A stretch of DNA of 64,000 nt, taken from IMG/VR virus record IMGVR_UViG_3300008516_000951, positions 3,930 to 67,929 of that record; one strand, 5' to 3'. Made by a program: the position numbers and the translations under genes. The notes under the pieces are model-generated. The model was not told the origin of the DNA and made no database searches. It saw only the letters and a program-made list of their open reading frames with translations. The stretch is from a virus. Below, in pieces: positions 1 through 64,000 of this stretch. Position 1 is the stretch's first letter, and each line of letters opens with the position of its first letter.

Positions 1-225
1 CCGGGAAATCTCATACAAGCTGAGGACCGTATCCATCGTATAGGGCAGAAAGAATCGGTTATTATCTATTATCTAATAACAAAGGGGACCATCGAGGAAA
101 AGCTCTGCAAAATAATCCAACACAAACAAAACATTGTATCAAGCACGCTCGATGGAAATGAAAACGTCAATCAATTAAGCGTCTATAACGAATTGGAACG
201 GATGCTACGAAAGAGATTAAAATGA
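1..225 (+). CDS. SNF2/SF2 helicase, C-terminal fragment (runs off window start)
   Basis: Frame 1 reads PGNLIQAEDRIHRIGQ...TIEEK (SNF2 motif VI). Stop TGA at 223-225. Confidence 0.85.
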   Translation, partial: PGNLIQAEDRIHRIGQKESVIIYYLITKGTIEEKLCKIIQHKQNIVSSTLDGNENVNQLSVYNELERMLRKRLK

Positions 226-374
226 AACAAGATAGAAGAAAACCAAAAGCAACTCTCTATATAACCAATCTCTCGGCAGAGGTCAAACGTCTTTTCAAAG
301 CACATTGTAGTAAAATAGGAAAAACTATGACAGGAAAAATAGAGGAAATGATGCGAGAGGAGATAAAAAAATGA
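222..374 (+). CDS. Small ribbon-helix-helix-like DNA-binding protein (50 aa)
   Basis: MKQDRRKPKATLYITNLSAEVKRLFKAHCSKIGKTMTGKIEEMMREEIKK. ATGA overlaps on both sides. Below the ORF-track cutoff. Confidence 0.6.
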   Translation: MKQDRRKPKATLYITNLSAEVKRLFKAHCSKIGKTMTGKIEEMMREEIKK

Positions 375-1246
375 AATTTATCGATATTCTAAATCAACTC
401 AATATACAATATCGCACATCGGGTCATCATCATTGCAGACCCGGATGGATACAAATAGATTGCCCCTACTGCGGACGTGATTCAAATAAATGGCATTTAG
501 GATATTCATTAGAAGGAAATTTTCTAAATTGCTGGAAATGTGGTTCCCATCCATTGATTTCAACTTTAATGGAATGTAGCCATTTACCTTTCAAAACTGT
601 TAAAAAGGCCCTCACCAATTTGGATTCACCGCCTCCACCAAAAGAAAGACCTCAAGGCAAATTACGAATACCCAAAGGAGTGAAACCATTAGCCAGGCCG
701 CACCGAAATTATCTTCATAAAAGAAGATTCTACTCATCAAAATTGGAAAAAGCCTGGGGAATAAAAGGTATCGGAGTTGCAAGCCGTCTATCCTGGCGTA
801 TTTTCATTCCTATCATATATCATTCCAAAACTGTCTCGTGGACGACCCGTACAATATCCGAAAAGAGTCGTCCACGATATATTTCAGCATCAGAAGTTGA
901 AGAAAGCATTCCCCATAAATCGCTGTTATATGGAGAAGACTTCGCACGTCACGCTATCATAATTGTAGAAGGCCCATTCGACGCTTGGAGAATTGGTCCG
1001 GGAGCAGTCGCAACATTCAGCACCGGGGTATCACAATCTCAGATAGAAAAAATGCTCAAATATCCGATTCGTGGTGTTTGCTTCGATAACGAGCCGGATG
1101 CCCAAAAACGTGCAATCAAGTTGTGCAACAACTTGTCGGTATTCCCCGGCGAAACTTTCAATATCCAATTGGATGATGGTGTAAAAGATTCTGCCGAAAT
1201 GAATCTCAAACAAGTCAAATACCTTCGGGAAAAAATCTTAGAATAA
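371..1246 (+). CDS. DnaG-type DNA primase (Zn finger + TOPRIM)
   Basis: CPYC...CWKC Zn finger, IIVEGPFD and FDNEPD TOPRIM motifs, KD motif near the C-terminus. Confidence 0.9.
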   Translation: MKFIDILNQLNIQYRTSGHHHCRPGWIQIDCPYCGRDSNKWHLGYSLEGNFLNCWKCGSHPLISTLMECSHLPFKTVKKALTNLDSPPPPKERPQGKLRIPKGVKPLARPHRNYLHKRRFYSSKLEKAWGIKGIGVASRLSWRIFIPIIYHSKTVSWTTRTISEKSRPRYISASEVEESIPHKSLLYGEDFARHAIIIVEGPFDAWRIGPGAVATFSTGVSQSQIEKMLKYPIRGVCFDNEPDAQKRAIKLCNNLSVFPGETFNIQLDDGVKDSAEMNLKQVKYLREKILE

Positions 1247-1262
1247 AAATTTTATTTTTTAG

Positions 1263-1290
1263 TTGACCTACCATTAAATGCCAATATAAT
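1263..1290 (+). promoter_or_regulatory. Sigma70-like promoter
   Basis: TTGACC-16 nt-TATAAT in the intergenic gap upstream of ORF 1400. Confidence 0.55.
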
Positions 1291-1332
1291 AGCCCAAAAG
1301 TAAATACGAAACCCAGCAATACAAGGCGATTC

Positions 1333-1388
1333 AAACCGCCCGTCACGAACTTTTAGCTGGGGTTCATAGTGACGGGCGGTTTTGTTTT
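1333..1388 (+). terminator. Strong hairpin with T-tract (terminator or attenuator)
   Basis: AAACCGCCCGTCAC ... GTGACGGGCGGTTT followed by TGTTTT. Confidence 0.6.
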
Positions 1389-1399
1389 GAAAGAAAAAA

Positions 1400-2293
1400 A
1401 TGTCGAAACAAAAAAATGAAAATGACAACGATAATTTTGCTGAATCATTAATTCTAAATTTGGATTGTCCTGACAAACCTTCCTCCCATATTATCCCTAT
1501 CACCCTTGCGTTATATCGCTTCTATTGTCATCAAGCTAACTATCAAGAAACCTCCCGACCCAAATGTACTACTAAATTCGCTGCAAATGCACTTCACGTA
1601 TCTCAAAACAAAATCCGTCAATGCAAAAATCATCTAAGATTATTGGGCCTAATAGAAGACATAAAAATAAAGGCCGGTAACAAGATTATTGGACACTATA
1701 TTAAAGTCAATAAACACCAATCCCACCCTATACGAAGTCATACTGGTAAAAAGCAGAGTTCCCACAGTGTGGAAAGTCTTATAAAAACGCAGAGTTCCCA
1801 CAGTGTGGAAAGTCTTATAGGGTGTAATAAGTCCTATACTACGTATAGTCCTTATACTAAGAAAGATAAGTTAACTGTCGCATCGCAAGGACGCGACGAT
1901 GTGCTCTTGATTGATTTTGGTGGAAAACAACAAATAAACAATCGCCAATCCTTTGATAAAAAGTGCTGCCAAAAACTAATAGAATTACTCCAAACCAGAA
2001 GAAAGGTATTTAGAAAAATAAATTTAGCCAATTGGATAACCACATTCAAGAAGCTCAGAATTGATGACGGTATTAAAAAATCCCGGATTAAAAAAGTCTT
2101 AATTTGGTATATCAAGCACTTTGGAGAAGATTATGTACCCGAAGCATATTCCGCCAAATCTTTTAGGGATAAGTTTCTCCAAATTGAATCATCGAAAGAC
2201 CGCCAAAAATCCGAGAGAGAACGTAAAAGGTATGAGGGGGATATTTATAATGATTACGACCCGTCACTTGAGGAGGGTGAATGGAATGTCTGA
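1400..2293 (+). CDS. Putative replication initiator (N-terminal winged HTH, internal repeats)
   Basis: HTH-like segment FAANALHVSQNKIRQCKNHLRLLGLIE. Lies between primase and helicase and contains iteron-like repeats. Confidence 0.55.
   Translation: MSKQKNENDNDNFAESLILNLDCPDKPSSHIIPITLALYRFYCHQANYQETSRPKCTTKFAANALHVSQNKIRQCKNHLRLLGLIEDIKIKAGNKIIGHYIKVNKHQSHPIRSHTGKKQSSHSVESLIKTQSSHSVESLIGCNKSYTTYSPYTKKDKLTVASQGRDDVLLIDFGGKQQINNRQSFDKKCCQKLIELLQTRRKVFRKINLANWITTFKKLRIDDGIKKSRIKKVLIWYIKHFGEDYVPEAYSAKSFRDKFLQIESSKDRQKSERERKRYEGDIYNDYDPSLEEGEWNV
1753..1819. repeat. Two 31-bp direct repeats (36-bp period), iteron-like
   Basis: GCAGAGTTCCCACAGTGTGGAAAGTCTTATA at 1753-1783 and 1789-1819. Confidence 0.9.
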
Positions 2294-2438
2294 AATCGTT
2301 TCTAAGCGATTTTGGTCCGATACCCCTATAAAACTACGTATCGGCCACCAAATTCGATTTAAGGGCCATCCTCGTGCGAAATTTAGGGTGTCTATGCGAC
2401 GGTCTAACCACTTAATTGACGAAATCTTAGTAAATTGA
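2286..2438 (+). CDS. Small hypothetical protein (50 aa)
   Basis: MSEIVSKRFW... overlaps the upstream stop and the helicase start. GAGGAGGG lies upstream. Confidence 0.5.
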   Translation: MSEIVSKRFWSDTPIKLRIGHQIRFKGHPRAKFRVSMRRSNHLIDEILVN

Positions 2439-3829
2439 GAATTCAACGACGAAACAACCAGGATGAGCGACGAGTGCTGACGGGTATGATAGTGGACTCA
2501 ATAGTGTTGGGCCGGATAAGCAGTCGATGGAATGTTGGTGGGATGTTTCGGAGCCGTTGGGCTAATCTTGTCGGGGATTGGTGCGTACAGTATTATCTGC
2601 ATTACGAGAAGGCCCCGATGAGTCATATTGAAAGTCTTTTTGAAACGTGGGCTGCCGAGTCCGGCAGTGAAGATATGATTTCTTTAGTATCCAAATTCCT
2701 GTCAAGTCTTAACAGCGAATATAAGGAATTGAAAGGTAGTATAAACACAGAGTACATTATTGATTTAGCGGGACGCTATTTCAACGAAGTCAAAATAGAA
2801 GGTCTTATTGACTCGGTACAATCCGATATAGATATCGGCAAATCCGAGAAAGCCGGATTAAGTATCACTAATTTTAATCGTGTTGAATTAGGTATTGGGG
2901 AAGGGATTGACATTTTACAGGACACCGAAGCAATTAAAGAGGCACTTACTTACGAGAGAAAATCACTTATAAAATATCCGGGCGGTTTGGGGGAATTTTT
3001 TGGGGATGCTTTAGAGCGGGAGGGATTCATTACATTTCTGGGACCTGAAAAAAGAGGCAAGAGCTTTCTACTTTGGGACTTGGCATACCGGGGGATGTTG
3101 CAACGGAAGCGTGTTGCATTTTTTGAGGCAGGTGATATGTCAAAGAGGCAAGTAATGAGAAGATTTATGGCTCGTATATCACGCCATCCATTAAAACCAG
3201 GTGTTGTAAAATGGCCTGTGGGAATAGAGCGTAATGAAAAAGGGAAGGCCCTGGTAAAATATAAGAGAAAGGAATTTGAAAAGAAATTGACTTGGCGAAG
3301 GGCATTAAAAGCCTGTACTAAAACAATGAGAACCAAAATCAAGAGTAAACAAACATATTTTCGATTATTGTGGCATCCGAATTCAACGCTTAGAATATCT
3401 AACATTGAATCCATACTCCAGGATTGGGAAAGGATGAATTGGATTCCCGACGTTATTGTTATTGATTATGCGGATATATTAGATATGAGCTACCCTCATC
3501 TTGAAGGGAGAGACTGTATAAACGAAACTTGGAAACAAATGAGAAGATTGTCCCAGAAATATCATTGTCTGCTTGTCACCGCAACTCAAAGCGATTCATC
3601 TTCGTATTCGCGGAAAACAATTGATATACGAAACTTTTCTGAGGACAAACGTAAAACGGCCCACATTACAGGGATGATTGGGATAAATCAAACACCTAAA
3701 GAAAAACAAAGAGGTATTCTTCGGCTGAACTGGATTGTGTTACGGGACGGCACTTGCCCTGTATATAAGTGTGTGTATCTGGCCACCTGCTTATCATTGG
3801 CAAATCCGGCTGTTGTAAGTTATTTTTGA
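2435..3829 (+). CDS. DnaB-family replicative helicase
   Basis: Walker A GPEKRGKS, VIVIDYADIL Walker B, LVTATQ motif. Confidence 0.9.
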   Translation: MRIQRRNNQDERRVLTGMIVDSIVLGRISSRWNVGGMFRSRWANLVGDWCVQYYLHYEKAPMSHIESLFETWAAESGSEDMISLVSKFLSSLNSEYKELKGSINTEYIIDLAGRYFNEVKIEGLIDSVQSDIDIGKSEKAGLSITNFNRVELGIGEGIDILQDTEAIKEALTYERKSLIKYPGGLGEFFGDALEREGFITFLGPEKRGKSFLLWDLAYRGMLQRKRVAFFEAGDMSKRQVMRRFMARISRHPLKPGVVKWPVGIERNEKGKALVKYKRKEFEKKLTWRRALKACTKTMRTKIKSKQTYFRLLWHPNSTLRISNIESILQDWERMNWIPDVIVIDYADILDMSYPHLEGRDCINETWKQMRRLSQKYHCLLVTATQSDSSSYSRKTIDIRNFSEDKRKTAHITGMIGINQTPKEKQRGILRLNWIVLRDGTCPVYKCVYLATCLSLANPAVVSYF

Positions 3830-3845
3830 TTCTTTCAAAAAAAGT

Positions 3846-3880
3846 TGGCAGGAAGCATTGAATTAATTTGATAATATAAG
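3846..3880 (+). promoter_or_regulatory. Conserved phage promoter-like motif, copy 1
   Basis: TGGCAGGAAGCATTGAATTAATTTGATAATATA. Near-identical copies at 13389 (+) and 57470 (-). Confidence 0.7.
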
Positions 3881-3920
3881 TAGAAATGTTTTTGACAAGT
3901 GAATAGACGGGGCGTTTGAA

Positions 3921-4151
3921 ATGAGCGAGCAAATAACCATATATCGGGTAAGTTGCCGAGCTTGCGGCAAGATGTTCAAAGGGGCTTCTCAAGAAGAAGC
4001 GGACAAGGCCCATAAGCAGCATGTTGACAATGATTGTGAGACTATCAAAGTATTGAAGAAGGTTGAGTCGTTTCGCAAGAAGGCCATTAAGATACTGGGC
4101 CGAGAGCTTACTTTTAGAGAAGCAACAAAGTTACTCGATTTTGACAAGTGA
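3921..4151 (+). CDS. Small Zn-binding hypothetical protein
   Basis: CRAC...HKQH...C, 76 aa. Confidence 0.65.
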   Translation: MSEQITIYRVSCRACGKMFKGASQEEADKAHKQHVDNDCETIKVLKKVESFRKKAIKILGRELTFREATKLLDFDK

Positions 4152-4348
4152 TGATTTCAATTGAAAAGGAGTAATGAAAATGAACGAAGATGAAGCACGA
4201 ACAGAACTATACTGGGAGGCAACACGCTTGTTGAACAAATACATCACGGGCGGTTTTGAAAGCAAAGAAGAAGTTCTTGAGGAGCTTGAAAACGATTTAG
4301 AGGAAAGCTAAGAAGAATTTTGACAAGTGATGATTTCAATTGAAAAGG
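4138..4348. repeat. 32-bp direct repeat flanking a small ORF
   Basis: ATTTTGACAAGTGATGATTTCAATTGAAAAGG at 4138-4169 and 4317-4348. Confidence 0.9.
4174..4311 (+). CDS. Small acidic hypothetical protein (45 aa)
   Basis: RBS AAGGAG. MKMNEDEARTELYWEATRLLNKYITGGFESKEEVLEELENDLEES. Confidence 0.65.
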   Translation: MKMNEDEARTELYWEATRLLNKYITGGFESKEEVLEELENDLEES

Positions 4349-4354
4349 TAAGAA

Positions 4355-4510
4355 ATGGACCACGGAAAAAATTGCTATTGCCACAGATGCAAGAGATGGT
4401 TCCATTATCTTGGTATCTCCCAACACCGGGCTATGCACAGAGAAAGGAAAGAAAATTGCAAGATAACCTATACCCACGGGAATACATTTTTATACGAATG
4501 GGACAAGTGA
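4355..4510 (+). CDS. Small C2H2 Zn-finger-like protein (51 aa)
   Basis: RBS GAAAAGG. MDHGKNCYCHRCKRWFHYLGISQHRAMH...WDK. Confidence 0.6.
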   Translation: MDHGKNCYCHRCKRWFHYLGISQHRAMHRERKENCKITYTHGNTFLYEWDK

Positions 4511-4615
4511 ATGTAATGGGGCGAGCGGCTACCGAGCGTTGTGAAGTTCCGGGTTGCCGAGCCAAAAGAGGTTGCAACGGATTGCCTCGTCCCCGCCTTT
4601 GAGAATGGAGCAACA

Positions 4616-4777
4616 ATGATAGAAAGAACAGTACAAGATTTTGTTGAAGATATGGTATCTGACAACAAAGAATTCAAATTGATTCTAGCCGTGGCCCAGA
4701 ACACTCGATGGTATAATCGTTTGGATGAGATCAAAAATGAATTTCAATTGTTAAAGAATAGAATGCAAAGAAACTAA
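4616..4777 (+). CDS. Small hypothetical protein (53 aa)
   Basis: GGAG RBS then MIERTVQDFVEDMVSD... Confidence 0.55.
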   Translation: MIERTVQDFVEDMVSDNKEFKLILAVAQNTRWYNRLDEIKNEFQLLKNRMQRN

Positions 4778-4862
4778 TATATAGGATGGTGAAAAAGTCA
4801 AAACACAAAACAAAAATTGGAAAGGATAAAAAATAGATATTAAGTTAAAGTCAGCCAGGTCA

Positions 4863-5297
4863 TTGTTCAAGTCGCTCGGATTCAAAACATCGCATAAATG
4901 GAGCGTACAAAAACTCACATCAAAAATAAAGAATCTTCCTGATTCAATAGAAGATATCACTATCAAAGATGCGAAGGTCAAAATGAGGGTCAAGAAGATT
5001 CTGGCAGAATTGAAAGCCGGTAAATCAATTAGGGTATTCGACCCTGACGATGCTGCTGCCGATAAGAAACGGGCTAATGCTGTTAAAGAAGCTAAGAAAA
5101 GAGAAGTATCTGCTAAAACAGAGAAAGTTGAAAAGAAGGTCCGTAAAAAGAAGCGTGTCAAGAACAAAGCCAAAAAGGAAGCAAAAAAGAAAGAGCGTGC
5201 CAAAAAAAGAGCCAAAGCCAAGGCCAAAACAGAGAAATTTGGAAAGAAAGTCCGTAAAAAGAAGTTATCACTTTTCGATAAGGAACCAAAATTATGA
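4863..5297 (+). CDS. Lys/Ala-rich, histone-H1-like basic protein
   Basis: C-terminal half is K/A/R-rich. The start may lie further upstream (ATA at 4833). Confidence 0.7.
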   Translation: MFKSLGFKTSHKWSVQKLTSKIKNLPDSIEDITIKDAKVKMRVKKILAELKAGKSIRVFDPDDAAADKKRANAVKEAKKREVSAKTEKVEKKVRKKKRVKNKAKKEAKKKERAKKRAKAKAKTEKFGKKVRKKKLSLFDKEPKL

Positions 5298-6304
5298 AAG
5301 TCAAACGAGAAGATTTCCTTAATCAATTAGAGTCCGTGCGTCCGGGATTGTCGCCCAGAGAATTAATCGAACAATCATCTTGCATCATATTTCAAAAAGG
5401 AATGGTCTACACATACAACGATGAAATATCCTGTTCACAAAAATTACTGCCTTCACTAAGAAGTATTGAAGGTGCTGTACACGCTATCCCTCTCTTGAAT
5501 CTGTTAAACAAAATGAAAGAAGATATAATTGGTGTGAGCGTGGAGAAAAGCATACTGCTGATTAAGGGCAAAAATCGCCGTGCCGGTATTCGTATGGATG
5601 AAAACATTTTGTTACCAATTGAAGCAGTTGATGAACCTAAAGAGTGGCAAAAACTGCCAAATGACTTTTCTGATGCAATAAGTTTAGTGCAATCCTGTGC
5701 CGGAACCAATGAATCGGAATTTGCAAGGACTTGCATTCATTTACACCCTGAATGGATAGAGGCGTGCAACAATTATCAAGCCGCCCGTTACACAACAAAA
5801 TTACCTTTTGAAAAATCAATACTGGCGCGTAAAGATTCATTGACTTATATCATTTCCGCAAATATGACAGATTTTAGCTCGACGGAATCCTGGATTCACT
5901 TTCGTAACAAACAAGGTCTGATTATATCGTGCCGGAAATTTGTTGAAGATTATCCTGAGATAGGTTCTATACTGGAAGTGAAGGGCAGGAATTTATCTTT
6001 ACCAAAAGGGTTGAAAGAAGCCTCGGAAAAGGCAGCAGTATTCTCCGAAGAAAATACCGACGATAACCGAGTTGCCATCAGTATAGAAACCAACAAATTG
6101 GAAATCAAAGGTACGGGTGCTTCCGGCTGGTTCAAAGAGAAAAAGCAAATAAAATACGAAGGCAAGCCACTCAAATTCACTATTGAGCCGGGATTATTGA
6201 GTCAATTGGTCCAAAAATATAATGATTGTCAAGTGGCTAAAAATCGTTTGAAAATTACTTTTGATAAATTCGAGTATATCACTGTCTTGGGAAAAATCAA
6301 TTGA
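5294..6304 (+). CDS. DNA polymerase III beta-type sliding clamp
   Basis: 336 aa. MKVKREDFLNQLESV start, EDYPEI motif and three-domain length typical of phage DnaN homologs. Confidence 0.8.
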   Translation: MKVKREDFLNQLESVRPGLSPRELIEQSSCIIFQKGMVYTYNDEISCSQKLLPSLRSIEGAVHAIPLLNLLNKMKEDIIGVSVEKSILLIKGKNRRAGIRMDENILLPIEAVDEPKEWQKLPNDFSDAISLVQSCAGTNESEFARTCIHLHPEWIEACNNYQAARYTTKLPFEKSILARKDSLTYIISANMTDFSSTESWIHFRNKQGLIISCRKFVEDYPEIGSILEVKGRNLSLPKGLKEASEKAAVFSEENTDDNRVAISIETNKLEIKGTGASGWFKEKKQIKYEGKPLKFTIEPGLLSQLVQKYNDCQVAKNRLKITFDKFEYITVLGKIN

Positions 6305-7893
6305 GATTGCCGATAAACAAAATAATCTGCTCCGACTGCGTAGAGGCTATGAGCTGTTGGCCGGACGGCTGTGTGGATATGGTGGTGACATCAATACCGT
6401 ATTGGGGGCTGCGGAGTTATTGGTGGGGTGGCGATTTAAAACTGCCCCACAAAAAACACAACAAAAATGGCAAGCCCATCCACGACTGGGCCGACCAAGA
6501 TGAGATATATCAGATATGCACTGATTGCGGGGCCTTGCGACCGCGATACGGCATCGAGCCGACGTTGGAGGAGTATATTGCCACGACGGTCGAGATATTC
6601 CGCGAAGTCCGGAAGGTCTTGAAGGACTGGGGCACGCTGTGGCTGAATGTTGGGGATGCTTATGCGACAAGCTCAACATCGGGCGAACAAGGTGTTACAG
6701 GAGATCGGGCAAACCGAAGTTTCACAGCCGAAGGAATCCCAGCGAAAATCCCTTCCGGCCTAAAACCCGGCGACCTCATCGGCCTGCCGTGGCGAGTGGC
6801 CTTTGCTCTCCAAAAAGACGGCTGGTATCTCCGCTCGGCGATAATTTGGTGCAAATCGTGGTCGTTTCACGATTGTGGTAAAAAACAAATAAAGAAAATC
6901 CGGACCGATTTATGGGGACGTAAAAGAACAAAAATAATTGATGAGGGCAATAGTTATGTCGGCTCCTGTATGCCGGAGAGTCTAAAGGACTGGTGGTGGG
7001 AGCGGTGTCGGGTGAAGGTGAAAAGTGGTTGGGGTGATATTCCGCACCCAAGTCAAACACCGGGCGGCTATTCCAGAGCGCCTAATAGTGGAGGAGTACT
7101 CAAAGCTCAAGCACAATGGCAAGACTGCCCCGGCTGCGATAAGTGCCGGGCCAACGGCGGCTACGTCCTGCGAAAGGGTTCCTGGCGACCGACGAGCGCG
7201 TACGAAATGCTATTTGAGTTTAGTAAATCCAAGACATACTATTGCGATGCAGAGGCGGTGAGAGAGGAGCTGGTGACATCGCCGGATAAATTGAGGCTAA
7301 GAGTCGAAGCAGCCAAGAAAGTAGAAGGAAGGGGGGATGCTTTAAGTATAGAAGCCTGGGGCCCAAATACTCAATCTTACAATCCTTCCGGACGCAATTT
7401 GAGAAACGTTTGGTGCATACAGACTCAGGCAACGAGCGTAAGCCATTACGCCACCTTCCCGGAGAAATTAGTAGAGCCCTGTGTAAAGGCCGGGACCAGT
7501 GAGAAGGGCAACTGCCCGAAGTGCGGGATGCCCTGGGCCAGGGTGATAGAGATAAATAAAGGCCAAAAACCCAGACAGAAGGGCGAGAAATATGATGGTA
7601 TAAACGCTGGATATGGTACACATCCCGGCGTTGGGCGAGATGATATTATAAGTAAGACCCTCGGCTGGCGACCCACTTGCACGTGCAACGCCGGAGAACC
7701 GGTCCCCGCCGTAGTCTATGACCCCTTCGCCGGGACCAATACGACAGGTTACGTCGCCAAAAAACTCAAACGGAATTGGCTCGCCACCGAAATCAACCCA
7801 AAATATATAAAGTATGCTAAGCGAAGATTACAACCACACAAGAAAAAAGGCACACTTTTCGATAAAAAAACATCCAGAAAGAGAAAAAAATGA
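6301..7893 (+). CDS. N4-C/N6-A DNA methyltransferase (beta class) with Cys-rich insertions
   Basis: DMVVTSIPYWGLR, GTLWLNVGD, IGLPWRVAFALQKDGWYLRS, HYATFPEKLV, VYDPFAGT. Confidence 0.9.
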   Translation: MRLPINKIICSDCVEAMSCWPDGCVDMVVTSIPYWGLRSYWWGGDLKLPHKKHNKNGKPIHDWADQDEIYQICTDCGALRPRYGIEPTLEEYIATTVEIFREVRKVLKDWGTLWLNVGDAYATSSTSGEQGVTGDRANRSFTAEGIPAKIPSGLKPGDLIGLPWRVAFALQKDGWYLRSAIIWCKSWSFHDCGKKQIKKIRTDLWGRKRTKIIDEGNSYVGSCMPESLKDWWWERCRVKVKSGWGDIPHPSQTPGGYSRAPNSGGVLKAQAQWQDCPGCDKCRANGGYVLRKGSWRPTSAYEMLFEFSKSKTYYCDAEAVREELVTSPDKLRLRVEAAKKVEGRGDALSIEAWGPNTQSYNPSGRNLRNVWCIQTQATSVSHYATFPEKLVEPCVKAGTSEKGNCPKCGMPWARVIEINKGQKPRQKGEKYDGINAGYGTHPGVGRDDIISKTLGWRPTCTCNAGEPVPAVVYDPFAGTNTTGYVAKKLKRNWLATEINPKYIKYAKRRLQPHKKKGTLFDKKTSRKRKK

Positions 7894-8093
7894 CTAAAGA
7901 AGGATTTTTTTCACAATCCGATTTGCAAAATAAGAACAGTACATATATGAATCGAGATTTGATAGAACCAAAATGGGTTGGTATTTGTAATGCCTGTGGC
8001 AAAACTTGGCTGATTTGTAATCGCCGGCAAATAATTTATTGTATTTGTGGACATCGTTTGAAGTATAAAAATATAAAGAAAAATTATGCCTAA
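7890..8093 (+). CDS. Small Cys-rich (Zn-ribbon) protein
   Basis: CNACG...CICG. Its N-terminus duplicates that of the next gene. Confidence 0.6.
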   Translation: MTKEGFFSQSDLQNKNSTYMNRDLIEPKWVGICNACGKTWLICNRRQIIYCICGHRLKYKNIKKNYA

Positions 8094-9291
8094 AGGATTT
8101 TTTTCACAATCCGATTTCCAAGGAACAAAACCCACATCGAAATTACCGTTATGTGGATTGTGTGGTCTTTATAAAAATTGCAAAAGTCCCAAAATGCCAG
8201 TCACAGGCAAAGGCAAAAAGAATATATTGGTAGTGGCCGAAGCACCAGGCCAAGAGGAAGATAAATATAATGAACAACTGATAGGTAAGGCCGGACAATA
8301 TCTACGAAGAATACTCCGTAAGTTAGACGTGAATTTGGACCGGGATTGTTGGAAAACCAATGCAATTATTTGCAGACCACCCCATAATGAAACCCCTGAG
8401 AACAAAATTATTGAAGCGTGCCGACCAAATCTCTTGAAAACAATTGATGAGATTAAACCGCGTGTTATCATATTATTGGGTGGAATCGCTACAAAATCTC
8501 TAATAGGCTCGATGTGGACTGACAGCACCGGATTCCCAATAAGTCGATGGATAGGGTGGTCTATCCCTTCACATAAATACAATTGCTGGATAATTCCCAC
8601 TTGGCATCCTTCGTATTTATTAAGGCAATCAAGGAACAACGTGTTAGCACTTCACTTTAAGAAGCATTTGAAACTTGCCTTGGGAAAGAGTCTAAAAAGA
8701 CCTTGGAATACCGTACCTGATTATGAAAAACAAGTCGAAATCATTTCACGCCCATCACAAGCTGCGAAATTGATAATTGAACTGATGAATAAAAAGGGTG
8801 CTATTGCTTTTGACTACGAGACAAATTGTTTGAAACCTGATGGGGAAGGCCCTGAAATAGTATCGTGCTCAATCTGTTGGAAAGGTAAAAAAACTTTTGC
8901 ATACCCTTTTCAAGGTAATGCGATAGAAGCCACCAGTAAATTATTAAAGTCGCCAGTGCCTAAAATCGGATTCAATTTACAATTTGAAGAGCGTTGGACC
9001 AGAGCTATATTGGGACATCCGGTTAGAAACTGGTTTTTCGATTCAATGATAGCCACACATAGGTTAGATAATCGTCAGGATATATGTAGTTTGAAATTCC
9101 AATCCTTCGTTAACTTAGGTGCTGCAAAATTCAAAGATGTAACCGAGCCATATTTGAAACCAAGTAAAGATAAGTTCAATCGAATTCACGAATTGGATTG
9201 GAAAGATTTATTGCTGCGTAATGGGATGGATAGTTTGCTGACCTACAAATTGGCTATGAAACAGATGAAACTATTAAGAATACAAAAATGA
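8086..9291 (+). CDS. Family-4 uracil-DNA glycosylase-like domain fused to DnaQ-like 3'-5' exonuclease (N-terminal part of PolA)
   Basis: CGLC..C, VAEAPG, CRPP and WHPSY (UDG4). FDYET, FNLQFE and NGMD (Exo I-III). Confidence 0.85.
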   Translation: MPKGFFSQSDFQGTKPTSKLPLCGLCGLYKNCKSPKMPVTGKGKKNILVVAEAPGQEEDKYNEQLIGKAGQYLRRILRKLDVNLDRDCWKTNAIICRPPHNETPENKIIEACRPNLLKTIDEIKPRVIILLGGIATKSLIGSMWTDSTGFPISRWIGWSIPSHKYNCWIIPTWHPSYLLRQSRNNVLALHFKKHLKLALGKSLKRPWNTVPDYEKQVEIISRPSQAAKLIIELMNKKGAIAFDYETNCLKPDGEGPEIVSCSICWKGKKTFAYPFQGNAIEATSKLLKSPVPKIGFNLQFEERWTRAILGHPVRNWFFDSMIATHRLDNRQDICSLKFQSFVNLGAAKFKDVTEPYLKPSKDKFNRIHELDWKDLLLRNGMDSLLTYKLAMKQMKLLRIQK

Positions 9292-9502
9292 GAATTGTAG
9301 TGGTGTGTAGCAGTTGTAAGCAGGAATTGAAAATCAATCAAGGGTTTATAAAGGTCTTGATAGTATTGTATTAGGTGTGGAACCTTGTACAAACCCGGAC
9401 TGTTATCCTAAAGAAATTGATAACAGGGCCGAAAAAATAATTGATTCTCTCAAGGAGATTATAAATGAAAGCCAAGAACAAAACAAAGACAAAAACAAGT
9501 AA
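9288..9502 (+). pseudogene. Frameshifted small Zn-ribbon gene
   Basis: MRIVVVCSSCKQELKIN in one frame continues as GLDSIVLGVEPCTNPDC...* in the -1 frame around 9345-9355. Confidence 0.45.
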
Positions 9503-10088
9503 GAAAAAGACAAAAACAAAGGTGAAAACATCTAAGAAAAAGACAGAAACAGTTAAACCAAAACCATTGATAAGATTCACAATTGATAAATCTTTGGCAA
9601 GAGCATTATCCCTCACAAAAGGAGGCCCTAATTCGCATTATATGGAACAATCTTTAGATGTTGCCCGTGTAACCGAAAAGGGGGAAATTATCACAACTAA
9701 TAGGTGTTCTTTACTTGTGGTCACACCCATCAAAGACAACAGATTACTATTATCAAATATACAACAAGGTCTTTACGATATTGTTGGAGACACTTTTTTG
9801 AAAATAGATAAAGAAGAATTTATATTTCCAGACTGTGTACAATTTATATCCACAAAACCGAAATTGTTAGGGACCAGTATCATATCTTTACTCAGTGATA
9901 TACTTACCTATATGATTAAAAGCCAAACAAAAATAAATATTTGGAGATTTGAAAACGTCCTCAAAATACTCAATAAATATAATAGCTGGACTTTTTATGG
10001 TGATTCTCCACATACACATATACTAATGGAATGTGAAACATTTCAATATAATATCAAATATGTTGTTATGCCTGTGTCAATGAAATGA
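9465..10088 (+). CDS. Truncated beta-clamp-like protein with Lys/Thr-rich N-tail
   Basis: ITTNRCSLLVV (cf. ATDGHRL), FPDC, C-terminal YVVMPV as in DnaN. Confidence 0.5.
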   Translation: MKAKNKTKTKTSKKKTKTKVKTSKKKTETVKPKPLIRFTIDKSLARALSLTKGGPNSHYMEQSLDVARVTEKGEIITTNRCSLLVVTPIKDNRLLLSNIQQGLYDIVGDTFLKIDKEEFIFPDCVQFISTKPKLLGTSIISLLSDILTYMIKSQTKINIWRFENVLKILNKYNSWTFYGDSPHTHILMECETFQYNIKYVVMPVSMK

Positions 10089-10133
10089 ACACAAAAACAT
10101 TATAAATCAAAACAAAAATCACAGGATAAATAA

Positions 10134-11522
10134 TTGAAACCTATTACAGACCAAGCATATAAACTTTTTCACAATGGTAGTATTGCCTTGGCCCAAGTTT
10201 CATCCAACGGCATTCGTATAGACACGGACTATCTGCATCGACAAATAAAATCTGTCTCTCATCGGATTCTCAAAATTGAGGAATTGTTAAAGCAAAATAA
10301 AATATACAAAGTTTGGAGGCGCCGTTATCGAGATAGATTTACATTCGGTTCCCGGACCCAGTTGGGGAATGTATTATTTGAGACGATGGGATATGACCCT
10401 TCAACTTTTACCAAAAAAACAGGAAGGGCAAAAGCTGATGAAGCCGCTTTGAAAAGTATAAAAGAACCTTTTATCAATAAATATCTGCTTCTGGAAAGAC
10501 TGAAAAAAACCCGCAGCACTTATCTCAAAGGAATTTTGCGGGAAACAATCGATGGTTTTGTACACCCAAATTTCCCATTACACTTAGTACGTTCCTATCG
10601 TGGGAGTAGCGACCATCCTAATTTTACTAATATCCCAATGAAAGACCCCCAAATTAAAAAATTAGTGCGAAGGGCTTTTATATCTCGTAAAAATCACCGC
10701 CTTATTGAGATTGATTTCAAAGGTGCTGAGATTTGCTCTGCGACTTGTTATCATAAAGACCCAGCAATGATTAAATACATACAGAATCCAAAATTGGATT
10801 TACACAGGGATATGGGGGCCCAATGCTATAAAGTTAAAAAGGGCCAAGTCACCTGGGGTATTCGGGATTGTGGAAAAAACAGATTTGTCTTTGCCGAATT
10901 TTATGGTGATTGGTACATAACACGTGCCCCTGATTTATGGGGTGCTATTAAGACAATGAATCTCAAGGTTGAAGATACCGGCTGCGATTTATATTCACAT
11001 TTAGAAACAAAGGGTATTTATGAATTAGGTGACTGTGACCCGGATAAGGAACCAAGGGAGGGAACCTTCGAGAAGCATATTAAAGAGGTCGAATACGATT
11101 TCTGGAACAGACGATTCAGAGTTTATAATCAATGGAAAAAAGACTGGTATAATAAGTATTTGAAATTGGGCTATTTCGATACATTAACAGGATTCAGAAT
11201 TGAAAGTGTTCTCAATAGAAAACAAGTCATAAATTATGGTATCCAAGGCTCGGCCTTTCACTGGTTGTTATGGTGTTTGATTAAGATTCAAAGAATCCTA
11301 AATAAATATAAAATGAAATCCTTCATTATCGGACAGATTCACGACAGCATCGTTAGCGATGTTCATAAAGACGAAATGAAGGATTATCTGGATATTGTGA
11401 AACAAGTTATTTATGAGGACATTAGAAAGCACTGGAAATGGATTATTGTACCATTGGTAGTTGAATGTGAGATGAGTCCGGTGGATGGTAATTGGTATGA
11501 GAAAATTGGTGTGGAGATATGA
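10134..11522 (+). CDS. Family A DNA polymerase, polymerase domain only
   Basis: NGIRID, motif A DFKGAE, motif B RDCGKNRFVFAEFYG, NYGIQG, motif C QIHDS. Confidence 0.92.
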   Translation: MKPITDQAYKLFHNGSIALAQVSSNGIRIDTDYLHRQIKSVSHRILKIEELLKQNKIYKVWRRRYRDRFTFGSRTQLGNVLFETMGYDPSTFTKKTGRAKADEAALKSIKEPFINKYLLLERLKKTRSTYLKGILRETIDGFVHPNFPLHLVRSYRGSSDHPNFTNIPMKDPQIKKLVRRAFISRKNHRLIEIDFKGAEICSATCYHKDPAMIKYIQNPKLDLHRDMGAQCYKVKKGQVTWGIRDCGKNRFVFAEFYGDWYITRAPDLWGAIKTMNLKVEDTGCDLYSHLETKGIYELGDCDPDKEPREGTFEKHIKEVEYDFWNRRFRVYNQWKKDWYNKYLKLGYFDTLTGFRIESVLNRKQVINYGIQGSAFHWLLWCLIKIQRILNKYKMKSFIIGQIHDSIVSDVHKDEMKDYLDIVKQVIYEDIRKHWKWIIVPLVVECEMSPVDGNWYEKIGVEI

Positions 11523-11791
11523 GTAAAGAATTAAAGTGTCGCTATTGTAAAGGAAGATTGTTCTTTGGTTTTAATCACCGTTGTTCGGAACGTGTTCTCA
11601 ATGAATATTTCGATAAACTTAATCAGCAACGTCTCAGAACCATTGAATCATTGGAATGGATGATGATGGATATGAAACACAAATACAATGAACAAAAAGG
11701 GACATTGGATGAGGATGTTTGCAGTGAGTACAGCCCCAAACTACAAAAGGCAATTGATTTATTAGAAGAATTGAAAGCGAATAAAATATGA
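11519..11791 (+). CDS. Hypothetical protein with CxxC...HxC
   Basis: 90 aa, ATGA-coupled on both sides. Confidence 0.6.
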   Translation: MSKELKCRYCKGRLFFGFNHRCSERVLNEYFDKLNQQRLRTIESLEWMMMDMKHKYNEQKGTLDEDVCSEYSPKLQKAIDLLEELKANKI

Positions 11792-12449
11792 AATTGCCAA
11801 TCGGTAAAATAATCTGTGGAGATTGTCGGGATGTGATAAAAACCTTTCCTGATGAATGTAAAAATATGGTTATCATTACCGACCCACCCTACGGAATTCA
11901 GTATGATAAAATACAAGGGACTCGTCCAAAAGAAAAAAAGAGGAAAAAATGCAAGGTGACGATGCAACAATGGATTTGTCATTTCTAATCAGACGGCCTG
12001 AGTTAAAAATTATATTCGGAATGCAAGATTTTTGGCGACAGATTCCTTTTTATGGAAGATGGCTATGTTGGGACAAGCGTGTGAAAAAGATTGCGGATTA
12101 TGCAATTGGCGGTCCATTTGAATTAGCGTGGATAAGTAAGGACACCGGATATTACAAAATATACAGAGTGATGCACGGCGGGCCTATAAATAATGACAAC
12201 CCCAACAAACCCCGCTTTCACCCAACACAAAAACCCATCCGGCTAATGGCTGCTATTATCCGTGATTTTTCTAAAGAGAGTGATATTATATTGGACCCAT
12301 TTGTAGGTAGTGGGTCCACTTGTATTGCCGCAGAGAGAGAAGGTCGAAAGTGGATTGGAATAGAGATTGATAAAGAATACTGCCAAATTGCAAGAAGGCG
12401 TATCAAAACTGAAAAAAGAAATCCTTCATTGTTCAAAGGGAAATTATGA
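11788..12449 (+). CDS. DNA amino-methyltransferase split by a -1 frameshift
   Basis: ITDPPYG in the first frame. HPTQKP and ILDPFVGSGST in the -1 frame. A_AAA_AAG at 11934-11940 joins them. Confidence 0.8.
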
Positions 12450-13381
12450 GCAAAGAATTGTACAAGAAATATCGACCCAAAATCTTAGACGAAATCTTCG
12501 GCCAATCAAATTCGGTTACGATATTGGCTCGAATGATAAAATCAGAAACCATCCCCCATACAATACTTTTTTCAGGGCCATCCGGCTGCGGCAAGACTAC
12601 ACTCGCCCGGATAATGAGGCGTAAATTGAAATGCCATAAATTCGATTTCACTGAATTAAACACGGCTGACTTTCGGGGCATAGACGAGGTGCGTAAAATA
12701 CGAGTGCGGATACAATCTGCACCATTGAAAGGTAAATGCCGTGTATGGTTAATCGACGAATGCCATAAATTAACATCGGATGCTCAACACGCCTTACTCA
12801 AAATGTTAGAGGACACACCAAATCATATCTATTTCTTTTTAGCCACAACCAATCCAGAAAAACTACTCAAAACAATTCGCAATCGATGCACTGAAATATC
12901 AGTCAAACCATTGAAGGACAAAGACCTGATTGAATTGATAAAGTCTGTTTGTATAAAGGAAGGTCTAACTGGATTCCCTTCTGATGTAGTCAAAAAAATA
13001 GTTGAATGCAGCGAAGGCTCGGCAAGGAAGGCACTGGTATTTTTACACAAAGTTATTGAGCTAAAAAACAAAAAGGAAATGTTAAATGCTATCATAACAG
13101 CGAGTGCCGAAACACAAGCATTTGAAATAGTCCGAGCCTTATTATACAAACCGAAAACAACTTGGTCCCAAATGGCCAAGATTCTTCGAGAAACTATGGG
13201 CGAAGATGCAGAGCAAATCAGATGGTTGGTGCTGGCTTGTGCAAAAACAGAAATCCTCAAAGGTGGGAAATTGGCAGCCAAAGCATTCCTTATTATAGAT
13301 GCTTTCCGTGATAATTTTTACGATAGTAAGCACGCAGGGCTTTGTGCGGCGTGTTATGAGGTTATTGTTGGGAGTGGTTAA
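12446..13381 (+). CDS. Clamp loader, DnaX (gamma/tau)-like AAA+ ATPase
   Basis: LYKKYRP, GPSGCGKTT, LIDECHKL, LLKMLEDTP, TIRNRC. Confidence 0.92.
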   Translation: MSKELYKKYRPKILDEIFGQSNSVTILARMIKSETIPHTILFSGPSGCGKTTLARIMRRKLKCHKFDFTELNTADFRGIDEVRKIRVRIQSAPLKGKCRVWLIDECHKLTSDAQHALLKMLEDTPNHIYFFLATTNPEKLLKTIRNRCTEISVKPLKDKDLIELIKSVCIKEGLTGFPSDVVKKIVECSEGSARKALVFLHKVIELKNKKEMLNAIITASAETQAFEIVRALLYKPKTTWSQMAKILRETMGEDAEQIRWLVLACAKTEILKGGKLAAKAFLIIDAFRDNFYDSKHAGLCAACYEVIVGSG

Positions 13382-13388
13382 TTTTTAA

Positions 13389-13419
13389 TGGCAGGAAGCA
13401 CTGAGTTAATTTGATAATA
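13389..13419 (+). promoter_or_regulatory. Conserved phage promoter-like motif, copy 2
   Basis: TGGCAGGAAGCACTGAGTTAATTTGATAATA, upstream of RBS GGAAAGGA and ORF 13451. Confidence 0.7.
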
Positions 13420-13450
13420 ATAAGAAAAGGTTTATTGGAAAGGATTAAGA

Positions 13451-13933
13451 ATGAAAGTAACACCAGAATTTTTCGATATTGATATGAATCAATTGGATGT
13501 GGAATGGTTAAGACAACCGCGAATGTTCTTTACTACCGCCGAAGCGTTAGCCGAAGCCCGCCGAGATTTCGAGCAAGCAAAAAGTGAGTTGGATTTGACC
13601 GACGCCGAATTAGACAAGGCTATTAGAGCTAATCCAGAAGAATATGGCTTGCCTCAAAAGACAACCGAAACTATGATAAGCAAAACCATCATCGCTTGTG
13701 AAAACCATACTGCGGCATCGGATGAAATTCAAATGAAGAAGCACCGTGTCGATGTTCTCCAAGCTGCTGTCACGGCATTAGACCATCGCAAGAAAGCGTT
13801 GGAGAATCTAGTCCAACTTCACGGCCAAAACTATTTTTCGACTCCGATAGCGAAAGGCAATTCTAAAGACGTAATAGAAGAAGCCAAGAAAATTAAGTCT
13901 CGCCGGGGAAAACGAAGGAAACGTGATGCTTGA
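13451..13933 (+). CDS. UvsY-like recombination mediator (coiled coil)
   Basis: Helical, ALDHRKKALENLV C-terminal motif, adjacent to SSB and recombinase. Confidence 0.55.
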   Translation: MKVTPEFFDIDMNQLDVEWLRQPRMFFTTAEALAEARRDFEQAKSELDLTDAELDKAIRANPEEYGLPQKTTETMISKTIIACENHTAASDEIQMKKHRVDVLQAAVTALDHRKKALENLVQLHGQNYFSTPIAKGNSKDVIEEAKKIKSRRGKRRKRDA

Positions 13934-14090
13934 TATATTATTTTGGATTGTATTAGGAATAATAACTACCCCCATTGTGGTGTATTTATGGGTAAGGTCG
14001 GCCACCTTGGGATTCTTTAGAGGAAAGGATTTATATGGCAATATAAAAAGTCAAAATCAACAGGACAACAACAATAATGATAAGGAGTAA
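13926..14090 (+). CDS. Small single-pass membrane protein (54 aa)
   Basis: MLDILFWIVLGIITTPIVVYLWVRSATLGFFRGK... Below the ORF-track cutoff. Confidence 0.6.
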   Translation: MLDILFWIVLGIITTPIVVYLWVRSATLGFFRGKDLYGNIKSQNQQDNNNNDKE

Positions 14091-14097
14091 ACTAATT

Positions 14098-15210
14098 ATG
14101 TCGAAAAGAAAAAAGAAACAAAGAGCAACTCGCAGTTCAAGAAAAGCAGCTAAAAGACGTTCTGAGGAACACAAAAGTGGATTTGACAGGACATCATTGG
14201 ATGTGCCCGAAGGTGTGAATCTTTTCGGACTCAAGAGTGACAGGCCTATTCGCATCGATATTATCCCTTATAAAGTAGGAAAAGGGAATCCGTATGCTGA
14301 TGAAGGTGAATTGCATTGGGAAAGAACATTCTTCGTTCATCGGGGGATAGGCCCTGAGCAAAACAATTATGTATGCCCTCGACGGACTGCCGATAAGAAA
14401 TGTCCAATTTGTGAACATCGGACTAAACTTATGAAAGACCCCGAGGCGGATGAAGACCTTATCAAAGATTTAGCACCGAAGGAACGGCAACTGTTTAATA
14501 TTGTAGATACCAAAGACCGTGACAAAGGCGTTCAGATTTGGGACATATCATTCTGGCTTTTCGGTAAGGCTTTGGATGCATTACGTGATAATGCTGATGA
14601 AGATGATGATTACGAAGCCTTTGCCGATTTGGAAGGTGGTATGACTTTGAAGTGTGCTGTTGAGGAAAAACGATTCTCCGGTAACACTTATTACGAGGTC
14701 ATCAACATCATTTTCAAACCCCGCAGAGAGGATTATGACGAAGATATGCTCGACAAGTCGAATTGTTTGGATGAAGTGGTAAAGATTCTACCTTATAAAG
14801 AATTGAAAGCCATCTTTTTGCAAACAGAAGATGAGGATAACGACGAAGACGACGAAGACAATAACGATGATGATGAAGATTTTGAAGATGCCGTCCCAGA
14901 TAAAGACAACGATGATGATGACGATGATGAAGATTGGGGGGATGAAGATGAAGAGGGAGACGACGATGATGATGACGATGATGATGAAGATGATGAAGAT
15001 GATGATGAAGATGATGATGACGAAGATGATGACGAAGATGAGGACTGGGGGAATGAGGAAGAAGATGAAGTAAAGAAACCAAAATCCAAGTCGAAATCCA
15101 AATCAAAGTCGAAATCAAAACCTAAGTCAAAGAAACCGAAATCCAAATCAAAATCAAAGAAACCAAAATCCAAGTCGAAATCCAAGTCGAAAAAGAAAGG
15201 TAAAAAATAG
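14098..15210 (+). CDS. T4 gp32-like single-stranded DNA-binding protein with acidic then basic low-complexity tail
   Basis: FVHRGIG, YVCP...CPICE Zn site, very acidic C-terminal region. RBS AAGGAG. Confidence 0.8.
   Translation: MSKRKKKQRATRSSRKAAKRRSEEHKSGFDRTSLDVPEGVNLFGLKSDRPIRIDIIPYKVGKGNPYADEGELHWERTFFVHRGIGPEQNNYVCPRRTADKKCPICEHRTKLMKDPEADEDLIKDLAPKERQLFNIVDTKDRDKGVQIWDISFWLFGKALDALRDNADEDDDYEAFADLEGGMTLKCAVEEKRFSGNTYYEVINIIFKPRREDYDEDMLDKSNCLDEVVKILPYKELKAIFLQTEDEDNDEDDEDNNDDDEDFEDAVPDKDNDDDDDDEDWGDEDEEGDDDDDDDDDEDDEDDDEDDDDEDDDEDEDWGNEEEDEVKKPKSKSKSKSKSKSKPKSKKPKSKSKSKKPKSKSKSKSKKKGKK
14828..15207 (+). repeat. Low-complexity GAY/GAR (Asp/Glu) tract followed by (Lys-Ser)n tract
   Basis: Direct reading of codons. 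Confidence 0.9.
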
Positions 15211-15221
15211 GGAGTTTAATC

Positions 15222-15290
15222 GTAGTGGGATATGAGATTGTTTATTGTAGAGATGGTAGCCTCTTTTGTTTGACCCCCATATTCCACTAC
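15222..15290 (+). other. Long intergenic hairpin
   Basis: GTAGTGGGATATG ... CATATTCCACTAC followed by ATTTTT. Confidence 0.6.
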
Positions 15291-15309
15291 ATTTTTGACA
15301 AGTAAAGAC

Positions 15310-15434
15310 GGGGCGGCGGTGTGTGTGAAACGCTGGCGAATCGTGTGCTAAGCGAAGTGGCGAGAGTTGGATAAAGGCCAACACAGCTATTACGGATGCT
15401 CCCCCGGAACCAGGTAAAAATCCTGCCCGCCCCA
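15310..15434 (+). ncRNA. tRNA-like structured RNA with expanded central domain
   Basis: GGGGCGG/CCGCCCC-A acceptor-like stem, GTGT/ACGC D-like arm, CAGG-TAAAAAT-CCTG T-like arm. No canonical anticodon arm. Confidence 0.55.
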
Positions 15435-15457
15435 TTTTTTGAAAGGATTGTAAGAAA

Positions 15458-15679
15458 ATGAGTTGTAAGCAATGTCAAGAATTTCAAGAATCTGAGGCAA
15501 CAAGTTATTATCGTTGGAAAAATGCAAACATTGAAATTAGAGCGTGCCACATTCATTTAACAGAAATTTTCAGTGCATTGGATTTTATGCAAAAAGACGA
15601 AAATCTAAATGGTGGAAATTTTGGTTATGAAAACCGAAGACCTCAAAAAAGCATTACGCAAGAAAAAGCAGAAGCGTAA
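15458..15679 (+). CDS. Small CxxC protein
   Basis: RBS GAAAGGA. MSCKQC...CHIH. Confidence 0.6.
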   Translation: MSCKQCQEFQESEATSYYRWKNANIEIRACHIHLTEIFSALDFMQKDENLNGGNFGYENRRPQKSITQEKAEA

Positions 15680-16694
15680 AGTATCTGCAAAGGATTTTTT
15701 GTCCACCGGTTCGACTTTGTTGAATTTGGCTTGTACAGGAAAGCCGAATCGTGGTTTCAAAAAAGGACACTATTATTATCTTGTAGGTGATACCGATTCG
15801 GGAAAGACATTTCTGTCTTTGACTTGTTTGGCCGAAGCATCTATCAATCCCAATTTCAAAGATTATCGTTTCATATTTGATAATGCCGAAGATGGTGCAT
15901 TGATGGATATAGAAAAGTTTTTTGGTAAGGCTGTTGCATCTCGGATAGAACCACCCAGCATAGGAAAGCTGTATTCTGATACCATCGAAGAATTTTATTA
16001 TCACGTTGATGACGCTGTTAAAATGAAAAGACCTTTCATATATATATTAGATTCGATGGATGCGTTGAGCAGTGATTACGAAGGTGAAAAATTTGATGAG
16101 CATAAAACAGCATATCGTAAGGGGCGAAAGGCTGTTGGCTCTTATGGTGATGGCAAGGCCAAAATAAACTCCCAAAGTATCCGCCAACTACTTACTTATC
16201 TTCGCAAGTCTGGTTCTATTTTAATTGTCATTAGCCAAACAAGGGATAACTTGGGATTTGGTTTTGCAAAAAAGACTCGTAGTGGTGGGCACTCTCTGGC
16301 TTTTTATGCTTGTATTGTTATTTGGTCAAGCGTTAAAAAATCAATCAAGAGGACCGTTAGAAGCAAAAACCGACAATTAGGCACGCTATGCAAAGTCCAG
16401 GTCAAACGAAATCGCCTCACTGGTAGGCAACGGTCTGTTGAAATGCCCATATACTATTCCTTTGGAATTGACGACATAGGTAGTTGCGTTGATTACCTGT
16501 TGGATGAAAAGCACTGGAGGAAATCCGGGGAAAAGATACGGGCCCCGGAATTTGAATTCAAAGGAACCAGAAAAAAGTTCATTAAGTTTATCGAAAAAGA
16601 AGGTTTGGAAAAAGACCTGAAAGATATTGTTAGCGATGTGTGGAATGAAATCGACGAAGCGTGTTCTATTAAAAGAAAACGGAAATATGAGTGA
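15627..16694 (+). CDS. RecA/UvsX-like recombinase
   Basis: LSTGSTLLNLA, GDTDSGKT, ILDSMDAL, ISQTR, SGGHSLAFYA. Confidence 0.92.
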   Translation: MKTEDLKKALRKKKQKRKVSAKDFLSTGSTLLNLACTGKPNRGFKKGHYYYLVGDTDSGKTFLSLTCLAEASINPNFKDYRFIFDNAEDGALMDIEKFFGKAVASRIEPPSIGKLYSDTIEEFYYHVDDAVKMKRPFIYILDSMDALSSDYEGEKFDEHKTAYRKGRKAVGSYGDGKAKINSQSIRQLLTYLRKSGSILIVISQTRDNLGFGFAKKTRSGGHSLAFYACIVIWSSVKKSIKRTVRSKNRQLGTLCKVQVKRNRLTGRQRSVEMPIYYSFGIDDIGSCVDYLLDEKHWRKSGEKIRAPEFEFKGTRKKFIKFIEKEGLEKDLKDIVSDVWNEIDEACSIKRKRKYE

Positions 16695-16905
16695 AAACCA
16701 AAATCTTAGACCAGGTGATGTAATAAAATTCAAATCAGATGCTCAAGTCTTTGGCATCGGAGTTTTGCATCATAAAAAATCGCCTATATATTGGGATATA
16801 ACAACATCCGACTTTTCATATACTTCTATCCCAAGCGATTTTGAAAAGATAAATGACTTAAATGTGTTTGATTTGATAGATAAGGAATTGAGAAAAAATG
16901 AATAA
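16687..16905 (+). CDS. Hypothetical protein
   Basis: MSENQNLRPGDVIKF. Overlaps both neighbours. Confidence 0.6.
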   Translation: MSENQNLRPGDVIKFKSDAQVFGIGVLHHKKSPIYWDITTSDFSYTSIPSDFEKINDLNVFDLIDKELRKNE

Positions 16906-17782
16906 GACCTGGTTAATACTCGATTGCAATTATCTTTGCCACCGGGCAAAACATTCCATAGGCGGATTGTCGTATGGGGGAACGCCTACTGGAGTCATTT
17001 ATGGATTCCTAAGAAGTCTTCCCTCATTACAAAATATGGGAAATTTCTTCAAAGATACATCACATTTTGTATTTTGTTGGGACAGTACGAGTAGTAAACG
17101 AGAGGAAATTTTTTCTGATTACAAAAAATCCCGAAGGATGCGGCATAAAGAATGGGCACCGGAAGAAAAAGAATTTGAAAATGCGTTCCGAAACCAGATG
17201 AAAAGATTACGCACAATGTATCTTCGTACCATAGGCTTTCGTAATATCTTTTGGCAAAAAGGTTATGAGAGTGATGATATAATAGCATCCATTTGTTTGC
17301 ATATAGATGATAATGATGAAGCCATTATTGTAACATCCGACCAAGATTTATATCAATGTATTCGTTCAAATGTGTCCTGTTATAATCCCCAAACAAATAA
17401 AACGCTTACATTGCAAGGATTCAAAAAGAGATATGATATTCTTCCGAAAGAATGGGCCGTAGTAAAAATAATCGCTGGATGTTCCACTGATGAAGTACCC
17501 GGAGTGCCCGGTGTGGGAGAGAAAACAGCTATCAAATACTTAACAGGAGAGTTAGATAAACATACAAAAACATTCAAAAAAATTGCGACATCTGCCTCTT
17601 TTCCACTATATGCAAGAAATCGAAAGCTGATAAAGCTGCCAATGGAAGGTACTCATCGATTCAGACTACAAGATGATGAGTTATCAGAAGAGGGATGGCG
17701 ACAGGTCACTAAACTATTAGGTATGAGGTCTATCCGAGATAGAATGCCCTTTTATACAAGGGAAAAGGAGATTAAGAAATGA
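16898..17782 (+). CDS. 5'-3' exonuclease / flap endonuclease (PolI N-terminal or T4 RNase H type)
   Basis: LILDCN, YKKSR, GYESDDII, TSDQDLYQ, DEVPGVPGVGEKTA (H3TH). Confidence 0.92.
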   Translation: MNKTWLILDCNYLCHRAKHSIGGLSYGGTPTGVIYGFLRSLPSLQNMGNFFKDTSHFVFCWDSTSSKREEIFSDYKKSRRMRHKEWAPEEKEFENAFRNQMKRLRTMYLRTIGFRNIFWQKGYESDDIIASICLHIDDNDEAIIVTSDQDLYQCIRSNVSCYNPQTNKTLTLQGFKKRYDILPKEWAVVKIIAGCSTDEVPGVPGVGEKTAIKYLTGELDKHTKTFKKIATSASFPLYARNRKLIKLPMEGTHRFRLQDDELSEEGWRQVTKLLGMRSIRDRMPFYTREKEIKK

Positions 17783-17973
17783 GTATACGAACATTAGAAA
17801 GTGCAATCTTAGCCGAAGCTAAAAAAGTAACGGATAATAAAAAACTTAGACTAAAGGATATAATGGAATGGCGTACAACAAAAATTAAAACACATCCAAA
17901 TGAAAAATTATATTACCTACCTGATATTGGAGTCCATATAGCGGTAAAAGAACAATCGAGGAAAAAGAAATGA
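17779..17973 (+). CDS. Hypothetical protein
   Basis: RBS AAGGAG, coupled ORF. Confidence 0.6.
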   Translation: MSIRTLESAILAEAKKVTDNKKLRLKDIMEWRTTKIKTHPNEKLYYLPDIGVHIAVKEQSRKKK

Positions 17974-18593
17974 CAAAAGGAAGTGCAAAAGGTTCATCGT
18001 TTGAAAGACATATCTGTAAATTACTAAGTCTATGGTGGACAGAAAATGAAAGGGATGATGTATTTTGGAGAACGTCGGGCAGTGGAGCCAGGGCTAAAAC
18101 CCGCAGCAAAAAGAATCAAACTACCTTTGGCCAATATGGAGATGTGCAGGCTATCGACCCCATCGGCCAACCACTAATTGATTTATGCACCATTGAAATC
18201 AAAACAGGCTATTCCAAATATAGTTATGCTGATTTATTAGACCGCACACCCAATCACAAAATCCAAATGTATGAAAAATTTATTGAGCAGGCCCAAACCG
18301 ATTGCCATAATGCAGAGGCTTTCTCTTGGCTACTCATTACAAAGAGAAATCGAAGGGAAACGTTAATATGTTTTCCTGTTCAAATTCACAAAATTTTGTA
18401 TAATATGAAGTGTGCCTTATTAGTATCCTCTACCATCGTGAACTCAATCAATAAACATACCTTTGTCGTTACTACTTTGAGAAATTTCTTAACCAAAGTC
18501 CACCCCAAATATATCAAAAGTATGGATAAAAGATGGGTAAAGATATATAAAAATGGGCCATTTTTACCAAAAAGAGAAATGAGAAGAGGTTGA
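17970..18593 (+). CDS. Holliday junction resolvase-like PD-(D/E)XK nuclease
   Basis: KGSSFER, RTSGSGA, GDV, TIEIKTGY. Confidence 0.8.
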   Translation: MTKGSAKGSSFERHICKLLSLWWTENERDDVFWRTSGSGARAKTRSKKNQTTFGQYGDVQAIDPIGQPLIDLCTIEIKTGYSKYSYADLLDRTPNHKIQMYEKFIEQAQTDCHNAEAFSWLLITKRNRRETLICFPVQIHKILYNMKCALLVSSTIVNSINKHTFVVTTLRNFLTKVHPKYIKSMDKRWVKIYKNGPFLPKREMRRG

Positions 18594-18862
18594 AAAAGTC
18601 TGAAGCACAAAAAATCTATAGCCTACTTAATCAATGGACTCGCTGTGAAATTATATCCAGGCACGGACAATTCGACAATTTGGAATTTGCCCAATATGCC
18701 GTAAAAAAGATTGAGATAGAAAATCGAATCAGGAAGATTTTATATGGTTCGTCTGATTTGGTTCGACTGGGAATTAAATGGGAATTGTTAAAACCAAAAA
18801 TCAAACGAAGGAAAAAGAAAAAACGTGACAAAAACAAAAGACAACATAACCAAAACTCTTGA
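18590..18862 (+). CDS. Hypothetical protein
   Basis: 90 aa ORF overlapping the resolvase stop. Confidence 0.55.
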   Translation: MKKSEAQKIYSLLNQWTRCEIISRHGQFDNLEFAQYAVKKIEIENRIRKILYGSSDLVRLGIKWELLKPKIKRRKKKKRDKNKRQHNQNS

Positions 18863-19019
18863 AATTCTTTTACAAAGAGAAACGCCGGAACAGTTTGACC
18901 AAAAAATCACTATTGCCCTTGCTTATACAAACGGCAATCTGACAAAAGCGGCAAGGCTTCTCGGAATATCTACGAGTACAATGAACAGACACGTTGCCAG
19001 ACGAAGAAAGGATTATTAG
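18825..19019 (+). CDS. Fis-type HTH protein
   Basis: ALAYTNGNLTKAARLLGISTSTM is a Fis/NtrC HTH signature. Confidence 0.8.
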   Translation: MTKTKDNITKTLEILLQRETPEQFDQKITIALAYTNGNLTKAARLLGISTSTMNRHVARRRKDY

Positions 19020-19027
19020 AGATTTCA

Positions 19028-20065
19028 ATGATAGAAAAACTGCAAATCAAAAATTTCGGTGCTAACGAGAGAATCGATATAGACTGCAATCAGCCCATCA
19101 CTTGCATTGTGGGTAAAAGTTTCTTAGGCAAGTCCTGGATTCTCCGGGCATTGCGTTGGGTGGCCCGAAACAAACCCACCGGGGATTCCTATATCCATTG
19201 GGATGCTGACAAGTCTTCTGTTCGATTGACTGTTGATAAAACTAAAATTACAAGAACACGCAGCAAAAGTATCAATACATATAAGCTCGGAAAGAAAGTG
19301 TTTGAGGCATTTGGTACTGATGTCCCAAAAAAGATAACTCAAATCTTAAATCTTTCAGATATCAATTTTCAAGGTGTTAATACTTTAGGCCAGCACGAAC
19401 CGCCGTTTTGGTTTTCGCTAACTGCCGGTGAAGTGTCCCGTGAATTGAATGCTATTGTAAATTTAGATATTATAGACAAGACACAAGCAACCATCGCAGC
19501 CCAATTGCGAAAGGCCCGCTCCACAATCGAAGTGGTCCAAAGCAGAGTTGATAATCTTTCCGAACAGAAGGAAAAACTCCAGTGGGTTAAAAGAATAAAT
19601 ACTGATTTAGAACAAGTGGAATCCCTTCAAATCGATTATCTGGGAAAAGCCCGTATTTGCGATATAAGGCGTGAAACACTTAAATTAGGGGAAAACTATA
19701 CCCAGGCCTGTAAAATCGCCTCAAATCAAGCGTCTGTCGGCGGAATAGCTATGTCTGCGGGCGATTTATCCCTCAAAATCAGTGCAGACGTTCAAACATT
19801 ATCAGATTTGATAAAATCAGCCAAAACATATAAGGCAAGGAAAAAAGCCAAACCACCTTCTTTAGCCCGCGTGAAAAAAGCCAAAGAATATACAGACGAT
19901 ATAAAAGAGCAGATATATGAATTGGAATTAAGAATAGAAAGTCTTGCCGATAGAAAGGAATGTCGATGTCAAGCAGAGGTCGAATTAAAACAATCCAAAA
20001 TGAAATTCAACAAAGCCGTTGGAGACAAATGTCCACTATGCGGGGCTCCGATGAAAAAGTTATAG
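19028..20065 (+). CDS. SbcC/Rad50-like ATPase, N-terminal half
   Basis: IEKLQIKNF, Walker A GKSFLGKS, coiled coil ending in CPLC Zn hook. Confidence 0.85.
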   Translation: MIEKLQIKNFGANERIDIDCNQPITCIVGKSFLGKSWILRALRWVARNKPTGDSYIHWDADKSSVRLTVDKTKITRTRSKSINTYKLGKKVFEAFGTDVPKKITQILNLSDINFQGVNTLGQHEPPFWFSLTAGEVSRELNAIVNLDIIDKTQATIAAQLRKARSTIEVVQSRVDNLSEQKEKLQWVKRINTDLEQVESLQIDYLGKARICDIRRETLKLGENYTQACKIASNQASVGGIAMSAGDLSLKISADVQTLSDLIKSAKTYKARKKAKPPSLARVKKAKEYTDDIKEQIYELELRIESLADRKECRCQAEVELKQSKMKFNKAVGDKCPLCGAPMKKL

Positions 20066-20964
20066 CCATATTCGTAGCTGATTCTCATTTCAGTTTGAAT
20101 CCCCCGGTATGGCGCTCTGCCGAGCCGGATTGGTTTGAGGCTATGAAGAGACCTTTGGATGAGATAAATAGAATAGCTACTGAAAATAATTGTCCCGTAA
20201 TAGCTGCCGGGGACATTTTTGACCGATGGAACAGCCCGCCTGAACTAATCAATTTTGCTATTGAAAGTCTTCCTGAATCAATGTATGCCATTCCCGGACA
20301 ACACGACTTGGCCCTTCATCAGTTTGAAGATATTAAGCGAAGTGCATTTTGGACATTAGTAAAAGCTGGTACTATTACTCCTTTGTTTCCTAATAAACCT
20401 ATACAAACAAATAATTTGATTCTTCACGGATTCCCCTTTGGATTCTCATTGTCATCTATACCTGCGATGGACGATGGTAAAATACATATAGCCGTAGTTC
20501 ACGATTATATTTGGATTCCTAATTATTGTTATCCCAACGCACCACAAGAAAAACGATTGAAAACAGACGAGAGAGATGATGAGAACTTTTACTATGGTTA
20601 TGATATAATTGTTTACGGTGATAATCACAAAGGTTTTTTAACACAGGCAGGCCGTACTTCAATTTTCAATTGTGGTGCAATGATGAGGCGAAAATCAGAT
20701 GAAGCCGATTATCAACCCCAAATTGGATTACTATTGGAATCGGGCGAAATCAAAAGACATTACCTCGACATATCAAAAGACAAGTATTTAGAATCATCCA
20801 AAGGCAAACAAACACATCAATTAGACACCACGGCATTTATGCAGGAATTAGAAAAGCTGGGAAAATCGGCTTTGGATTTTTCCGATGCTATAAAACAATA
20901 CTTTGAAACAAACAAGGTAGATTTAGAAATCCAAAAAGTTATATTGGAGGCTATGGGAAAATGA
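20038..20964 (+). CDS. SbcD/Mre11-like metallophosphoesterase nuclease
   Basis: ADSH, AGDIFD, PGQHD, GDNH. Confidence 0.9.
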   Translation: MRGSDEKVIAIFVADSHFSLNPPVWRSAEPDWFEAMKRPLDEINRIATENNCPVIAAGDIFDRWNSPPELINFAIESLPESMYAIPGQHDLALHQFEDIKRSAFWTLVKAGTITPLFPNKPIQTNNLILHGFPFGFSLSSIPAMDDGKIHIAVVHDYIWIPNYCYPNAPQEKRLKTDERDDENFYYGYDIIVYGDNHKGFLTQAGRTSIFNCGAMMRRKSDEADYQPQIGLLLESGEIKRHYLDISKDKYLESSKGKQTHQLDTTAFMQELEKLGKSALDFSDAIKQYFETNKVDLEIQKVILEAMGK

Positions 20965-21404
20965 GAGAAATAGAATTCAGAGGCAAACGCAAAGACAACG
21001 ACGAGTGGGTGTACGGTAATTTAATTACTATGCGAGACGGAGTTTGGATTGCAAAACAAGGTTATGAATTTACGGGCATTGATTCCAAAAAAAGATTGTG
21101 TGGACTTATTGAAGTCATCCCTGAAACAGTCGGTCAATATACCGGAGTCGAAGACAAGAACGGCAAGAAGATATACGGTGGAGATATAATTGAATTGCGC
21201 AGATTTATCGTTATTCATATAGAAGACGGAGAAGTCATATATGAAAACGGGGCCTTCCGAGTGAGGCATATCCAATTCCGAGATTGTTCAGGACCGGTAT
21301 TTGACACTCGTTTATTGTGTGAATTTCTAAGATGTAAAGTCATCGGCAACATCCACGACAATCCCAAAATGCTCAAAGAAAAACAGGAGGCTATGGGAAA
21401 ATGA
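20961..21404 (+). CDS. YopX family protein
   Basis: MREIEFRGK, WVYG, TVGQYTG..DKNGKKIYGGDI, VIGNIHDNP. Confidence 0.92.
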   Translation: MREIEFRGKRKDNDEWVYGNLITMRDGVWIAKQGYEFTGIDSKKRLCGLIEVIPETVGQYTGVEDKNGKKIYGGDIIELRRFIVIHIEDGEVIYENGAFRVRHIQFRDCSGPVFDTRLLCEFLRCKVIGNIHDNPKMLKEKQEAMGK

Positions 21405-21610
21405 GCATATCGTATGATGTACCGGTAGTGTGTCAATTTCCCAATCAAGATGGATTTAGGGAACCCGAAGGTACTGTGATTGTCAACCGATACCCTGTAG
21501 TCGGAGATGTCTTGATACTTAGTGACAAGAAGGAATGGATAGTAGTGGCTGTTGAAGGAGACCCCAACTATTGTTGGCCAGAGGTTATTTGTGAATTGAA
21601 AGGAAATTAA
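21401..21610 (+). CDS. Hypothetical protein
   Basis: 69 aa, ATGA-coupled. Confidence 0.6.
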   Translation: MSISYDVPVVCQFPNQDGFREPEGTVIVNRYPVVGDVLILSDKKEWIVVAVEGDPNYCWPEVICELKGN

Positions 21611-21611
21611 G

Positions 21612-21860
21612 ATGAATGAACTAAGTCATTATACACAACTCAAAGAGAAAGTAGAAAAAGCCAGGCAACGAGCAGATAAGGCCCAGGGTGCTTTGGAAGA
21701 AATAATGGCAAGGCTAAAGAAGGAATTTGGGTGCGATTCTCTGCCGTCGGCTAAAAAGAAGCTCAAAGAATTGGAAGCGGAATTAGTCGTAGCCAAAAAG
21801 AAATTTGAACAGGCTATGGATAACTTTGAAAATGAATGGGAAGAAGATGAACCTAACTAA
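21612..21860 (+). CDS. Coiled-coil protein (possible middle segment of split SbcC)
   Basis: Heptad-rich 82 aa directly before the SbcC C-half. Confidence 0.6.
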   Translation: MNELSHYTQLKEKVEKARQRADKAQGALEEIMARLKKEFGCDSLPSAKKKLKELEAELVVAKKKFEQAMDNFENEWEEDEPN

Positions 21861-22416
21861 CACAAGAATCAAAGTTGATAAAATGCTCGGCGAGCTAAAA
21901 TCAACTCAAACCCAACTCAAAAATGAGCGGGCCATTCTTATCGAATCCGAAGACCATTTGGCCCATATTGAAGAGGCCCAAGACATCGTGCAGCAAGTCG
22001 CCCAACTAATACAGCAGCAAGCCCATAATCAAATAGCGGCTGTTGTCACCCGATGTTTGGTGACTGTTTTTGAAGATGATTATGGTTTTGAGATTCATTT
22101 TGAGAAGAAACGGGGACGGACCGAGGCCAATTTGATATTGACTAAGGATGGTAATGAAATTGAAAATCCGTTAAACAGCGATAGTGGGGGCGTGGTCGAT
22201 ATAGCTGCATTTGCCCTACGTCTAAGTTGTTTGGTCTTGGCAAAGCCCAGGCAAAGACGTTTTCTGGCTATGGATGAGCCTTTCAAATTTGTATCGGCAG
22301 AATATAGAGAAAATGTGAAGATGCTATTGGAAGGATTGGCTGAGGATTTTGATTTGCAAATAATTATGGTGACGCACGTACAAGAATTGGTATGTGGTAA
22401 AATTATTAGGCTATAA
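21847..22416 (+). CDS. SbcC/Rad50-like ATPase, C-terminal half
   Basis: DSGG signature, Walker B AMDEPF, IIMVTH H-loop. Confidence 0.85.
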   Translation: MNLTNTRIKVDKMLGELKSTQTQLKNERAILIESEDHLAHIEEAQDIVQQVAQLIQQQAHNQIAAVVTRCLVTVFEDDYGFEIHFEKKRGRTEANLILTKDGNEIENPLNSDSGGVVDIAAFALRLSCLVLAKPRQRRFLAMDEPFKFVSAEYRENVKMLLEGLAEDFDLQIIMVTHVQELVCGKIIRL

Positions 22417-22506
22417 CAATATGTTCTCAGGCTCTTATACAAGAACAAAGGAAATAAAACAAAAAATAAGTGAAAGTCTTACAGGAACATTATTCGATTA
22501 GATAAA

Positions 22507-22575
22507 GCAGGACACACCTTGAAGTTGAGTTCAGCCGGTGAAAGCTGTTGGAAAGGACCCAAGCGTGTGTCCTGC
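22507..22575. terminator. Hairpin at the convergence of the two arms
   Basis: GCAGGACACAC ... GTGTGTCCTGC between convergent stops 22416 and 22577. Confidence 0.5.
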
Positions 22576-22576
22576 A

Positions 22577-23215
22577 TCAATTCAAATGTAATTTCATAAC
22601 AGGTGGTAACATTTCCCGTGAATTGCTCCTTACGAGTCTGCCTTTATTTCTTCGCATTGTACGGCTTGCCTGATAATGGACAATAATAGGATATTTAACA
22701 GAACATCTTGCATTACATATTTTGCAGTACGATTCCGGCAGGTTATAAAAATTACCATTCAGTGTTTGCTCTAACGCCTTTTGATTGCCCCGGCCTTTGT
22801 CGGCATTGCCTATACAAAGCTCTTCCCATCTTTTCATTAACTTATATGTCCTCTCGTTGTTCTTCAAAAATATAGTACCACTAAGCACTTCAAATGTAGT
22901 GGATTTTTTGTTAATATGGCTTTGGTCGAATAAATGAATAGCTATGTCTTCTTCTATCTCCTCAAACAATTCAGGGTATCCAAAAAATTCGGCGTCACAA
23001 TCAATACTTACTATATCGTTGGAAGGAAACATCTTCATCATTTTCAATATGAAAGTCGGCTGATAATTGACGTTTTTGTACCAGTCCCCCAAACTTTCGA
23101 TTCCTTCGATGTAGTAAGGTATTTTGTACTTGTCCAAAGATTTCACAAGCACCTTGGTATGGTCTTCATAGAAAGTATTTCTTGTAAAGTAGCCCACGAC
23201 AACAAAGTTTTTCAT
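22577..23215 (-). CDS. Nucleotide-diphospho-sugar transferase (GT-A)
   Basis: SIDCDA DxD motif, LSGTIFL, NLPESYC, IVHYQAS. Confidence 0.8.
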   Translation of the reverse strand: MKNFVVVGYFTRNTFYEDHTKVLVKSLDKYKIPYYIEGIESLGDWYKNVNYQPTFILKMMKMFPSNDIVSIDCDAEFFGYPELFEEIEEDIAIHLFDQSHINKKSTTFEVLSGTIFLKNNERTYKLMKRWEELCIGNADKGRGNQKALEQTLNGNFYNLPESYCKICNARCSVKYPIIVHYQASRTMRRNKGRLVRSNSREMLPPVMKLHLN

Positions 23216-23216
23216 T

Positions 23217-23645
23217 TTATAACTCCTGAACTATTTCAATGAAAGTTCCTTCCGGTGCTTTGCAAAATGCCAATTTAGCAAATCCGTTTGGGGATATAAG
23301 AGGCGGAGATAAAAACTCGATTCCTTCTTGCACCAATCTCTCATACACTTTTTCAACATCTTTTACAGTCACAGCAAAATGAGCGATGCCGTTTGTGAAC
23401 AAAGACCTGTTTTCCACTTTAGTAGTGTCCCCATAGTCTAACAATTCTATCATACTGTTATCAGGAGCAGCTAATTTGATAGTAGTTACTTTAATGTTTT
23501 TTCCAGCCGACAATTTATCAATATAGTCTGAAGGTTCTTTCATTTGACCTCGTTGGCTTTCTTCAAATCCAATCAATTTGTAAAATCTCAACGAACGCTC
23601 AAAGTCTTTGACTACAATTCCTATATGTCTGATGTTACTTATCAT
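23217..23645 (-). CDS. VOC/glyoxalase family protein
   Basis: RHIGIVVKD, IELL, AHFAVTVKDVE, PEGTFIEIV. Confidence 0.9.
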   Translation of the reverse strand: MISNIRHIGIVVKDFERSLRFYKLIGFEESQRGQMKEPSDYIDKLSAGKNIKVTTIKLAAPDNSMIELLDYGDTTKVENRSLFTNGIAHFAVTVKDVEKVYERLVQEGIEFLSPPLISPNGFAKLAFCKAPEGTFIEIVQEL

Positions 23646-24330
23646 TTTTGACTCCAGTAGCTAATATCATCTTTTCTTTTGAAAAACGAATCCACATCCT
23701 AAACTGTTCTTCTTTTTTGTCTTTCCACTTCAAAGAATGTGGTAATAAAGAGGTAATATCACAAAGAACTTTTAACCAAGGATACTTCCATAGTATAGGA
23801 AGTTGTCTAAATAGAATGCTTTCAACGTTTATAAATCCTTTTATTCGCATTGCGTTTTGCAGTGATTTTCTTGTCCAAGCCTTTACGTGTGTATAGTCAT
23901 CCCAAAAAATCTCGTGCTGAGTATTCCAATCAGGTGTCATCAATACGGCAATCCCACCAACTTTTAATACTCGATGAACTTCCAAAAGAAAATTATCTGC
24001 ATTAAATACGTGTTCAAGAACGGACTTAGAGAATACAACATCAAACTCATTGTCCCGAAAAGGGAAGGACTCTCTCTCTATATCACAAAGTGAAACTTTA
24101 TAACAAGAAGCATTTACACATTCAGACTTGTTATCCAAACCCCGAACTAAAAAACCTCTTCTCGCAAATCCCTCAAGATGATTACCCTTACCACTCCCCA
24201 CATCCAATAGTCTTCTCTTATAATTGGATGGTCCAATATATCGTTCAATTAGATGGTCACAAAGTTTTTGGGGATAGTCGTTCTCTCCCTTTTCTTTTCT
24301 AAAATACAACGTCTTCAAATAGTTACTCAT
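23635..24330 (-). CDS. Class I SAM-dependent methyltransferase
   Basis: LLDVGSGKG, FDVVFSKSVLEH, RVLKVGG. Confidence 0.9.
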   Translation of the reverse strand: MSNYLKTLYFRKEKGENDYPQKLCDHLIERYIGPSNYKRRLLDVGSGKGNHLEGFARRGFLVRGLDNKSECVNASCYKVSLCDIERESFPFRDNEFDVVFSKSVLEHVFNADNFLLEVHRVLKVGGIAVLMTPDWNTQHEIFWDDYTHVKAWTRKSLQNAMRIKGFINVESILFRQLPILWKYPWLKVLCDITSLLPHSLKWKDKKEEQFRMWIRFSKEKMILATGVKNDK

Positions 24331-25028
24331 TTTTCAGCCTCATATCTTGCATACTCCAAATCTTCCATTGAATCAATATCAGTGATTCGGGGAACCAAGA
24401 ATGGTAACACTCTGTTCCCGTGAATTTTACCCGTTTCTAAAATATGTGACGTTTTCAGAATATCAACGTATCCATTCGCGTCATAAGTTGTGGTGTAGAA
24501 ATGTCGGGGGAGGTTGGCCTCATCTAAATTAAACGAACCAGAGCCTACTATCTTCAAGTAATCACCGTCTATCTCAAAGTGTTTGTAGGCTGACTGGGCC
24601 ATTTCAACGACAGAACGTAGGGCCGTAGCGTCTGGACGCTGTTCGATATATTGGATGGCTCGATTAACATACTCAGGTTTTCGTAAGGGTGACGTAGGCC
24701 GAAGATGAATCAAATACTTAGGCAATGTTTTTCCTTCCATTATTAACCATTGTAATAAATGATTCACCCACTCTGCATCGCAACTATCATCCTTAGAAAT
24801 CGAATCAGGTCTGAGAAAAGGAACATCCGCCCCATACTTTATAGCCATTGTTTGGTACAATTTAGAATCCGTAGAGACAATGATTCTATTTATCTCTGGA
24901 ACGGATTTTGCAGTAGAAATGCAATGAGCTATCAAAGGCAGTCCGGCTAATAGCTGGATGTTCTTATCTGGAATTGATTTTGAACCAGACCTTGCCGGAA
25001 TGACGGCACATATACCATCGAATTTCAT
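24327..25028 (-). CDS. neuA: CMP-nonulosonate (acylneuraminate) cytidylyltransferase
   Basis: IPARSGSKSIPDKN, VSTDS, FLRP, LRPTSPLR, DIDSMED. Confidence 0.93.
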   Translation of the reverse strand: MKFDGICAVIPARSGSKSIPDKNIQLLAGLPLIAHCISTAKSVPEINRIIVSTDSKLYQTMAIKYGADVPFLRPDSISKDDSCDAEWVNHLLQWLIMEGKTLPKYLIHLRPTSPLRKPEYVNRAIQYIEQRPDATALRSVVEMAQSAYKHFEIDGDYLKIVGSGSFNLDEANLPRHFYTTTYDANGYVDILKTSHILETGKIHGNRVLPFLVPRITDIDSMEDLEYARYEAEK

Positions 25029-25768
25029 TGTAATATCCCCTTAGAAAGCCAGCCCCCATCTACCCACAAGTCCGTACCTGTAACATAACTTGAAGCATCA
25101 GAAGCCAGGAACAGGGCAGGCCCCACCATTTCCTCCGGGTCTGCCCATCTCCCTAACATCGTACTGTCAGCCCTTAATTTGTAGGCAAAGTGATTATCAA
25201 GGCTCTTCTGATTCATTGAAGTTTCAGTATAACCAGGCCCAAGATTATTGACTCGAATCCCATACTTACCCCAATCGTAAGCAAGAGACTTTGTAAGCAT
25301 CCGCACTCCACTTTTAGCCGCAGCGTAAGCAGGGTTGTTTGGCATAGCCTGGGCGGCATTGATACTGGTAAAGTTTATGATGCTGCCTTTTATCTTCTGC
25401 TTAATCATTTGAAGACCGGTCAGTTTACATAGCAGAAAAACGGCATCGAGGTTTATCTTCATTACTTCCATCCACAAGTCCAAGGGAAAGTTATTCCCAA
25501 AAATAGGAGTAGTAATACCGGCACAGTTTATAAGCACGTCTATTCGACCAAAGTGTTCCATAAATCTGTCAAATGCCATTTCTACGTTTGCTGGTTTTGA
25601 CAAATCAACAGCCGTGTAAAAACAATTTGCAACACTATCCTCTCTCCTATCAAAAACACATATCTTTGCACCTGCTTCAAAAAATCCTTTCACTAAAGCC
25701 GAACCAATTCCACCGGCCCCACCTGTTATTAAAACTACCTTGCCTTGAACTAAAAATAAGTTTTTCAT
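25025..25768 (-). CDS. Short-chain dehydrogenase/reductase
   Basis: TGGAGGIG, NCAG, YAAAK, VDGG. Confidence 0.93.
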   Translation of the reverse strand: MKNLFLVQGKVVLITGGAGGIGSALVKGFFEAGAKICVFDRREDSVANCFYTAVDLSKPANVEMAFDRFMEHFGRIDVLINCAGITTPIFGNNFPLDLWMEVMKINLDAVFLLCKLTGLQMIKQKIKGSIINFTSINAAQAMPNNPAYAAAKSGVRMLTKSLAYDWGKYGIRVNNLGPGYTETSMNQKSLDNHFAYKLRADSTMLGRWADPEEMVGPALFLASDASSYVTGTDLWVDGGWLSKGILQ

Positions 25769-25771
25769 TTG

Positions 25772-26500
25772 TTATACCTCTTCAAAATCTAATTTATCTG
25801 TAATTTCAAATTGCTTTTCAAGTGGCACTGTTTGTAATCGAATTGCGTGCGGTCGAAAGGAATCTGATATATTGGAGGTTTCTATTTTACCTTTGGCAAC
25901 ATCTTTCCGAACAAAAAAAGCATTGTAACCTTCAGAATCACAACCAACAAAACAATAACCCTTTTCTAACCCTAGTTTGATAAGAGCAGATAAAGAAGCC
26001 CCGTGATAAAAAACATTCCCTTTTCTGTGTCTATCAAACTTTGGGTCATATTTAGTTGTAACACACCAATTAGGTCTTATTGAGGAATTATATTCAATAA
26101 CAACAACACGAGGATTTATATTTTTTATGGCCTTCCATATCCAATAATCATTTCCATCAACATCAATCGTCAACAAATCAATTTCATTTGGTATTCCGTT
26201 TTCATAAAGTACCTGTTCAATGTTCTCCGCTGTTATAAAACACTGTACTATTTGAACTCTATTAGATTCTAATTTCAATTTCTCATTATAGAAATCTCTA
26301 CTTGTATTGACGTGTTTCTTCACGGCATCCATCAACAAACCATTCCACTTATGGTTGATTATCAGATTCGCCGAATTATGTCCGGCTGGACCACTCCCAA
26401 ATTCAACAAGACAATGATTGGTAGTACCCACTTTAGAAAAGAGATACATCAGAATACCATCTTCACCACCGTGTGAAAAAATCTTAAATTCATTTTTCAT
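25772..26500 (-). CDS. FkbM-like methyltransferase
   Basis: SHGGEDG, VEFG, IDLLTIDVDGNDYWIW, VVIEYN, GASL. Confidence 0.8.
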   Translation of the reverse strand: MKNEFKIFSHGGEDGILMYLFSKVGTTNHCLVEFGSGPAGHNSANLIINHKWNGLLMDAVKKHVNTSRDFYNEKLKLESNRVQIVQCFITAENIEQVLYENGIPNEIDLLTIDVDGNDYWIWKAIKNINPRVVVIEYNSSIRPNWCVTTKYDPKFDRHRKGNVFYHGASLSALIKLGLEKGYCFVGCDSEGYNAFFVRKDVAKGKIETSNISDSFRPHAIRLQTVPLEKQFEITDKLDFEEV

Positions 26501-27327
26501 AAGTGACTCCTAAGTTTTAAAGCGTTGATTTTTTCTTGTTCTGTTATTGTTTTCAAACCGTTGCCCATTGCTTTCTCTATTTTTCTCACGGCCCCCACTA
26601 ATTCATACAGCCCGGCCGGACTTACAGACGCCGCCTGGTCCGAACCGTACATTGCCCTGTCTAAAGTAATGTGCCTTTCTAGACTTGTTATTCCCAAAGC
26701 GGCGGCAGCATAAGAAATAGCCAGCCCGGACTCGTGACCACTGTATCCCACGTCACAGTGATATGTTCTTCGCAAGAGATTTATGCAATTCAAATTAGCA
26801 TCAGCCGGGTCCATCGGATAAACAGAAACACAGTGCATCAATTCAAACGGACAGTTGTGCATACGAAAGATTTTTGTAACTCTTGATATATCTGATAAAT
26901 TACTCATACCGGTAGAAATAAAAGTATGCCTTTTCTCTTCCGATACCTCCCTTAATAATTCTTCCTGTATCAACATAGCAGACGCTATTTTATTATGCTT
27001 CAAATCAAATTGACGAAGAAAGATTTGGCTACTCACGTCCCACGCGGACGCAAACCATTCTATCTTTCTACTTGCACAATGACTGTGTATTTGTTCATAA
27101 TCATCTTGGCCTAATTCAAGACCTTCTTTTTGGGCCCTTTGAGTACTTCCCCAAGGGCTTTCACGGGGTGAATCCAAATACTCTTTGGCATAGACTTTGT
27201 TTACGGTCCTCTTTTGAAATTTCACAGCATCACACCCCGCCCCGACAGCTAAGTCTATCAACTTTTTTGCAATGTCTATATCGCCGTTATGGTTGATTCC
27301 TATCTCTGCAATTACAAAAATGCTCAT
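26497..27327 (-). CDS. neuB: N-acetylneuraminate/nonulosonate synthase, short form without C-terminal AFP/SAF domain
   Basis: IAEIGINHNG, AVKFQ, KIAS, ISTGM, HCVSVYP, GYSGHE, LERHITLDR. Confidence 0.95.
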   Translation of the reverse strand: MSIFVIAEIGINHNGDIDIAKKLIDLAVGAGCDAVKFQKRTVNKVYAKEYLDSPRESPWGSTQRAQKEGLELGQDDYEQIHSHCASRKIEWFASAWDVSSQIFLRQFDLKHNKIASAMLIQEELLREVSEEKRHTFISTGMSNLSDISRVTKIFRMHNCPFELMHCVSVYPMDPADANLNCINLLRRTYHCDVGYSGHESGLAISYAAAALGITSLERHITLDRAMYGSDQAASVSPAGLYELVGAVRKIEKAMGNGLKTITEQEKINALKLRSHL

Positions 27328-28042
27328 AATAATTTCTCCAATTGAAAACAAATTGTTCCTGTAAAAGATTCACATTCACTTTAGGAAGTAAATAGTTTTT
27401 CGGCACTGAAGCAGGGCACAAATTTTTATCGTGAAGAACCCAACACCACATTCTATTCCGTACACCCTCTTTTGATTCGGCTGTTTTGTGCAACAAATTA
27501 TGTTGGGTAAACCAAACGGTTTTAACATTATCAGAGTTCTTTTCAATATAAGAAGGAAACTGGTTATAGAGATATTCCCTCTCCATCAAAACATTGTCCT
27601 GCAAACGGAAAACATAACCAAGGGGAAATACTAATTGAAAGTTGTCTTTCTTTGGCATATCGAATTGAACTCTTTGTATAAAGTCCTTACTTATCATATC
27701 ATCTACATCCATCCTTGTCGTTATGATATAATCAACTTCGGGACGTATAAATCGTTTTACGACTTTCATTGCTAAATCTTGGACTGACGTTGATTTACTA
27801 TAAATAGGTGATATACGACTATACTTTTTAATAATACGACGATATAACATCGGTGTCTTTTCATCGAAAAGAACAATCCACACAAAATTCTGATTTGTTT
27901 GAGAAACTACCGAAGGATACGTGAAATAATCAAACAACCAAAGCCGATAATTCATCCACTCAAGAGCGATATTTTCTTCATATTTATCAAACAAGCCTAA
28001 GTTGAATCTACTTATTATGAAATGTTGAAGACTAATTGCCAT
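27287..28042 (-). CDS. Putative glycosyltransferase (rhamnosyltransferase-like GT-A)
   Basis: HFIISRFN, PSVVSQTNQNF.W, TTRMDVDD. Confidence 0.75.
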   Translation of the reverse strand: MAISLQHFIISRFNLGLFDKYEENIALEWMNYRLWLFDYFTYPSVVSQTNQNFVWIVLFDEKTPMLYRRIIKKYSRISPIYSKSTSVQDLAMKVVKRFIRPEVDYIITTRMDVDDMISKDFIQRVQFDMPKKDNFQLVFPLGYVFRLQDNVLMEREYLYNQFPSYIEKNSDNVKTVWFTQHNLLHKTAESKEGVRNRMWCWVLHDKNLCPASVPKNYLLPKVNVNLLQEQFVFNWRNYYEHFCNCRDRNQP

Positions 28043-28901
28043 TGAAAAATACCCCTAATAAAGTATCGCAACTATTTAGCGACTTTAATTGTTTGATGTA
28101 CAAATCATTTAGTTCATCCGAATGAAGAAAAGACCATTGCTCTTGTCCGTTGGATTTTCCCCTGGCCAACCAGTATAAATGATTAGTCAAAGGATATCTT
28201 TGAACTTGACCTATGTTGTGATGTGATAAACCCGATTGCTTACAAACTTCTCCTAAAGTCATATCGTTATACAAAAACAAATGGCAGCTCCAAAATGTAG
28301 AGTCCATAAAAGCCTTGCACTTATACAAACTAATCAAAGCGTCATTACTATTTGGAGTCTCTATTATAATTCTACCGTTCTTTGTCAACAGACTTTTGAG
28401 TTGTTTAATAATAGACACAGGATTAGGTAAATGCTCTATTACGTGGAACATCGTGATTATGTCAAATCTTGCGGAATTCAATTCGGATATATTTTCGTAG
28501 ATTTCAATGGAATCTCTTTCAAGGCTTTTTGATAACTGTGTTCTTATACGTGCCTCCGGTTCAATGCCTACTGTTCGACCCGCTAATTTATCCACCTTGA
28601 AAAGAAAGTTACAATTACCAGCCCCAAAATCTAATAAACTTTTACCTTTTATAAATGACTTGAATGTCTTGAATCTTCTTTCATCATCTGCCTGAGAGGT
28701 CTTTATCCAATCCGCTAAATCCAAAGACGTTTTACCTTTGTGTATTTTGGATTCTTCGTAGAAATCTTTTGTAATGTGGTCAAACGAAGATAAAAAAACC
28801 AATCCACAATCATCACATCGCAAAACTGACACGTCATCTCTATCCCGCACCCTGTCTGCAATTTGGGTATGCTTTTCACTTCCGCAAAGATAACAATTCA
28901 T
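28032..28901 (-). CDS. SAM-dependent methyltransferase with N-terminal Zn site
   Basis: CYLC...CDDCGLVF, LLDFGAGN, FDIITMFHVIEH, IETPN. Confidence 0.9.
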   Translation of the reverse strand: MNCYLCGSEKHTQIADRVRDRDDVSVLRCDDCGLVFLSSFDHITKDFYEESKIHKGKTSLDLADWIKTSQADDERRFKTFKSFIKGKSLLDFGAGNCNFLFKVDKLAGRTVGIEPEARIRTQLSKSLERDSIEIYENISELNSARFDIITMFHVIEHLPNPVSIIKQLKSLLTKNGRIIIETPNSNDALISLYKCKAFMDSTFWSCHLFLYNDMTLGEVCKQSGLSHHNIGQVQRYPLTNHLYWLARGKSNGQEQWSFLHSDELNDLYIKQLKSLNSCDTLLGVFFNGN

Positions 28902-29970
28902 TTGCTTTTGTCTCCACTTCTTCAAATAAATGCGAACAATAACTTGGGCATCTTCTCCAACCGAAAAGAGTATCCACTTCATCCTGATTTATAATAGGTT
29001 CATTAGATGCTAAAAATGAATCCAACTCTCTCATATCATACACTCTGGGGACGGCCTCATACATAGCATTACCTATCTTCGGTAGCATATTTCTTGTCCA
29101 TTCGTGCTTGTTTTTCAGCCAATAATGCTTGCCCATATACCCTGTGAAATGAGTTACAAGAGAATTACAAGCAACCTTTTTACCAAGATACAAACACTCC
29201 GCCGACATACTGCTGGAGAGATTTACTATAATATGAGATGCTGCTGCAAAAAGAACATATCGGGGCGTCGTACTGTCAACACGATTCCTTATAGGGGACT
29301 CTTTGAAAAACTTAGGAATGGGCCTCCCCGGATGAAGATGGACTACAACCTGAAAACCTCTTTTAACCGCCTGCTTCGTAATATTCTCATACCAAGAAAA
29401 TTCCTTTTCACTAAGAAGGGACGACCCCAAAATAAGTAGTTTATTTCCGTATTTTTGCTTCACCTTTCTTACTTGAATCTTGAAATCATTAGTGTTAAAC
29501 CAATCCCAATCCGGGTCACATCCGTTAATGAAAAATAAATCCTCTGTAAAGGTCTTAAAATGGTCAATAGTTCTTTGTCCCTTAACATACATACCATCTA
29601 AAGTATCTCTTGTCCTGTCCGGTGTGTAATGTGGATTCGACATTTGGTTATATGTTGAAATCGAGTTGTTAATCTTTATGTTAATTTTTCCGTTATTTTT
29701 ACTCTCTATTAAATAATTTTTTTCAAATCGTGAGTATCCTGAAGATTCGGCGAAAACAATGTCAAAGTCCATTTTGTTATCACCAAACTTTCTTTGCAGA
29801 TAAGAAATTTTTGAAGCCCTTATAATGTCCGAAGAATGAGGTCTATCTTTCTGCCAACTCAAATAAGGGTTTATGCCAAGTGCATTCAAGTATTTTATAA
29901 GGGACAATTGTGAATAGAGAGAGGTATATCTCATTGCACAAAAAGAATATCTCAATTCGGGTTTATACAT
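28876..29970 (-). CDS. GT-B transferase, sialyltransferase/TagF-like
   Basis: GCDPDWD, VHLHPG (HP motif), SSSMSAECL pattern typical of CMP/CDP-donor GT-B enzymes. Confidence 0.55.
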   Translation of the reverse strand: MYKPELRYSFCAMRYTSLYSQLSLIKYLNALGINPYLSWQKDRPHSSDIIRASKISYLQRKFGDNKMDFDIVFAESSGYSRFEKNYLIESKNNGKINIKINNSISTYNQMSNPHYTPDRTRDTLDGMYVKGQRTIDHFKTFTEDLFFINGCDPDWDWFNTNDFKIQVRKVKQKYGNKLLILGSSLLSEKEFSWYENITKQAVKRGFQVVVHLHPGRPIPKFFKESPIRNRVDSTTPRYVLFAAASHIIVNLSSSMSAECLYLGKKVACNSLVTHFTGYMGKHYWLKNKHEWTRNMLPKIGNAMYEAVPRVYDMRELDSFLASNEPIINQDEVDTLFGWRRCPSYCSHLFEEVETKANELLSLRK

Positions 29971-30544
29971 TCTCCAATCCTTCTCTTATTTTTGTGATAG
30001 CCACCTTAGTTGTATTTAACCAAACTTGAGTACCTATGGGGGACTTACAAATAAAGCCGGTCAAACCTATGGACTTCAAAAATGCAACAACTTTATGCCC
30101 TTTGACTCTCGTGGTGTGAGGGTTTATCTCTCCGTTCATAGTCACACCGGCATCATCCACTATCAATATGCCGTTTGGAACCATTTTAGTAATGGCCAGT
30201 CTAAACTCCTCAAATATAAAATCCTTGTCATTAGACGTATCCAAAAAGATAAGATGATATTTATCTTTTGTTTGTCTAAGATAGCTAATGGAATCACCCA
30301 ATACCCATTTAACATTTGAACTATTTTGACAAACCCTTTTACTTTCTTTTATGCAATCCTCGCTTTTATCCACCGAAACTAAAAAACCACTATCGCCAAG
30401 CGTCTCTGATATATGAAGAGTGTTATTATGATTGTCGGAGAAGCGTCTTATTGTCCCTGTCTCCAAACAATTCAAAAGCCTATGGGGAAATCGTTTCTTT
30501 AGTTCTTTCACTGCCTTAATCAGATTTATTTGAAATGTTTGCAT
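29963..30544 (-). CDS. Methyltransferase (Methyltransf_24-like)
   Basis: LETGTIR, SVD, GDSISYL, IFLD, GILIVDD. Confidence 0.8.
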   Translation of the reverse strand: MQTFQINLIKAVKELKKRFPHRLLNCLETGTIRRFSDNHNNTLHISETLGDSGFLVSVDKSEDCIKESKRVCQNSSNVKWVLGDSISYLRQTKDKYHLIFLDTSNDKDFIFEEFRLAITKMVPNGILIVDDAGVTMNGEINPHTTRVKGHKVVAFLKSIGLTGFICKSPIGTQVWLNTTKVAITKIREGLENV

Positions 30545-31380
30545 TTCATTATTCCTTTCACCGATTCAGGATGAATGCCTGTAAACCGTTTTGTTTTTGA
30601 TTTTCTATCACAAGGAATTATTCTATATTTACTTTCTATTGACGTCCGGTTTTTAGGTGTCCATTTCAGAAAACAATTTTTATACCAATCATTTAAGTCC
30701 AACTTCCAAGGTTTTTCCCACCCATAATTTTTATACAATGCAACTTTTTGTTTAACTTGCTCTGATGTTATGTAGCTATAATGGTAACAATAAATACCCT
30801 TAGCTTTTAAGAAATCTGCTCTCATTATTTTTATATCTTGGGCAAATCTCCCAAATTTCTTAATCAGCAAAGAAGGCGGCCTGTGCGTCGTAAAATGACA
30901 AGGATGGACTATCTTAAAAATACGTTGTATTTCGTTGCGGGGCTTCTCTTTTGAATCCAAAATGTAATCGCACCCCTTCCAAAAATGAATTATAGGAATA
31001 GTCACTTGGTACACATTCGGCCTATTTCTAAGTATATTAAAAATACGAATTATCTCATCCTTTTTATACACTTCATCAGAATCAACAAGCCATACGTAAT
31101 TACCTTTCACAAACTCCATTGCTTTATTTTGCATCGCACACTTATCGTACCACCTGCCTTGAATCAATCTTATCTTTTTGTTAGAATCCGGGAATTTTTT
31201 GATGAATTGAACAGTCCCATCTTTAGAGCTTCCATTGAGATTCGCGGCAAACATACATTTCCTCTCGGCCCCTTCCACTATAATTATTTCGTAGGCAGCT
31301 TTGTAAATGCTCTTCAAAACAGCCTCTATATAAGGCAGTCCGTTTAATACAATCATAATAAAAGACATCTTTATCTTCAT
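30526..31380 (-). CDS. GT2-family glycosyltransferase
   Basis: IVLNG, IIIVEG, SKDGT, WLVDSDE, HYSY. Confidence 0.85.
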   Translation of the reverse strand: MKIKMSFIMIVLNGLPYIEAVLKSIYKAAYEIIIVEGAERKCMFAANLNGSSKDGTVQFIKKFPDSNKKIRLIQGRWYDKCAMQNKAMEFVKGNYVWLVDSDEVYKKDEIIRIFNILRNRPNVYQVTIPIIHFWKGCDYILDSKEKPRNEIQRIFKIVHPCHFTTHRPPSLLIKKFGRFAQDIKIMRADFLKAKGIYCYHYSYITSEQVKQKVALYKNYGWEKPWKLDLNDWYKNCFLKWTPKNRTSIESKYRIIPCDRKSKTKRFTGIHPESVKGIMKCKHFK

Positions 31381-32294
31381 TAAATATATTCCCAATCAAA
31401 AGAATCTCTATCAAAAGACCACACTATGTTGGTATTCCCATACATCCTTTTTACAGTTTTCAAATCTTTCCTTTTCGGAAGATGATGAGTAAATCCCCAT
31501 TTTTGTCGAAAGCAGTTGTGAACTTTTCCTGCCTTCTTTGATATAATATGAGCAGCCCTTGTCCCTGCAATTCTACAATGAGTATAAACGATATTTGGAA
31601 TCCATATATTCCATAGTCCTTTTCTCATTGCGGATAGTCCCCAATCCTCGTCCACAAGCAAAGATACTTCGCTCCAATCTTCGCACAAATCAAACTTGCT
31701 GGATTCTATCGCTATAAAATGAGAAAAAGGTGCGTGGCATATAACGGGCTTCTCAGGAAAGTCATAATTCAAACCCCGATAACTTCCCCTCTTTAACCAT
31801 CCTTCGCCAAGTAAGTGAAACTGAAACATTTGTCTTTTAGACCAGGCATTACCTTCTAAAAAATCACGATGATAGCCGGGCCTTGTAGATGGGGCCCAGT
31901 TCCCATTCAAATAGTCATCATCTGTAAAACTCACCCATCCTATATCTCGCATCGGCTTTACTGTTTTCTCCAAGGTGGGTATAAAGTTTTGAGTTTTCAA
32001 ATCTATATCATCGTGGGCCACTATAAACCACTTTGATGTCTTGCCATATCTTTGAAAAGTGTTATTAGTAAAACTTGCAAAAGAATCACAACAATTTCTT
32101 ATAATTACAACGTTATAACTTTTGAATTTACAAAGTGTATGGAGAATAGGTTTATCAATATACGGAGCTACCCCTATCACCAACAAATAATCGAGAGTCC
32201 CTATATTTCTCAAAATTGACGACACGCTTCGCTCAACCAAAAAATTCGTTGACTTGTGACTGCCGACTAACATACTAATTACTACGGACGACAT
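31380..32294 (-). CDS. GT2-like glycosyltransferase
   Basis: IVAHDDI, DEDWG, YTH, FRQKWG. Confidence 0.75.
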   Translation of the reverse strand: MSSVVISMLVGSHKSTNFLVERSVSSILRNIGTLDYLLVIGVAPYIDKPILHTLCKFKSYNVVIIRNCCDSFASFTNNTFQRYGKTSKWFIVAHDDIDLKTQNFIPTLEKTVKPMRDIGWVSFTDDDYLNGNWAPSTRPGYHRDFLEGNAWSKRQMFQFHLLGEGWLKRGSYRGLNYDFPEKPVICHAPFSHFIAIESSKFDLCEDWSEVSLLVDEDWGLSAMRKGLWNIWIPNIVYTHCRIAGTRAAHIISKKAGKVHNCFRQKWGFTHHLPKRKDLKTVKRMYGNTNIVWSFDRDSFDWEYI

Positions 32295-33058
32295 CGTATA
32301 AGTTCTCCTTTTTCTGTCAATTCCCAGGGAGCATTTGTAATAAACCCGCTATGCACATTACTGTCCTTATCGGCAATCTTTCTATTTTGAATTGCTTCGG
32401 GCCCTTTCTGAATTGCAATACCACCATCCGCTTTTTTATAATTGTGGGTTTGATGCACTACAAAAATGGCCTTTGTTGCATTCACAACCTTATGGCCTTT
32501 CTTTATCGCTTGAAATACCAACCAGTTATCCCAAGCCACTCTACCTATAACCAAAGGTGGAATCTCCATCCAGTCTAATCTTCTAAATACAAAGTAATCA
32601 ATTCCAGTGTGGTTATGTATTGAGCCCTTTCTAATAACCTTCTTTCTCAATCTCATTTCCCAATTTTTTCTATCGAAGTTTATCAAATCAGACACTTCCA
32701 AATTGTGCCTCCGTCCTATCAAAAGAAAATGCTCGGTTGTTTCATATTTCAAAGCAGTTTCACTAAGGCTGTCCGTCAAAATAACATCGGCATTGACATA
32801 GACATTTATAGGATGACTCGCCATTTTTTGGGCCTTGTTGAATATATCACTGCAATAAGGCGTCCCATACGAATTTGTTTTCACATCTGGAATATGTTTT
32901 AGATATAATTTCTTGCAAATTTGGGCGGTTCCGGGCTCATTGCCTATCAAAATGATTTCCGGTCTGCATTTCAATTTCGTCCAACTCATTATAGCATTCG
33001 TCTGGATAATCCCGATATGCCCTGCAAAGGGCTTCGGCGTAGTAAATATCGTCAACAC
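32282..33058 (-). CDS. Putative glycosyltransferase (GT-A)
   Basis: FTTPKPF, QTNAIMSW, YVNADVIL, GIDYFVF, GRVAWDNW, HQTH. Confidence 0.75.
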   Translation of the reverse strand: MLTIFTTPKPFAGHIGIIQTNAIMSWTKLKCRPEIILIGNEPGTAQICKKLYLKHIPDVKTNSYGTPYCSDIFNKAQKMASHPINVYVNADVILTDSLSETALKYETTEHFLLIGRRHNLEVSDLINFDRKNWEMRLRKKVIRKGSIHNHTGIDYFVFRRLDWMEIPPLVIGRVAWDNWLVFQAIKKGHKVVNATKAIFVVHQTHNYKKADGGIAIQKGPEAIQNRKIADKDSNVHSGFITNAPWELTEKGELIRCRP

Positions 33059-33561
33059 GGGATTCTCTCCAAAAAATCAAGTGTATGCTTATTACTCAAC
33101 ACCGTCGTCCAAGGCTCGGCGAATATATAATCATAACGATGTTCAAATAAATCAAATACCTCCTCATACTCATAATCTTTAACATTCGCATCGTGAACAA
33201 CCATATATTCGGCCCTATTTTTCAATAACCTAATATCTTCTTTCCTTCTTAAAGTAGGTCCGTGGTCTATAAAAATAACACCCCAATTTTGCCTTATCGA
33301 CTTTGTAAATCTATCCCAGTCCCTAACATATCGAAAGGTATGATTATCATTTTGAAGATACAAGAATTGGTTTAACCACATCCAACAATTATCGAGAGAC
33401 AATAACTGCCGCTTTTTCACAAGGGCTATCTCGTGCAAAAGTGGCGTACTATAAAAACCACATCCATACTCCAATATCGGCCCGACGGTGTGTAAAGCTA
33501 CCGCAGCCAGCATCGGAATATGAGAAGCCTTGGTTAGCATCGTATCTTTATCCATACCCAT
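33052..33561 (-). CDS. Small SAM-dependent methyltransferase-like protein
   Basis: ILEYGCGFYST, VIFIDH, VVHD. Confidence 0.7.
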   Translation of the reverse strand: MGMDKDTMLTKASHIPMLAAVALHTVGPILEYGCGFYSTPLLHEIALVKKRQLLSLDNCWMWLNQFLYLQNDNHTFRYVRDWDRFTKSIRQNWGVIFIDHGPTLRRKEDIRLLKNRAEYMVVHDANVKDYEYEEVFDLFEHRYDYIFAEPWTTVLSNKHTLDFLERIPC

Positions 33562-33563
33562 AA

Positions 33564-34226
33564 CTATCCTTTTCGTAATAACGATTTCCGTGAACAATAC
33601 AAAGAACCGTCGCCTTGACCTAAAACAAAATTGCGTCTGTACAAAGCATCTTTATTATTTGTACCACCTTCTCCTTTCCAAACGTGCCTTACAATTATCT
33701 GAGGAATATAGACAACTTTTTTCATTCTATAAACCACGTCTCTAAATTCATTGTCGGCCCCAAAGCTCTTATATATGGGGTTATAAATATAGCCAAACTT
33801 TTCGTACAGCTTTTTACCCATAACAGACAAGGCTATATTGCCCTGAAATCTGCCCACATTGAAATGCAAAGCCCCATCCAAATTAGGAAAGTATTCTTTC
33901 ATTGCTTTGACTATTACTTCGTCAAAAGATTTGACAATGGGAATCATATCATCTGAAACAAGAAAAAGAATATCGAAATTCTCATCTTTCATATCGGCAT
34001 TCACTGCTTCTATTTTTGTTTTATGAGTGCCGTATTTGTAAACCAAATTGGGAAAGCCTTTCATAAAGTTTTTCATCGCAGGATTGTTCATAGTTTTATC
34101 GTCAGCATTCAAAGTAATCAAAAAACGATGTTGGCCGATATTTCTAATCATAGCGTAATACTTTTGTAAGGTCTGCTTAAACCAAATCGGCCTGCTTCTC
34201 GACGGATACTTGAAAAGAATATTCAC
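33564..34226 (-). CDS. GT2-like glycosyltransferase
   Basis: PSRSRP, KIEAVN, LVSDDMIP, ADNEF, VRH. Confidence 0.8.
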   Translation of the reverse strand: MNILFKYPSRSRPIWFKQTLQKYYAMIRNIGQHRFLITLNADDKTMNNPAMKNFMKGFPNLVYKYGTHKTKIEAVNADMKDENFDILFLVSDDMIPIVKSFDEVIVKAMKEYFPNLDGALHFNVGRFQGNIALSVMGKKLYEKFGYIYNPIYKSFGADNEFRDVVYRMKKVVYIPQIIVRHVWKGEGGTNNKDALYRRNFVLGQGDGSLYCSRKSLLRKG

Positions 34227-34870
34227 ACATCTCCAAGTGGAATATAAGGTATAAATTCATTGAGCCTGCTAATGGACGAGCGGGAAATCACTTTAATATC
34301 CGTTTTGCTTTTTAGAATGTTCAAAGCAAATTCAAAATTTAGAAAGAATCGTTCAAATGTTGAATCACCTATACGCCTGCCTTTGTATTTGTCGTGATAA
34401 TGACACCTACCTTCATTAAGAGTTAAGTCTATTCCTAACAAGTGAATCTTTTTGTAACCCAACAATACGGCCAATTGCAAGGCACAAAAACCACTGTTCC
34501 ATCCTCTACGAAAATCGTTCCAAGAAAAACCAATCCCTTCCAATCCAGGACTCTTAATTATCACATCTACACAAGACAAATCATATACAAAGCCCGAACG
34601 ATGTATTAGCTGCCCTCTATTCCATTTCATCACCGGATGGTCTAAACTGAGAATCATCACCCACGTTGTTTTTACATCCTCAAAATGACCCTCCTGCACC
34701 TTGCGAAAAATATCCGAATCACCTGTAATACAAAAAGTCGGATTGGGCACATCCAAAGCAGACATATTGACTGCTATCGTATCTTTGTCTCGTAGTTTAT
34801 TGAATCGAAAGTCTTTGAGGCTATTTCCACCGCCAACAATGAAGACCTCATCCCTTCGCACCGCTTTCAT
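34223..34870 (-). CDS. DUF115/Maf-like (GT29/GT42-fold) transferase
   Basis: FIVGGGNSL, IAVN, NSGFCALQLAVLLGYKKIHLLGID, HYH. Confidence 0.7.
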   Translation of the reverse strand: MKAVRRDEVFIVGGGNSLKDFRFNKLRDKDTIAVNMSALDVPNPTFCITGDSDIFRKVQEGHFEDVKTTWVMILSLDHPVMKWNRGQLIHRSGFVYDLSCVDVIIKSPGLEGIGFSWNDFRRGWNSGFCALQLAVLLGYKKIHLLGIDLTLNEGRCHYHDKYKGRRIGDSTFERFFLNFEFALNILKSKTDIKVISRSSISRLNEFIPYIPLGDV

Positions 34871-35003
34871 TTTTGTCCTTTCCAATTATCAATTCTCTCA
34901 CCTTATCTTTGAGTTCATCAATCTCGTCTCTTAGTTTCTTAATCTCTTTTTTCAATTTTTGGTTCTCTAAAACAAATGGACACTTTCCAGAGTTATTTTT
35001 CAT
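34848..35003 (-). CDS. Small coiled-coil protein (51 aa)
   Basis: MKNNSGKCPFVLENQKLKKEIKKLRDEIDELKDKVREL... fills the gap. Below the ORF-track cutoff. Confidence 0.5.
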   Translation of the reverse strand: MKNNSGKCPFVLENQKLKKEIKKLRDEIDELKDKVRELIIGKDKNESGAKG

Positions 35004-35017
35004 TTATATCTCATAAA

Positions 35018-35425
35018 TTAAGCATCGTACTCATAACCCCACAAGTCCATTATACAAGTCGCCGCACCCGTAGTTTCTTGTGTAGTGATTTCACAACCAA
35101 ATTCCTCAGCAGCATCTAAAACTAAAGCGGCTACCGGAGTCGCATTTGGAATAGGCTGCATAATTAAAGCCTCATCTGCAAATCCCGCTCCAACATTTGT
35201 AAGCGTTTGGTCGCCGAGAAACTCATCACAAGAACCACCTGTTTTACCGAGCGTCACAACAGACTCATCTACCGCCTCATCAAAAGTCCTCGCCACCACT
35301 AATAATGGAATGGCTTTCTTCCCCGTAGGCACTGTGTACATACCCACTTCTGTACCTGCCACCGCCGCTAAATCTATCGTTTCACTACCTAACAAACTCA
35401 AAACTTTTTCTTTGGCTCTGGCCAT
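35018..35425 (-). CDS. Probable virion protein (beta-rich, acidic)
   Basis: RBS GAAAGGA, follows tail fibre genes. Confidence 0.6.
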   Translation of the reverse strand: MARAKEKVLSLLGSETIDLAAVAGTEVGMYTVPTGKKAIPLLVVARTFDEAVDESVVTLGKTGGSCDEFLGDQTLTNVGAGFADEALIMQPIPNATPVAALVLDAAEEFGCEITTQETTGAATCIMDLWGYEYDA

Positions 35426-35437
35426 TTTACAATCCTT

Positions 35438-35650
35438 TCAAATATATAGTAGTACATTGCCGTCATAAGTTAAAACTTCTGAACCATCAATACGACCGGA
35501 CGTATTATCATCCCATACCAAAGGATTACTGGCTTCGGCCATAAGTTTATCCATATCAATAAGCATTCCATTCATAACCGCATCCCATTCGTCCGAACCC
35601 TGTTCCAATAGGGGAAAAGCATAGTTGTCCGTATAAGAAATCGCCATCAA
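35438..35650 (-). CDS. Small tail-associated protein
   Basis: YTDNYAFPLLEQGSDEW...N resembles fibre N-terminal anchor segments. Confidence 0.5.
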   Translation of the reverse strand: MMAISYTDNYAFPLLEQGSDEWDAVMNGMLIDMDKLMAEASNPLVWDDNTSGRIDGSEVLTYDGNVLLYI

Positions 35651-35663
35651 ATCATCCTTTCAA

Positions 35664-37052
35664 TTATGGAGCTTTGAACATTTTATCAACCGTATAATGT
35701 GTATGCCAATCGAGTACAATAACTTCGCCAGCAATCTCGTTGGCAGTAGCAGCTATTCTTATCAATCTGCTGCCCAATAATTCGTGCATTTTTATTTCGT
35801 TCCCCGCTCCATCAATATTATAATCAATAGTAAACTCTATTTCATACTCATCATACTGGGCAGCACGTCCGGCAAGAACAGTTGTTTCTACATCCACGTC
35901 ATTAGAAGTAACAGGGACTACTTCTTCTTCAACGGCGTGTTCCCAGGACAATCTCAATTGAAATTTATCACCCACATCCTCAGCACCGCTCAAAGCCACT
36001 TTTACGTGAAACACGATGTCTGAAGCCTCATCCCATCGACCGGGCACATTTTCCCGAAAAAATAATTCTTCATCCGCCCCGTGAATGGGTAAACTAAATC
36101 CTTGGAATATACCGATGCTTACCTGAGTAGGTTTGCCGGTCCCTGCTGTCTTGGCCTGGTCTAATTCTGCTCTCAAAGTTAAGATTCGTTTTGCAGAACC
36201 AACCAAGCTCACTACGCCGGTCGCACTGACTTGAAGGTAATTCGTTGTTCCACCGTCACCCAACTGGGTTGTACCGTTGACCTTGACTTTGGCATCTTGA
36301 CTGAGAACAAGTAAATTCGCATTGGCGGCAGTGGAAGACCAGGTTTGAAATACGAGCTTAGCAGGAACGAAATTCGCTCCAGCCGCCCCGACTTGCTTAC
36401 CTTGAATCGAAGCCCCGACTGCAACGGACGAACCGGATGTTATACCTTGAAAGCTGAATTGGCCAAGCACATCGTCTGTAATAGTTTCTACATAAATTCC
36501 AATTGAATTGGTGTGGGATTTCACCAATCCCACAAGCGGAGCAAAGGCAGTTGTTGTCGAAAAACTTCGGCAGTCAAACTCAGCTTGTGGTGAATAATAA
36601 GCTCTCAATATCAAAGCTCGGATGATATTGTCACTTCTAACCTCACCCCCCGTTATGCTCAAACGATTCCCGGCATCATCAAAAGTAAGGTATAATCCAG
36701 CCGCTCCAATAGTTGCTGCATTTGGAACGATGATATTTCCACCAAAAGTAGAAGATGAAGCAGTAATCGAAATCTCCGCCGTCCCACCTATTTCCAACGT
36801 CAGCGTCCCCGCCACCCTGTTGATACTCCCGCAGGTCAATTCGCCTGTGCCTATATCAATAGAAGTTGCAACGATAGTGCTTACGGTGAGAGTGTCTGCC
36901 GTTATATCGCTACTGACTACGAGGTCTCCACTGATAGTAACAACACCGTCCGTCAACGTCACTAAGTCGGAGTCGTCAACCGTCCCAAAGGTATAGCCTG
37001 ACACCGTGGTCCAGTTGGGCAGTTGTATTGTACCGGTCGGTTGAATTATCAT
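35664..37052 (-). CDS. Tail fibre / receptor-binding protein
   Basis: G/T/S-rich beta shaft with a globular C-terminal domain, directly after the tail tip gene. Confidence 0.7.
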   Translation of the reverse strand: MIIQPTGTIQLPNWTTVSGYTFGTVDDSDLVTLTDGVVTISGDLVVSSDITADTLTVSTIVATSIDIGTGELTCGSINRVAGTLTLEIGGTAEISITASSSTFGGNIIVPNAATIGAAGLYLTFDDAGNRLSITGGEVRSDNIIRALILRAYYSPQAEFDCRSFSTTTAFAPLVGLVKSHTNSIGIYVETITDDVLGQFSFQGITSGSSVAVGASIQGKQVGAAGANFVPAKLVFQTWSSTAANANLLVLSQDAKVKVNGTTQLGDGGTTNYLQVSATGVVSLVGSAKRILTLRAELDQAKTAGTGKPTQVSIGIFQGFSLPIHGADEELFFRENVPGRWDEASDIVFHVKVALSGAEDVGDKFQLRLSWEHAVEEEVVPVTSNDVDVETTVLAGRAAQYDEYEIEFTIDYNIDGAGNEIKMHELLGSRLIRIAATANEIAGEVIVLDWHTHYTVDKMFKAP

Positions 37053-40000
37053 ATACTATCCGCTCTTATCATTCGCGTATCTGAAATAAAATCACCAATA
37101 GCAGAAATCTCTACATCAATAGGGTCTTTACCAGCCCTTTCTGCTGCGGTGATTAACACTTGATATTCTTCGGAATAATATCCGCCCAAGTCCTTAACTT
37201 CTGATAAAATTACAGTCCCATCCGTCTCCAATAATCTTATCAGCACCGAATCGACCGAATCATCTTTATCATAAGCACCCCAGGGCGTTATACCCCAACC
37301 CCCGCGACCATAGCCGGATGTTTTACTGCAAAAATACCAGTCAACAGTTAAGATAGACGTTTTATACGTCTCCAAACCTTCCCATCCATTTATCCTCATC
37401 AATGAAACAGGTAATGGTGTTTTGTACTTGCCCGTCACCGTATGACTAACGGCTGAAACGTCCGCAATCTCCTGTATCTGTGTGGAATAATATGAAAGCA
37501 CTTTGAAATATAATGTTTGGCCGATATCAGTTTCTTCATAAATATAGGAGAAATCAACGTCTAACGTTTCAACAGATTCTCCAGGCACGTGGACAACAGG
37601 TTTAGTATTAAACATCCCCCTTATTAAACCCGTAATTTCCCAAATACCCTCAGTGGCCGTTTCAACACATTCATAATATCCAATTATTTCTTCATCAACT
37701 CTCAAGAATTTTCGACCGTTCAAAAAATCCTCATCGGTAATGTCGGTAGCCAAATCAGTGACAGTCCCTATATCAACGACCATCACATCGCTGCCGCGAT
37801 ATGCCTTGTTCGGATACTCCACAAGATTGTTCACAAGTGTTCCCACAGAGTTGGCATCCCCACCTGTTATGCCGTCAATGGATGCTTGACCTACCAATTC
37901 ATAACTTTCATCATCATAGCTTCGATATACATACCATCCGTTCGTATATTCGTTACCAGGTGTAAGGCTCAGTAAAAGTAATTCGACATTAGGATGTTCC
38001 CGGAAAGCCACATTAGCCGCATCAGCCAGAGTCACATCCGATTCAGGCGTCCAAGAAGATTCCTGGGCAGTTATAGCGGCCAAAGAAGCATACAACTCTG
38101 ACAAATCTTCAATGGCTTCCACCGCAAGCCCTCTGCCGTCTTTATCTTCACTAATGCTAAGAATGCGGACCTTCTCATCCGTTATTAAAAACCCGTCCGA
38201 CAATGTTATCACATCACCCGGTTCCAAAAGCATATTTTTGTAGGTCAATGTGAATTTGTACATTGTATAGCGGTACATCGAATCCAACAACCAGATATAC
38301 CGCAGCTTGTTAGCTAAAGATGCTCGCTTGACACCGGACAGTTGAATCGTTTTTTTGCGAACAGACGAAACACGTTGGTCCACCGCATCCATTGCCGTCG
38401 CAATTGAAGCATCGTAATCCTTACTTCGATTCACCCAGAGTATTTCAATTCGGTTGATTGTTTCATTGTAGAATCGCTTTTGTATTTGTACGGGTGGCTC
38501 CGGATTTTCACCCTCTTCAATAACCAAATCACCACGGCCGATAGCGGCAACACTCGCTTCGGACTTGAAACAATCCAAGCAAATCTTCCCATTGCTCATA
38601 TAGATAAAACCGCGAAAATGACTGAGAATATAATCCAGCCAATCCACTAACGGACGCTGCGAATCAATAACAAGTGAAATCAAAAAGTCATTTTCATAAC
38701 AGTAGTCCCACACGTCGTCGAAAGTGTCTTTATTAACCAAACTCGTATCTATCCCAGCACCGTGTTGTTCGCTAGTTATGAGGTCATAAATAATATCGGC
38801 AGGATTCACATCACCACCGTGTTCTCCGGCCTTATATAAATATAAAGAATCAGGTTCACCATAACACGTCCACATTTCAGATGGAAAGGAGGCGTTGCGA
38901 GGTTCAAATGTATTTTCAAGATTCAAATCAACATCATATACCAAAACTCTCGGAACACTCGTCCCCGTTTCTCCAGTAACATATAGTCTGTTTCCCGGAG
39001 CAATCGCAATATGCCCTGCTGAATCTATCCCAATCATCGTCTTCTTATTTATTAAAGTTAAGGCATAATCAAATTTGTATATTGTTTGTTTACTTAATAC
39101 ATAGATATAATCATTCAATATAACACCAGAAAAAGCACTTATGCCGTCTGTATAAGCAGTAACCACATCTGTCGTGTCATTTAAATCACAAAGTGCTACG
39201 TGAATCTCTGGATGATGTGGATCACCTCCTATGCAAAGCATTTTGCCCTTTTTCAACACCCGAACACCACCTATTGTGGACTTCATATCCTCATCGATAA
39301 ACAAATCATAAGGCGCAACAGCATTACGCCAAGTATCAACAATTGAACCATCATCGGGACTACGTCTTTCTAAATAGTCATCCCAATCAGGGACAAAACT
39401 TGCGCGTATTCGATAAACATAACCTCTTGAATCAGTTTCTAAGGCCCAACTACTTCCACCTATAACAAGTCTCCATATTAGAGTACCATCCGTCGAATCC
39501 CATTTCCATAAAACACTTGAATATACTATTCGCTTTTCTTCTGCATAAATATATTTACCATCTTTAGAAAATCTCGCGGCTAAAATCACATCGTGTGCAG
39601 TCCAATCACTCGAACCCGTACTATCAAAATGTATATTTAAATTATTGTCATCCCTGTCAAAAACAACAATTGGCTCACGTGGGCTAACTACATCAGGATA
39701 ACGACTAATCAAATACCGTCCCGTTGCTCGATGAACATCACAGGCAAAACATACACCACCTGCATCCATCACATTTTCAATTTCATATTCGATAGTCAAT
39801 CTATTTGCAGTATTTGGAGTACAAACCAAAGGCCCCAACGGGTCGCCTGATTGTGAAACTTCAAAAACAAAATTCGGTATCTGTTGGGTACTTCCTAAGT
39901 CCCAATCGGTAAAGAATGCACAACACTCGTGTTTGTAGTCTGAAAAATCCTCTCCAGTCAAGGCCGAGATACCTTGATTGTCAAAGCCGTCAAATCTGGT

Positions 40001-40423
40001 GAAAGATGAAACTACTATCTCCGTTTTTCCCTGCCAGGCCCTTATAATTTTAGCAGTACCGCTACAAAGCGAAATTAAAAAAGACCGTCGATAAGCGGTC
40101 TCTCTCATCGTAGAGCCACCACCACCACCTTTGCCTCCACCGGACTTGTGCTTGATAGTATAAGGTTGGAGAGGTCCCATCCAAATTACATTTCCTGCAA
40201 TCCTCTCCGTACCATATACAATTGCAAGCGGTGTGCCTTTGTTAGTTCGCTGGACGGGATAACCCGCCATTGTAGGCATATCACCCTTTTTAGTCTTGGG
40301 TGGGAATAGCACCGCCCCCAGTATTGAACCAACCATAAATCCAAGCTGCGGCTGGCCTACAAACCCCCCTATAATAGCACCACCTATCGCAAAAGCTAAT
40401 TGTGTACCGCCTTCTTTTGCCAT
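37049..40423 (-). CDS. Tail tip / central fibre protein (GTA-like, Phage-tail_3)
   Basis: IVYGTERIAGNVIW, GGKGGGG, IPNFVFEV, NPADII, LEPGDVI, RGMFNT. Confidence 0.88.
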   Translation of the reverse strand: MAKEGGTQLAFAIGGAIIGGFVGQPQLGFMVGSILGAVLFPPKTKKGDMPTMAGYPVQRTNKGTPLAIVYGTERIAGNVIWMGPLQPYTIKHKSGGGKGGGGGSTMRETAYRRSFLISLCSGTAKIIRAWQGKTEIVVSSFTRFDGFDNQGISALTGEDFSDYKHECCAFFTDWDLGSTQQIPNFVFEVSQSGDPLGPLVCTPNTANRLTIEYEIENVMDAGGVCFACDVHRATGRYLISRYPDVVSPREPIVVFDRDDNNLNIHFDSTGSSDWTAHDVILAARFSKDGKYIYAEEKRIVYSSVLWKWDSTDGTLIWRLVIGGSSWALETDSRGYVYRIRASFVPDWDDYLERRSPDDGSIVDTWRNAVAPYDLFIDEDMKSTIGGVRVLKKGKMLCIGGDPHHPEIHVALCDLNDTTDVVTAYTDGISAFSGVILNDYIYVLSKQTIYKFDYALTLINKKTMIGIDSAGHIAIAPGNRLYVTGETGTSVPRVLVYDVDLNLENTFEPRNASFPSEMWTCYGEPDSLYLYKAGEHGGDVNPADIIYDLITSEQHGAGIDTSLVNKDTFDDVWDYCYENDFLISLVIDSQRPLVDWLDYILSHFRGFIYMSNGKICLDCFKSEASVAAIGRGDLVIEEGENPEPPVQIQKRFYNETINRIEILWVNRSKDYDASIATAMDAVDQRVSSVRKKTIQLSGVKRASLANKLRYIWLLDSMYRYTMYKFTLTYKNMLLEPGDVITLSDGFLITDEKVRILSISEDKDGRGLAVEAIEDLSELYASLAAITAQESSWTPESDVTLADAANVAFREHPNVELLLLSLTPGNEYTNGWYVYRSYDDESYELVGQASIDGITGGDANSVGTLVNNLVEYPNKAYRGSDVMVVDIGTVTDLATDITDEDFLNGRKFLRVDEEIIGYYECVETATEGIWEITGLIRGMFNTKPVVHVPGESVETLDVDFSYIYEETDIGQTLYFKVLSYYSTQIQEIADVSAVSHTVTGKYKTPLPVSLMRINGWEGLETYKTSILTVDWYFCSKTSGYGRGGWGITPWGAYDKDDSVDSVLIRLLETDGTVILSEVKDLGGYYSEEYQVLITAAERAGKDPIDVEISAIGDFISDTRMIRADSI

Positions 40424-40426
40424 AAT

Positions 40427-40882
40427 TCAAGAGGCTTTCAGCAGTCTATCTTTATCAAGCCGATATGAACAAACCCAACGCAAACTCAAAGGCGAATCTT
40501 TTAACAAAGTATAACAACACTTACCCCCATCCTTCCAACAATGGGCCATTATCACATCCTTAATAAAAACGCCCACGTGGGCCTTGCACTTACCAAATCG
40601 AAATAACAGAATATCCCCCGGTTCGATTAAACTGTTGGGGACCCTTTTGGCGAATTTCATCAACTCCTCTTCAATATGATTGTCGGCTTTGCTGTGAAGA
40701 TTCCAATCATACTTATACTTGCGTAATTTGTACTTCTTCAAATATCCCAAGTTCCGCAAGGCCCCAATAATCATCCCCGTACAATCACACCCAAACATTG
40801 ACGTGCCCCGATGCTGATAATGAACCTTTGCATCTACAAATTTAGTGACCTCTTTAACCAGTTGTGCCCCTAACTCACTCAT
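40427..40882 (-). CDS. NlpC/P60 tail-associated peptidase
   Basis: YQHRG...GCDCTG, PGDILLF, HVG, AH. Confidence 0.9.
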   Translation of the reverse strand: MSELGAQLVKEVTKFVDAKVHYQHRGTSMFGCDCTGMIIGALRNLGYLKKYKLRKYKYDWNLHSKADNHIEEELMKFAKRVPNSLIEPGDILLFRFGKCKAHVGVFIKDVIMAHCWKDGGKCCYTLLKDSPLSLRWVCSYRLDKDRLLKAS

Positions 40883-41943
40883 TACATTATTGTCGATTCG
40901 ATTTTTGGAATATACAAATACCCATTGAAATTAGACACGTTATTGAACTTGTTCAAACAACTCTCAGTCGCACGCCCGTCGCATCCGGGATACACATCAT
41001 AAGTATCACCATTCTCTATCTCATTGGGGAAAGCCGTTATCATTGCAACATCACCACCCGATTGACTCAAAATCATTCTTCTAAAACCATCGTTATTACC
41101 GGAAGTCATTTCAACTTCACCCAAGGCATAAAAAGTGACGTCGGCTGCTGCCGTACCGTCGCAGTCCACCGAATCACCACCAACGTTTTGCAATTGTTCA
41201 CCATCAGCAAACGGAAGACCATTCTGTTCAACAAACCACATATAACCGGAATCCGATTCAACATAAGATATCCCCACTACTTTTCCCGTTCCGCCACCCA
41301 CTTGTCCCGTGACAGTATCAGCTATCTCAATTGGATTGTCCTCATCACCCGCATCAAACGCCAACTTATACGTAGTCCCCCTAATAGAATCCGTAAGTGT
41401 AAATTTGTCACCGCCGTCGGCAGTAGCCGAACCCGAATATGCGTAATCCGCTCTTGTTAAAGTGCATAATGTATCAAATAGATTATTATTGCAGCCTTCT
41501 TGATAGATAATCTTCGGGACTTGAATACCCAACCCATCCAAAGCCGAGTGACAGTGTAAAATTAAGTCCCTGCGATTAAATTCAATGTCCGCACGACCTT
41601 GAAAAATAGTCATTTCCATATCGGCGGCATACGTCTCATCCCAAAGCACTCGCTTGATAACTATATTTGCCCCATCCACCGAATTGTTTTGTAGAATACT
41701 ATACAATAAACCAGAAATGTTCCCCAAAGTCACCGTAACATCGTCTGATTCCAAATTCATTTTGTACGAAATTTGAGAACGGGTTACAGGAATAGCCGTA
41801 TATTCATTACTCCAACTTATATCTGCCGAATGGGACGTGTAATAGTAAGTGACTCCATTAGCCAGCGTTATCTCGTATAACTCAGCGACTTTAACCAAAT
41901 CCTCAGCAATGGCCGCAGCAAAATTTGCATTTACACTAATCAA
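40882..41943 (-). CDS. Baseplate hub protein (DUF2163 + BR0599 C-terminus)
   Basis: C..LFD..C and YPGCD...C..KFNN..NFNGY..IP. Confidence 0.88.
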   Translation of the reverse strand: MISVNANFAAAIAEDLVKVAELYEITLANGVTYYYTSHSADISWSNEYTAIPVTRSQISYKMNLESDDVTVTLGNISGLLYSILQNNSVDGANIVIKRVLWDETYAADMEMTIFQGRADIEFNRRDLILHCHSALDGLGIQVPKIIYQEGCNNNLFDTLCTLTRADYAYSGSATADGGDKFTLTDSIRGTTYKLAFDAGDEDNPIEIADTVTGQVGGGTGKVVGISYVESDSGYMWFVEQNGLPFADGEQLQNVGGDSVDCDGTAAADVTFYALGEVEMTSGNNDGFRRMILSQSGGDVAMITAFPNEIENGDTYDVYPGCDGRATESCLNKFNNVSNFNGYLYIPKIESTIM

Positions 41944-42611
41944 GAGGGAATTACCTCAATTAAACTCAAAGCAGGATTGCTCCAAAATTCACGTAGATTT
42001 TGAAAATCACGATAACGGTCACTATCAAATCTCACCCGAAAATAAAATTGATAGTCCACTGTCACCACTTCCCCTGCACCTAAAGCACCTACGGGAGCAG
42101 CCAGCCCAGAGTCAGCCCAATTTATAATTCCGGCACTGTCATCTAAAGTAAAATTCAAATCTTCTGTTTGTACTACACCATCTATTTTTATCACTGGGGC
42201 ATAAGTCGTACTCGGTACAATGTCTTTCTTGTTTTCACTCCAAGTTTCAGTTTCGCCTACATAATAATTCTTGAGAAGCTGGGTTGTCGTCTCTCCACCC
42301 ACCGCCGTAATAGAACATTCAGTTGCCGAACAAGAATAATCGTGCCTATCCGTGTAAAGAAACGTATCGTAACGACCTCTTGCCCGATGAAACATTTCAA
42401 TTACTTTATCACGAGCATCCTCATCCATCACCCCCCAGTTCAAAGCCCAACGCCTTTGAGGTCGTGGATCGATTTGATTACGTTGCTCGATTTTTGTGTC
42501 CATCCGTACTATGTCCGTCTGCCAATCGAAGAACTTAGTAAGGGGAAGTACTTCATCGAAGTTTCCCATCCCGGAAGCATCAAATACAACATCATTTAAT
42601 ACTACATCCAT
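41940..42611 (-). CDS. Distal tail protein (DUF2460-like)
   Basis: EQRN, FHRARGR..FLYTD, FYFRVRFDSD. Confidence 0.85.
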   Translation of the reverse strand: MDVVLNDVVFDASGMGNFDEVLPLTKFFDWQTDIVRMDTKIEQRNQIDPRPQRRWALNWGVMDEDARDKVIEMFHRARGRYDTFLYTDRHDYSCSATECSITAVGGETTTQLLKNYYVGETETWSENKKDIVPSTTYAPVIKIDGVVQTEDLNFTLDDSAGIINWADSGLAAPVGALGAGEVVTVDYQFYFRVRFDSDRYRDFQNLREFWSNPALSLIEVIPS

Positions 42612-42612
42612 T

Positions 42613-45462
42613 TTATTCTCCGCCCCTGGGGCCATATCGCCTCAAAGGATGATTTGTATTCATTGCTTGTTTTGTCACCGATGCAACTACGTCTCGATTC
42701 TCAGCTAACATCTGGCCAACACTTTTAGAGTCCCACGCCTTGACGTTCGTATGGTAATTATTAACTATTGTCGGGGACTCTCCTCTCTCACTATCTTTTT
42801 TCAATTGGGCCACATTACCACGAGACAATACCACCTCTCCAGTTTGAAGGATTCCAGGCCTTTCATCCGCTCCCAACCCATTATGATAACGTTTTGCATT
42901 GGCAAAAGCAGCCCCAGGAACCATACGATTCATTGCAGTCTGGCCAACCACCCCACCTTTATGATAAGCCGATGTCAGCCAAGCAGGGGTTGTTCCACCA
43001 CCTCCACCGGTAGTTGTAGTCGCCCCCGCTCCTGCACTACCCCCTCCACCCATACCACCAGCAAATAATCCACCTATCATCATCCCTACTCCAGCACCAC
43101 CACCAATCCCACCTCCAGATACTCCTCCAAGCAATCCACCTACAATGTTAGCCATTTGTGCTCGAATAATCATTTGTAATATTTCCCGATGAATTGTTTG
43201 GGCAAGTGATTTGAAATCAGCTTTCCCCGTCATTACTAAATCCGTTATAGATGATGATATTTTATCAAGGGAACTTGCTGCAATCTCACCCAAATTTTGA
43301 AAAACATTAGATGCTTCATTTTCCCATTGTTTCAACTCGACAACAAACGCAGCCGGGCCTCGACGGCCCTTGATTAGCTTGTCTAATCTTTCCTCATATC
43401 TATTTATAGCTTCAATGGATTTCTTAGAACCAATTCCATATTCTTTTTCAGCCAGCTTTCTAAACTTGATTAACTTCTCAGCACGTTCCCTTTCATCATC
43501 TATTAAACCTAATAAACGATACTCCTCATCCAGAGCACCGAGCATATCCCGCATATTTTGTTCACCCTCAGTCAACTCTTTATTCATTTCTTCAAGCACT
43601 GGAGGTATCTGTTTCAGACCCGTTACTAATGGACCTACCAATCGAGGCGACTCATAGAAAAACGAAGTGAAGTCTTGCCTAAAATCATCAAAAATACTAA
43701 TAAAAGGTCCGGCAGCTTTTTTAATGTCTTTCCAAAAATCATTAGCACGTTGTGCATCTCTTTCAGCAAGGTCGGCAAAACGCTTTCTAAATATATCGGC
43801 AAAAGCCCCGGTCCCGGAAGATAATTCTTGTTTTGCATCTTCCATTATTTGACCAAGCCGTTCCGGCAGTCCTTCAAATACATTATCTATATTCTTTCTT
43901 AATTTTTCATTTTGTATTGTTGTTTCAGCAACACCCCACTTAATCGGGTCAACCCACATTTGTTTAATAGCAGGAGTCATTGAAATCAAACCACGCTGTT
44001 CGGGCATAGGAATAGAAATACGTTTACCCGCTGTAAGACCTATTTCACCACCCAACCTTTTATAGGCATCCAATATCTCTTGCTTGCCTGCTTTATCAGG
44101 CATCAAACTCTCTTTCAAAGCAACCCAAATACCCTTACCAACTCTCAAAACCATATCAATAAGCACTTTTGCATAGGCTTTTATAAGAACAATTGACAAA
44201 TTAAAAAACCCCGCCAAGGCAGCAGGTAAATCATCCTTAATTAACAAAACAAAATCTTTGAATACATCCATCACAAATATAACCCTATCCGCTATTTTTT
44301 CAGCCCATTGCGTAACCAACCATTGATTCTCTTCAAACCATTTCGTCATCTTTAGTAATTCAGGGGCCAGTCTCTCTCCTATTGATATGGCCACAACTTT
44401 GATTTGATTCCAACACTTTTTCATTTGAGCACTAAAAGATTTCAAGTTCGCCTCTGCCAACCTTTTGGCGGTTTCACTCATTTTGGCTAATTTTTCCTCA
44501 AATTCCGCCACTGCATCCCCCATTCCTAATAGGGGAAAAATAGCCTGCTGAGAACGGGCTTGAAATCCCAATAAATCCAAAGCCCTCGCTCTCACAGTAA
44601 CACCCATCCCTTCCAATGCCTTAGTTAAGTCTTTCCCTATATCGGAAAAAGCCCTCATATTATCTTCGGCATCTACTATTGAAACCCCAAGTTTTTTCCA
44701 TTCAACCTCATTATCAACAAATGCCTTAACTGTTAATCTCACCATTCGAGAGAAAAATTCACCACCAACCGCTCCCTTTTTAGAACTTTTAGCATACGCC
44801 GCCAACGCAGCAGTACCCCCTTCAATACTTATACCATATTGTTTCATAAGAGGGCCGGAAATTTGAAGAGCTTCGGCAAATTGCTCCGTTGTAGCGTTGG
44901 CCAAAGTATTCGCCCCAACAAGAATATCAGTCACCTTAGTCAGATTTTTCAAATGTATTTCAGTATCCTGGGATTCCAAACCCAAAGCAGCTTGCGCATC
45001 AACAGCCAATGTAGTGGCCTTAGCTAAATCAAAACTCCCAGCAACGGCAAGTGTATTTACAACATCCAAAGCCTTAATAGATTGAGCCGCATTTAATCCC
45101 GCAGAACCTAAGTAAAAATAACCCTTAGCCAAATCAGTGGCTGAAATAACACTTTCTGTTGACATCTGGAGAGCGGTTTTTCTCATCTCCTCTCTCATCT
45201 CATCTGATACATCCGCAAAGATAGCAAGAGATTTAACCATAGCATCGTCAAAAGATGCGAACGCCTTGACTGATGCTGCCGCAATCCCAGCACCGGCAAT
45301 GGCCAATCTCCTTCCATATTTCATTAAGACAGCATTATGCTTACTTATAAGATTTACAGTCCCTTTGAGAGTTCTTGACACTCTGCCCATCGTGGCCTGA
45401 AACTGAGAGGCGTCGGCCCTAAGATGCACCAATAAATTACCAATGTTCATACCAAATGCCAT
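42613..45462 (-). CDS. Tape measure protein (TP901 family)
   Basis: 949 aa helical, FDDAM, GYFYLGSAG, C-terminal YHKGGVVG...ILQTGEVVL. Confidence 0.92.
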   Translation of the reverse strand: MAFGMNIGNLLVHLRADASQFQATMGRVSRTLKGTVNLISKHNAVLMKYGRRLAIAGAGIAAASVKAFASFDDAMVKSLAIFADVSDEMREEMRKTALQMSTESVISATDLAKGYFYLGSAGLNAAQSIKALDVVNTLAVAGSFDLAKATTLAVDAQAALGLESQDTEIHLKNLTKVTDILVGANTLANATTEQFAEALQISGPLMKQYGISIEGGTAALAAYAKSSKKGAVGGEFFSRMVRLTVKAFVDNEVEWKKLGVSIVDAEDNMRAFSDIGKDLTKALEGMGVTVRARALDLLGFQARSQQAIFPLLGMGDAVAEFEEKLAKMSETAKRLAEANLKSFSAQMKKCWNQIKVVAISIGERLAPELLKMTKWFEENQWLVTQWAEKIADRVIFVMDVFKDFVLLIKDDLPAALAGFFNLSIVLIKAYAKVLIDMVLRVGKGIWVALKESLMPDKAGKQEILDAYKRLGGEIGLTAGKRISIPMPEQRGLISMTPAIKQMWVDPIKWGVAETTIQNEKLRKNIDNVFEGLPERLGQIMEDAKQELSSGTGAFADIFRKRFADLAERDAQRANDFWKDIKKAAGPFISIFDDFRQDFTSFFYESPRLVGPLVTGLKQIPPVLEEMNKELTEGEQNMRDMLGALDEEYRLLGLIDDERERAEKLIKFRKLAEKEYGIGSKKSIEAINRYEERLDKLIKGRRGPAAFVVELKQWENEASNVFQNLGEIAASSLDKISSSITDLVMTGKADFKSLAQTIHREILQMIIRAQMANIVGGLLGGVSGGGIGGGAGVGMMIGGLFAGGMGGGGSAGAGATTTTGGGGGTTPAWLTSAYHKGGVVGQTAMNRMVPGAAFANAKRYHNGLGADERPGILQTGEVVLSRGNVAQLKKDSERGESPTIVNNYHTNVKAWDSKSVGQMLAENRDVVASVTKQAMNTNHPLRRYGPRGGE

Positions 45463-45463
45463 A

Positions 45464-45802
45464 TTATTTCTTCCTTTTCAAACCTAAAGCACCAAACCAA
45501 AAACTTTTAGACATTTTAATCCTTCCTTTCTTTTCTTCTTCGGACAAAGGCTTCATTTGATGCTCAGGTTTTGATTTGAATTTCAAAATGAAATCCTTCA
45601 ATTTTACACGCCTTGGATACTTAACATAACTACGCCTAATCTCAGCAGCAATCGAAGCAAGATAGTAATACTCCGTTCGTTCAAAAGTGTTCTCCAATAA
45701 CAAATACTCTTGCCAAGCTACAAATTCAGACGATGTTGTCTTGGCCTTGCATTCCTGCAACGGAAGATGTAGATGAGACGCTAATCTATACCAAGCCAGC
45801 AC
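45464..45802 (-). CDS. Tail assembly chaperone, gpT-like frameshift extension
   Basis: Open in the -1 frame from A_AAA_AAC at the end of the upstream gene. Confidence 0.8.
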   Translation of the reverse strand: MLAWYRLASHLHLPLQECKAKTTSSEFVAWQEYLLLENTFERTEYYYLASIAAEIRRSYVKYPRRVKLKDFILKFKSKPEHQMKPLSEEEKKGRIKMSKSFWFGALGLKRKK

Positions 45803-45810
45803 CTCACCCT

Positions 45811-46170
45811 TTAATCGTTTTTTTCCGTACCAGAACCACCTGTCTCTAAAGAACTCAAAGTCTGGGCCGCTTCAAATAAACCACTCAAAACACTGGATGG
45901 AAAAGTCTGTAACACATCCTTCTTTATTAAAACACTTTGCTCATCGTATAAACAAAGCGATAAAAGCCCAGCTTGAAGCCCTTGGAAATTTTTTATATTT
46001 TGGACTCGACCGCTGGGCCCGAAATTACATCGCTTCGCCATATCTGTAAGGAAAGTGTCACGAGCTTGTCCGGACAACTCCTTCAAAATATATTGCTTTT
46101 TTGCACCGGTAGTATCAACAATCTCCACCGGCATTTCTTTCAACGACAAGTTGAATTCTAACTTATCCAT
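45811..46170 (-). CDS. Tail assembly chaperone, gpG-like
   Basis: Between tail tube and TMP. Ends ...EKND over slippery A_AAA_AAC (45823-45817). Confidence 0.85.
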   Translation of the reverse strand: MDKLEFNLSLKEMPVEIVDTTGAKKQYILKELSGQARDTFLTDMAKRCNFGPSGRVQNIKNFQGLQAGLLSLCLYDEQSVLIKKDVLQTFPSSVLSGLFEAAQTLSSLETGGSGTEKND

Positions 46171-46306
46171 AATTTTGTCCTTTCCAATCTGTTAAATCAC
46201 CATCATACATAGCATTTTTTCACACGAGGTTGCGTTTTAACGCGATTTTACAGCCCTACCCATAGTTTCCACCCTAATTTGGGTTAAAACCGCTTAGAAC
46301 GCATTT

Positions 46307-46741
46307 CTACGCTGCATACACTGGAGCAGTTTCAACCTGAGAACCATTCTGATTAGTTGGGACCATAGCAAGGTCCGCCGTAGGCTGCTCACCTTCAACA
46401 ATAGCACCGGGTGTAAACGAATCAATAAATCCCCACCACGTTAAAGTCGAATCATCGGGGAAAGTAATTATAATAGATTGATTCGTTCCCAACATTGCGA
46501 TAATCTCATCATAAACTTCCGGGTTGTAGGCCACAACACACGAACATTCAGTCAGAGTCATTAGATGTTTGGGTGAAATCGTTCTCCAAGCTGTATTCCG
46601 CATTGTGGTGACATCATTACCACCACCCATCGAAGCACCTGGAGGTGTAACCTCTTTTTCCCATAACAACAAAGTCACTCCGCTCGTACCGGCGGAGAAC
46701 GTTATTGTAGTAGAAAAGCCATCGTCTATTCGTTCGGACAT
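46307..46741 (-). CDS. Major tail (tube) protein
   Basis: 144 aa, ITFPD..TLTWWGFI, position before the chaperones. Confidence 0.8.
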   Translation of the reverse strand: MSERIDDGFSTTITFSAGTSGVTLLLWEKEVTPPGASMGGGNDVTTMRNTAWRTISPKHLMTLTECSCVVAYNPEVYDEIIAMLGTNQSIIITFPDDSTLTWWGFIDSFTPGAIVEGEQPTADLAMVPTNQNGSQVETAPVYAA

Positions 46742-46760
46742 CGTAAATCCCTTTCAAAAA

Positions 46761-47219
46761 CTAAACTGTCACATTCTTTATTGTTGCTGAAAAACCTACC
46801 TCAAATAAAAACCGTCTCTTGGTCCCTTCTTCTAATCCCAAGGTATTAACAGGACCATCACGTGAAACGTTTTTCAATTCATAACTTTGTGCATCCACTA
46901 CGACAGATGAGTTGTCTATTCTGTCTAACTTAAATGCAATAGCTTCTATTTTCTTATAACCCTTTTCATAATTAGAGGAACGCAATCTGAATATAATACC
47001 CTGATGTTTTATCACCTCACCACTACTCATCAAGCGTCCGTCTTTAGAACCACTCACACCTATAACAACCCCGGCATTAACCTTAACATTAGCACCGTCC
47101 GGTAAAGAGGCCACATATAAAGGCCAAGTGGCTCTTGCCGAAGGCACAGTCATCAATCCTTCACCTATAATATAAGTGGCCATAATAGAAGCTGGTGTAT
47201 TTATCAGTTCTATACCCAT
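46761..47219 (-). CDS. Tail terminator-like protein, paralog 2
   Basis: Position, and similarity to 47219-47764 (WPLYVAS.PDG, KDGRLM, KRRFLF). Confidence 0.7.
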   Translation of the reverse strand: MGIELINTPASIMATYIIGEGLMTVPSARATWPLYVASLPDGANVKVNAGVVIGVSGSKDGRLMSSGEVIKHQGIIFRLRSSNYEKGYKKIEAIAFKLDRIDNSSVVVDAQSYELKNVSRDGPVNTLGLEEGTKRRFLFEVGFSATIKNVTV

Positions 47220-47764
47220 CAGCCCGTCAATTCCTTAATAGTTGCAAGGAAATTAGTTGTGAACAAAAATCGTCTTTTCGTAGAATCCCTTTCCAATCCC
47301 AAAGGTACTATTGGTGATGTTCGAGATACATTCAAAATCTCATATTCCAACGGTGATATTTCAATTGTTTGATTCAACACAGCATCCAAGTCGGATACAA
47401 TATCTTCAATCTTTTCAAATCCTTCATTATACTCTCTGGAACGAATACGAATTTGCATACCATAATGCTGAATCATAGAACCAATCATTAACCGCCCATC
47501 TTTAATCCCCAAAGTATCATAGACCGCACCGACATTGGTCTCAACATTATCACCATCCGGCATAGATGCTACATACAAAGGCCAATTTCCCTGCACAGAC
47601 GGACGGGTCATCAAAGCCAATGTTTGTATAATATACTCGGCAATAACAGTAGCCGGGGAATTGACTAATATATCGCTTCCTTGCGTAGTACGAAGGGACG
47701 TTAAAATCAACGACCCTCCTGTCGCAGCAGCTATGTAATTGTCACCGACTATTATTTTACTCAT
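47219..47764 (-). CDS. Tail terminator-like protein, paralog 1
   Basis: QIRIRS..Y..G, LG....RRFLFTTNF. Confidence 0.7.
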   Translation of the reverse strand: MSKIIVGDNYIAAATGGSLILTSLRTTQGSDILVNSPATVIAEYIIQTLALMTRPSVQGNWPLYVASMPDGDNVETNVGAVYDTLGIKDGRLMIGSMIQHYGMQIRIRSREYNEGFEKIEDIVSDLDAVLNQTIEISPLEYEILNVSRTSPIVPLGLERDSTKRRFLFTTNFLATIKELTG

Positions 47765-48240
47765 ACTATCGTTACCGTCTTATACGGACTGGTTTGGGAC
47801 AACACAATTTCCATCACAACAGTTGTCCCATCAGAAGCATCCAATAATTGATAAGTGTCGGTTGTACCGGTTTTCAATTGCCACTTCCCGGCAGACCAAG
47901 CCGCCAATATTTTTAACAATACTTCATAAGTCATAGCACCACCGGCAGTAAATCGTGTATCTGCCATCAAAGCATCTACAATTTCAGCAGCAGTTATCGA
48001 CCCACCTGCAATTGTCACATCCGGTTGATAAACAGCAAAACCAATTTTATCAATACCGTCATCAATAAGAACTAAGTCACCCGCCTCCACAAGAGTAGAT
48101 GAACCAATATAAACACCACTTACACCTACATTCGTTTCCGGCATTGATACCAATAAATCTCTATTGGTCCCATCTGCTTTGTAGATATTAGCAGTTAGTA
48201 TATTACCCGGTTCCCAACCAAATGGAATTTCATTCGCCAT
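47761..48240 (-). CDS. Probable virion accessory protein
   Basis: 159 aa, in the neck module after the fibre-like gene. Confidence 0.55.
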   Translation of the reverse strand: MANEIPFGWEPGNILTANIYKADGTNRDLLVSMPETNVGVSGVYIGSSTLVEAGDLVLIDDGIDKIGFAVYQPDVTIAGGSITAAEIVDALMADTRFTAGGAMTYEVLLKILAAWSAGKWQLKTGTTDTYQLLDASDGTTVVMEIVLSQTSPYKTVTIV

Positions 48241-48628
48241 TTACTTTTTTCAAATCTTCCTTGGCTTGCTCTACCATTTCTTCTTTAATATCTTCTTTAA
48301 CTTCTTTCTTTCCTTCATCCAGTCCACTTGCATTATCCTCCAATATGATTGAAACAGATGCTACTACAAAAGACTGGAAAGTGACTAGCATACAATCCTG
48401 AATCAATTTTGCTTCAGCTATCGAAATCTCACAATTTGAAAACTGAAATTTTTTGGCCAAATCCCAACGCTCAAGCATCTTTATTAAGGTCTTCTCCAAA
48501 ACAGGAGCATTACCTAAAGCGTGGACAATAATATCACCCAATATCCAGGGTTCTTCCTTCCCATCAATTAACCTCATAAAAGGTTTACCATCGGGGCCAA
48601 ATACACTTTGTGTTGTGTCTAAAACCAT
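48230..48628 (-). CDS. Hypothetical protein (possible fibre chaperone)
   Basis: RBS GGAAAGGA, follows the fibre-like gene. Confidence 0.55.
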   Translation of the reverse strand: MVLDTTQSVFGPDGKPFMRLIDGKEEPWILGDIIVHALGNAPVLEKTLIKMLERWDLAKKFQFSNCEISIAEAKLIQDCMLVTFQSFVVASVSIILEDNASGLDEGKKEVKEDIKEEMVEQAKEDLKKVNGE

Positions 48629-48648
48629 CGTTATATCCTTTCCAAAAA

Positions 48649-50310
48649 TTAACTTAATGACGTTATAATTCCACCATTTACGGTTACAGTATTCCCATTA
48701 TTATCCACAAAAGACCCATCCACTCCGGCTACACCATTGTCTGCAAATCCACCACCGGCATTTACTGTCCCAGTAGTCCTCACCTCAGTTACATTGGAAT
48801 CCCCCAACATCACCTGATTAGAAGCATCCGGCTCGGCATTATAGCCTATTGCCGTTGAATTTGTATAGATTAACTGTGGGGTTAATTTATGACCTACTCC
48901 AGTACCCTGCTGTATCATTAAATCGAAGAGTAGTTCTAAAGTGTTTGCATTAATGACTTTCCAAAGATAAACAGTACCATCAACAAGAATCGGCAAAGGT
49001 GCTGAACCCTCTGTAAATTTCAAATTATGATAAGTTCCGATGGCTCCTATACCGTGGCCTACGATAGTCACCCGATTATTTGCTGTATCTACATCTACAT
49101 TGTCAAAAGTAACAGCACTTCCTGCATCTTCGACAAACGTATTAAAAGCATTATAACCTAAAGCTGAATTATAATCACCATCATTATATTGTCCTGCATA
49201 AGGTCCAAAGGCTGTTAAATAACTACCAGTATTTCGTTGACCGGAATATGAACCATAACAAGACTGCCAAATACCTGTGTTAAAATGACCGGAATATGAA
49301 CCAAAAACTGATTGGTCTGTAGCAGAATTTTTATATCCTGCATATCTACCAAGTGCTGTTTGATTGGCACCTGTATTAGCATAACCAGCAGGATTGCCAA
49401 AAGCAGTTTGATTTGCACCCGTATTTTGAAAACCCGCATTAGAACCAAAAGCAGTCTGCGATGCACCGGAATTTTGAAAACCTGCACCAAAACCAAATAC
49501 TGTTTGTGATGCACCAGAATTAGTATTTCCAGCATTATGCCCAATAGCAGTCTGCCCTGCACCCGTATTATCTAAACCTGCTGAATGACCTATCGTAGTA
49601 ACATAGGTTTTAGTATTACCTTTTGATGCCGAATATCCTAAAGATGTAACACCAGCTAATAAAACACCCTCAGCATTTGTACCTATTGAAGTACTTTGAT
49701 TCGTATCGTCAAATTCAAAGTTGTTAGCATATATCTTCTGGTTAAAGGTAACTGTTCCAGTGGTAGTAAAACCAAAAGCTCCCCCATCACTGTTTACTGC
49801 ATCGTGCTGTAAAGTATCCCCATTATGAAGATGATTGGAAAGCGAATATGTATTAGTATCCAAAGCAAATGTGTCGGCTGCCGTCATCTTAACAAAAGAA
49901 ACCGAAGCATAAACCAACACCGACAAACTCATCAAATTAACGTGAAACGCTTGAACATCCGTACCTATCACCAAACTCAATTCAGCAGGCGTCACTTGAT
50001 GCGGATTCCCTACAATCAATTGCGAATGAGCATAAGCCGTATTCCAATTCGTTATATCTCCAGACATTATGCCCACTGCAGCACTGGCTGAAAAAATAGG
50101 ATCAACTTCAACCGTCAAATATCCTGCTAAGGCGTGGTCGCCCCAACTATATGCTGCATCCCACTCAGCATTAATCACAGCATTAGCTATATTGCCTGAA
50201 TCTATATTAGCATTAGTAACAACCTGACTCCCCATATCCCAAGCACCGGCCAATGCTACTGAACCATCTTTACGTAAAGCTCCAACATCTTTTAACACAG
50301 ACACTATCAA
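48649..50310 (-). CDS. Fibre/adhesin-like virion protein with 16-aa beta-roll repeats
   Basis: About 10 tandem TA(F/I)GxxAGxxN(T/S)GxxQ repeats, NPHQVT, C-terminal TVNGGIIT. Confidence 0.75.
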   Translation of the reverse strand: MIVSVLKDVGALRKDGSVALAGAWDMGSQVVTNANIDSGNIANAVINAEWDAAYSWGDHALAGYLTVEVDPIFSASAAVGIMSGDITNWNTAYAHSQLIVGNPHQVTPAELSLVIGTDVQAFHVNLMSLSVLVYASVSFVKMTAADTFALDTNTYSLSNHLHNGDTLQHDAVNSDGGAFGFTTTGTVTFNQKIYANNFEFDDTNQSTSIGTNAEGVLLAGVTSLGYSASKGNTKTYVTTIGHSAGLDNTGAGQTAIGHNAGNTNSGASQTVFGFGAGFQNSGASQTAFGSNAGFQNTGANQTAFGNPAGYANTGANQTALGRYAGYKNSATDQSVFGSYSGHFNTGIWQSCYGSYSGQRNTGSYLTAFGPYAGQYNDGDYNSALGYNAFNTFVEDAGSAVTFDNVDVDTANNRVTIVGHGIGAIGTYHNLKFTEGSAPLPILVDGTVYLWKVINANTLELLFDLMIQQGTGVGHKLTPQLIYTNSTAIGYNAEPDASNQVMLGDSNVTEVRTTGTVNAGGGFADNGVAGVDGSFVDNNGNTVTVNGGIITSLS

Positions 50311-50768
50311 AGTCGTTTTGCCTCTCTGGTTATGATTGCAATTATTTCAGATTTCTTTTCTCTGGCAGGCTTCTCTAAAAATTTAGCTTGTTGATTTGGT
50401 CCGCGTTTGGACCATTTCTTTTTTTGAGCAGGTGTAGTGGCTGATGCAATCCTATCAGCATACGCTACATTAAACCTTTCGCCGTGCAATGCCTCCAAAT
50501 TTTCGTGAACATATATAGCATAATCACACGCGGAAGAACCGTAACTTACAATTATATCAGTGCGAAAACCGATTCCACCTACATTTCGAGTGGTTGCAGT
50601 TGCTTTCAAATTACCCAAATCAACAGGAACAATTTTCATACTCTCACGTTGTAAGAATATCCCGGCTCTTTTCAAACCACGGCCTATCCCCATACCAATT
50701 TTATCATTAGCACTACGAAGGTTTCGCAGCACGGTAGGCAGCCCGGATATTTTTATCAATCGAGCCAT
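50307..50768 (-). CDS. Neck/tail completion protein (HK97 gp10-like)
   Basis: VPVDLGNL, YAIYVHE, QAKFLEKP. Confidence 0.8.
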   Translation of the reverse strand: MARLIKISGLPTVLRNLRSANDKIGMGIGRGLKRAGIFLQRESMKIVPVDLGNLKATATTRNVGGIGFRTDIIVSYGSSACDYAIYVHENLEALHGERFNVAYADRIASATTPAQKKKWSKRGPNQQAKFLEKPAREKKSEIIAIITREAKRL

Positions 50769-51133
50769 TACAATATCGCCGTTCGCAAAAATTCAGTTGC
50801 TCTCAAATTCGGATTCTTGAGAAAACCTCTTATTTCCCAAGCACCTTCGTTTTCCTTGATGTTCACAGGTTCAACAATATCTGCAATTTCACCTAACATC
50901 AAAACACCACCTATATCCACATCACAGTCAACATAGACTTTGGCCTTAGACAATTCACGAGTGCCATCCGGCCCAATAAATTCCTCAACAGCATCGTCCC
51001 ATCGGCACTTTATTGGTATCGGGTCTGCCCATTGAGGTTGTCCATAATCATCAAAATCAACACCACCACTTTCATCTGAAGCCAAAGGCCAGTACACACC
51101 ATCCTGTTTTCGCATTCGATTTATAATGGACAT
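50768..51133 (-). CDS. Head closure protein
   Basis: DDYGQP, IKCRW, position. Confidence 0.75.
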   Translation of the reverse strand: MSIINRMRKQDGVYWPLASDESGGVDFDDYGQPQWADPIPIKCRWDDAVEEFIGPDGTRELSKAKVYVDCDVDIGGVLMLGEIADIVEPVNIKENEGAWEIRGFLKNPNLRATEFLRTAIL

Positions 51134-51135
51134 TC

Positions 51136-51417
51136 TTAATTACCATTTTCCATTTGCATCTTCTTAATATCATCAACACCAGATTTGATATACTTAATAT
51201 CGGATTGGATAGTGATAATATCTTCCCGATTTCTTTGGGCCTTTGCCTTGGCCTCTATAATAGCCAAGTCATTGAAATGAAGGCTCTCAGAATTTATAAG
51301 AACATCTTTTCTCAGAGAAGCATATCCCATCCCCACAGCAAAAATAACACTGAGAAAAGGTACTGCATACAACAAGAAATTCCTTACTATATTGTTACCA
51401 TTCTTCTCTTTAGACAT
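51136..51417 (-). CDS. Single-TM coiled-coil protein (holin-like)
   Basis: Hydrophobic FLLYAVPFLSVIFAVGMGY then IQSDIKYIKSGVDDIK. Confidence 0.55.
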   Translation of the reverse strand: MSKEKNGNNIVRNFLLYAVPFLSVIFAVGMGYASLRKDVLINSESLHFNDLAIIEAKAKAQRNREDIITIQSDIKYIKSGVDDIKKMQMENGN

Positions 51418-51432
51418 CCGAAGCCCTTTCAA

Positions 51433-51849
51433 TTATTCAACAGTTTCTTCCTCTGTCCCCAACCACAACACGCTTACCGACGGGGATTTACCCTTCTTAA
51501 TATCCTCATTCAATTTAGCCAAATTACCGTCCGTATCCATTCGCATCGCAGTCTGGCCATAATGAGAAGTGTCAAATCCCAAGTCAACCCTGGACTGCAT
51601 TGTCTCCGAAACCGGACCGGCCTTTTCCTGAAATGCCCTCATATCCCGATTTGTGTAAAAGTGAGCCGACAACCACCTTTCAATTAGCTCCAAACGCACC
51701 GCAGTATAGCCACTATCGGTACATAACTCAGTTACTAACTGATTAGCTATTGTAATAAAAGGGTCCAAGTCAATAGCAGCATCAACTTCGATAATCCCTT
51801 CAACCAGAGTCGGAGTCGTCCTGTTCGCCATCGTTACCATCACTTTCAT
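51433..51849 (-). CDS. Head-tail adaptor protein
   Basis: ERWLSAHF, TSHYGQ..MRMD. Confidence 0.75.
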   Translation of the reverse strand: MKVMVTMANRTTPTLVEGIIEVDAAIDLDPFITIANQLVTELCTDSGYTAVRLELIERWLSAHFYTNRDMRAFQEKAGPVSETMQSRVDLGFDTSHYGQTAMRMDTDGNLAKLNEDIKKGKSPSVSVLWLGTEEETVE

Positions 51850-52033
51850 TTACAGCGTTGTCCCACCTGTTCACAGCCGCCTCAACTTCTTTACGGGCTG
51901 CTGCTATTTCTTCGGGTGAAATGATTTCTCCGGCCTGGACTCTTTTAGCCAATTCAGAAATTTCCTCAACTACGCCTATACCATCTGCAATGAGTTTTAT
52001 AATCAACAGAATAGATGCAATATCCACAGGCAT
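51800..52033 (-). CDS. Small hypothetical protein
   Basis: 77 aa, coupled to the upstream lipoprotein-like gene. Confidence 0.6.
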   Translation of the reverse strand: MPVDIASILLIIKLIADGIGVVEEISELAKRVQAGEIISPEEIAAARKEVEAAVNRWDNAVNESDGNDGEQDDSDSG

Positions 52034-52593
52034 TATTTATCACCCCCTTTCATAAGTTGATATTCTATCAATTTGGTCAGTACATTCCTAAAATGTGTCG
52101 CTATGTCGGGGGCTTCCTCACCATTCTCTAACATCAAATCCCATTCGGACAAGTAATCGCGTCCCTGGTAAATCAAATTTGTAATTCGTTTAGTTTGTTT
52201 CGGTTTGAATTCGCCCGCCAGTTGTAACTCCGTTAAAACATTCACCGTCGCGGCAAAACTTTTTTGGGCCACCAACAATTCAGCTTGCGGATTTTGCTGA
52301 AACTCAGAAGCACAGCCAGAAAGGAACAACAGGCAGCACAGCAAAACAATTGCATTCGCTGCCTGTTGTCCGGCAGAAGGAGAACTATTGTTCTTGTCTT
52401 TTTTCACAGCACCCTGCTTCAAATCAAATCCAAATATCTTCGCTAATGCTTTCAGCCAAATACCTATCTCATCTAATGCCTTGTCATCTCGCGGTGTAGG
52501 CGTTATAACTACAATAGTCCGAGCCGCAGTATACGCCGCCCCTATCAAAGCAAACCACTCTACATAATGGTCTCCTATCCATTCAAGCATCAT
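52033..52593 (-). CDS. Membrane protein: holin-like N-part plus internal lipobox
   Basis: ARTIVVITPTPRDD holin-like motif, LLCCLLFLSGC lipobox. Confidence 0.6.
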   Translation of the reverse strand: MMLEWIGDHYVEWFALIGAAYTAARTIVVITPTPRDDKALDEIGIWLKALAKIFGFDLKQGAVKKDKNNSSPSAGQQAANAIVLLCCLLFLSGCASEFQQNPQAELLVAQKSFAATVNVLTELQLAGEFKPKQTKRITNLIYQGRDYLSEWDLMLENGEEAPDIATHFRNVLTKLIEYQLMKGGDK

Positions 52594-53228
52594 ACTTGCT
52601 CCTTTCTTTTTGCAAAAAAATCTTTCACAGAAATCTTCGGAAAACAATCCAAACAACTATCATCGGTAATGTTGATAATTTGACGGCCTGGAAATACTTT
52701 AGGCAAATCCTTTTTCACAAATTGGAATCCCGTTACAAATTTAGGATATACACTTTCGGAGGGTTTGGCGATAAGATGGTCGTGCCAATTAGATTTACCT
52801 TCTTTCGATAGTTTCATATCAAAGCCTAAGAGATAAACCGTCTTTGCACCAAGAATCAAAGCGAGATTTACAGCACTCGCCCCAGTATTATCATTCCAAC
52901 CCAATGCGTCGGTGTGAAGCCCTCTGGCTTCACGTCCCATAGTCCACAGCCAAGACAATCGGGTTTTGTATAGTTGGGGAGCCGATGTAAAAATCACACC
53001 ACCTGTAACTTCGTATTGATTTAAGTCCCTTTTAAATTTTTTGAACCATTTTGCATCACCAAAAAAGCATATTTTACAAACGTCCTTTCCCAATCTGAAA
53101 GCTGTATTACAACCTATTGTCAATTCATTCTTGAAGAAAGTCCAATCGAAATTGCGTAAAGAATCCCCTCCGCCAATTACAAAAACATCCTGACCCTTCC
53201 ATTTTGATTCAGGCTTCCAGGGAGGCAT
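52590..53228 (-). CDS. Second DUF115/Maf-like transferase, inside the head module
   Basis: FVIGGGDSL, IGCN, NTGASAVNLALILGAKTVYLLGFDM, NWH. Confidence 0.7.
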   Translation of the reverse strand: MPPWKPESKWKGQDVFVIGGGDSLRNFDWTFFKNELTIGCNTAFRLGKDVCKICFFGDAKWFKKFKRDLNQYEVTGGVIFTSAPQLYKTRLSWLWTMGREARGLHTDALGWNDNTGASAVNLALILGAKTVYLLGFDMKLSKEGKSNWHDHLIAKPSESVYPKFVTGFQFVKKDLPKVFPGRQIINITDDSCLDCFPKISVKDFFAKRKEQV

Positions 53229-53230
53229 TT

Positions 53231-53674
53231 TTAATCCTCCTCATACTCCTGCAAAAATGAAGTAACTTGAGAAGCCCTCAATTTCTTCTCATTCATAACT
53301 TCACCGTCATCAGGATCAACAACTGTGTACCAAGCACCTTTCTTAAACACCTGCAATTGAACCTTAGATGCAATTGGAAATTCATCGGTGATATCCACAC
53401 CGTGCTTACTTTCTACAGGTGATTCCGGTTCCAGTTTAGATTCAGGTGAGGGGGGCGGAGGAATAGATACCCCCTCACCTTTCGTGGGTTCGGGAATTGT
53501 CGGTGTCGCCGGGACAGCAATCCCTTCCCCACCTGCCGAAACATTGTCTACACGAATAAACTTGTTTGGAAACAAATCAACCAAATCGTGCGGTGATTCT
53601 ATTGTATCACCAGCCTTGTAAATCTTTCCGTTCTCTGAATGCCCACCTACTTTATCCTTGAGCTTAAACAGCAT
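53231..53674 (-). CDS. Capsid-adjacent accessory protein with Pro-rich linker
   Basis: YKAGDTIE small domain, Pro/Glu linker, GAWYTV domain. Confidence 0.6.
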   Translation of the reverse strand: MLFKLKDKVGGHSENGKIYKAGDTIESPHDLVDLFPNKFIRVDNVSAGGEGIAVPATPTIPEPTKGEGVSIPPPPSPESKLEPESPVESKHGVDITDEFPIASKVQLQVFKKGAWYTVVDPDDGEVMNEKKLRASQVTSFLQEYEED

Positions 53675-53740
53675 AATATAGTCCTTTCCGAAGAAATCCT
53701 ATTGATATTACAAGAATTTACTTTCACCTGACATTCACAA

Positions 53741-54796
53741 TCAAACAGAAGCGTGGCCAATTCCGGTCGAACCGTTTTGGTCGGCCCTCATTTGGGGAAC
53801 CATAATGTTCATAACTTTGAAGTTGACTTGAAGGCCGCCGAATGAATCCCACTGAACCGTAGTGGTATTCATACCGATTACTTCGCGTACAACATCAGCA
53901 GTCATTTGAACCATCAGAATATCATAATTCTGCAACCAATCCGATGTATTCAAACTTACAAAATCCCCAACAGAAAGAATACGTTCACGAAGTGTAGTAG
54001 CCAAAGCAGTCTTGAAGTCTTCATCAAGATACGTGTCCCAACTTGGAGCGTTGTACAGCAACCACGGGCCGTGGTAATGAATGTTTTTCATCTGCTGACG
54101 CAAACCTAACAATTCAGTTATCAATGTGCTACCAGTCCAGCCAGCAGCCGCCGGAGAAGTGAAAGTCGCTGTTCTACGCGCCGGATAGTTGGTGTAGCCA
54201 TAAATAGTGCCACCACCATATACATAAGTAGATAGCCTGCCCAATAACATCTGTTCATTACTTTCAGCCACTTTGCGGGCAGCCAGTTCGGCCATCGTTG
54301 TATCAAGCGGTGAATTACCACTACGAGAAATAGCAATCTGCCGAGCCGAAAACATAAAATCCTTATGAGTTATTGGCAACGGTAAATTTGTCAACTCATA
54401 AACGGGACGGTCATTAGGATTATCCCTTAATCCGTCCATACTGATAGAGGCATCGTTAATGTCACTTTGCGTTTCAGTTTGGAACACTGATTTTCCCATT
54501 CCATTAGGAATGCTATAAGTCAATCCCTTCCCCAAAAGGTCGGCCACGGCACGTAATCTTTCACGAGCTACTTTAAGAACAGCTTCGTCCAAATGTATCC
54601 AGTCGTCCTTACGCAACGTCGCTGTAGCATTAGCCGCCAAAGGCACAGCTTTGGGTTTGCTATACCTATCGTTTTGGGTGATATAACTTTTCCCATCTTT
54701 CCCAATATAGGGCCGCAAAGCATTAACATTAAAATTAGAGGCCAACAACTTACTTGCAACATCGCCACTGGCCTGACCGTTCATAATAAAATCCAT
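53741..54796 (-). CDS. Major capsid protein (HK97 fold, linocin/DUF2184-like)
   Basis: LPITHKDF..SAR, AARKVAE..EQM, YGYTNYP. Follows the decoration and scaffold genes. Confidence 0.88.
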   Translation of the reverse strand: MDFIMNGQASGDVASKLLASNFNVNALRPYIGKDGKSYITQNDRYSKPKAVPLAANATATLRKDDWIHLDEAVLKVARERLRAVADLLGKGLTYSIPNGMGKSVFQTETQSDINDASISMDGLRDNPNDRPVYELTNLPLPITHKDFMFSARQIAISRSGNSPLDTTMAELAARKVAESNEQMLLGRLSTYVYGGGTIYGYTNYPARRTATFTSPAAAGWTGSTLITELLGLRQQMKNIHYHGPWLLYNAPSWDTYLDEDFKTALATTLRERILSVGDFVSLNTSDWLQNYDILMVQMTADVVREVIGMNTTTVQWDSFGGLQVNFKVMNIMVPQMRADQNGSTGIGHASV

Positions 54797-54860
54797 TGTA
54801 AATCCTTTCAAACAAACAAAAACAATTCACTTAACTTCACTTCTTTCCTCGAAAGCAAAA

Positions 54861-55289
54861 TTAGATAACTCGCACCCTGGCCAAAGTGTTAACTGCACCG
54901 GAATCAGTCAAATCACACGCTTCCATTGCGTATGCTATAACCCTTTGGGTCGTTGCAGTACGCTCAATAAGCGTCCCATCACCACCACTAACAAGTTTAT
55001 CGCCAATTGCAATATCCTGGTCAGCCTGAATCAAGGCCCTTACTTCACTACCTTTATTCGGTAAAATACAAGACACGACATTTTCAATAGTATAAACCGT
55101 GTCAACAGTATTCGCCTGCAAAGCATCCTCTTCAGCAAACAAAGCCTCAGCTATATCCCCCACAGACGAATGGGGTAATACTTGATTACTTGAATCAACC
55201 TCTAACAACATACCCGGATAAATACCGGCCACATCTGCAGTATGCTCTTCGTGCCGGTAAGTACCCGCCGAATGAATTCGATTAGCCAT
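54861..55289 (-). CDS. Capsid decoration/cement protein
   Basis: IYPGMLL, IAIGDKLVSGGDGTL, IAYAMEA. Confidence 0.8.
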   Translation of the reverse strand: MANRIHSAGTYRHEEHTADVAGIYPGMLLEVDSSNQVLPHSSVGDIAEALFAEEDALQANTVDTVYTIENVVSCILPNKGSEVRALIQADQDIAIGDKLVSGGDGTLIERTATTQRVIAYAMEACDLTDSGAVNTLARVRVI

Positions 55290-55356
55290 TGTTAAACCTT
55301 TCCATTAAACCTTTTATTTACCATTCATAAACAGTCGTCATCAAAAGCAAAATACA

Positions 55357-56907
55357 TTAGGAATCTTCTTTTGCCCCAACAAAATCATTCACTGTCGGAG
55401 CAAGCAAAGGCTCCTCTATATACCCATCACGATTAACCACCGGAGCTTGCCCACCATAATTAGGCAAGTTCGTTACCAACTCATCATTATCTTCCTCAGC
55501 CAATACTGCAATTTGTCGAAGCTCTTCCAAATCCTTTTCCATTAACTGCTCTTTGGTAAATGTATTCTTTTCATTAGCAGTAATTTTTTCAATGACATTC
55601 GCCACATCAGCTTCATAAGATTTGATGCCGTTAATAAGCACCCTTTGTATTTTCAGAGGAAACGTCGTAATACATTCTTGTAATGTAGTAGGCTTCTTCT
55701 CCTCAATATTGGTTTCCACTTTGCTTTCAATATCCACTTGTTTGTCTGTCCTTTTTTCCTCTACCTTTTCCTCGGTAGCAGTCTCATCAATTACTACCTT
55801 TTCCTCGGTTTCATTGACGATGGGGACCATCTTTTCCAAGTCGCCCTTATCTATCTTCATTAGTTTCTCACGGTCTTTTTCATCCCAATGAGTAGTCTCG
55901 TTGGTAATAAGACCATCTACAATCACTTTCTTATCCATTTCAATTTCCTTTCTATTAACCATTTCAATTGTTCCACTAAAATTAGCCACAAACGTCCCGT
56001 CTTTCGTACGATACTCTACTACACGAATAACCTCTTGAGGACCATCAGCAAATTCCACACCGCCTTCCTTGATAACATATAATTGCTTAAACAAAGCACC
56101 GTCATTTTCATAAATGAAGAAATCATCATATACACTTTCAACATACGCATCTTCCAACTTGTCTCGCAAAAGGCTGCTCAGCAAGTTACTCGTTTCACCA
56201 AAACTCATATCCACATTCAATCTCAAAAACCCCGCCCCATCCTCTACCGAGCAAGCACCTTTCAAATCTGGCAATAAAGCCAAATGGTCCGGCCTAAAGT
56301 TTCTTGCAATAGCTTGATAAGTTTTACCATTGAATTCCCCCTCTTGACTCTCGTTATCGGTAAATAACCCGGTGGACAATTCCATAATCTTGTTATTCTC
56401 CACCGCTTCCATAATACGGTCATCCACTGCATTCATTCTATTTATTTCCATCCAAGCCTCTGCTTTCAACTTACCATCCTCAAAAGTGGTGTTCATTATC
56501 ACACCAATTTTCCGATTGGTCAGAATATCCGGGTCGCACGCACTTATCGGCTGGCCATTGTATTTGGGATGATAAACAATGACAGGTTTTGCATTCCAAA
56601 CAACCGGAGTTTTAGCCATCTCATCAGCCGGGTACAATATAGGGCCCCCACTGCCATCCAATACCCCTTCCACCATCATAATCATAGGGGCAACCAAATA
56701 ATCTCTACCCTCCATCGAATCGTGTCGAACATTTCCTGTGAAATTAGCTGTGAGTTTCAACATTTGATTCTCCTTATAACCAGATGCCTTAATAGCAGCC
56801 CCCTGCTTTGCCGCCTTAGCCTTAGCACCTTCACCTATATAGCATTTACCACTCTTGCCCCACTTCCATCCTTCCTTACCATCTTTTATACATCTTTGTA
56901 CTGGCAT
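55357..56907 (-). CDS. Prohead protease/scaffold (DUF2213-like)
   Basis: PVIVYHP, ELSTG, PDHLALLP..GACS, acidic C-terminal scaffold region. Confidence 0.85.
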   Translation of the reverse strand: MPVQRCIKDGKEGWKWGKSGKCYIGEGAKAKAAKQGAAIKASGYKENQMLKLTANFTGNVRHDSMEGRDYLVAPMIMMVEGVLDGSGGPILYPADEMAKTPVVWNAKPVIVYHPKYNGQPISACDPDILTNRKIGVIMNTTFEDGKLKAEAWMEINRMNAVDDRIMEAVENNKIMELSTGLFTDNESQEGEFNGKTYQAIARNFRPDHLALLPDLKGACSVEDGAGFLRLNVDMSFGETSNLLSSLLRDKLEDAYVESVYDDFFIYENDGALFKQLYVIKEGGVEFADGPQEVIRVVEYRTKDGTFVANFSGTIEMVNRKEIEMDKKVIVDGLITNETTHWDEKDREKLMKIDKGDLEKMVPIVNETEEKVVIDETATEEKVEEKRTDKQVDIESKVETNIEEKKPTTLQECITTFPLKIQRVLINGIKSYEADVANVIEKITANEKNTFTKEQLMEKDLEELRQIAVLAEEDNDELVTNLPNYGGQAPVVNRDGYIEEPLLAPTVNDFVGAKEDS

Positions 56908-57084
56908 ATATCATATCCTTCATTATTCGATAGAATACGACCAAAGAAAGAAAGTATAAAAGGATTTTTGAAGGTGAATCAGAAATGAATCACAAAACCA
57001 TACAAAATATATATATATGATTTGAGAGAAAGTGCTTGAAATAGGTATATTTATCAGAAATAGGTCTAATTACAAAAGCATCCA

Positions 57085-57147
57085 AATAAAAAAGGCTTAC
57101 CAGCTATAAAAATCAGAAGATGCAAATCAAGAAAGCTGGTAAGCCTT
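57085..57147 (-). terminator. Intrinsic terminator-like hairpin
   Basis: AAGGCTTACCAGCT/AGCTGGTAAGCCTT 14-bp stem with a T-tract on the - strand. Confidence 0.65.
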
Positions 57148-57437
57148 CACTTTGGAGGAGATGTGCCGAAAAAGTTGGGGGCACATCAAGTGCTCGCATT
57201 GAGGAGGAGGAGTAGATGGGGAATAACAAAACACTCAATGGCCCCCGAACCAACCTATTTCTTCAATTGTATGATAGCAGGTTGGGAAGGGGGAAACGCT
57301 GACAAAACCTTCCCAACCAAGAAGACATCCTTGTCTTTACATCCCGGCACGTGAGAACATCAGCAAAGCACATCGCCGGGCGTCCTTGAGTCCCAACGGA
57401 ACACATCAGGAGAATCCCATTTCTCAAGCGTTCCACC

Positions 57438-57470
57438 TATATTATCAAATTAACTCAGTGCTTCCTGCCA
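57438..57470 (-). promoter_or_regulatory. Conserved phage promoter-like motif, copy 3
   Basis: Reverse complement reads TGGCAGGAAGCACTGAGTTAATTTGATAATATA. Confidence 0.7.
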
Positions 57471-57475
57471 AAAAT

Positions 57476-59356
57476 TTATAATAATTCTTTTCCCGCCCAC
57501 ACACTACGCCTTTCTATTTCTCGATAAGAACGTTTGATAGTTTTGGGACCTTCGGACTTTATACTCTTTTTCACGGCTGTTTTACCACGCTTCCCCCACA
57601 ATTGACCTTTCTGTTTCATATTCTTTTCCGCAGGCATCCAACTGCAACGACAATTATGGCTTGCAACATTATTAGCAATATAATATGATTCAGTAGTTTC
57701 TAAATTATAGATATACCCCAAATAATGAAAGGCTTTACAATGAACAATAGAAGCATTCACAAAACGAGTATCATTACAAAGACGTCTTGCAATTTTCTTA
57801 TCCCGTTGTCTATCAAAAAAATTGCAAAACTTTACAAACAAGGAATGTCTGAAAATGCTCTTTCCAAACAATTTAATGTAAGCCGCAGTACTATACGAAA
57901 TCGCCTTTTGTCCACCAATATTCATATCAGAACCCAAAGTGAAGCGGAAACGATAAAATGGGCTAATATGAATCTGATTGCAAGAGCCAATCAAGTTAGA
58001 GCCGCACATAAAGCAAGAATCGGACAACAAGTGTCGTGGACAACCAAATGCAAACGCGCCAAGACTATTGAGAAACATCCGCCTAATAATTCGCCATACG
58101 AAATCAAACTTGCGAAAATGCTGTTGAAAAGAGGGATTAAAACTATTCCCCAAAAAGCAATTGGAGGATATAACTGCGACCTTGCTGCCTATCCCGTCGC
58201 CGTGGAAGTCTTTGCTGGAAAGTGGCATTGGTACGGAAATCACATCGCTATTACTGAGAAACGATTCCGCTATATCCTCAATTCTGGATGGTTTATCTAT
58301 GTCGTTGCAATCAACAATTCTTTCCCTCTCACTGATGCTGTTGCACATCACCTCGCTTCCTATATCCAAAGTATTCGCAGGGACAAACCCATCAGATGTC
58401 AATATCGGGTGGTTTGGGGTGCAAACGAATTTATCACCAAAGGAAGTCTTAAAGACAAACATATCTCCATCATACCACCGTTTACTAACACCCGTGATTC
58501 CACCACCGGGCGTTACAAGCGAATCAGGAGGTAAGCAATTCGGATGTCGAGGAATTAAACCACGTGCCTCCTTAACTGTCATCACCACACCCTCTAAATC
58601 CCCACACAAAGGGCACACCCTATCATCCCCAACCGTACTCCACTCGGCCATTACCGTTATCTCTTTCACACCCAAATGTTCAAACGCATCCAATTGTCCT
58701 TCGGCGTGGGCGTGTATGATTTCAGTGCGGGCCAAGGTTAAAGCCCTGGTGTTAGTAATTTTAGTAACGTTGTTTCTCAACTCTCGTGCTATCTTTCTTG
58801 GACTATAACCCTTAACCAAACCCTCACTTAATATCCGGGACATTTGCTGACTCATCGATGATGTAACACCTTTCAATTCTTCAAACGTACGGGTGCTCAG
58901 TAATTCGATTTTATTCAACAATTCCGGGGCGTCAAATGCAGTCCGTAGAAATTCAGCCTTACCACCCAAGAAAAACTCATCACCTTCCATAGCCAACTCA
59001 GCAGCACGTAAATCAGTGTAAGCCCTCAACCCACCTTTGCGATAAGCTGATTCAACATAAGTGCCTGTCCAAGGTTTTCCTGTTATAGCATCAGTAGTCA
59101 ATATCTTGGCGTCAATTTGTTGCTGGAGCCATTTCTGATATGCCTGGGCCTTTTGGGCAGATGTATTGAAACGCCAAGCCTGCCTCTCCTGCAAAATGGC
59201 CAATTCCTTTCGCTCCTCCAATCCAAAGACATCGTCGGTTACTATCAACGTTTGGATAGCTTTGGATACACTTTTGAATCGGCGTTTCATATCGGCACAG
59301 AATTTACGCCGAAGCAAGGTGGTCCTCGTCGGGTCACGTTTGAGTTGGTTAGGCAT
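57476..59356 (-). CDS. MuF / SPP1 gp7-like head morphogenesis protein, intein-containing
   Basis: DPTRT, RALTLARTE, WSTVGDDRVCPLC, IPRHPN[intein]CRCSW. Confidence 0.92.
   Translation of the reverse strand: MPNQLKRDPTRTTLLRRKFCADMKRRFKSVSKAIQTLIVTDDVFGLEERKELAILQERQAWRFNTSAQKAQAYQKWLQQQIDAKILTTDAITGKPWTGTYVESAYRKGGLRAYTDLRAAELAMEGDEFFLGGKAEFLRTAFDAPELLNKIELLSTRTFEELKGVTSSMSQQMSRILSEGLVKGYSPRKIARELRNNVTKITNTRALTLARTEIIHAHAEGQLDAFEHLGVKEITVMAEWSTVGDDRVCPLCGDLEGVVMTVKEARGLIPRHPNCLPPDSLVTPGGGITGVSKRWYDGDMFVFKTSFGDKFVCTPNHPILTSDGFVPANTLDIGSEVMCNSISERERIVDCNDIDKPSRIEDIAESFLSNSDVISVPMPLSSKDFHGDGIGSKVAVISSNCFLGNSFNPSFQQHFRKFDFVWRIIRRMFLNSLGAFAFGCPRHLLSDSCFMCGSNLIGSCNQIHISPFYRFRFTLGSDMNIGGQKAISYSTAAYIKLFGKSIFRHSLFVKFCNFFDRQRDKKIARRLCNDTRFVNASIVHCKAFHYLGYIYNLETTESYYIANNVASHNCRCSWMPAEKNMKQKGQLWGKRGKTAVKKSIKSEGPKTIKRSYREIERRSVWAGKELL
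57661..57689 (+). promoter_or_regulatory. Sigma70-like promoter inside the intein, antisense to it
   Basis: TTGCAA-17 nt-TATGAT, about 50 nt upstream of RBS GAAAGG (57727-57732) and ATG 57740. Confidence 0.6.
57740..58534 (+). CDS. HTH + DUF559/Vsr-like endonuclease encoded antisense within the intein
   Basis: LYKQGMSENALSKQFNVSRSTIRNRL (HTH), then NSPYEIKLAKML..RGI...Q..IGGYNCDLA...VAVEV..GKWH...GW. Confidence 0.8.
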   Translation: MNNRSIHKTSIITKTSCNFLIPLSIKKIAKLYKQGMSENALSKQFNVSRSTIRNRLLSTNIHIRTQSEAETIKWANMNLIARANQVRAAHKARIGQQVSWTTKCKRAKTIEKHPPNNSPYEIKLAKMLLKRGIKTIPQKAIGGYNCDLAAYPVAVEVFAGKWHWYGNHIAITEKRFRYILNSGWFIYVVAINNSFPLTDAVAHHLASYIQSIRRDKPIRCQYRVVWGANEFITKGSLKDKHISIIPPFTNTRDSTTGRYKRIRR

Positions 59357-59505
59357 TATCCCTTTCTTCCAGTCCCTTTACCCCTACCCCCTCCTTTACC
59401 ACGGCCCGGCCCACCTTTACTACATCCACCAGTATTCCTATTACGGCCCCCACCGCCTGAACGCCCTGTCCCTTTACCTGCACCCTTTTTTACGCCATAA
59501 GCCAT
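59356..59505 (-). CDS. Tiny Gly/Lys/Arg-rich basic peptide (49 aa)
   Basis: RBS AGAAAGGA. MAYGVKKGAGKGTGRSGGGGRNRNTGGCSKGGPGRGKGGGRGKGTGRKG. TAATG overlap with MuF. Confidence 0.7.
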   Translation of the reverse strand: MAYGVKKGAGKGTGRSGGGGRNRNTGGCSKGGPGRGKGGGRGKGTGRKG

Positions 59506-59529
59506 TTTACTGTCCTTTCTAATTAAAAA

Positions 59530-61080
59530 TTATTCTTGCCCTAATACTTCAGCAGCCAACCGGGCAGATTCAGATTTCTTAATTGCATCACTTTTTATAG
59601 CCACGTCACTTTCCCTGGCTTTCAATTCCGCTTCACGTTCTTCATCCTGCTCTTTCTGCAATCTCATAGCAGCCTCCTCTATCTGTTTAGCTTCTTCCAA
59701 TTCCATCCCCAATATCATAGTCAAATACTCCAAAGGCGGAATCAAGGTATCCACACCACCACCCACATATTTAGCCATTGCTTCACTTAGTGTCTTCGCA
59801 ATCTCAGCAGTTTCTTTTTCTCCCGGCACATTCAAATCAGGCCATTCTACAAAATACTCTGCAGGTTCCGGTAATATACCAAACATAATCAGCCTGTCAA
59901 CAAATACACGAATCACCATAGGCGTCAAATATCCCTCTTGTCTTTTCTTAATTCGCATATTCCAACGCTTAGTGTCCTGGTCTGCCGCTAATCGGGATTC
60001 CTCTGTCCCTACAAACACACGATATGGCGCACCCAAACTCACAGCAATATATTTCATCTGGGCCTCTATATGACCTTTGGGGTCTGCTACCTGTGGGGAA
60101 AGACTTTTAGCAGTAACACCGGATATAGCTATATATCTTTCAAGCCCATTTGCATAATTTTGAAACGTTTCTCGCAAGCTGTCTGCATCAAGAGTTGCAC
60201 CTTCATTACCGGGAGTCACTTCAAACGAATATCCTGGAAACGCCCCTTTCCAAAACATCTCACCACTACCACTTACCACCTTACGAACATCCAACAATCT
60301 ATTATATACGTGCTGCATTCTCGGAGTGCCATATATCTCAGAGGTATCCCTATTGTCGGCAACGTGAATCAGTCGAGTCCAATGCACCGTTTTCGTTTGG
60401 GAAATTGTTTCAGTCGAAGCCAAATCCTCAAACACAATATTATAAGTTTCAGGATAGCCATATCGAGGCGAATGTATGTCATTCACAACTCGTCTAATCG
60501 TTATATTACTTTCATCAAAAACTCTAACATACAACAATTTATGAGTGGCGTCGCCTACCTTTTCACCCGTACTCACATCAATTCCTTCTACAGGCTCTAT
60601 CAATTCCTTCCCATCATCCAATCCTAATAATATCACACCAAAACTCCCTATACCACTAAGCACATCCACCCTCTGTAAAAAATGGTATATGTTCATATCT
60701 TTGTTTAACTGTTGCCACATCTTTTCAAACTCTGTTTCCGACGGGTCTTCTGTCTCGTAAATCTTAGGCAATTTAGCCCAACTTTCATCCGGCATCAAAC
60801 TAACTACCTTTGTACCCAACCCCTCTCTATCATACATTGCCTTGTAATCATTTATCGTAATCGAATCAGGATACCCACAGGCATAGTTAATATCCTTACC
60901 CGGATTCAATAATCTCTGCAATACCTCTCGCCGAAATGTTGAAGCATTTAACCTCATTATAGATTCTGCCTGCTGCATCTGAAATGCGACCCGCTTTTCT
61001 TCATTTGAAACATATTTATTTCCCTCTTGAATTTTCTCAAATTTGGCTTTCTGTCTTTCCTGTGTAGTTTCATTAGCCAT
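59530..61080 (-). CDS. Portal protein (DUF1073-like)
   Basis: CGYP, SPRYGYPETY, VHWTRLIH. Lies between terminase and MuF. Confidence 0.88.
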   Translation of the reverse strand: MANETTQERQKAKFEKIQEGNKYVSNEEKRVAFQMQQAESIMRLNASTFRREVLQRLLNPGKDINYACGYPDSITINDYKAMYDREGLGTKVVSLMPDESWAKLPKIYETEDPSETEFEKMWQQLNKDMNIYHFLQRVDVLSGIGSFGVILLGLDDGKELIEPVEGIDVSTGEKVGDATHKLLYVRVFDESNITIRRVVNDIHSPRYGYPETYNIVFEDLASTETISQTKTVHWTRLIHVADNRDTSEIYGTPRMQHVYNRLLDVRKVVSGSGEMFWKGAFPGYSFEVTPGNEGATLDADSLRETFQNYANGLERYIAISGVTAKSLSPQVADPKGHIEAQMKYIAVSLGAPYRVFVGTEESRLAADQDTKRWNMRIKKRQEGYLTPMVIRVFVDRLIMFGILPEPAEYFVEWPDLNVPGEKETAEIAKTLSEAMAKYVGGGVDTLIPPLEYLTMILGMELEEAKQIEEAAMRLQKEQDEEREAELKARESDVAIKSDAIKKSESARLAAEVLGQE

Positions 61081-61081
61081 A

Positions 61082-62599
61082 TTATTTTCCTTTCTTTCTG
61101 ACAGGGAAAAATCCACCTACTATCCTCTTTCTTTCGGACAACCTGTTAAAAGCACCCGAAGCAGCATCCACCTGGTCTTTATATTTAGAGAATGGAAAGA
61201 ACCTAAGCTCCTCCAAAAAAGCATTATTCCATTCCGCTTGAATCATACTCACATTACCGGCATTCACCTGGACGCTGAAAGGGTCTGCTCTCAATATCTT
61301 AGAGCCGGTTGAACCGGATGGCTTATCAATAAACACACTCCAACCAGCTAAACTTTTGATTGTGTTTTCTGCCGATTCCTTACCACCCGAACCTGGCTCC
61401 TGCTCAATCCCTATAATCACTTTGTAACCATCCACCATAGCAGTTTGTTTGATTATCTGTTCTCTTATTTCGCTACTCCATCGACCTCTCACTATATCCA
61501 AAATCCAATATCTCCCATCCCGATGTTTCTTCATCAACAAACCCACACTATAAGCACCCCCATCAGCAGTACCGGCCTTGTCCCAAAATCTCACTTCTCC
61601 CAACCATTTATTAATAGGCGTATCTATCACAATTCTTTCAACTTTAATCATTCCACCGCCAAGTGGCACAGGGTCTTGCAAAAATTGACCTGCATAGAAA
61701 AAATCACCACCTGTTTTCTTTTCATTAATTACACTCCATCCCAAACGTATCGGGTCCATCAGATTATCTTTGTAATAACGGCGTAATTTACGTGGTCTGA
61801 TTTTAGGTGTTTTTTCTGCCGGTAGGCAAATATGCCTCAATCTCAAAGGTGCTTCCTTTTCACCGTTATCAATTGCAATTTGCTGGGCGTATTTTATCCT
61901 CTCAATCATATTATTAGTGGGGTCGTCCTGATGTAATCTCTGCATAATCAAAATTGTAGGTGTTTTAGCCTGGTCAACTTTTCTTTGTGAGAGAGTTCCG
62001 GTCATCCAGTCGTTTGTCGCTTTCAATTCTACTTCGCTCACGGCGCGATTCGGGTCGATTGGGTCATCCACTATAATAAAATGTCCGTGAAAGCCTGTGA
62101 TAGTTCCACCTGTAGATGTGGCGTATCTCCATCCGCCTTTTGTATTCATAAAGAAACTTTTGCCAAATTGGTCTGCTCTCAATTGTATATTGCCGAAGGA
62201 AGCCCTGTATTTATCCGACAATATCACATCTCGATTCTTTCGACTCAAATCCATACTCAATTCTTTGTTATAACTACCACCAATAATCTGGGCCGGAGAC
62301 ATTCTTGTCCATACCCAGGCCGGAAACATTATCGAACAAATTGTACTCTTGGTGGAGCCCGGAGATATATTGATTATCAAATCGTATTCTTTCGGCAAAT
62401 CAAGGAAAACACGCTCAGCAACCTTCTGTAGCTCGTTACAGAGATATTTAATATGCCAATTCCATACCGGAGCTTCCTCGATAATCACGCTCCAAAATTC
62501 CCGCACAAATTCATAGAAACACTCTTTTGTCACGCTCCTGATTAAATCAGTCTCGTCAAAACTAATATCAGACAAAGTATTTACACTATGATTTGTCAT
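61082..62599 (-). CDS. terL: Terminase large subunit
   Basis: WNWH, NISPGSTKS, IIVDDP, IMQRLH, WDKA, EQEPGSGG, KDQVDA. Confidence 0.95.
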   Translation of the reverse strand: MTNHSVNTLSDISFDETDLIRSVTKECFYEFVREFWSVIIEEAPVWNWHIKYLCNELQKVAERVFLDLPKEYDLIINISPGSTKSTICSIMFPAWVWTRMSPAQIIGGSYNKELSMDLSRKNRDVILSDKYRASFGNIQLRADQFGKSFFMNTKGGWRYATSTGGTITGFHGHFIIVDDPIDPNRAVSEVELKATNDWMTGTLSQRKVDQAKTPTILIMQRLHQDDPTNNMIERIKYAQQIAIDNGEKEAPLRLRHICLPAEKTPKIRPRKLRRYYKDNLMDPIRLGWSVINEKKTGGDFFYAGQFLQDPVPLGGGMIKVERIVIDTPINKWLGEVRFWDKAGTADGGAYSVGLLMKKHRDGRYWILDIVRGRWSSEIREQIIKQTAMVDGYKVIIGIEQEPGSGGKESAENTIKSLAGWSVFIDKPSGSTGSKILRADPFSVQVNAGNVSMIQAEWNNAFLEELRFFPFSKYKDQVDAASGAFNRLSERKRIVGGFFPVRKKGK

Positions 62600-63338
62600 T
62601 GGATTTTTTTGCTTTCAAATCCTGCTTTTTCTGTCTCATCGCGGTAAGTATTTTTTTGCGAGTTTCAACAGGCAATTCCAACGAATCCACATTCACTACA
62701 TTAGACATTATTTCACCCTTGAGTTCCATATTGACATCGACCTTATCGTTGTAACCACGGCCTCGATTATAAGTACGATTAGCGAATAAGGTGGCCCCGG
62801 AATCACCGCCTGCAATGAGCTTACATAAATGGTCTTCAAAAAAATTACCCTTATGCCATTCCAACTCATTTATCAGTTCACAGAAATCAGGGTCTTTCTT
62901 CCAGCCCTCGAAAGCCTGCCTGCTGAGATTGACCTTTCGCAGGGCATTAGAGATAGAAAAATTACTGCTTGTCCAGGCATAAATAAATAGTTGCTGCCGT
63001 ACCCTCACTCCCCGCTTTGAGAGTATCGCTTCGATTCGTTCCGTACCGTTTTTAGCACGGTCACATTTGTTAATCTTGTCCCATAATACCCTCACTGAAT
63101 TTGACATACGGCCATACACATAATCCCTAAAACTAAAGACACTGCCATCAGGTTTTTTGTAAGCTTTCCGGCCCATTTCAAGGGCCATTTTGAACACGGG
63201 TTTTTTCTTCTCCCACACAACAAAAGTTGCAAATGAAATGCCTAATGCAGCCGCTATCTTTCTCTCATTTAATCCTGATTTGGCAAGCTCATAAGTCTTT
63301 ATGATTTTATCATTTTTCCAAACTGTTTTTGCCATCAT
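62586..63338 (-). CDS. terS: Terminase small subunit (two HTH-like regions)
   Basis: Directly upstream of TerL. GLNERKIAAALGIS HTH, GDSGATLF...RGY. Confidence 0.75.
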   Translation of the reverse strand: MMAKTVWKNDKIIKTYELAKSGLNERKIAAALGISFATFVVWEKKKPVFKMALEMGRKAYKKPDGSVFSFRDYVYGRMSNSVRVLWDKINKCDRAKNGTERIEAILSKRGVRVRQQLFIYAWTSSNFSISNALRKVNLSRQAFEGWKKDPDFCELINELEWHKGNFFEDHLCKLIAGGDSGATLFANRTYNRGRGYNDKVDVNMELKGEIMSNVVNVDSLELPVETRKKILTAMRQKKQDLKAKKSNDKS

Positions 63339-63544
63339 TTTTTCCCTTCAAATTCACTACTATAAGACAAACAAAACATCATATCCACAACACAAAAAAT
63401 TTGAAATTGCTATAAGGGACAAAATTTATATTGAGAATGGCTATATTTTTGAAAGATTTCTCCCTCAAAAAACGGCGTTTCCAAGCTAAAAACAAGGATT
63501 TTCAAGAAATTTTGAAGAACCAAAAAATTCTTTAGATTTTATAC

Positions 63545-63572
63545 TTGACTTTTATAAGAGAACTTATACAAT
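63545..63572 (+). promoter_or_regulatory. Sigma70-like early promoter with AT-rich upstream region
   Basis: TTGACT-16 nt-TACAAT, divergent from terS. Confidence 0.55.
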
Positions 63573-63659
63573 AGTAATAGATGTTATGGATGTTTGATAA
63601 GTTAATAATAACGGAACCTTGAGGCGGACCGGTAGGGTCGCTCAGGAAAACACCGCTTG

Positions 63660-63699
63660 AGTCTGACCGGGAAAGGTGGGTTCGACTCCCACACAGACT
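63660..63699 (+). ncRNA. tRNA top-half mimic, copy 1
   Basis: AGTCTG/CAGACT stem enclosing GTGGG-TTCGACT-CCCAC T-arm. Confidence 0.55.
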
Positions 63700-63737
63700 T
63701 TTAACTAATCAACCAACCTATTTTGAAAGGATGTATA

Positions 63738-63914
63738 ATGAGTATCAAAAAATTCAACTATCAAGAAAAAATCAGAATCATCAAAGGCTGTTGGAAAGGA
63801 TTCATCGGTAAAGTTGTTGGCTACGATAACCAAGAGTATAAGATAAAGTTTAGTGGACGTGGCCTTGTCACCACCTATGTTTATTTTCGCTCTCACAAAA
63901 TGAGTAAACTTTAA
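63738..63914 (+). CDS. Small KOW-like early protein
   Basis: RBS GAAAGGA. KIRIIKGCWKGFIGKVV. Confidence 0.65.
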   Translation: MSIKKFNYQEKIRIIKGCWKGFIGKVVGYDNQEYKIKFSGRGLVTTYVYFRSHKMSKL

Positions 63915-63920
63915 CACCCG

Positions 63921-63958
63921 GCCCCGCCCGGCCCGCCGGTCCGACTCCGGCACGGGGC
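63921..63958 (+). ncRNA. tRNA top-half mimic, copy 2
   Basis: GCCCCG/CGGGGC stem enclosing GCCGG-TCCGACT-CCGGC. Confidence 0.55.
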
Positions 63959-64000
63959 TTTAACTAATCAATGACCTTTTTAGGAGTAGAACAATGAAAA

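Follow-up and report, generated by a model that had tools for sequence, protein, structure and literature searches.

Does the insert in the MuF gene of this phage encode one protein or two? The window analyzed here, a stretch of 64,000 nucleotides from IMG/VR record IMGVR_UViG_3300008516_000951, carries on its minus strand a MuF/SPP1 gp7-like head morphogenesis gene (57476..59356) with a reading frame for a 626-aa precursor that includes an intein, and the strand opposite this intein is open as well. The reading we favor, with a probability of roughly 0.85, is that the intein in the MuF gene is mobile and that a separate antisense gene in the same codon register, predicted from sequence comparison and structure models, encodes its homing endonuclease.

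The MuF gene and its intein

The MuF precursor was found to match the Pfam family Phage_Mu_F over aa 174-274 (E 5.5e-11) and also matched head morphogenesis families in PHROG. It is flanked by a portal gene at 59530..61116 and by a protease-like gene at 55357..56907, and its start ATG is preceded by GAAAGGG. The GC content of the phage genome is 42%. The sequencing runs listed for the stretch carry the label marine sediment and include no RNA run. In other records the MuF gene is called an ADP-ribosyltransferase.

The N-extein (58538..59356, minus strand) comprises MuF aa 1-273 and ends with the residues RHPN, while the C-extein (57476..57652, minus strand) begins CRCSWMPAEKN..., is 58 aa long plus the stop codon and matches the C-terminus of intein-less relatives. 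The nearest extein relatives (326-340 aa, 67-74% identity) lack an intein and have an unbroken RHPNCRC. The N-extein of the intein-bearing relative L009 shares only 57% identity. The intein-less junction given in the initial annotation corresponds to the extein codons for RHPN followed by those for CRCSW, and subtraction of the 295-aa intein from the 626-aa precursor leaves a MuF protein of 331 aa.

The intein (57653..58537, minus strand) spans MuF aa 274-568. Its residue 1 is C274 of MuF, block B is T40-P-N-H43, block F reads YNLET, and the C-terminal end reads ...YNLETTESYYIANNVASHN, with a terminal HN, followed by C+1 of the C-extein. C1, T40, and H43 were invariant in an alignment of 47 intein sequences, and so were N278, T281, and N295. 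In the AF2 model an N-terminal splicing lobe (intein aa 1-105; 58223..58537, minus strand) and a C-terminal lobe with blocks F and G (intein aa 250-295; 57653..57790, minus strand) together build a Hint fold. The N-terminal lobe lies opposite plus-strand aa 167-271, part of which belongs to the predicted nuclease fold, and had pLDDT values of 87-95 at intein aa 1-70 and 89 at aa 81-100, with the AF2 confidence at residues 81-104 possibly inflated by couplings that stem from the antisense protein. The C-terminal lobe, opposite the disordered plus-strand aa 1-22, had values of 83-97. The region between the lobes (intein aa 106-249, about 140 residues; 57791..58222, minus strand) is a stop-free "linker" with pLDDT below 50 at intein aa 130-136 and 164-236, and a Pfam search of this sense middle returned no domain. 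This is in agreement with the initial annotation, which had described intact splicing blocks around a sense middle with no LAGLIDADG or HNH motif.

Mini-inteins (RecA, NpuDnaB, and RadA) were at the top of the Foldseek list for the intein model, with a probability of 0.97-1.0 and E values of 9e-3 to 3e-2 for 5i0a, 2in9, 4o1r, and 4e2t. The Pfam family Intein_splicing (PF14890) matched MuF with E 9.3e-5 and 22.7 bits, under the cut-off of 35.8, and is present in the precomputed annotation of most homologues. Judged by its motifs and its modeled fold, the MuF insert is a class 1 intein of the Hint type with intact splicing motifs.

An antisense gene for a predicted Vsr-like nuclease

The predicted homing-endonuclease gene occupies 57740..58534 of the plus strand, stop codon included. 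The open reading frame encodes 264 aa from the ATG at 57740 or 269 aa from an upstream ATG at 57725 (the longer form is used for numbering). In most of the aligned homologues the first residue aligns with M6, encoded by ATG 57740. The two strands share one codon register, so that intein aa i lies opposite plus-strand aa 272-i, and the TAA stop codon (58532-58534) pairs with the TTA (Leu) of intein codon 2; hence the gene overlaps blocks A and B, and both the extent of the open frame and this overlap were as first annotated.

The plus-strand protein was modeled by AF2 with a mean pLDDT of 88. It begins with a resolvase/transposase-type helix-turn-helix (aa 25-67; 57797..57925), for which Pfam HTH_7 scored above the cut-off; a single-sequence search against PDB sequences gave weak helix-turn-helix matches alone. 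A basic helical linker follows (aa 68-120; 57926..58084), with helices at 71-81, 84-98, and 105-117 modeled at pLDDT above 90 and no match to solved structures. The third part is a Vsr/EDxHD-like nuclease domain (aa 121-241; 58085..58447) with invariant residues E126, Y149, N150, D152, and E161. Among 33 sequences E126, D152, and E161 were invariant, and H168 was at least 90% conserved. Foldseek recovered the Vsr-type alpha/beta nuclease fold at an E value of only about 2e-3, and a profile alignment placed E126 and E161 opposite Glu residues of 3r3p, and D152 opposite an Ala. Opposite intein blocks A to B lies the C-terminal beta tail of the nuclease (aa 242-269; 58448..58534 with the TAA), which has strands at 253-257 and 264-268 with pLDDT of about 85-88. 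An invariant motif of the sense frame, DFHGDG, is the complement of plus-strand PVAVEV, which contains the predicted catalytic Glu161.

The structure models of the two strands agree with the initial annotation in that the plus-strand protein folds as helix-turn-helix plus Vsr-like domain and the sense middle does not fold as a nuclease. Of the DUF559/Vsr assignment made there, the Vsr-like fold stood together with the helix-turn-helix; the DUF559 part did not, since Pfam DUF559 gave no match to the plus-strand protein and MTES_1575 only a weak one (E 0.055). From homologues, models and the purifying selection described below, the plus-strand frame is a real gene that encodes a helix-turn-helix and a Vsr-like nuclease.

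A Shine-Dalgarno-like GAAAGG is located at 57727..57732 on the plus strand, 7 nt upstream of ATG 57740, where a phage-type ribosome binding site had been annotated, and is likewise found upstream of the start in the close relatives L009, L010, and L016. A putative promoter, TTGCAA-17-TATGAT (57661..57689, plus strand), agrees with 9 of 12 consensus positions, and the corresponding position in L014, L015, L018, and L019 has the same hexamers; this DNA also codes for the conserved intein block G. The hexamers proposed as a sigma-70 promoter are present, but such matches are at chance level, as 3 promoter-like sites were found in 1.8 kb compared to 4.1 ± 2.1 in shuffled sequences. Early expression of the nuclease uncoupled from the late extein, as proposed in the initial annotation, is conjectural. 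Of 36 low-GC relatives, 19 have a promoter-like site within the 200 nt before the start region; the background rate is 0.18 per 200 nt. We discounted this as promoter evidence because the 36 loci are kin and their DNA also codes for the Tyr/Asn/Ile-rich intein blocks F and G.

Openness of both frames and selection

In the window, the codons TTA, CTA, and TCA together make up 3.9% of the 13,980 codons in 36 long open reading frames, while neither of the two overlapping frames contains a single one. Using the codon usage of the genome itself, the probability that the minus frame is open by chance, given the plus-strand protein, was 5.3e-5, and the probability that the plus frame is open by chance, given the minus-strand protein, was 4.4e-6. 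Chance is excluded as the explanation for the two open frames in this window; both are kept open by avoidance of TTA, CTA, and TCA.

The same was found among the relatives. The minus frame, in the same register, was open across the whole match in 86 of 88 loci. The plus-strand stop codon was complementary to intein Leu2 in 64 of 79 unique loci, and 63 of these 64 continued in frame to an intein end of the form [HSQ]N followed by C. These counts bear on a reading in which two separate MuF polypeptides would be joined by a trans-splicing split intein, with the nuclease gene between their coding regions, so that the open minus frame would be irrelevant. Split inteins with a gene for a Vsr-like endonuclease lodged between the halves have been described (Dassa et al., 2009; PMC2677866), and the sense middle contains no protein information under selection. 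However, a stop-free middle of the minus frame in 86/88 loci would be expected only if ribosomes have to read through it, and its openness is improbable by chance in this window (5.3e-5, as above). A separate C-terminal MuF piece would furthermore have no evident start codon with a ribosome binding site, and the fractured genes described by Dassa et al. (2009) have three open reading frames on one strand. We regard a fractured MuF gene as very improbable.

Selection on the two frames was compared by dN/dS in 151 of the 3081 pairs among the 79 unique sequences. The intein-less L008 and L065, the latter a free-standing copy of the nuclease gene, were left out of this set, and removal of 8 exact duplicates reduced 87 sequences to 79. 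For plus-strand aa 30-120, dN/dS was 0.25 in the plus frame and 0.96 in the minus frame, and for aa 121-166 it was 0.25 and 0.88. The values were 0.31 and 0.74 for aa 167-222, and 0.54 and 0.47 for aa 223-269. The 151 pairs are non-independent, and the alignment, being based on the plus-strand protein, might slightly favor the plus frame. The extein control was reversed, with 0.36 in the minus frame and 1.10 in the plus frame (129 of the 151 pairs; 110 extein codons were available in 72 of the 79 sequences); in about 13 loci the plus-strand stop is located elsewhere than at intein codon 2, which places the extein boundary off by a few codons. In an independent pair aligned on the minus-strand protein, the most variable codon position of the sense frame was position 1 in the middle and position 3 in the exteins. 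The middle of the sense frame is kept free of stop codons with its own amino acids not under selection, and the expectation of the initial annotation that the antisense frame is constrained while the sense middle drifts was borne out (86/88 loci open, dN/dS 0.25 compared to about 0.9).

The opposite assignment is that the plus-strand frame is a shadow, left open through codon bias, and that the sense middle is a real and novel endonuclease. Antisense frames in the same register are the ones most often open by chance, above all at high GC, and many of the related loci exceed 60% GC. Here, a probability of 4.4e-6 was obtained at 42% GC, and in the middle region dN/dS was 0.88-0.96 for the sense frame compared to 0.25 for the antisense frame. 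It is also the antisense protein that folds, as helix-turn-helix and Vsr-like domain at pLDDT 88, with Pfam HTH_7 above its cut-off, whereas the sense middle is unfolded. Based on the chance probability, the dN/dS values and the unfolded sense middle we consider this assignment refuted, and of all the readings weighed here it is the least probable.

The four segments do not give the same picture at the C-terminal end of the nuclease, where dN/dS was similar in both frames. Instead of a nuclease gene placed in a dispensable linker, two folded domains may be encoded on both strands of the same DNA, over some 75 to 100 codons (58223..58447 at least) and with interlocked signals, a suggestion we make tentatively and rate at a little less than even odds. 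In 37 of 79 loci, the GAGG Shine-Dalgarno sequence of the nuclease gene is the complement of the Asn-Leu-Glu codons of block F. If double coding is true, the Vsr-like nuclease would have its last alpha-beta-alpha and beta strands encoded opposite the N-terminal lobe of the Hint domain; intein and nuclease would then form an ancient unit whose two parts can evolve only together, and the locus would be a natural test of the limits to antisense double coding of structured proteins. The region between the lobes offers a quantitative case of unequal selection on two strands, on one for the protein that it encodes and on the other only for the absence of stops.

Distribution, proposed homing and known systems

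The plus-strand protein matched 127 phage records by tblastn, relatives of it are encoded on 209 IMG/VR stretches, and 40 homologous proteins were collected. The relatives were found in phages of Salmonella, Escherichia, Aggregatibacter, Pseudomonas, Vibrio, Klebsiella, and Idiomarinaceae. In Gordonia phages Vivi2, Fosterous, Affeca, and Angelicage the match is antisense to MuF-like minor capsid genes (33-34% identity, E 4e-23 to 9e-22, tblastn), and the same holds for Rhodococcus phage REQ3 (E 2e-5, tblastn). Among eight records inspected, the match was antisense to an annotated MuF/head coding sequence in seven. One of the eight records annotates the plus-strand frame within its intein-bearing MuF gene, as "hypothetical". 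Exteins other than MuF also host the element. Free-standing nuclease homologues adjoin intein-less MuF genes, and in one such homologue, from Acinetobacter phage BUCT629, 13 of 312 codons would be stops on the antisense strand. The patchy presence of the intein, judged by sequence comparison, would be explained by loss as well as by gain.

We propose that the minus strand is read as a single 626-aa precursor, from which the intein would splice itself out to give the 331-aa MuF protein with HPN-CRC rejoined. Translation of the nuclease would begin at a start codon of its own, ATG 57740, with GAAAGG before it. When phages with and without the intein infect the same cell, the enzyme would cut intein-less MuF alleles near the site coding for HPNCRC, and intein and nuclease gene would be copied together during repair.

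The plus-strand frame could also be a real gene without a homing role, either a domesticated or decaying endonuclease or one that acts in competitor exclusion or regulation, with the intein inherited vertically. Vertical inheritance is apparent in most of the VSR-like intein groups reported in the preprint of Gosselin et al. (2025), and the free-standing homologues beside intein-less MuF genes imply that the nuclease can exist without an intein. Against this stand the dN/dS of 0.25-0.31 in the plus frame and the invariance of E126, D152, and E161 in 33 sequences, as well as the lack of an intein in the nearest exteins. The occurrence of the element in exteins other than MuF is consistent with movement, and cleavage of a competitor's empty site is mechanistically the first step of homing. 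We find a gene without a homing role unlikely, although less so than a fractured MuF gene, and prefer the mobile intein with an antisense homing endonuclease.

The family to which the element belongs spans phages of many bacterial phyla and metagenomes, and its nuclease gene is almost never annotated. As annotation pipelines overlook this gene, phage engineers who edit MuF would alter the nuclease without knowing it. Should the enzyme prove active, crosses of phages in laboratory strains could make use of its conserved target, HPN followed by CRC, for marker exclusion.

Canonical large inteins follow the same logic, in that a Hint splicing domain is combined with an endonuclease that spreads the intein, but they carry an in-frame LAGLIDADG or HNH endonuclease in the same polypeptide, whereas here the Vsr-like nuclease is separate. 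I-Bth0305I is an EDxHD homing endonuclease (PDB 3R3P) encoded in an intron of Bacillus phage 0305phi8-36 (Taylor et al., 2011; PMC3239194). It differs from the present case by residing in a group I intron instead of an intein, by an identity to the plus-strand protein of about 13% and by a different DNA-binding N-terminal region; the activity of the plus-strand protein is predicted. The fractured genes of Dassa et al. (2009) resemble the MuF locus in that a Vsr-like endonuclease gene is lodged in the intein of a phage gene, as a separate open reading frame with its own translation signals. They differ from it because their host gene is broken into two open reading frames, whereas the host gene here is a single 626-aa frame and the endonuclease is antisense and codon-registered; the passages of Dassa et al. 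(2009; PMC2677866) drawn on here contain no antisense case.

The opposite-strand layout is shared with inteins that carry anti-sense LAGLIDADG endonucleases (Gorbalenya, 1998; Gogarten et al., 2002), from which the nuclease family differs. Anti-sense VSR-like endonucleases in full inteins were reported for minor capsid genes of actinobacteriophages (Gosselin, Arsenault, and Gogarten, 2025; bioRxiv 10.1101/2025.01.02.630785). The antisense-nuclease intein layout has thus already been described in a preprint, and the MuF case is a member outside the actinobacteriophages. Common to both are a continuous intein reading frame and an antisense endonuclease frame inside it, and the actinobacteriophage intein is part of one sequence family with the element described here. 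Unlike the cases in that preprint, the present one is from a phage that is not an actinobacteriophage and has 42% GC. Here, as in 64 of 79 loci, the plus-strand frame extends as far as intein codon 2. The modeled Vsr-like fold, up to plus-strand aa 241, shares DNA with the N-terminal splicing lobe, and this predicted overlap is an under-described feature of such inteins.

The intein and the reading frame opposite it

PHROG matches identified the window as a segment of a tailed-phage genome, with genes for the terminase large subunit (61082..62599), portal (59530..61116), a protease-like protein (55357..56907), a capsid-like protein (53741..54811) and tape measure (42613..45462) on the - strand, and a replication module of helicase, family A polymerase and methyltransferase on the + strand. 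The 530-aa DNA methyltransferase at 6301..7893 (+) matched N6_N4_Mtase (Pfam) in two stretches that are spread over residues 25-403 but cover only 183 positions of the profile, and thus carries a large insertion; no intein family was matched there and no antisense ORF of at least 230 aa was found.

The 626-aa MuF ORF (57476..59356, - strand) lies between the portal and protease-like genes. It matched Phage_Mu_F (Pfam) at aa 174-274 (E 5.5e-11) and, weakly, Intein_splicing (Pfam). MuF aa 274-568 constitute an intein of 295 aa (57653..58537, - strand) with Cys1, TPNH at residues 40-43, YNLET and a terminal HN followed by Cys. The same triplets, read on the + strand, form a 269-aa ORF (57725..58534) with a second ATG at 57740. 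The codon register is common to both strands, + residue 272-i being opposite intein residue i, and intein codon 2, TTA, supplies the + stop TAA (58532-58534) on the other strand. The initial annotation had observed both the intein and the antisense ORF; all its coordinates were correct when re-checked on the sequence, and the element is real.

The + protein matched HTH_7 (Pfam) above the cut-off (E 1.5e-5) and had 40 homologues in the protein collection. G40, R69, E126, Y149, N150, D152 and E161 were invariant and H168 nearly so in an alignment of 33 homologues. A profile of the + protein alignment found 3r3p, the structure of the EDxHD-family homing endonuclease I-Bth0305I, by sequence (E 0.005). 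Some nuclease homologues (P0020, P0024 and P0022; lengths 354-464 aa) carry additional HTH repeats, one or two, at the N-terminus, so the copy number of the DNA-binding part differs within the family.

Structure prediction of both strands had been proposed as a check. The AlphaFold2 model of the + protein, made with the 33-sequence alignment, had a mean pLDDT of 88 with disorder confined to residues 1-24. The sense intein model (47 homologues) was confident for residues 1-105 and 250-295 and its Foldseek matches were mini-inteins. Residues 130-136 and 164-236 had a predicted pLDDT below 50, in agreement with the initial annotation, which saw no LAGLIDADG or HNH motif in the sense middle. DFHGDG, an invariant motif of the sense intein, is simply the + beta strand PVAVEV, which bears Glu161, read from the opposite strand.

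Both frames are kept open

The strand opposite a gene stays open only if the coding strand avoids TTA, CTA and TCA. These codons make up 3.9% of the 13,980 codons in the 36 long ORFs of the window, where TTA or CTA account for approximately one third of Leu codons and TCA for 19% of Ser codons, and there were zero uses of them in either frame of the overlap. When the protein was kept and synonymous codons were sampled according to the genome's own usage, the probability of an open - frame was 5.3e-5 and that of an open + frame 4.4e-6. Acinetobacter phage BUCT629 (L008) offers a natural control for the conclusion that openness is not due to chance. Its free-standing homologous nuclease gene has no surrounding intein, so nothing holds the antisense frame open, and 13/312 codons would be stops on the opposite strand.

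We compared codon positions between the window and its closest relative, L009 (64% identity in the + protein), in an alignment of the - protein. Sense position 3 varied most in the exteins, differing in 0.59 of N-extein and 0.69 of C-extein codons, whereas the most variable site within the middle of the intein was sense position 1 (0.39-0.50 vs 0.21-0.25 at position 3). Nei-Gojobori dN/dS was calculated for the 151/3081 pairs at nucleotide distance 0.03-0.40 among 79 unique sequences; the figures are descriptive and not tests, since the pairs are not independent. In the + and - frames, respectively, dN/dS was 0.25 and 0.96 for + aa 30-120, 0.25 and 0.88 for + aa 121-166, 0.31 and 0.74 for + aa 167-222, 0.54 and 0.47 for + aa 223-269, and 1.10 and 0.36 for the 110 extein codons preceding the intein. 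The values opposite the sense middle, + aa 30-166 (0.25 vs 0.88-0.96), agree with the expectation that the homologues' antisense frame would have dN/dS<1 while the sense middle drifts, and both frames are constrained close to intein blocks A to B. Together, the dN/dS and codon-position patterns indicate that the sense middle is selected only for openness and the antisense frame as a protein. The precursor is one continuous ORF whose predicted Hint fold is split by an unselected linker of ~140 residues, and the opposite strand carries a selected gene for an HTH plus a Vsr-like nuclease.

Relatives in phages and metagenomes

A tblastn search with the + protein matched 127 phage records at 25-38% identity, with host genera including Salmonella (62), Pseudomonas (15), Gordonia (14), Klebsiella, Escherichia, Vibrio and Aggregatibacter. 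Beneath the match the records annotate a gene for head morphogenesis, a minor capsid protein or MuF, and the match was antisense to the head/MuF CDS in 7/8 records inspected. In Escherichia phage Snoke the intein is annotated and the + ORF is not, while in Salmonella phage PK2 the + ORF is annotated as hypothetical. Public records hardly ever annotate the nuclease ORF beneath these matches; additional 'hypothetical protein' features were seen in PK2, PK1 and vB_StyS-sam, of which PK2 was inspected. The MuF gene is named 'NAD+--asparagine ADP-ribosyltransferase' in ZCSE7 and NBSal007. Among actinobacteriophages, Gordonia phage Vivi2 matched at 34% identity (E 4e-23) and Rhodococcus phage REQ3 also matched, which is evidence that the actinobacteriophage cases and the many proteobacterial-phage cases form one homologous family.

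A relative was encoded in 209 IMG/VR stretches, from which 80 loci were taken for analysis. The same-register - frame was open over the entire match in 86/88 loci, the exceptions being BUCT629 and the IMG/VR contig L065, where five stops close the antisense frame. In 64/79 unique sequences the + stop was complementary to Leu2 of a 'CL' intein start; of the remaining ORFs, two extend beyond the contig and 13 have their stop a few codons from this position. Among the 64 loci with the Leu2-complement stop, 63 had the same open frame extending to an [HSQ]N|C end, giving inteins of 217-377 aa (median 277).

Searching with the intein region gave 264 proteins at E <=1e-3, mostly MuF proteins or portal-MuF fusions, with other exteins in a few cases, which suggests that the host gene may have changed. 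Portal-MuF fusions hosting the same intein, including its middle, are among the proteins P0047, P0050, P0057, P0059, P0107 and P0148; other Pfam domains in the few exteins were PF00644/PF18760 (P0059) and PF01695 (P0148).

BUCT629 and L065 have an uninterrupted, intein-less MuF gene with the C(K/R)C motif, and their nuclease homologue is a free-standing gene that is convergent with MuF and overlaps its 3' end (1818..2753 (+) and 2747..3523 (-) in BUCT629; 2300..3166 (+) in L065). Free-standing relatives thus adjoin the place that the intein occupies in other phages, which fits a nuclease targeting this part of MuF. The closest N-extein relatives (67-74% identity, 326-340 aa) lack the intein and read RHPNCRC; the closest intein-bearing relative has an N-extein identity of only 57%. 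This sporadic distribution is compatible with gain by homing and also with loss.

Expression, mobility and known systems

The Shine-Dalgarno-like GAAAGG is located at 57727-57732, 7 nt ahead of ATG 57740, and L009, L010 and L016, all close relatives, have it before the start too. In 37/79 sequences GAGGT[TC] was found 4-14 nt ahead of an in-frame start. Because this motif reads, on the opposite strand, as the Asn-Leu-Glu codons of block F, a conserved splicing motif doubles as the nuclease's putative ribosome-binding site. The window's own subfamily has GAAAGG, further downstream, in its place.

The TTGCAA-17-TATGAT sequence proposed as a promoter is present, but the region did not exceed chance, with 3 sites vs 4.1 +/- 2.1 in shuffles. 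A promoter-like site was found upstream in 19/36 low-GC relatives (background 0.18 per 200 nt), and four relatives share the hexamers, but the loci are related and their DNA also encodes conserved, AT-rich intein blocks. The interpretation in the initial annotation is thus supported in part, for the element itself, whereas early expression from a host sigma-70 promoter would be a hypothesis. A terminator-like hairpin-plus-T-run (57131..57148 (-) and 57090..57150) is located downstream of MuF in the ~480-nt non-coding gap preceding the protease-like gene. It would also block + strand transcripts from further upstream, so the nuclease transcript would need to start within ~57150 to 57740.

We consider it highly probable (roughly 85%) that the element is a mobile intein with an antisense homing-endonuclease gene, a reading in which the weight is on anatomy and selection and not on activity. 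Splicing would yield a 331-aa MuF and the nuclease would be translated from ATG 57740. In mixed infections it would cut intein-less MuF DNA near the HPN|CRC site, and repair would copy intein and nuclease gene together.

The arrangement is striking but not new, and is documented so far only as a preprint. The antisense-endonuclease layout, with an unstructured sense 'endonuclease region', is described there for actinobacteriophage minor capsid inteins (Gosselin, Arsenault and Gogarten, bioRxiv 10.1101/2025.01.02.630785, version 2025-10-20), which cites earlier anti-sense LAGLIDADG inteins (Gorbalenya, 1998; Gogarten et al., 2002). The Vsr-like endonuclease genes that Dassa et al. (2009; PMC2677866) describe between split-intein halves are all on one strand with them. 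The window adds a member from a non-actinobacterial phage. It differs from the cases as described in the preprint in that its + ORF extends as far as codon 2 of the intein, and the Vsr-like fold is encoded partly opposite the N-terminal splicing lobe.
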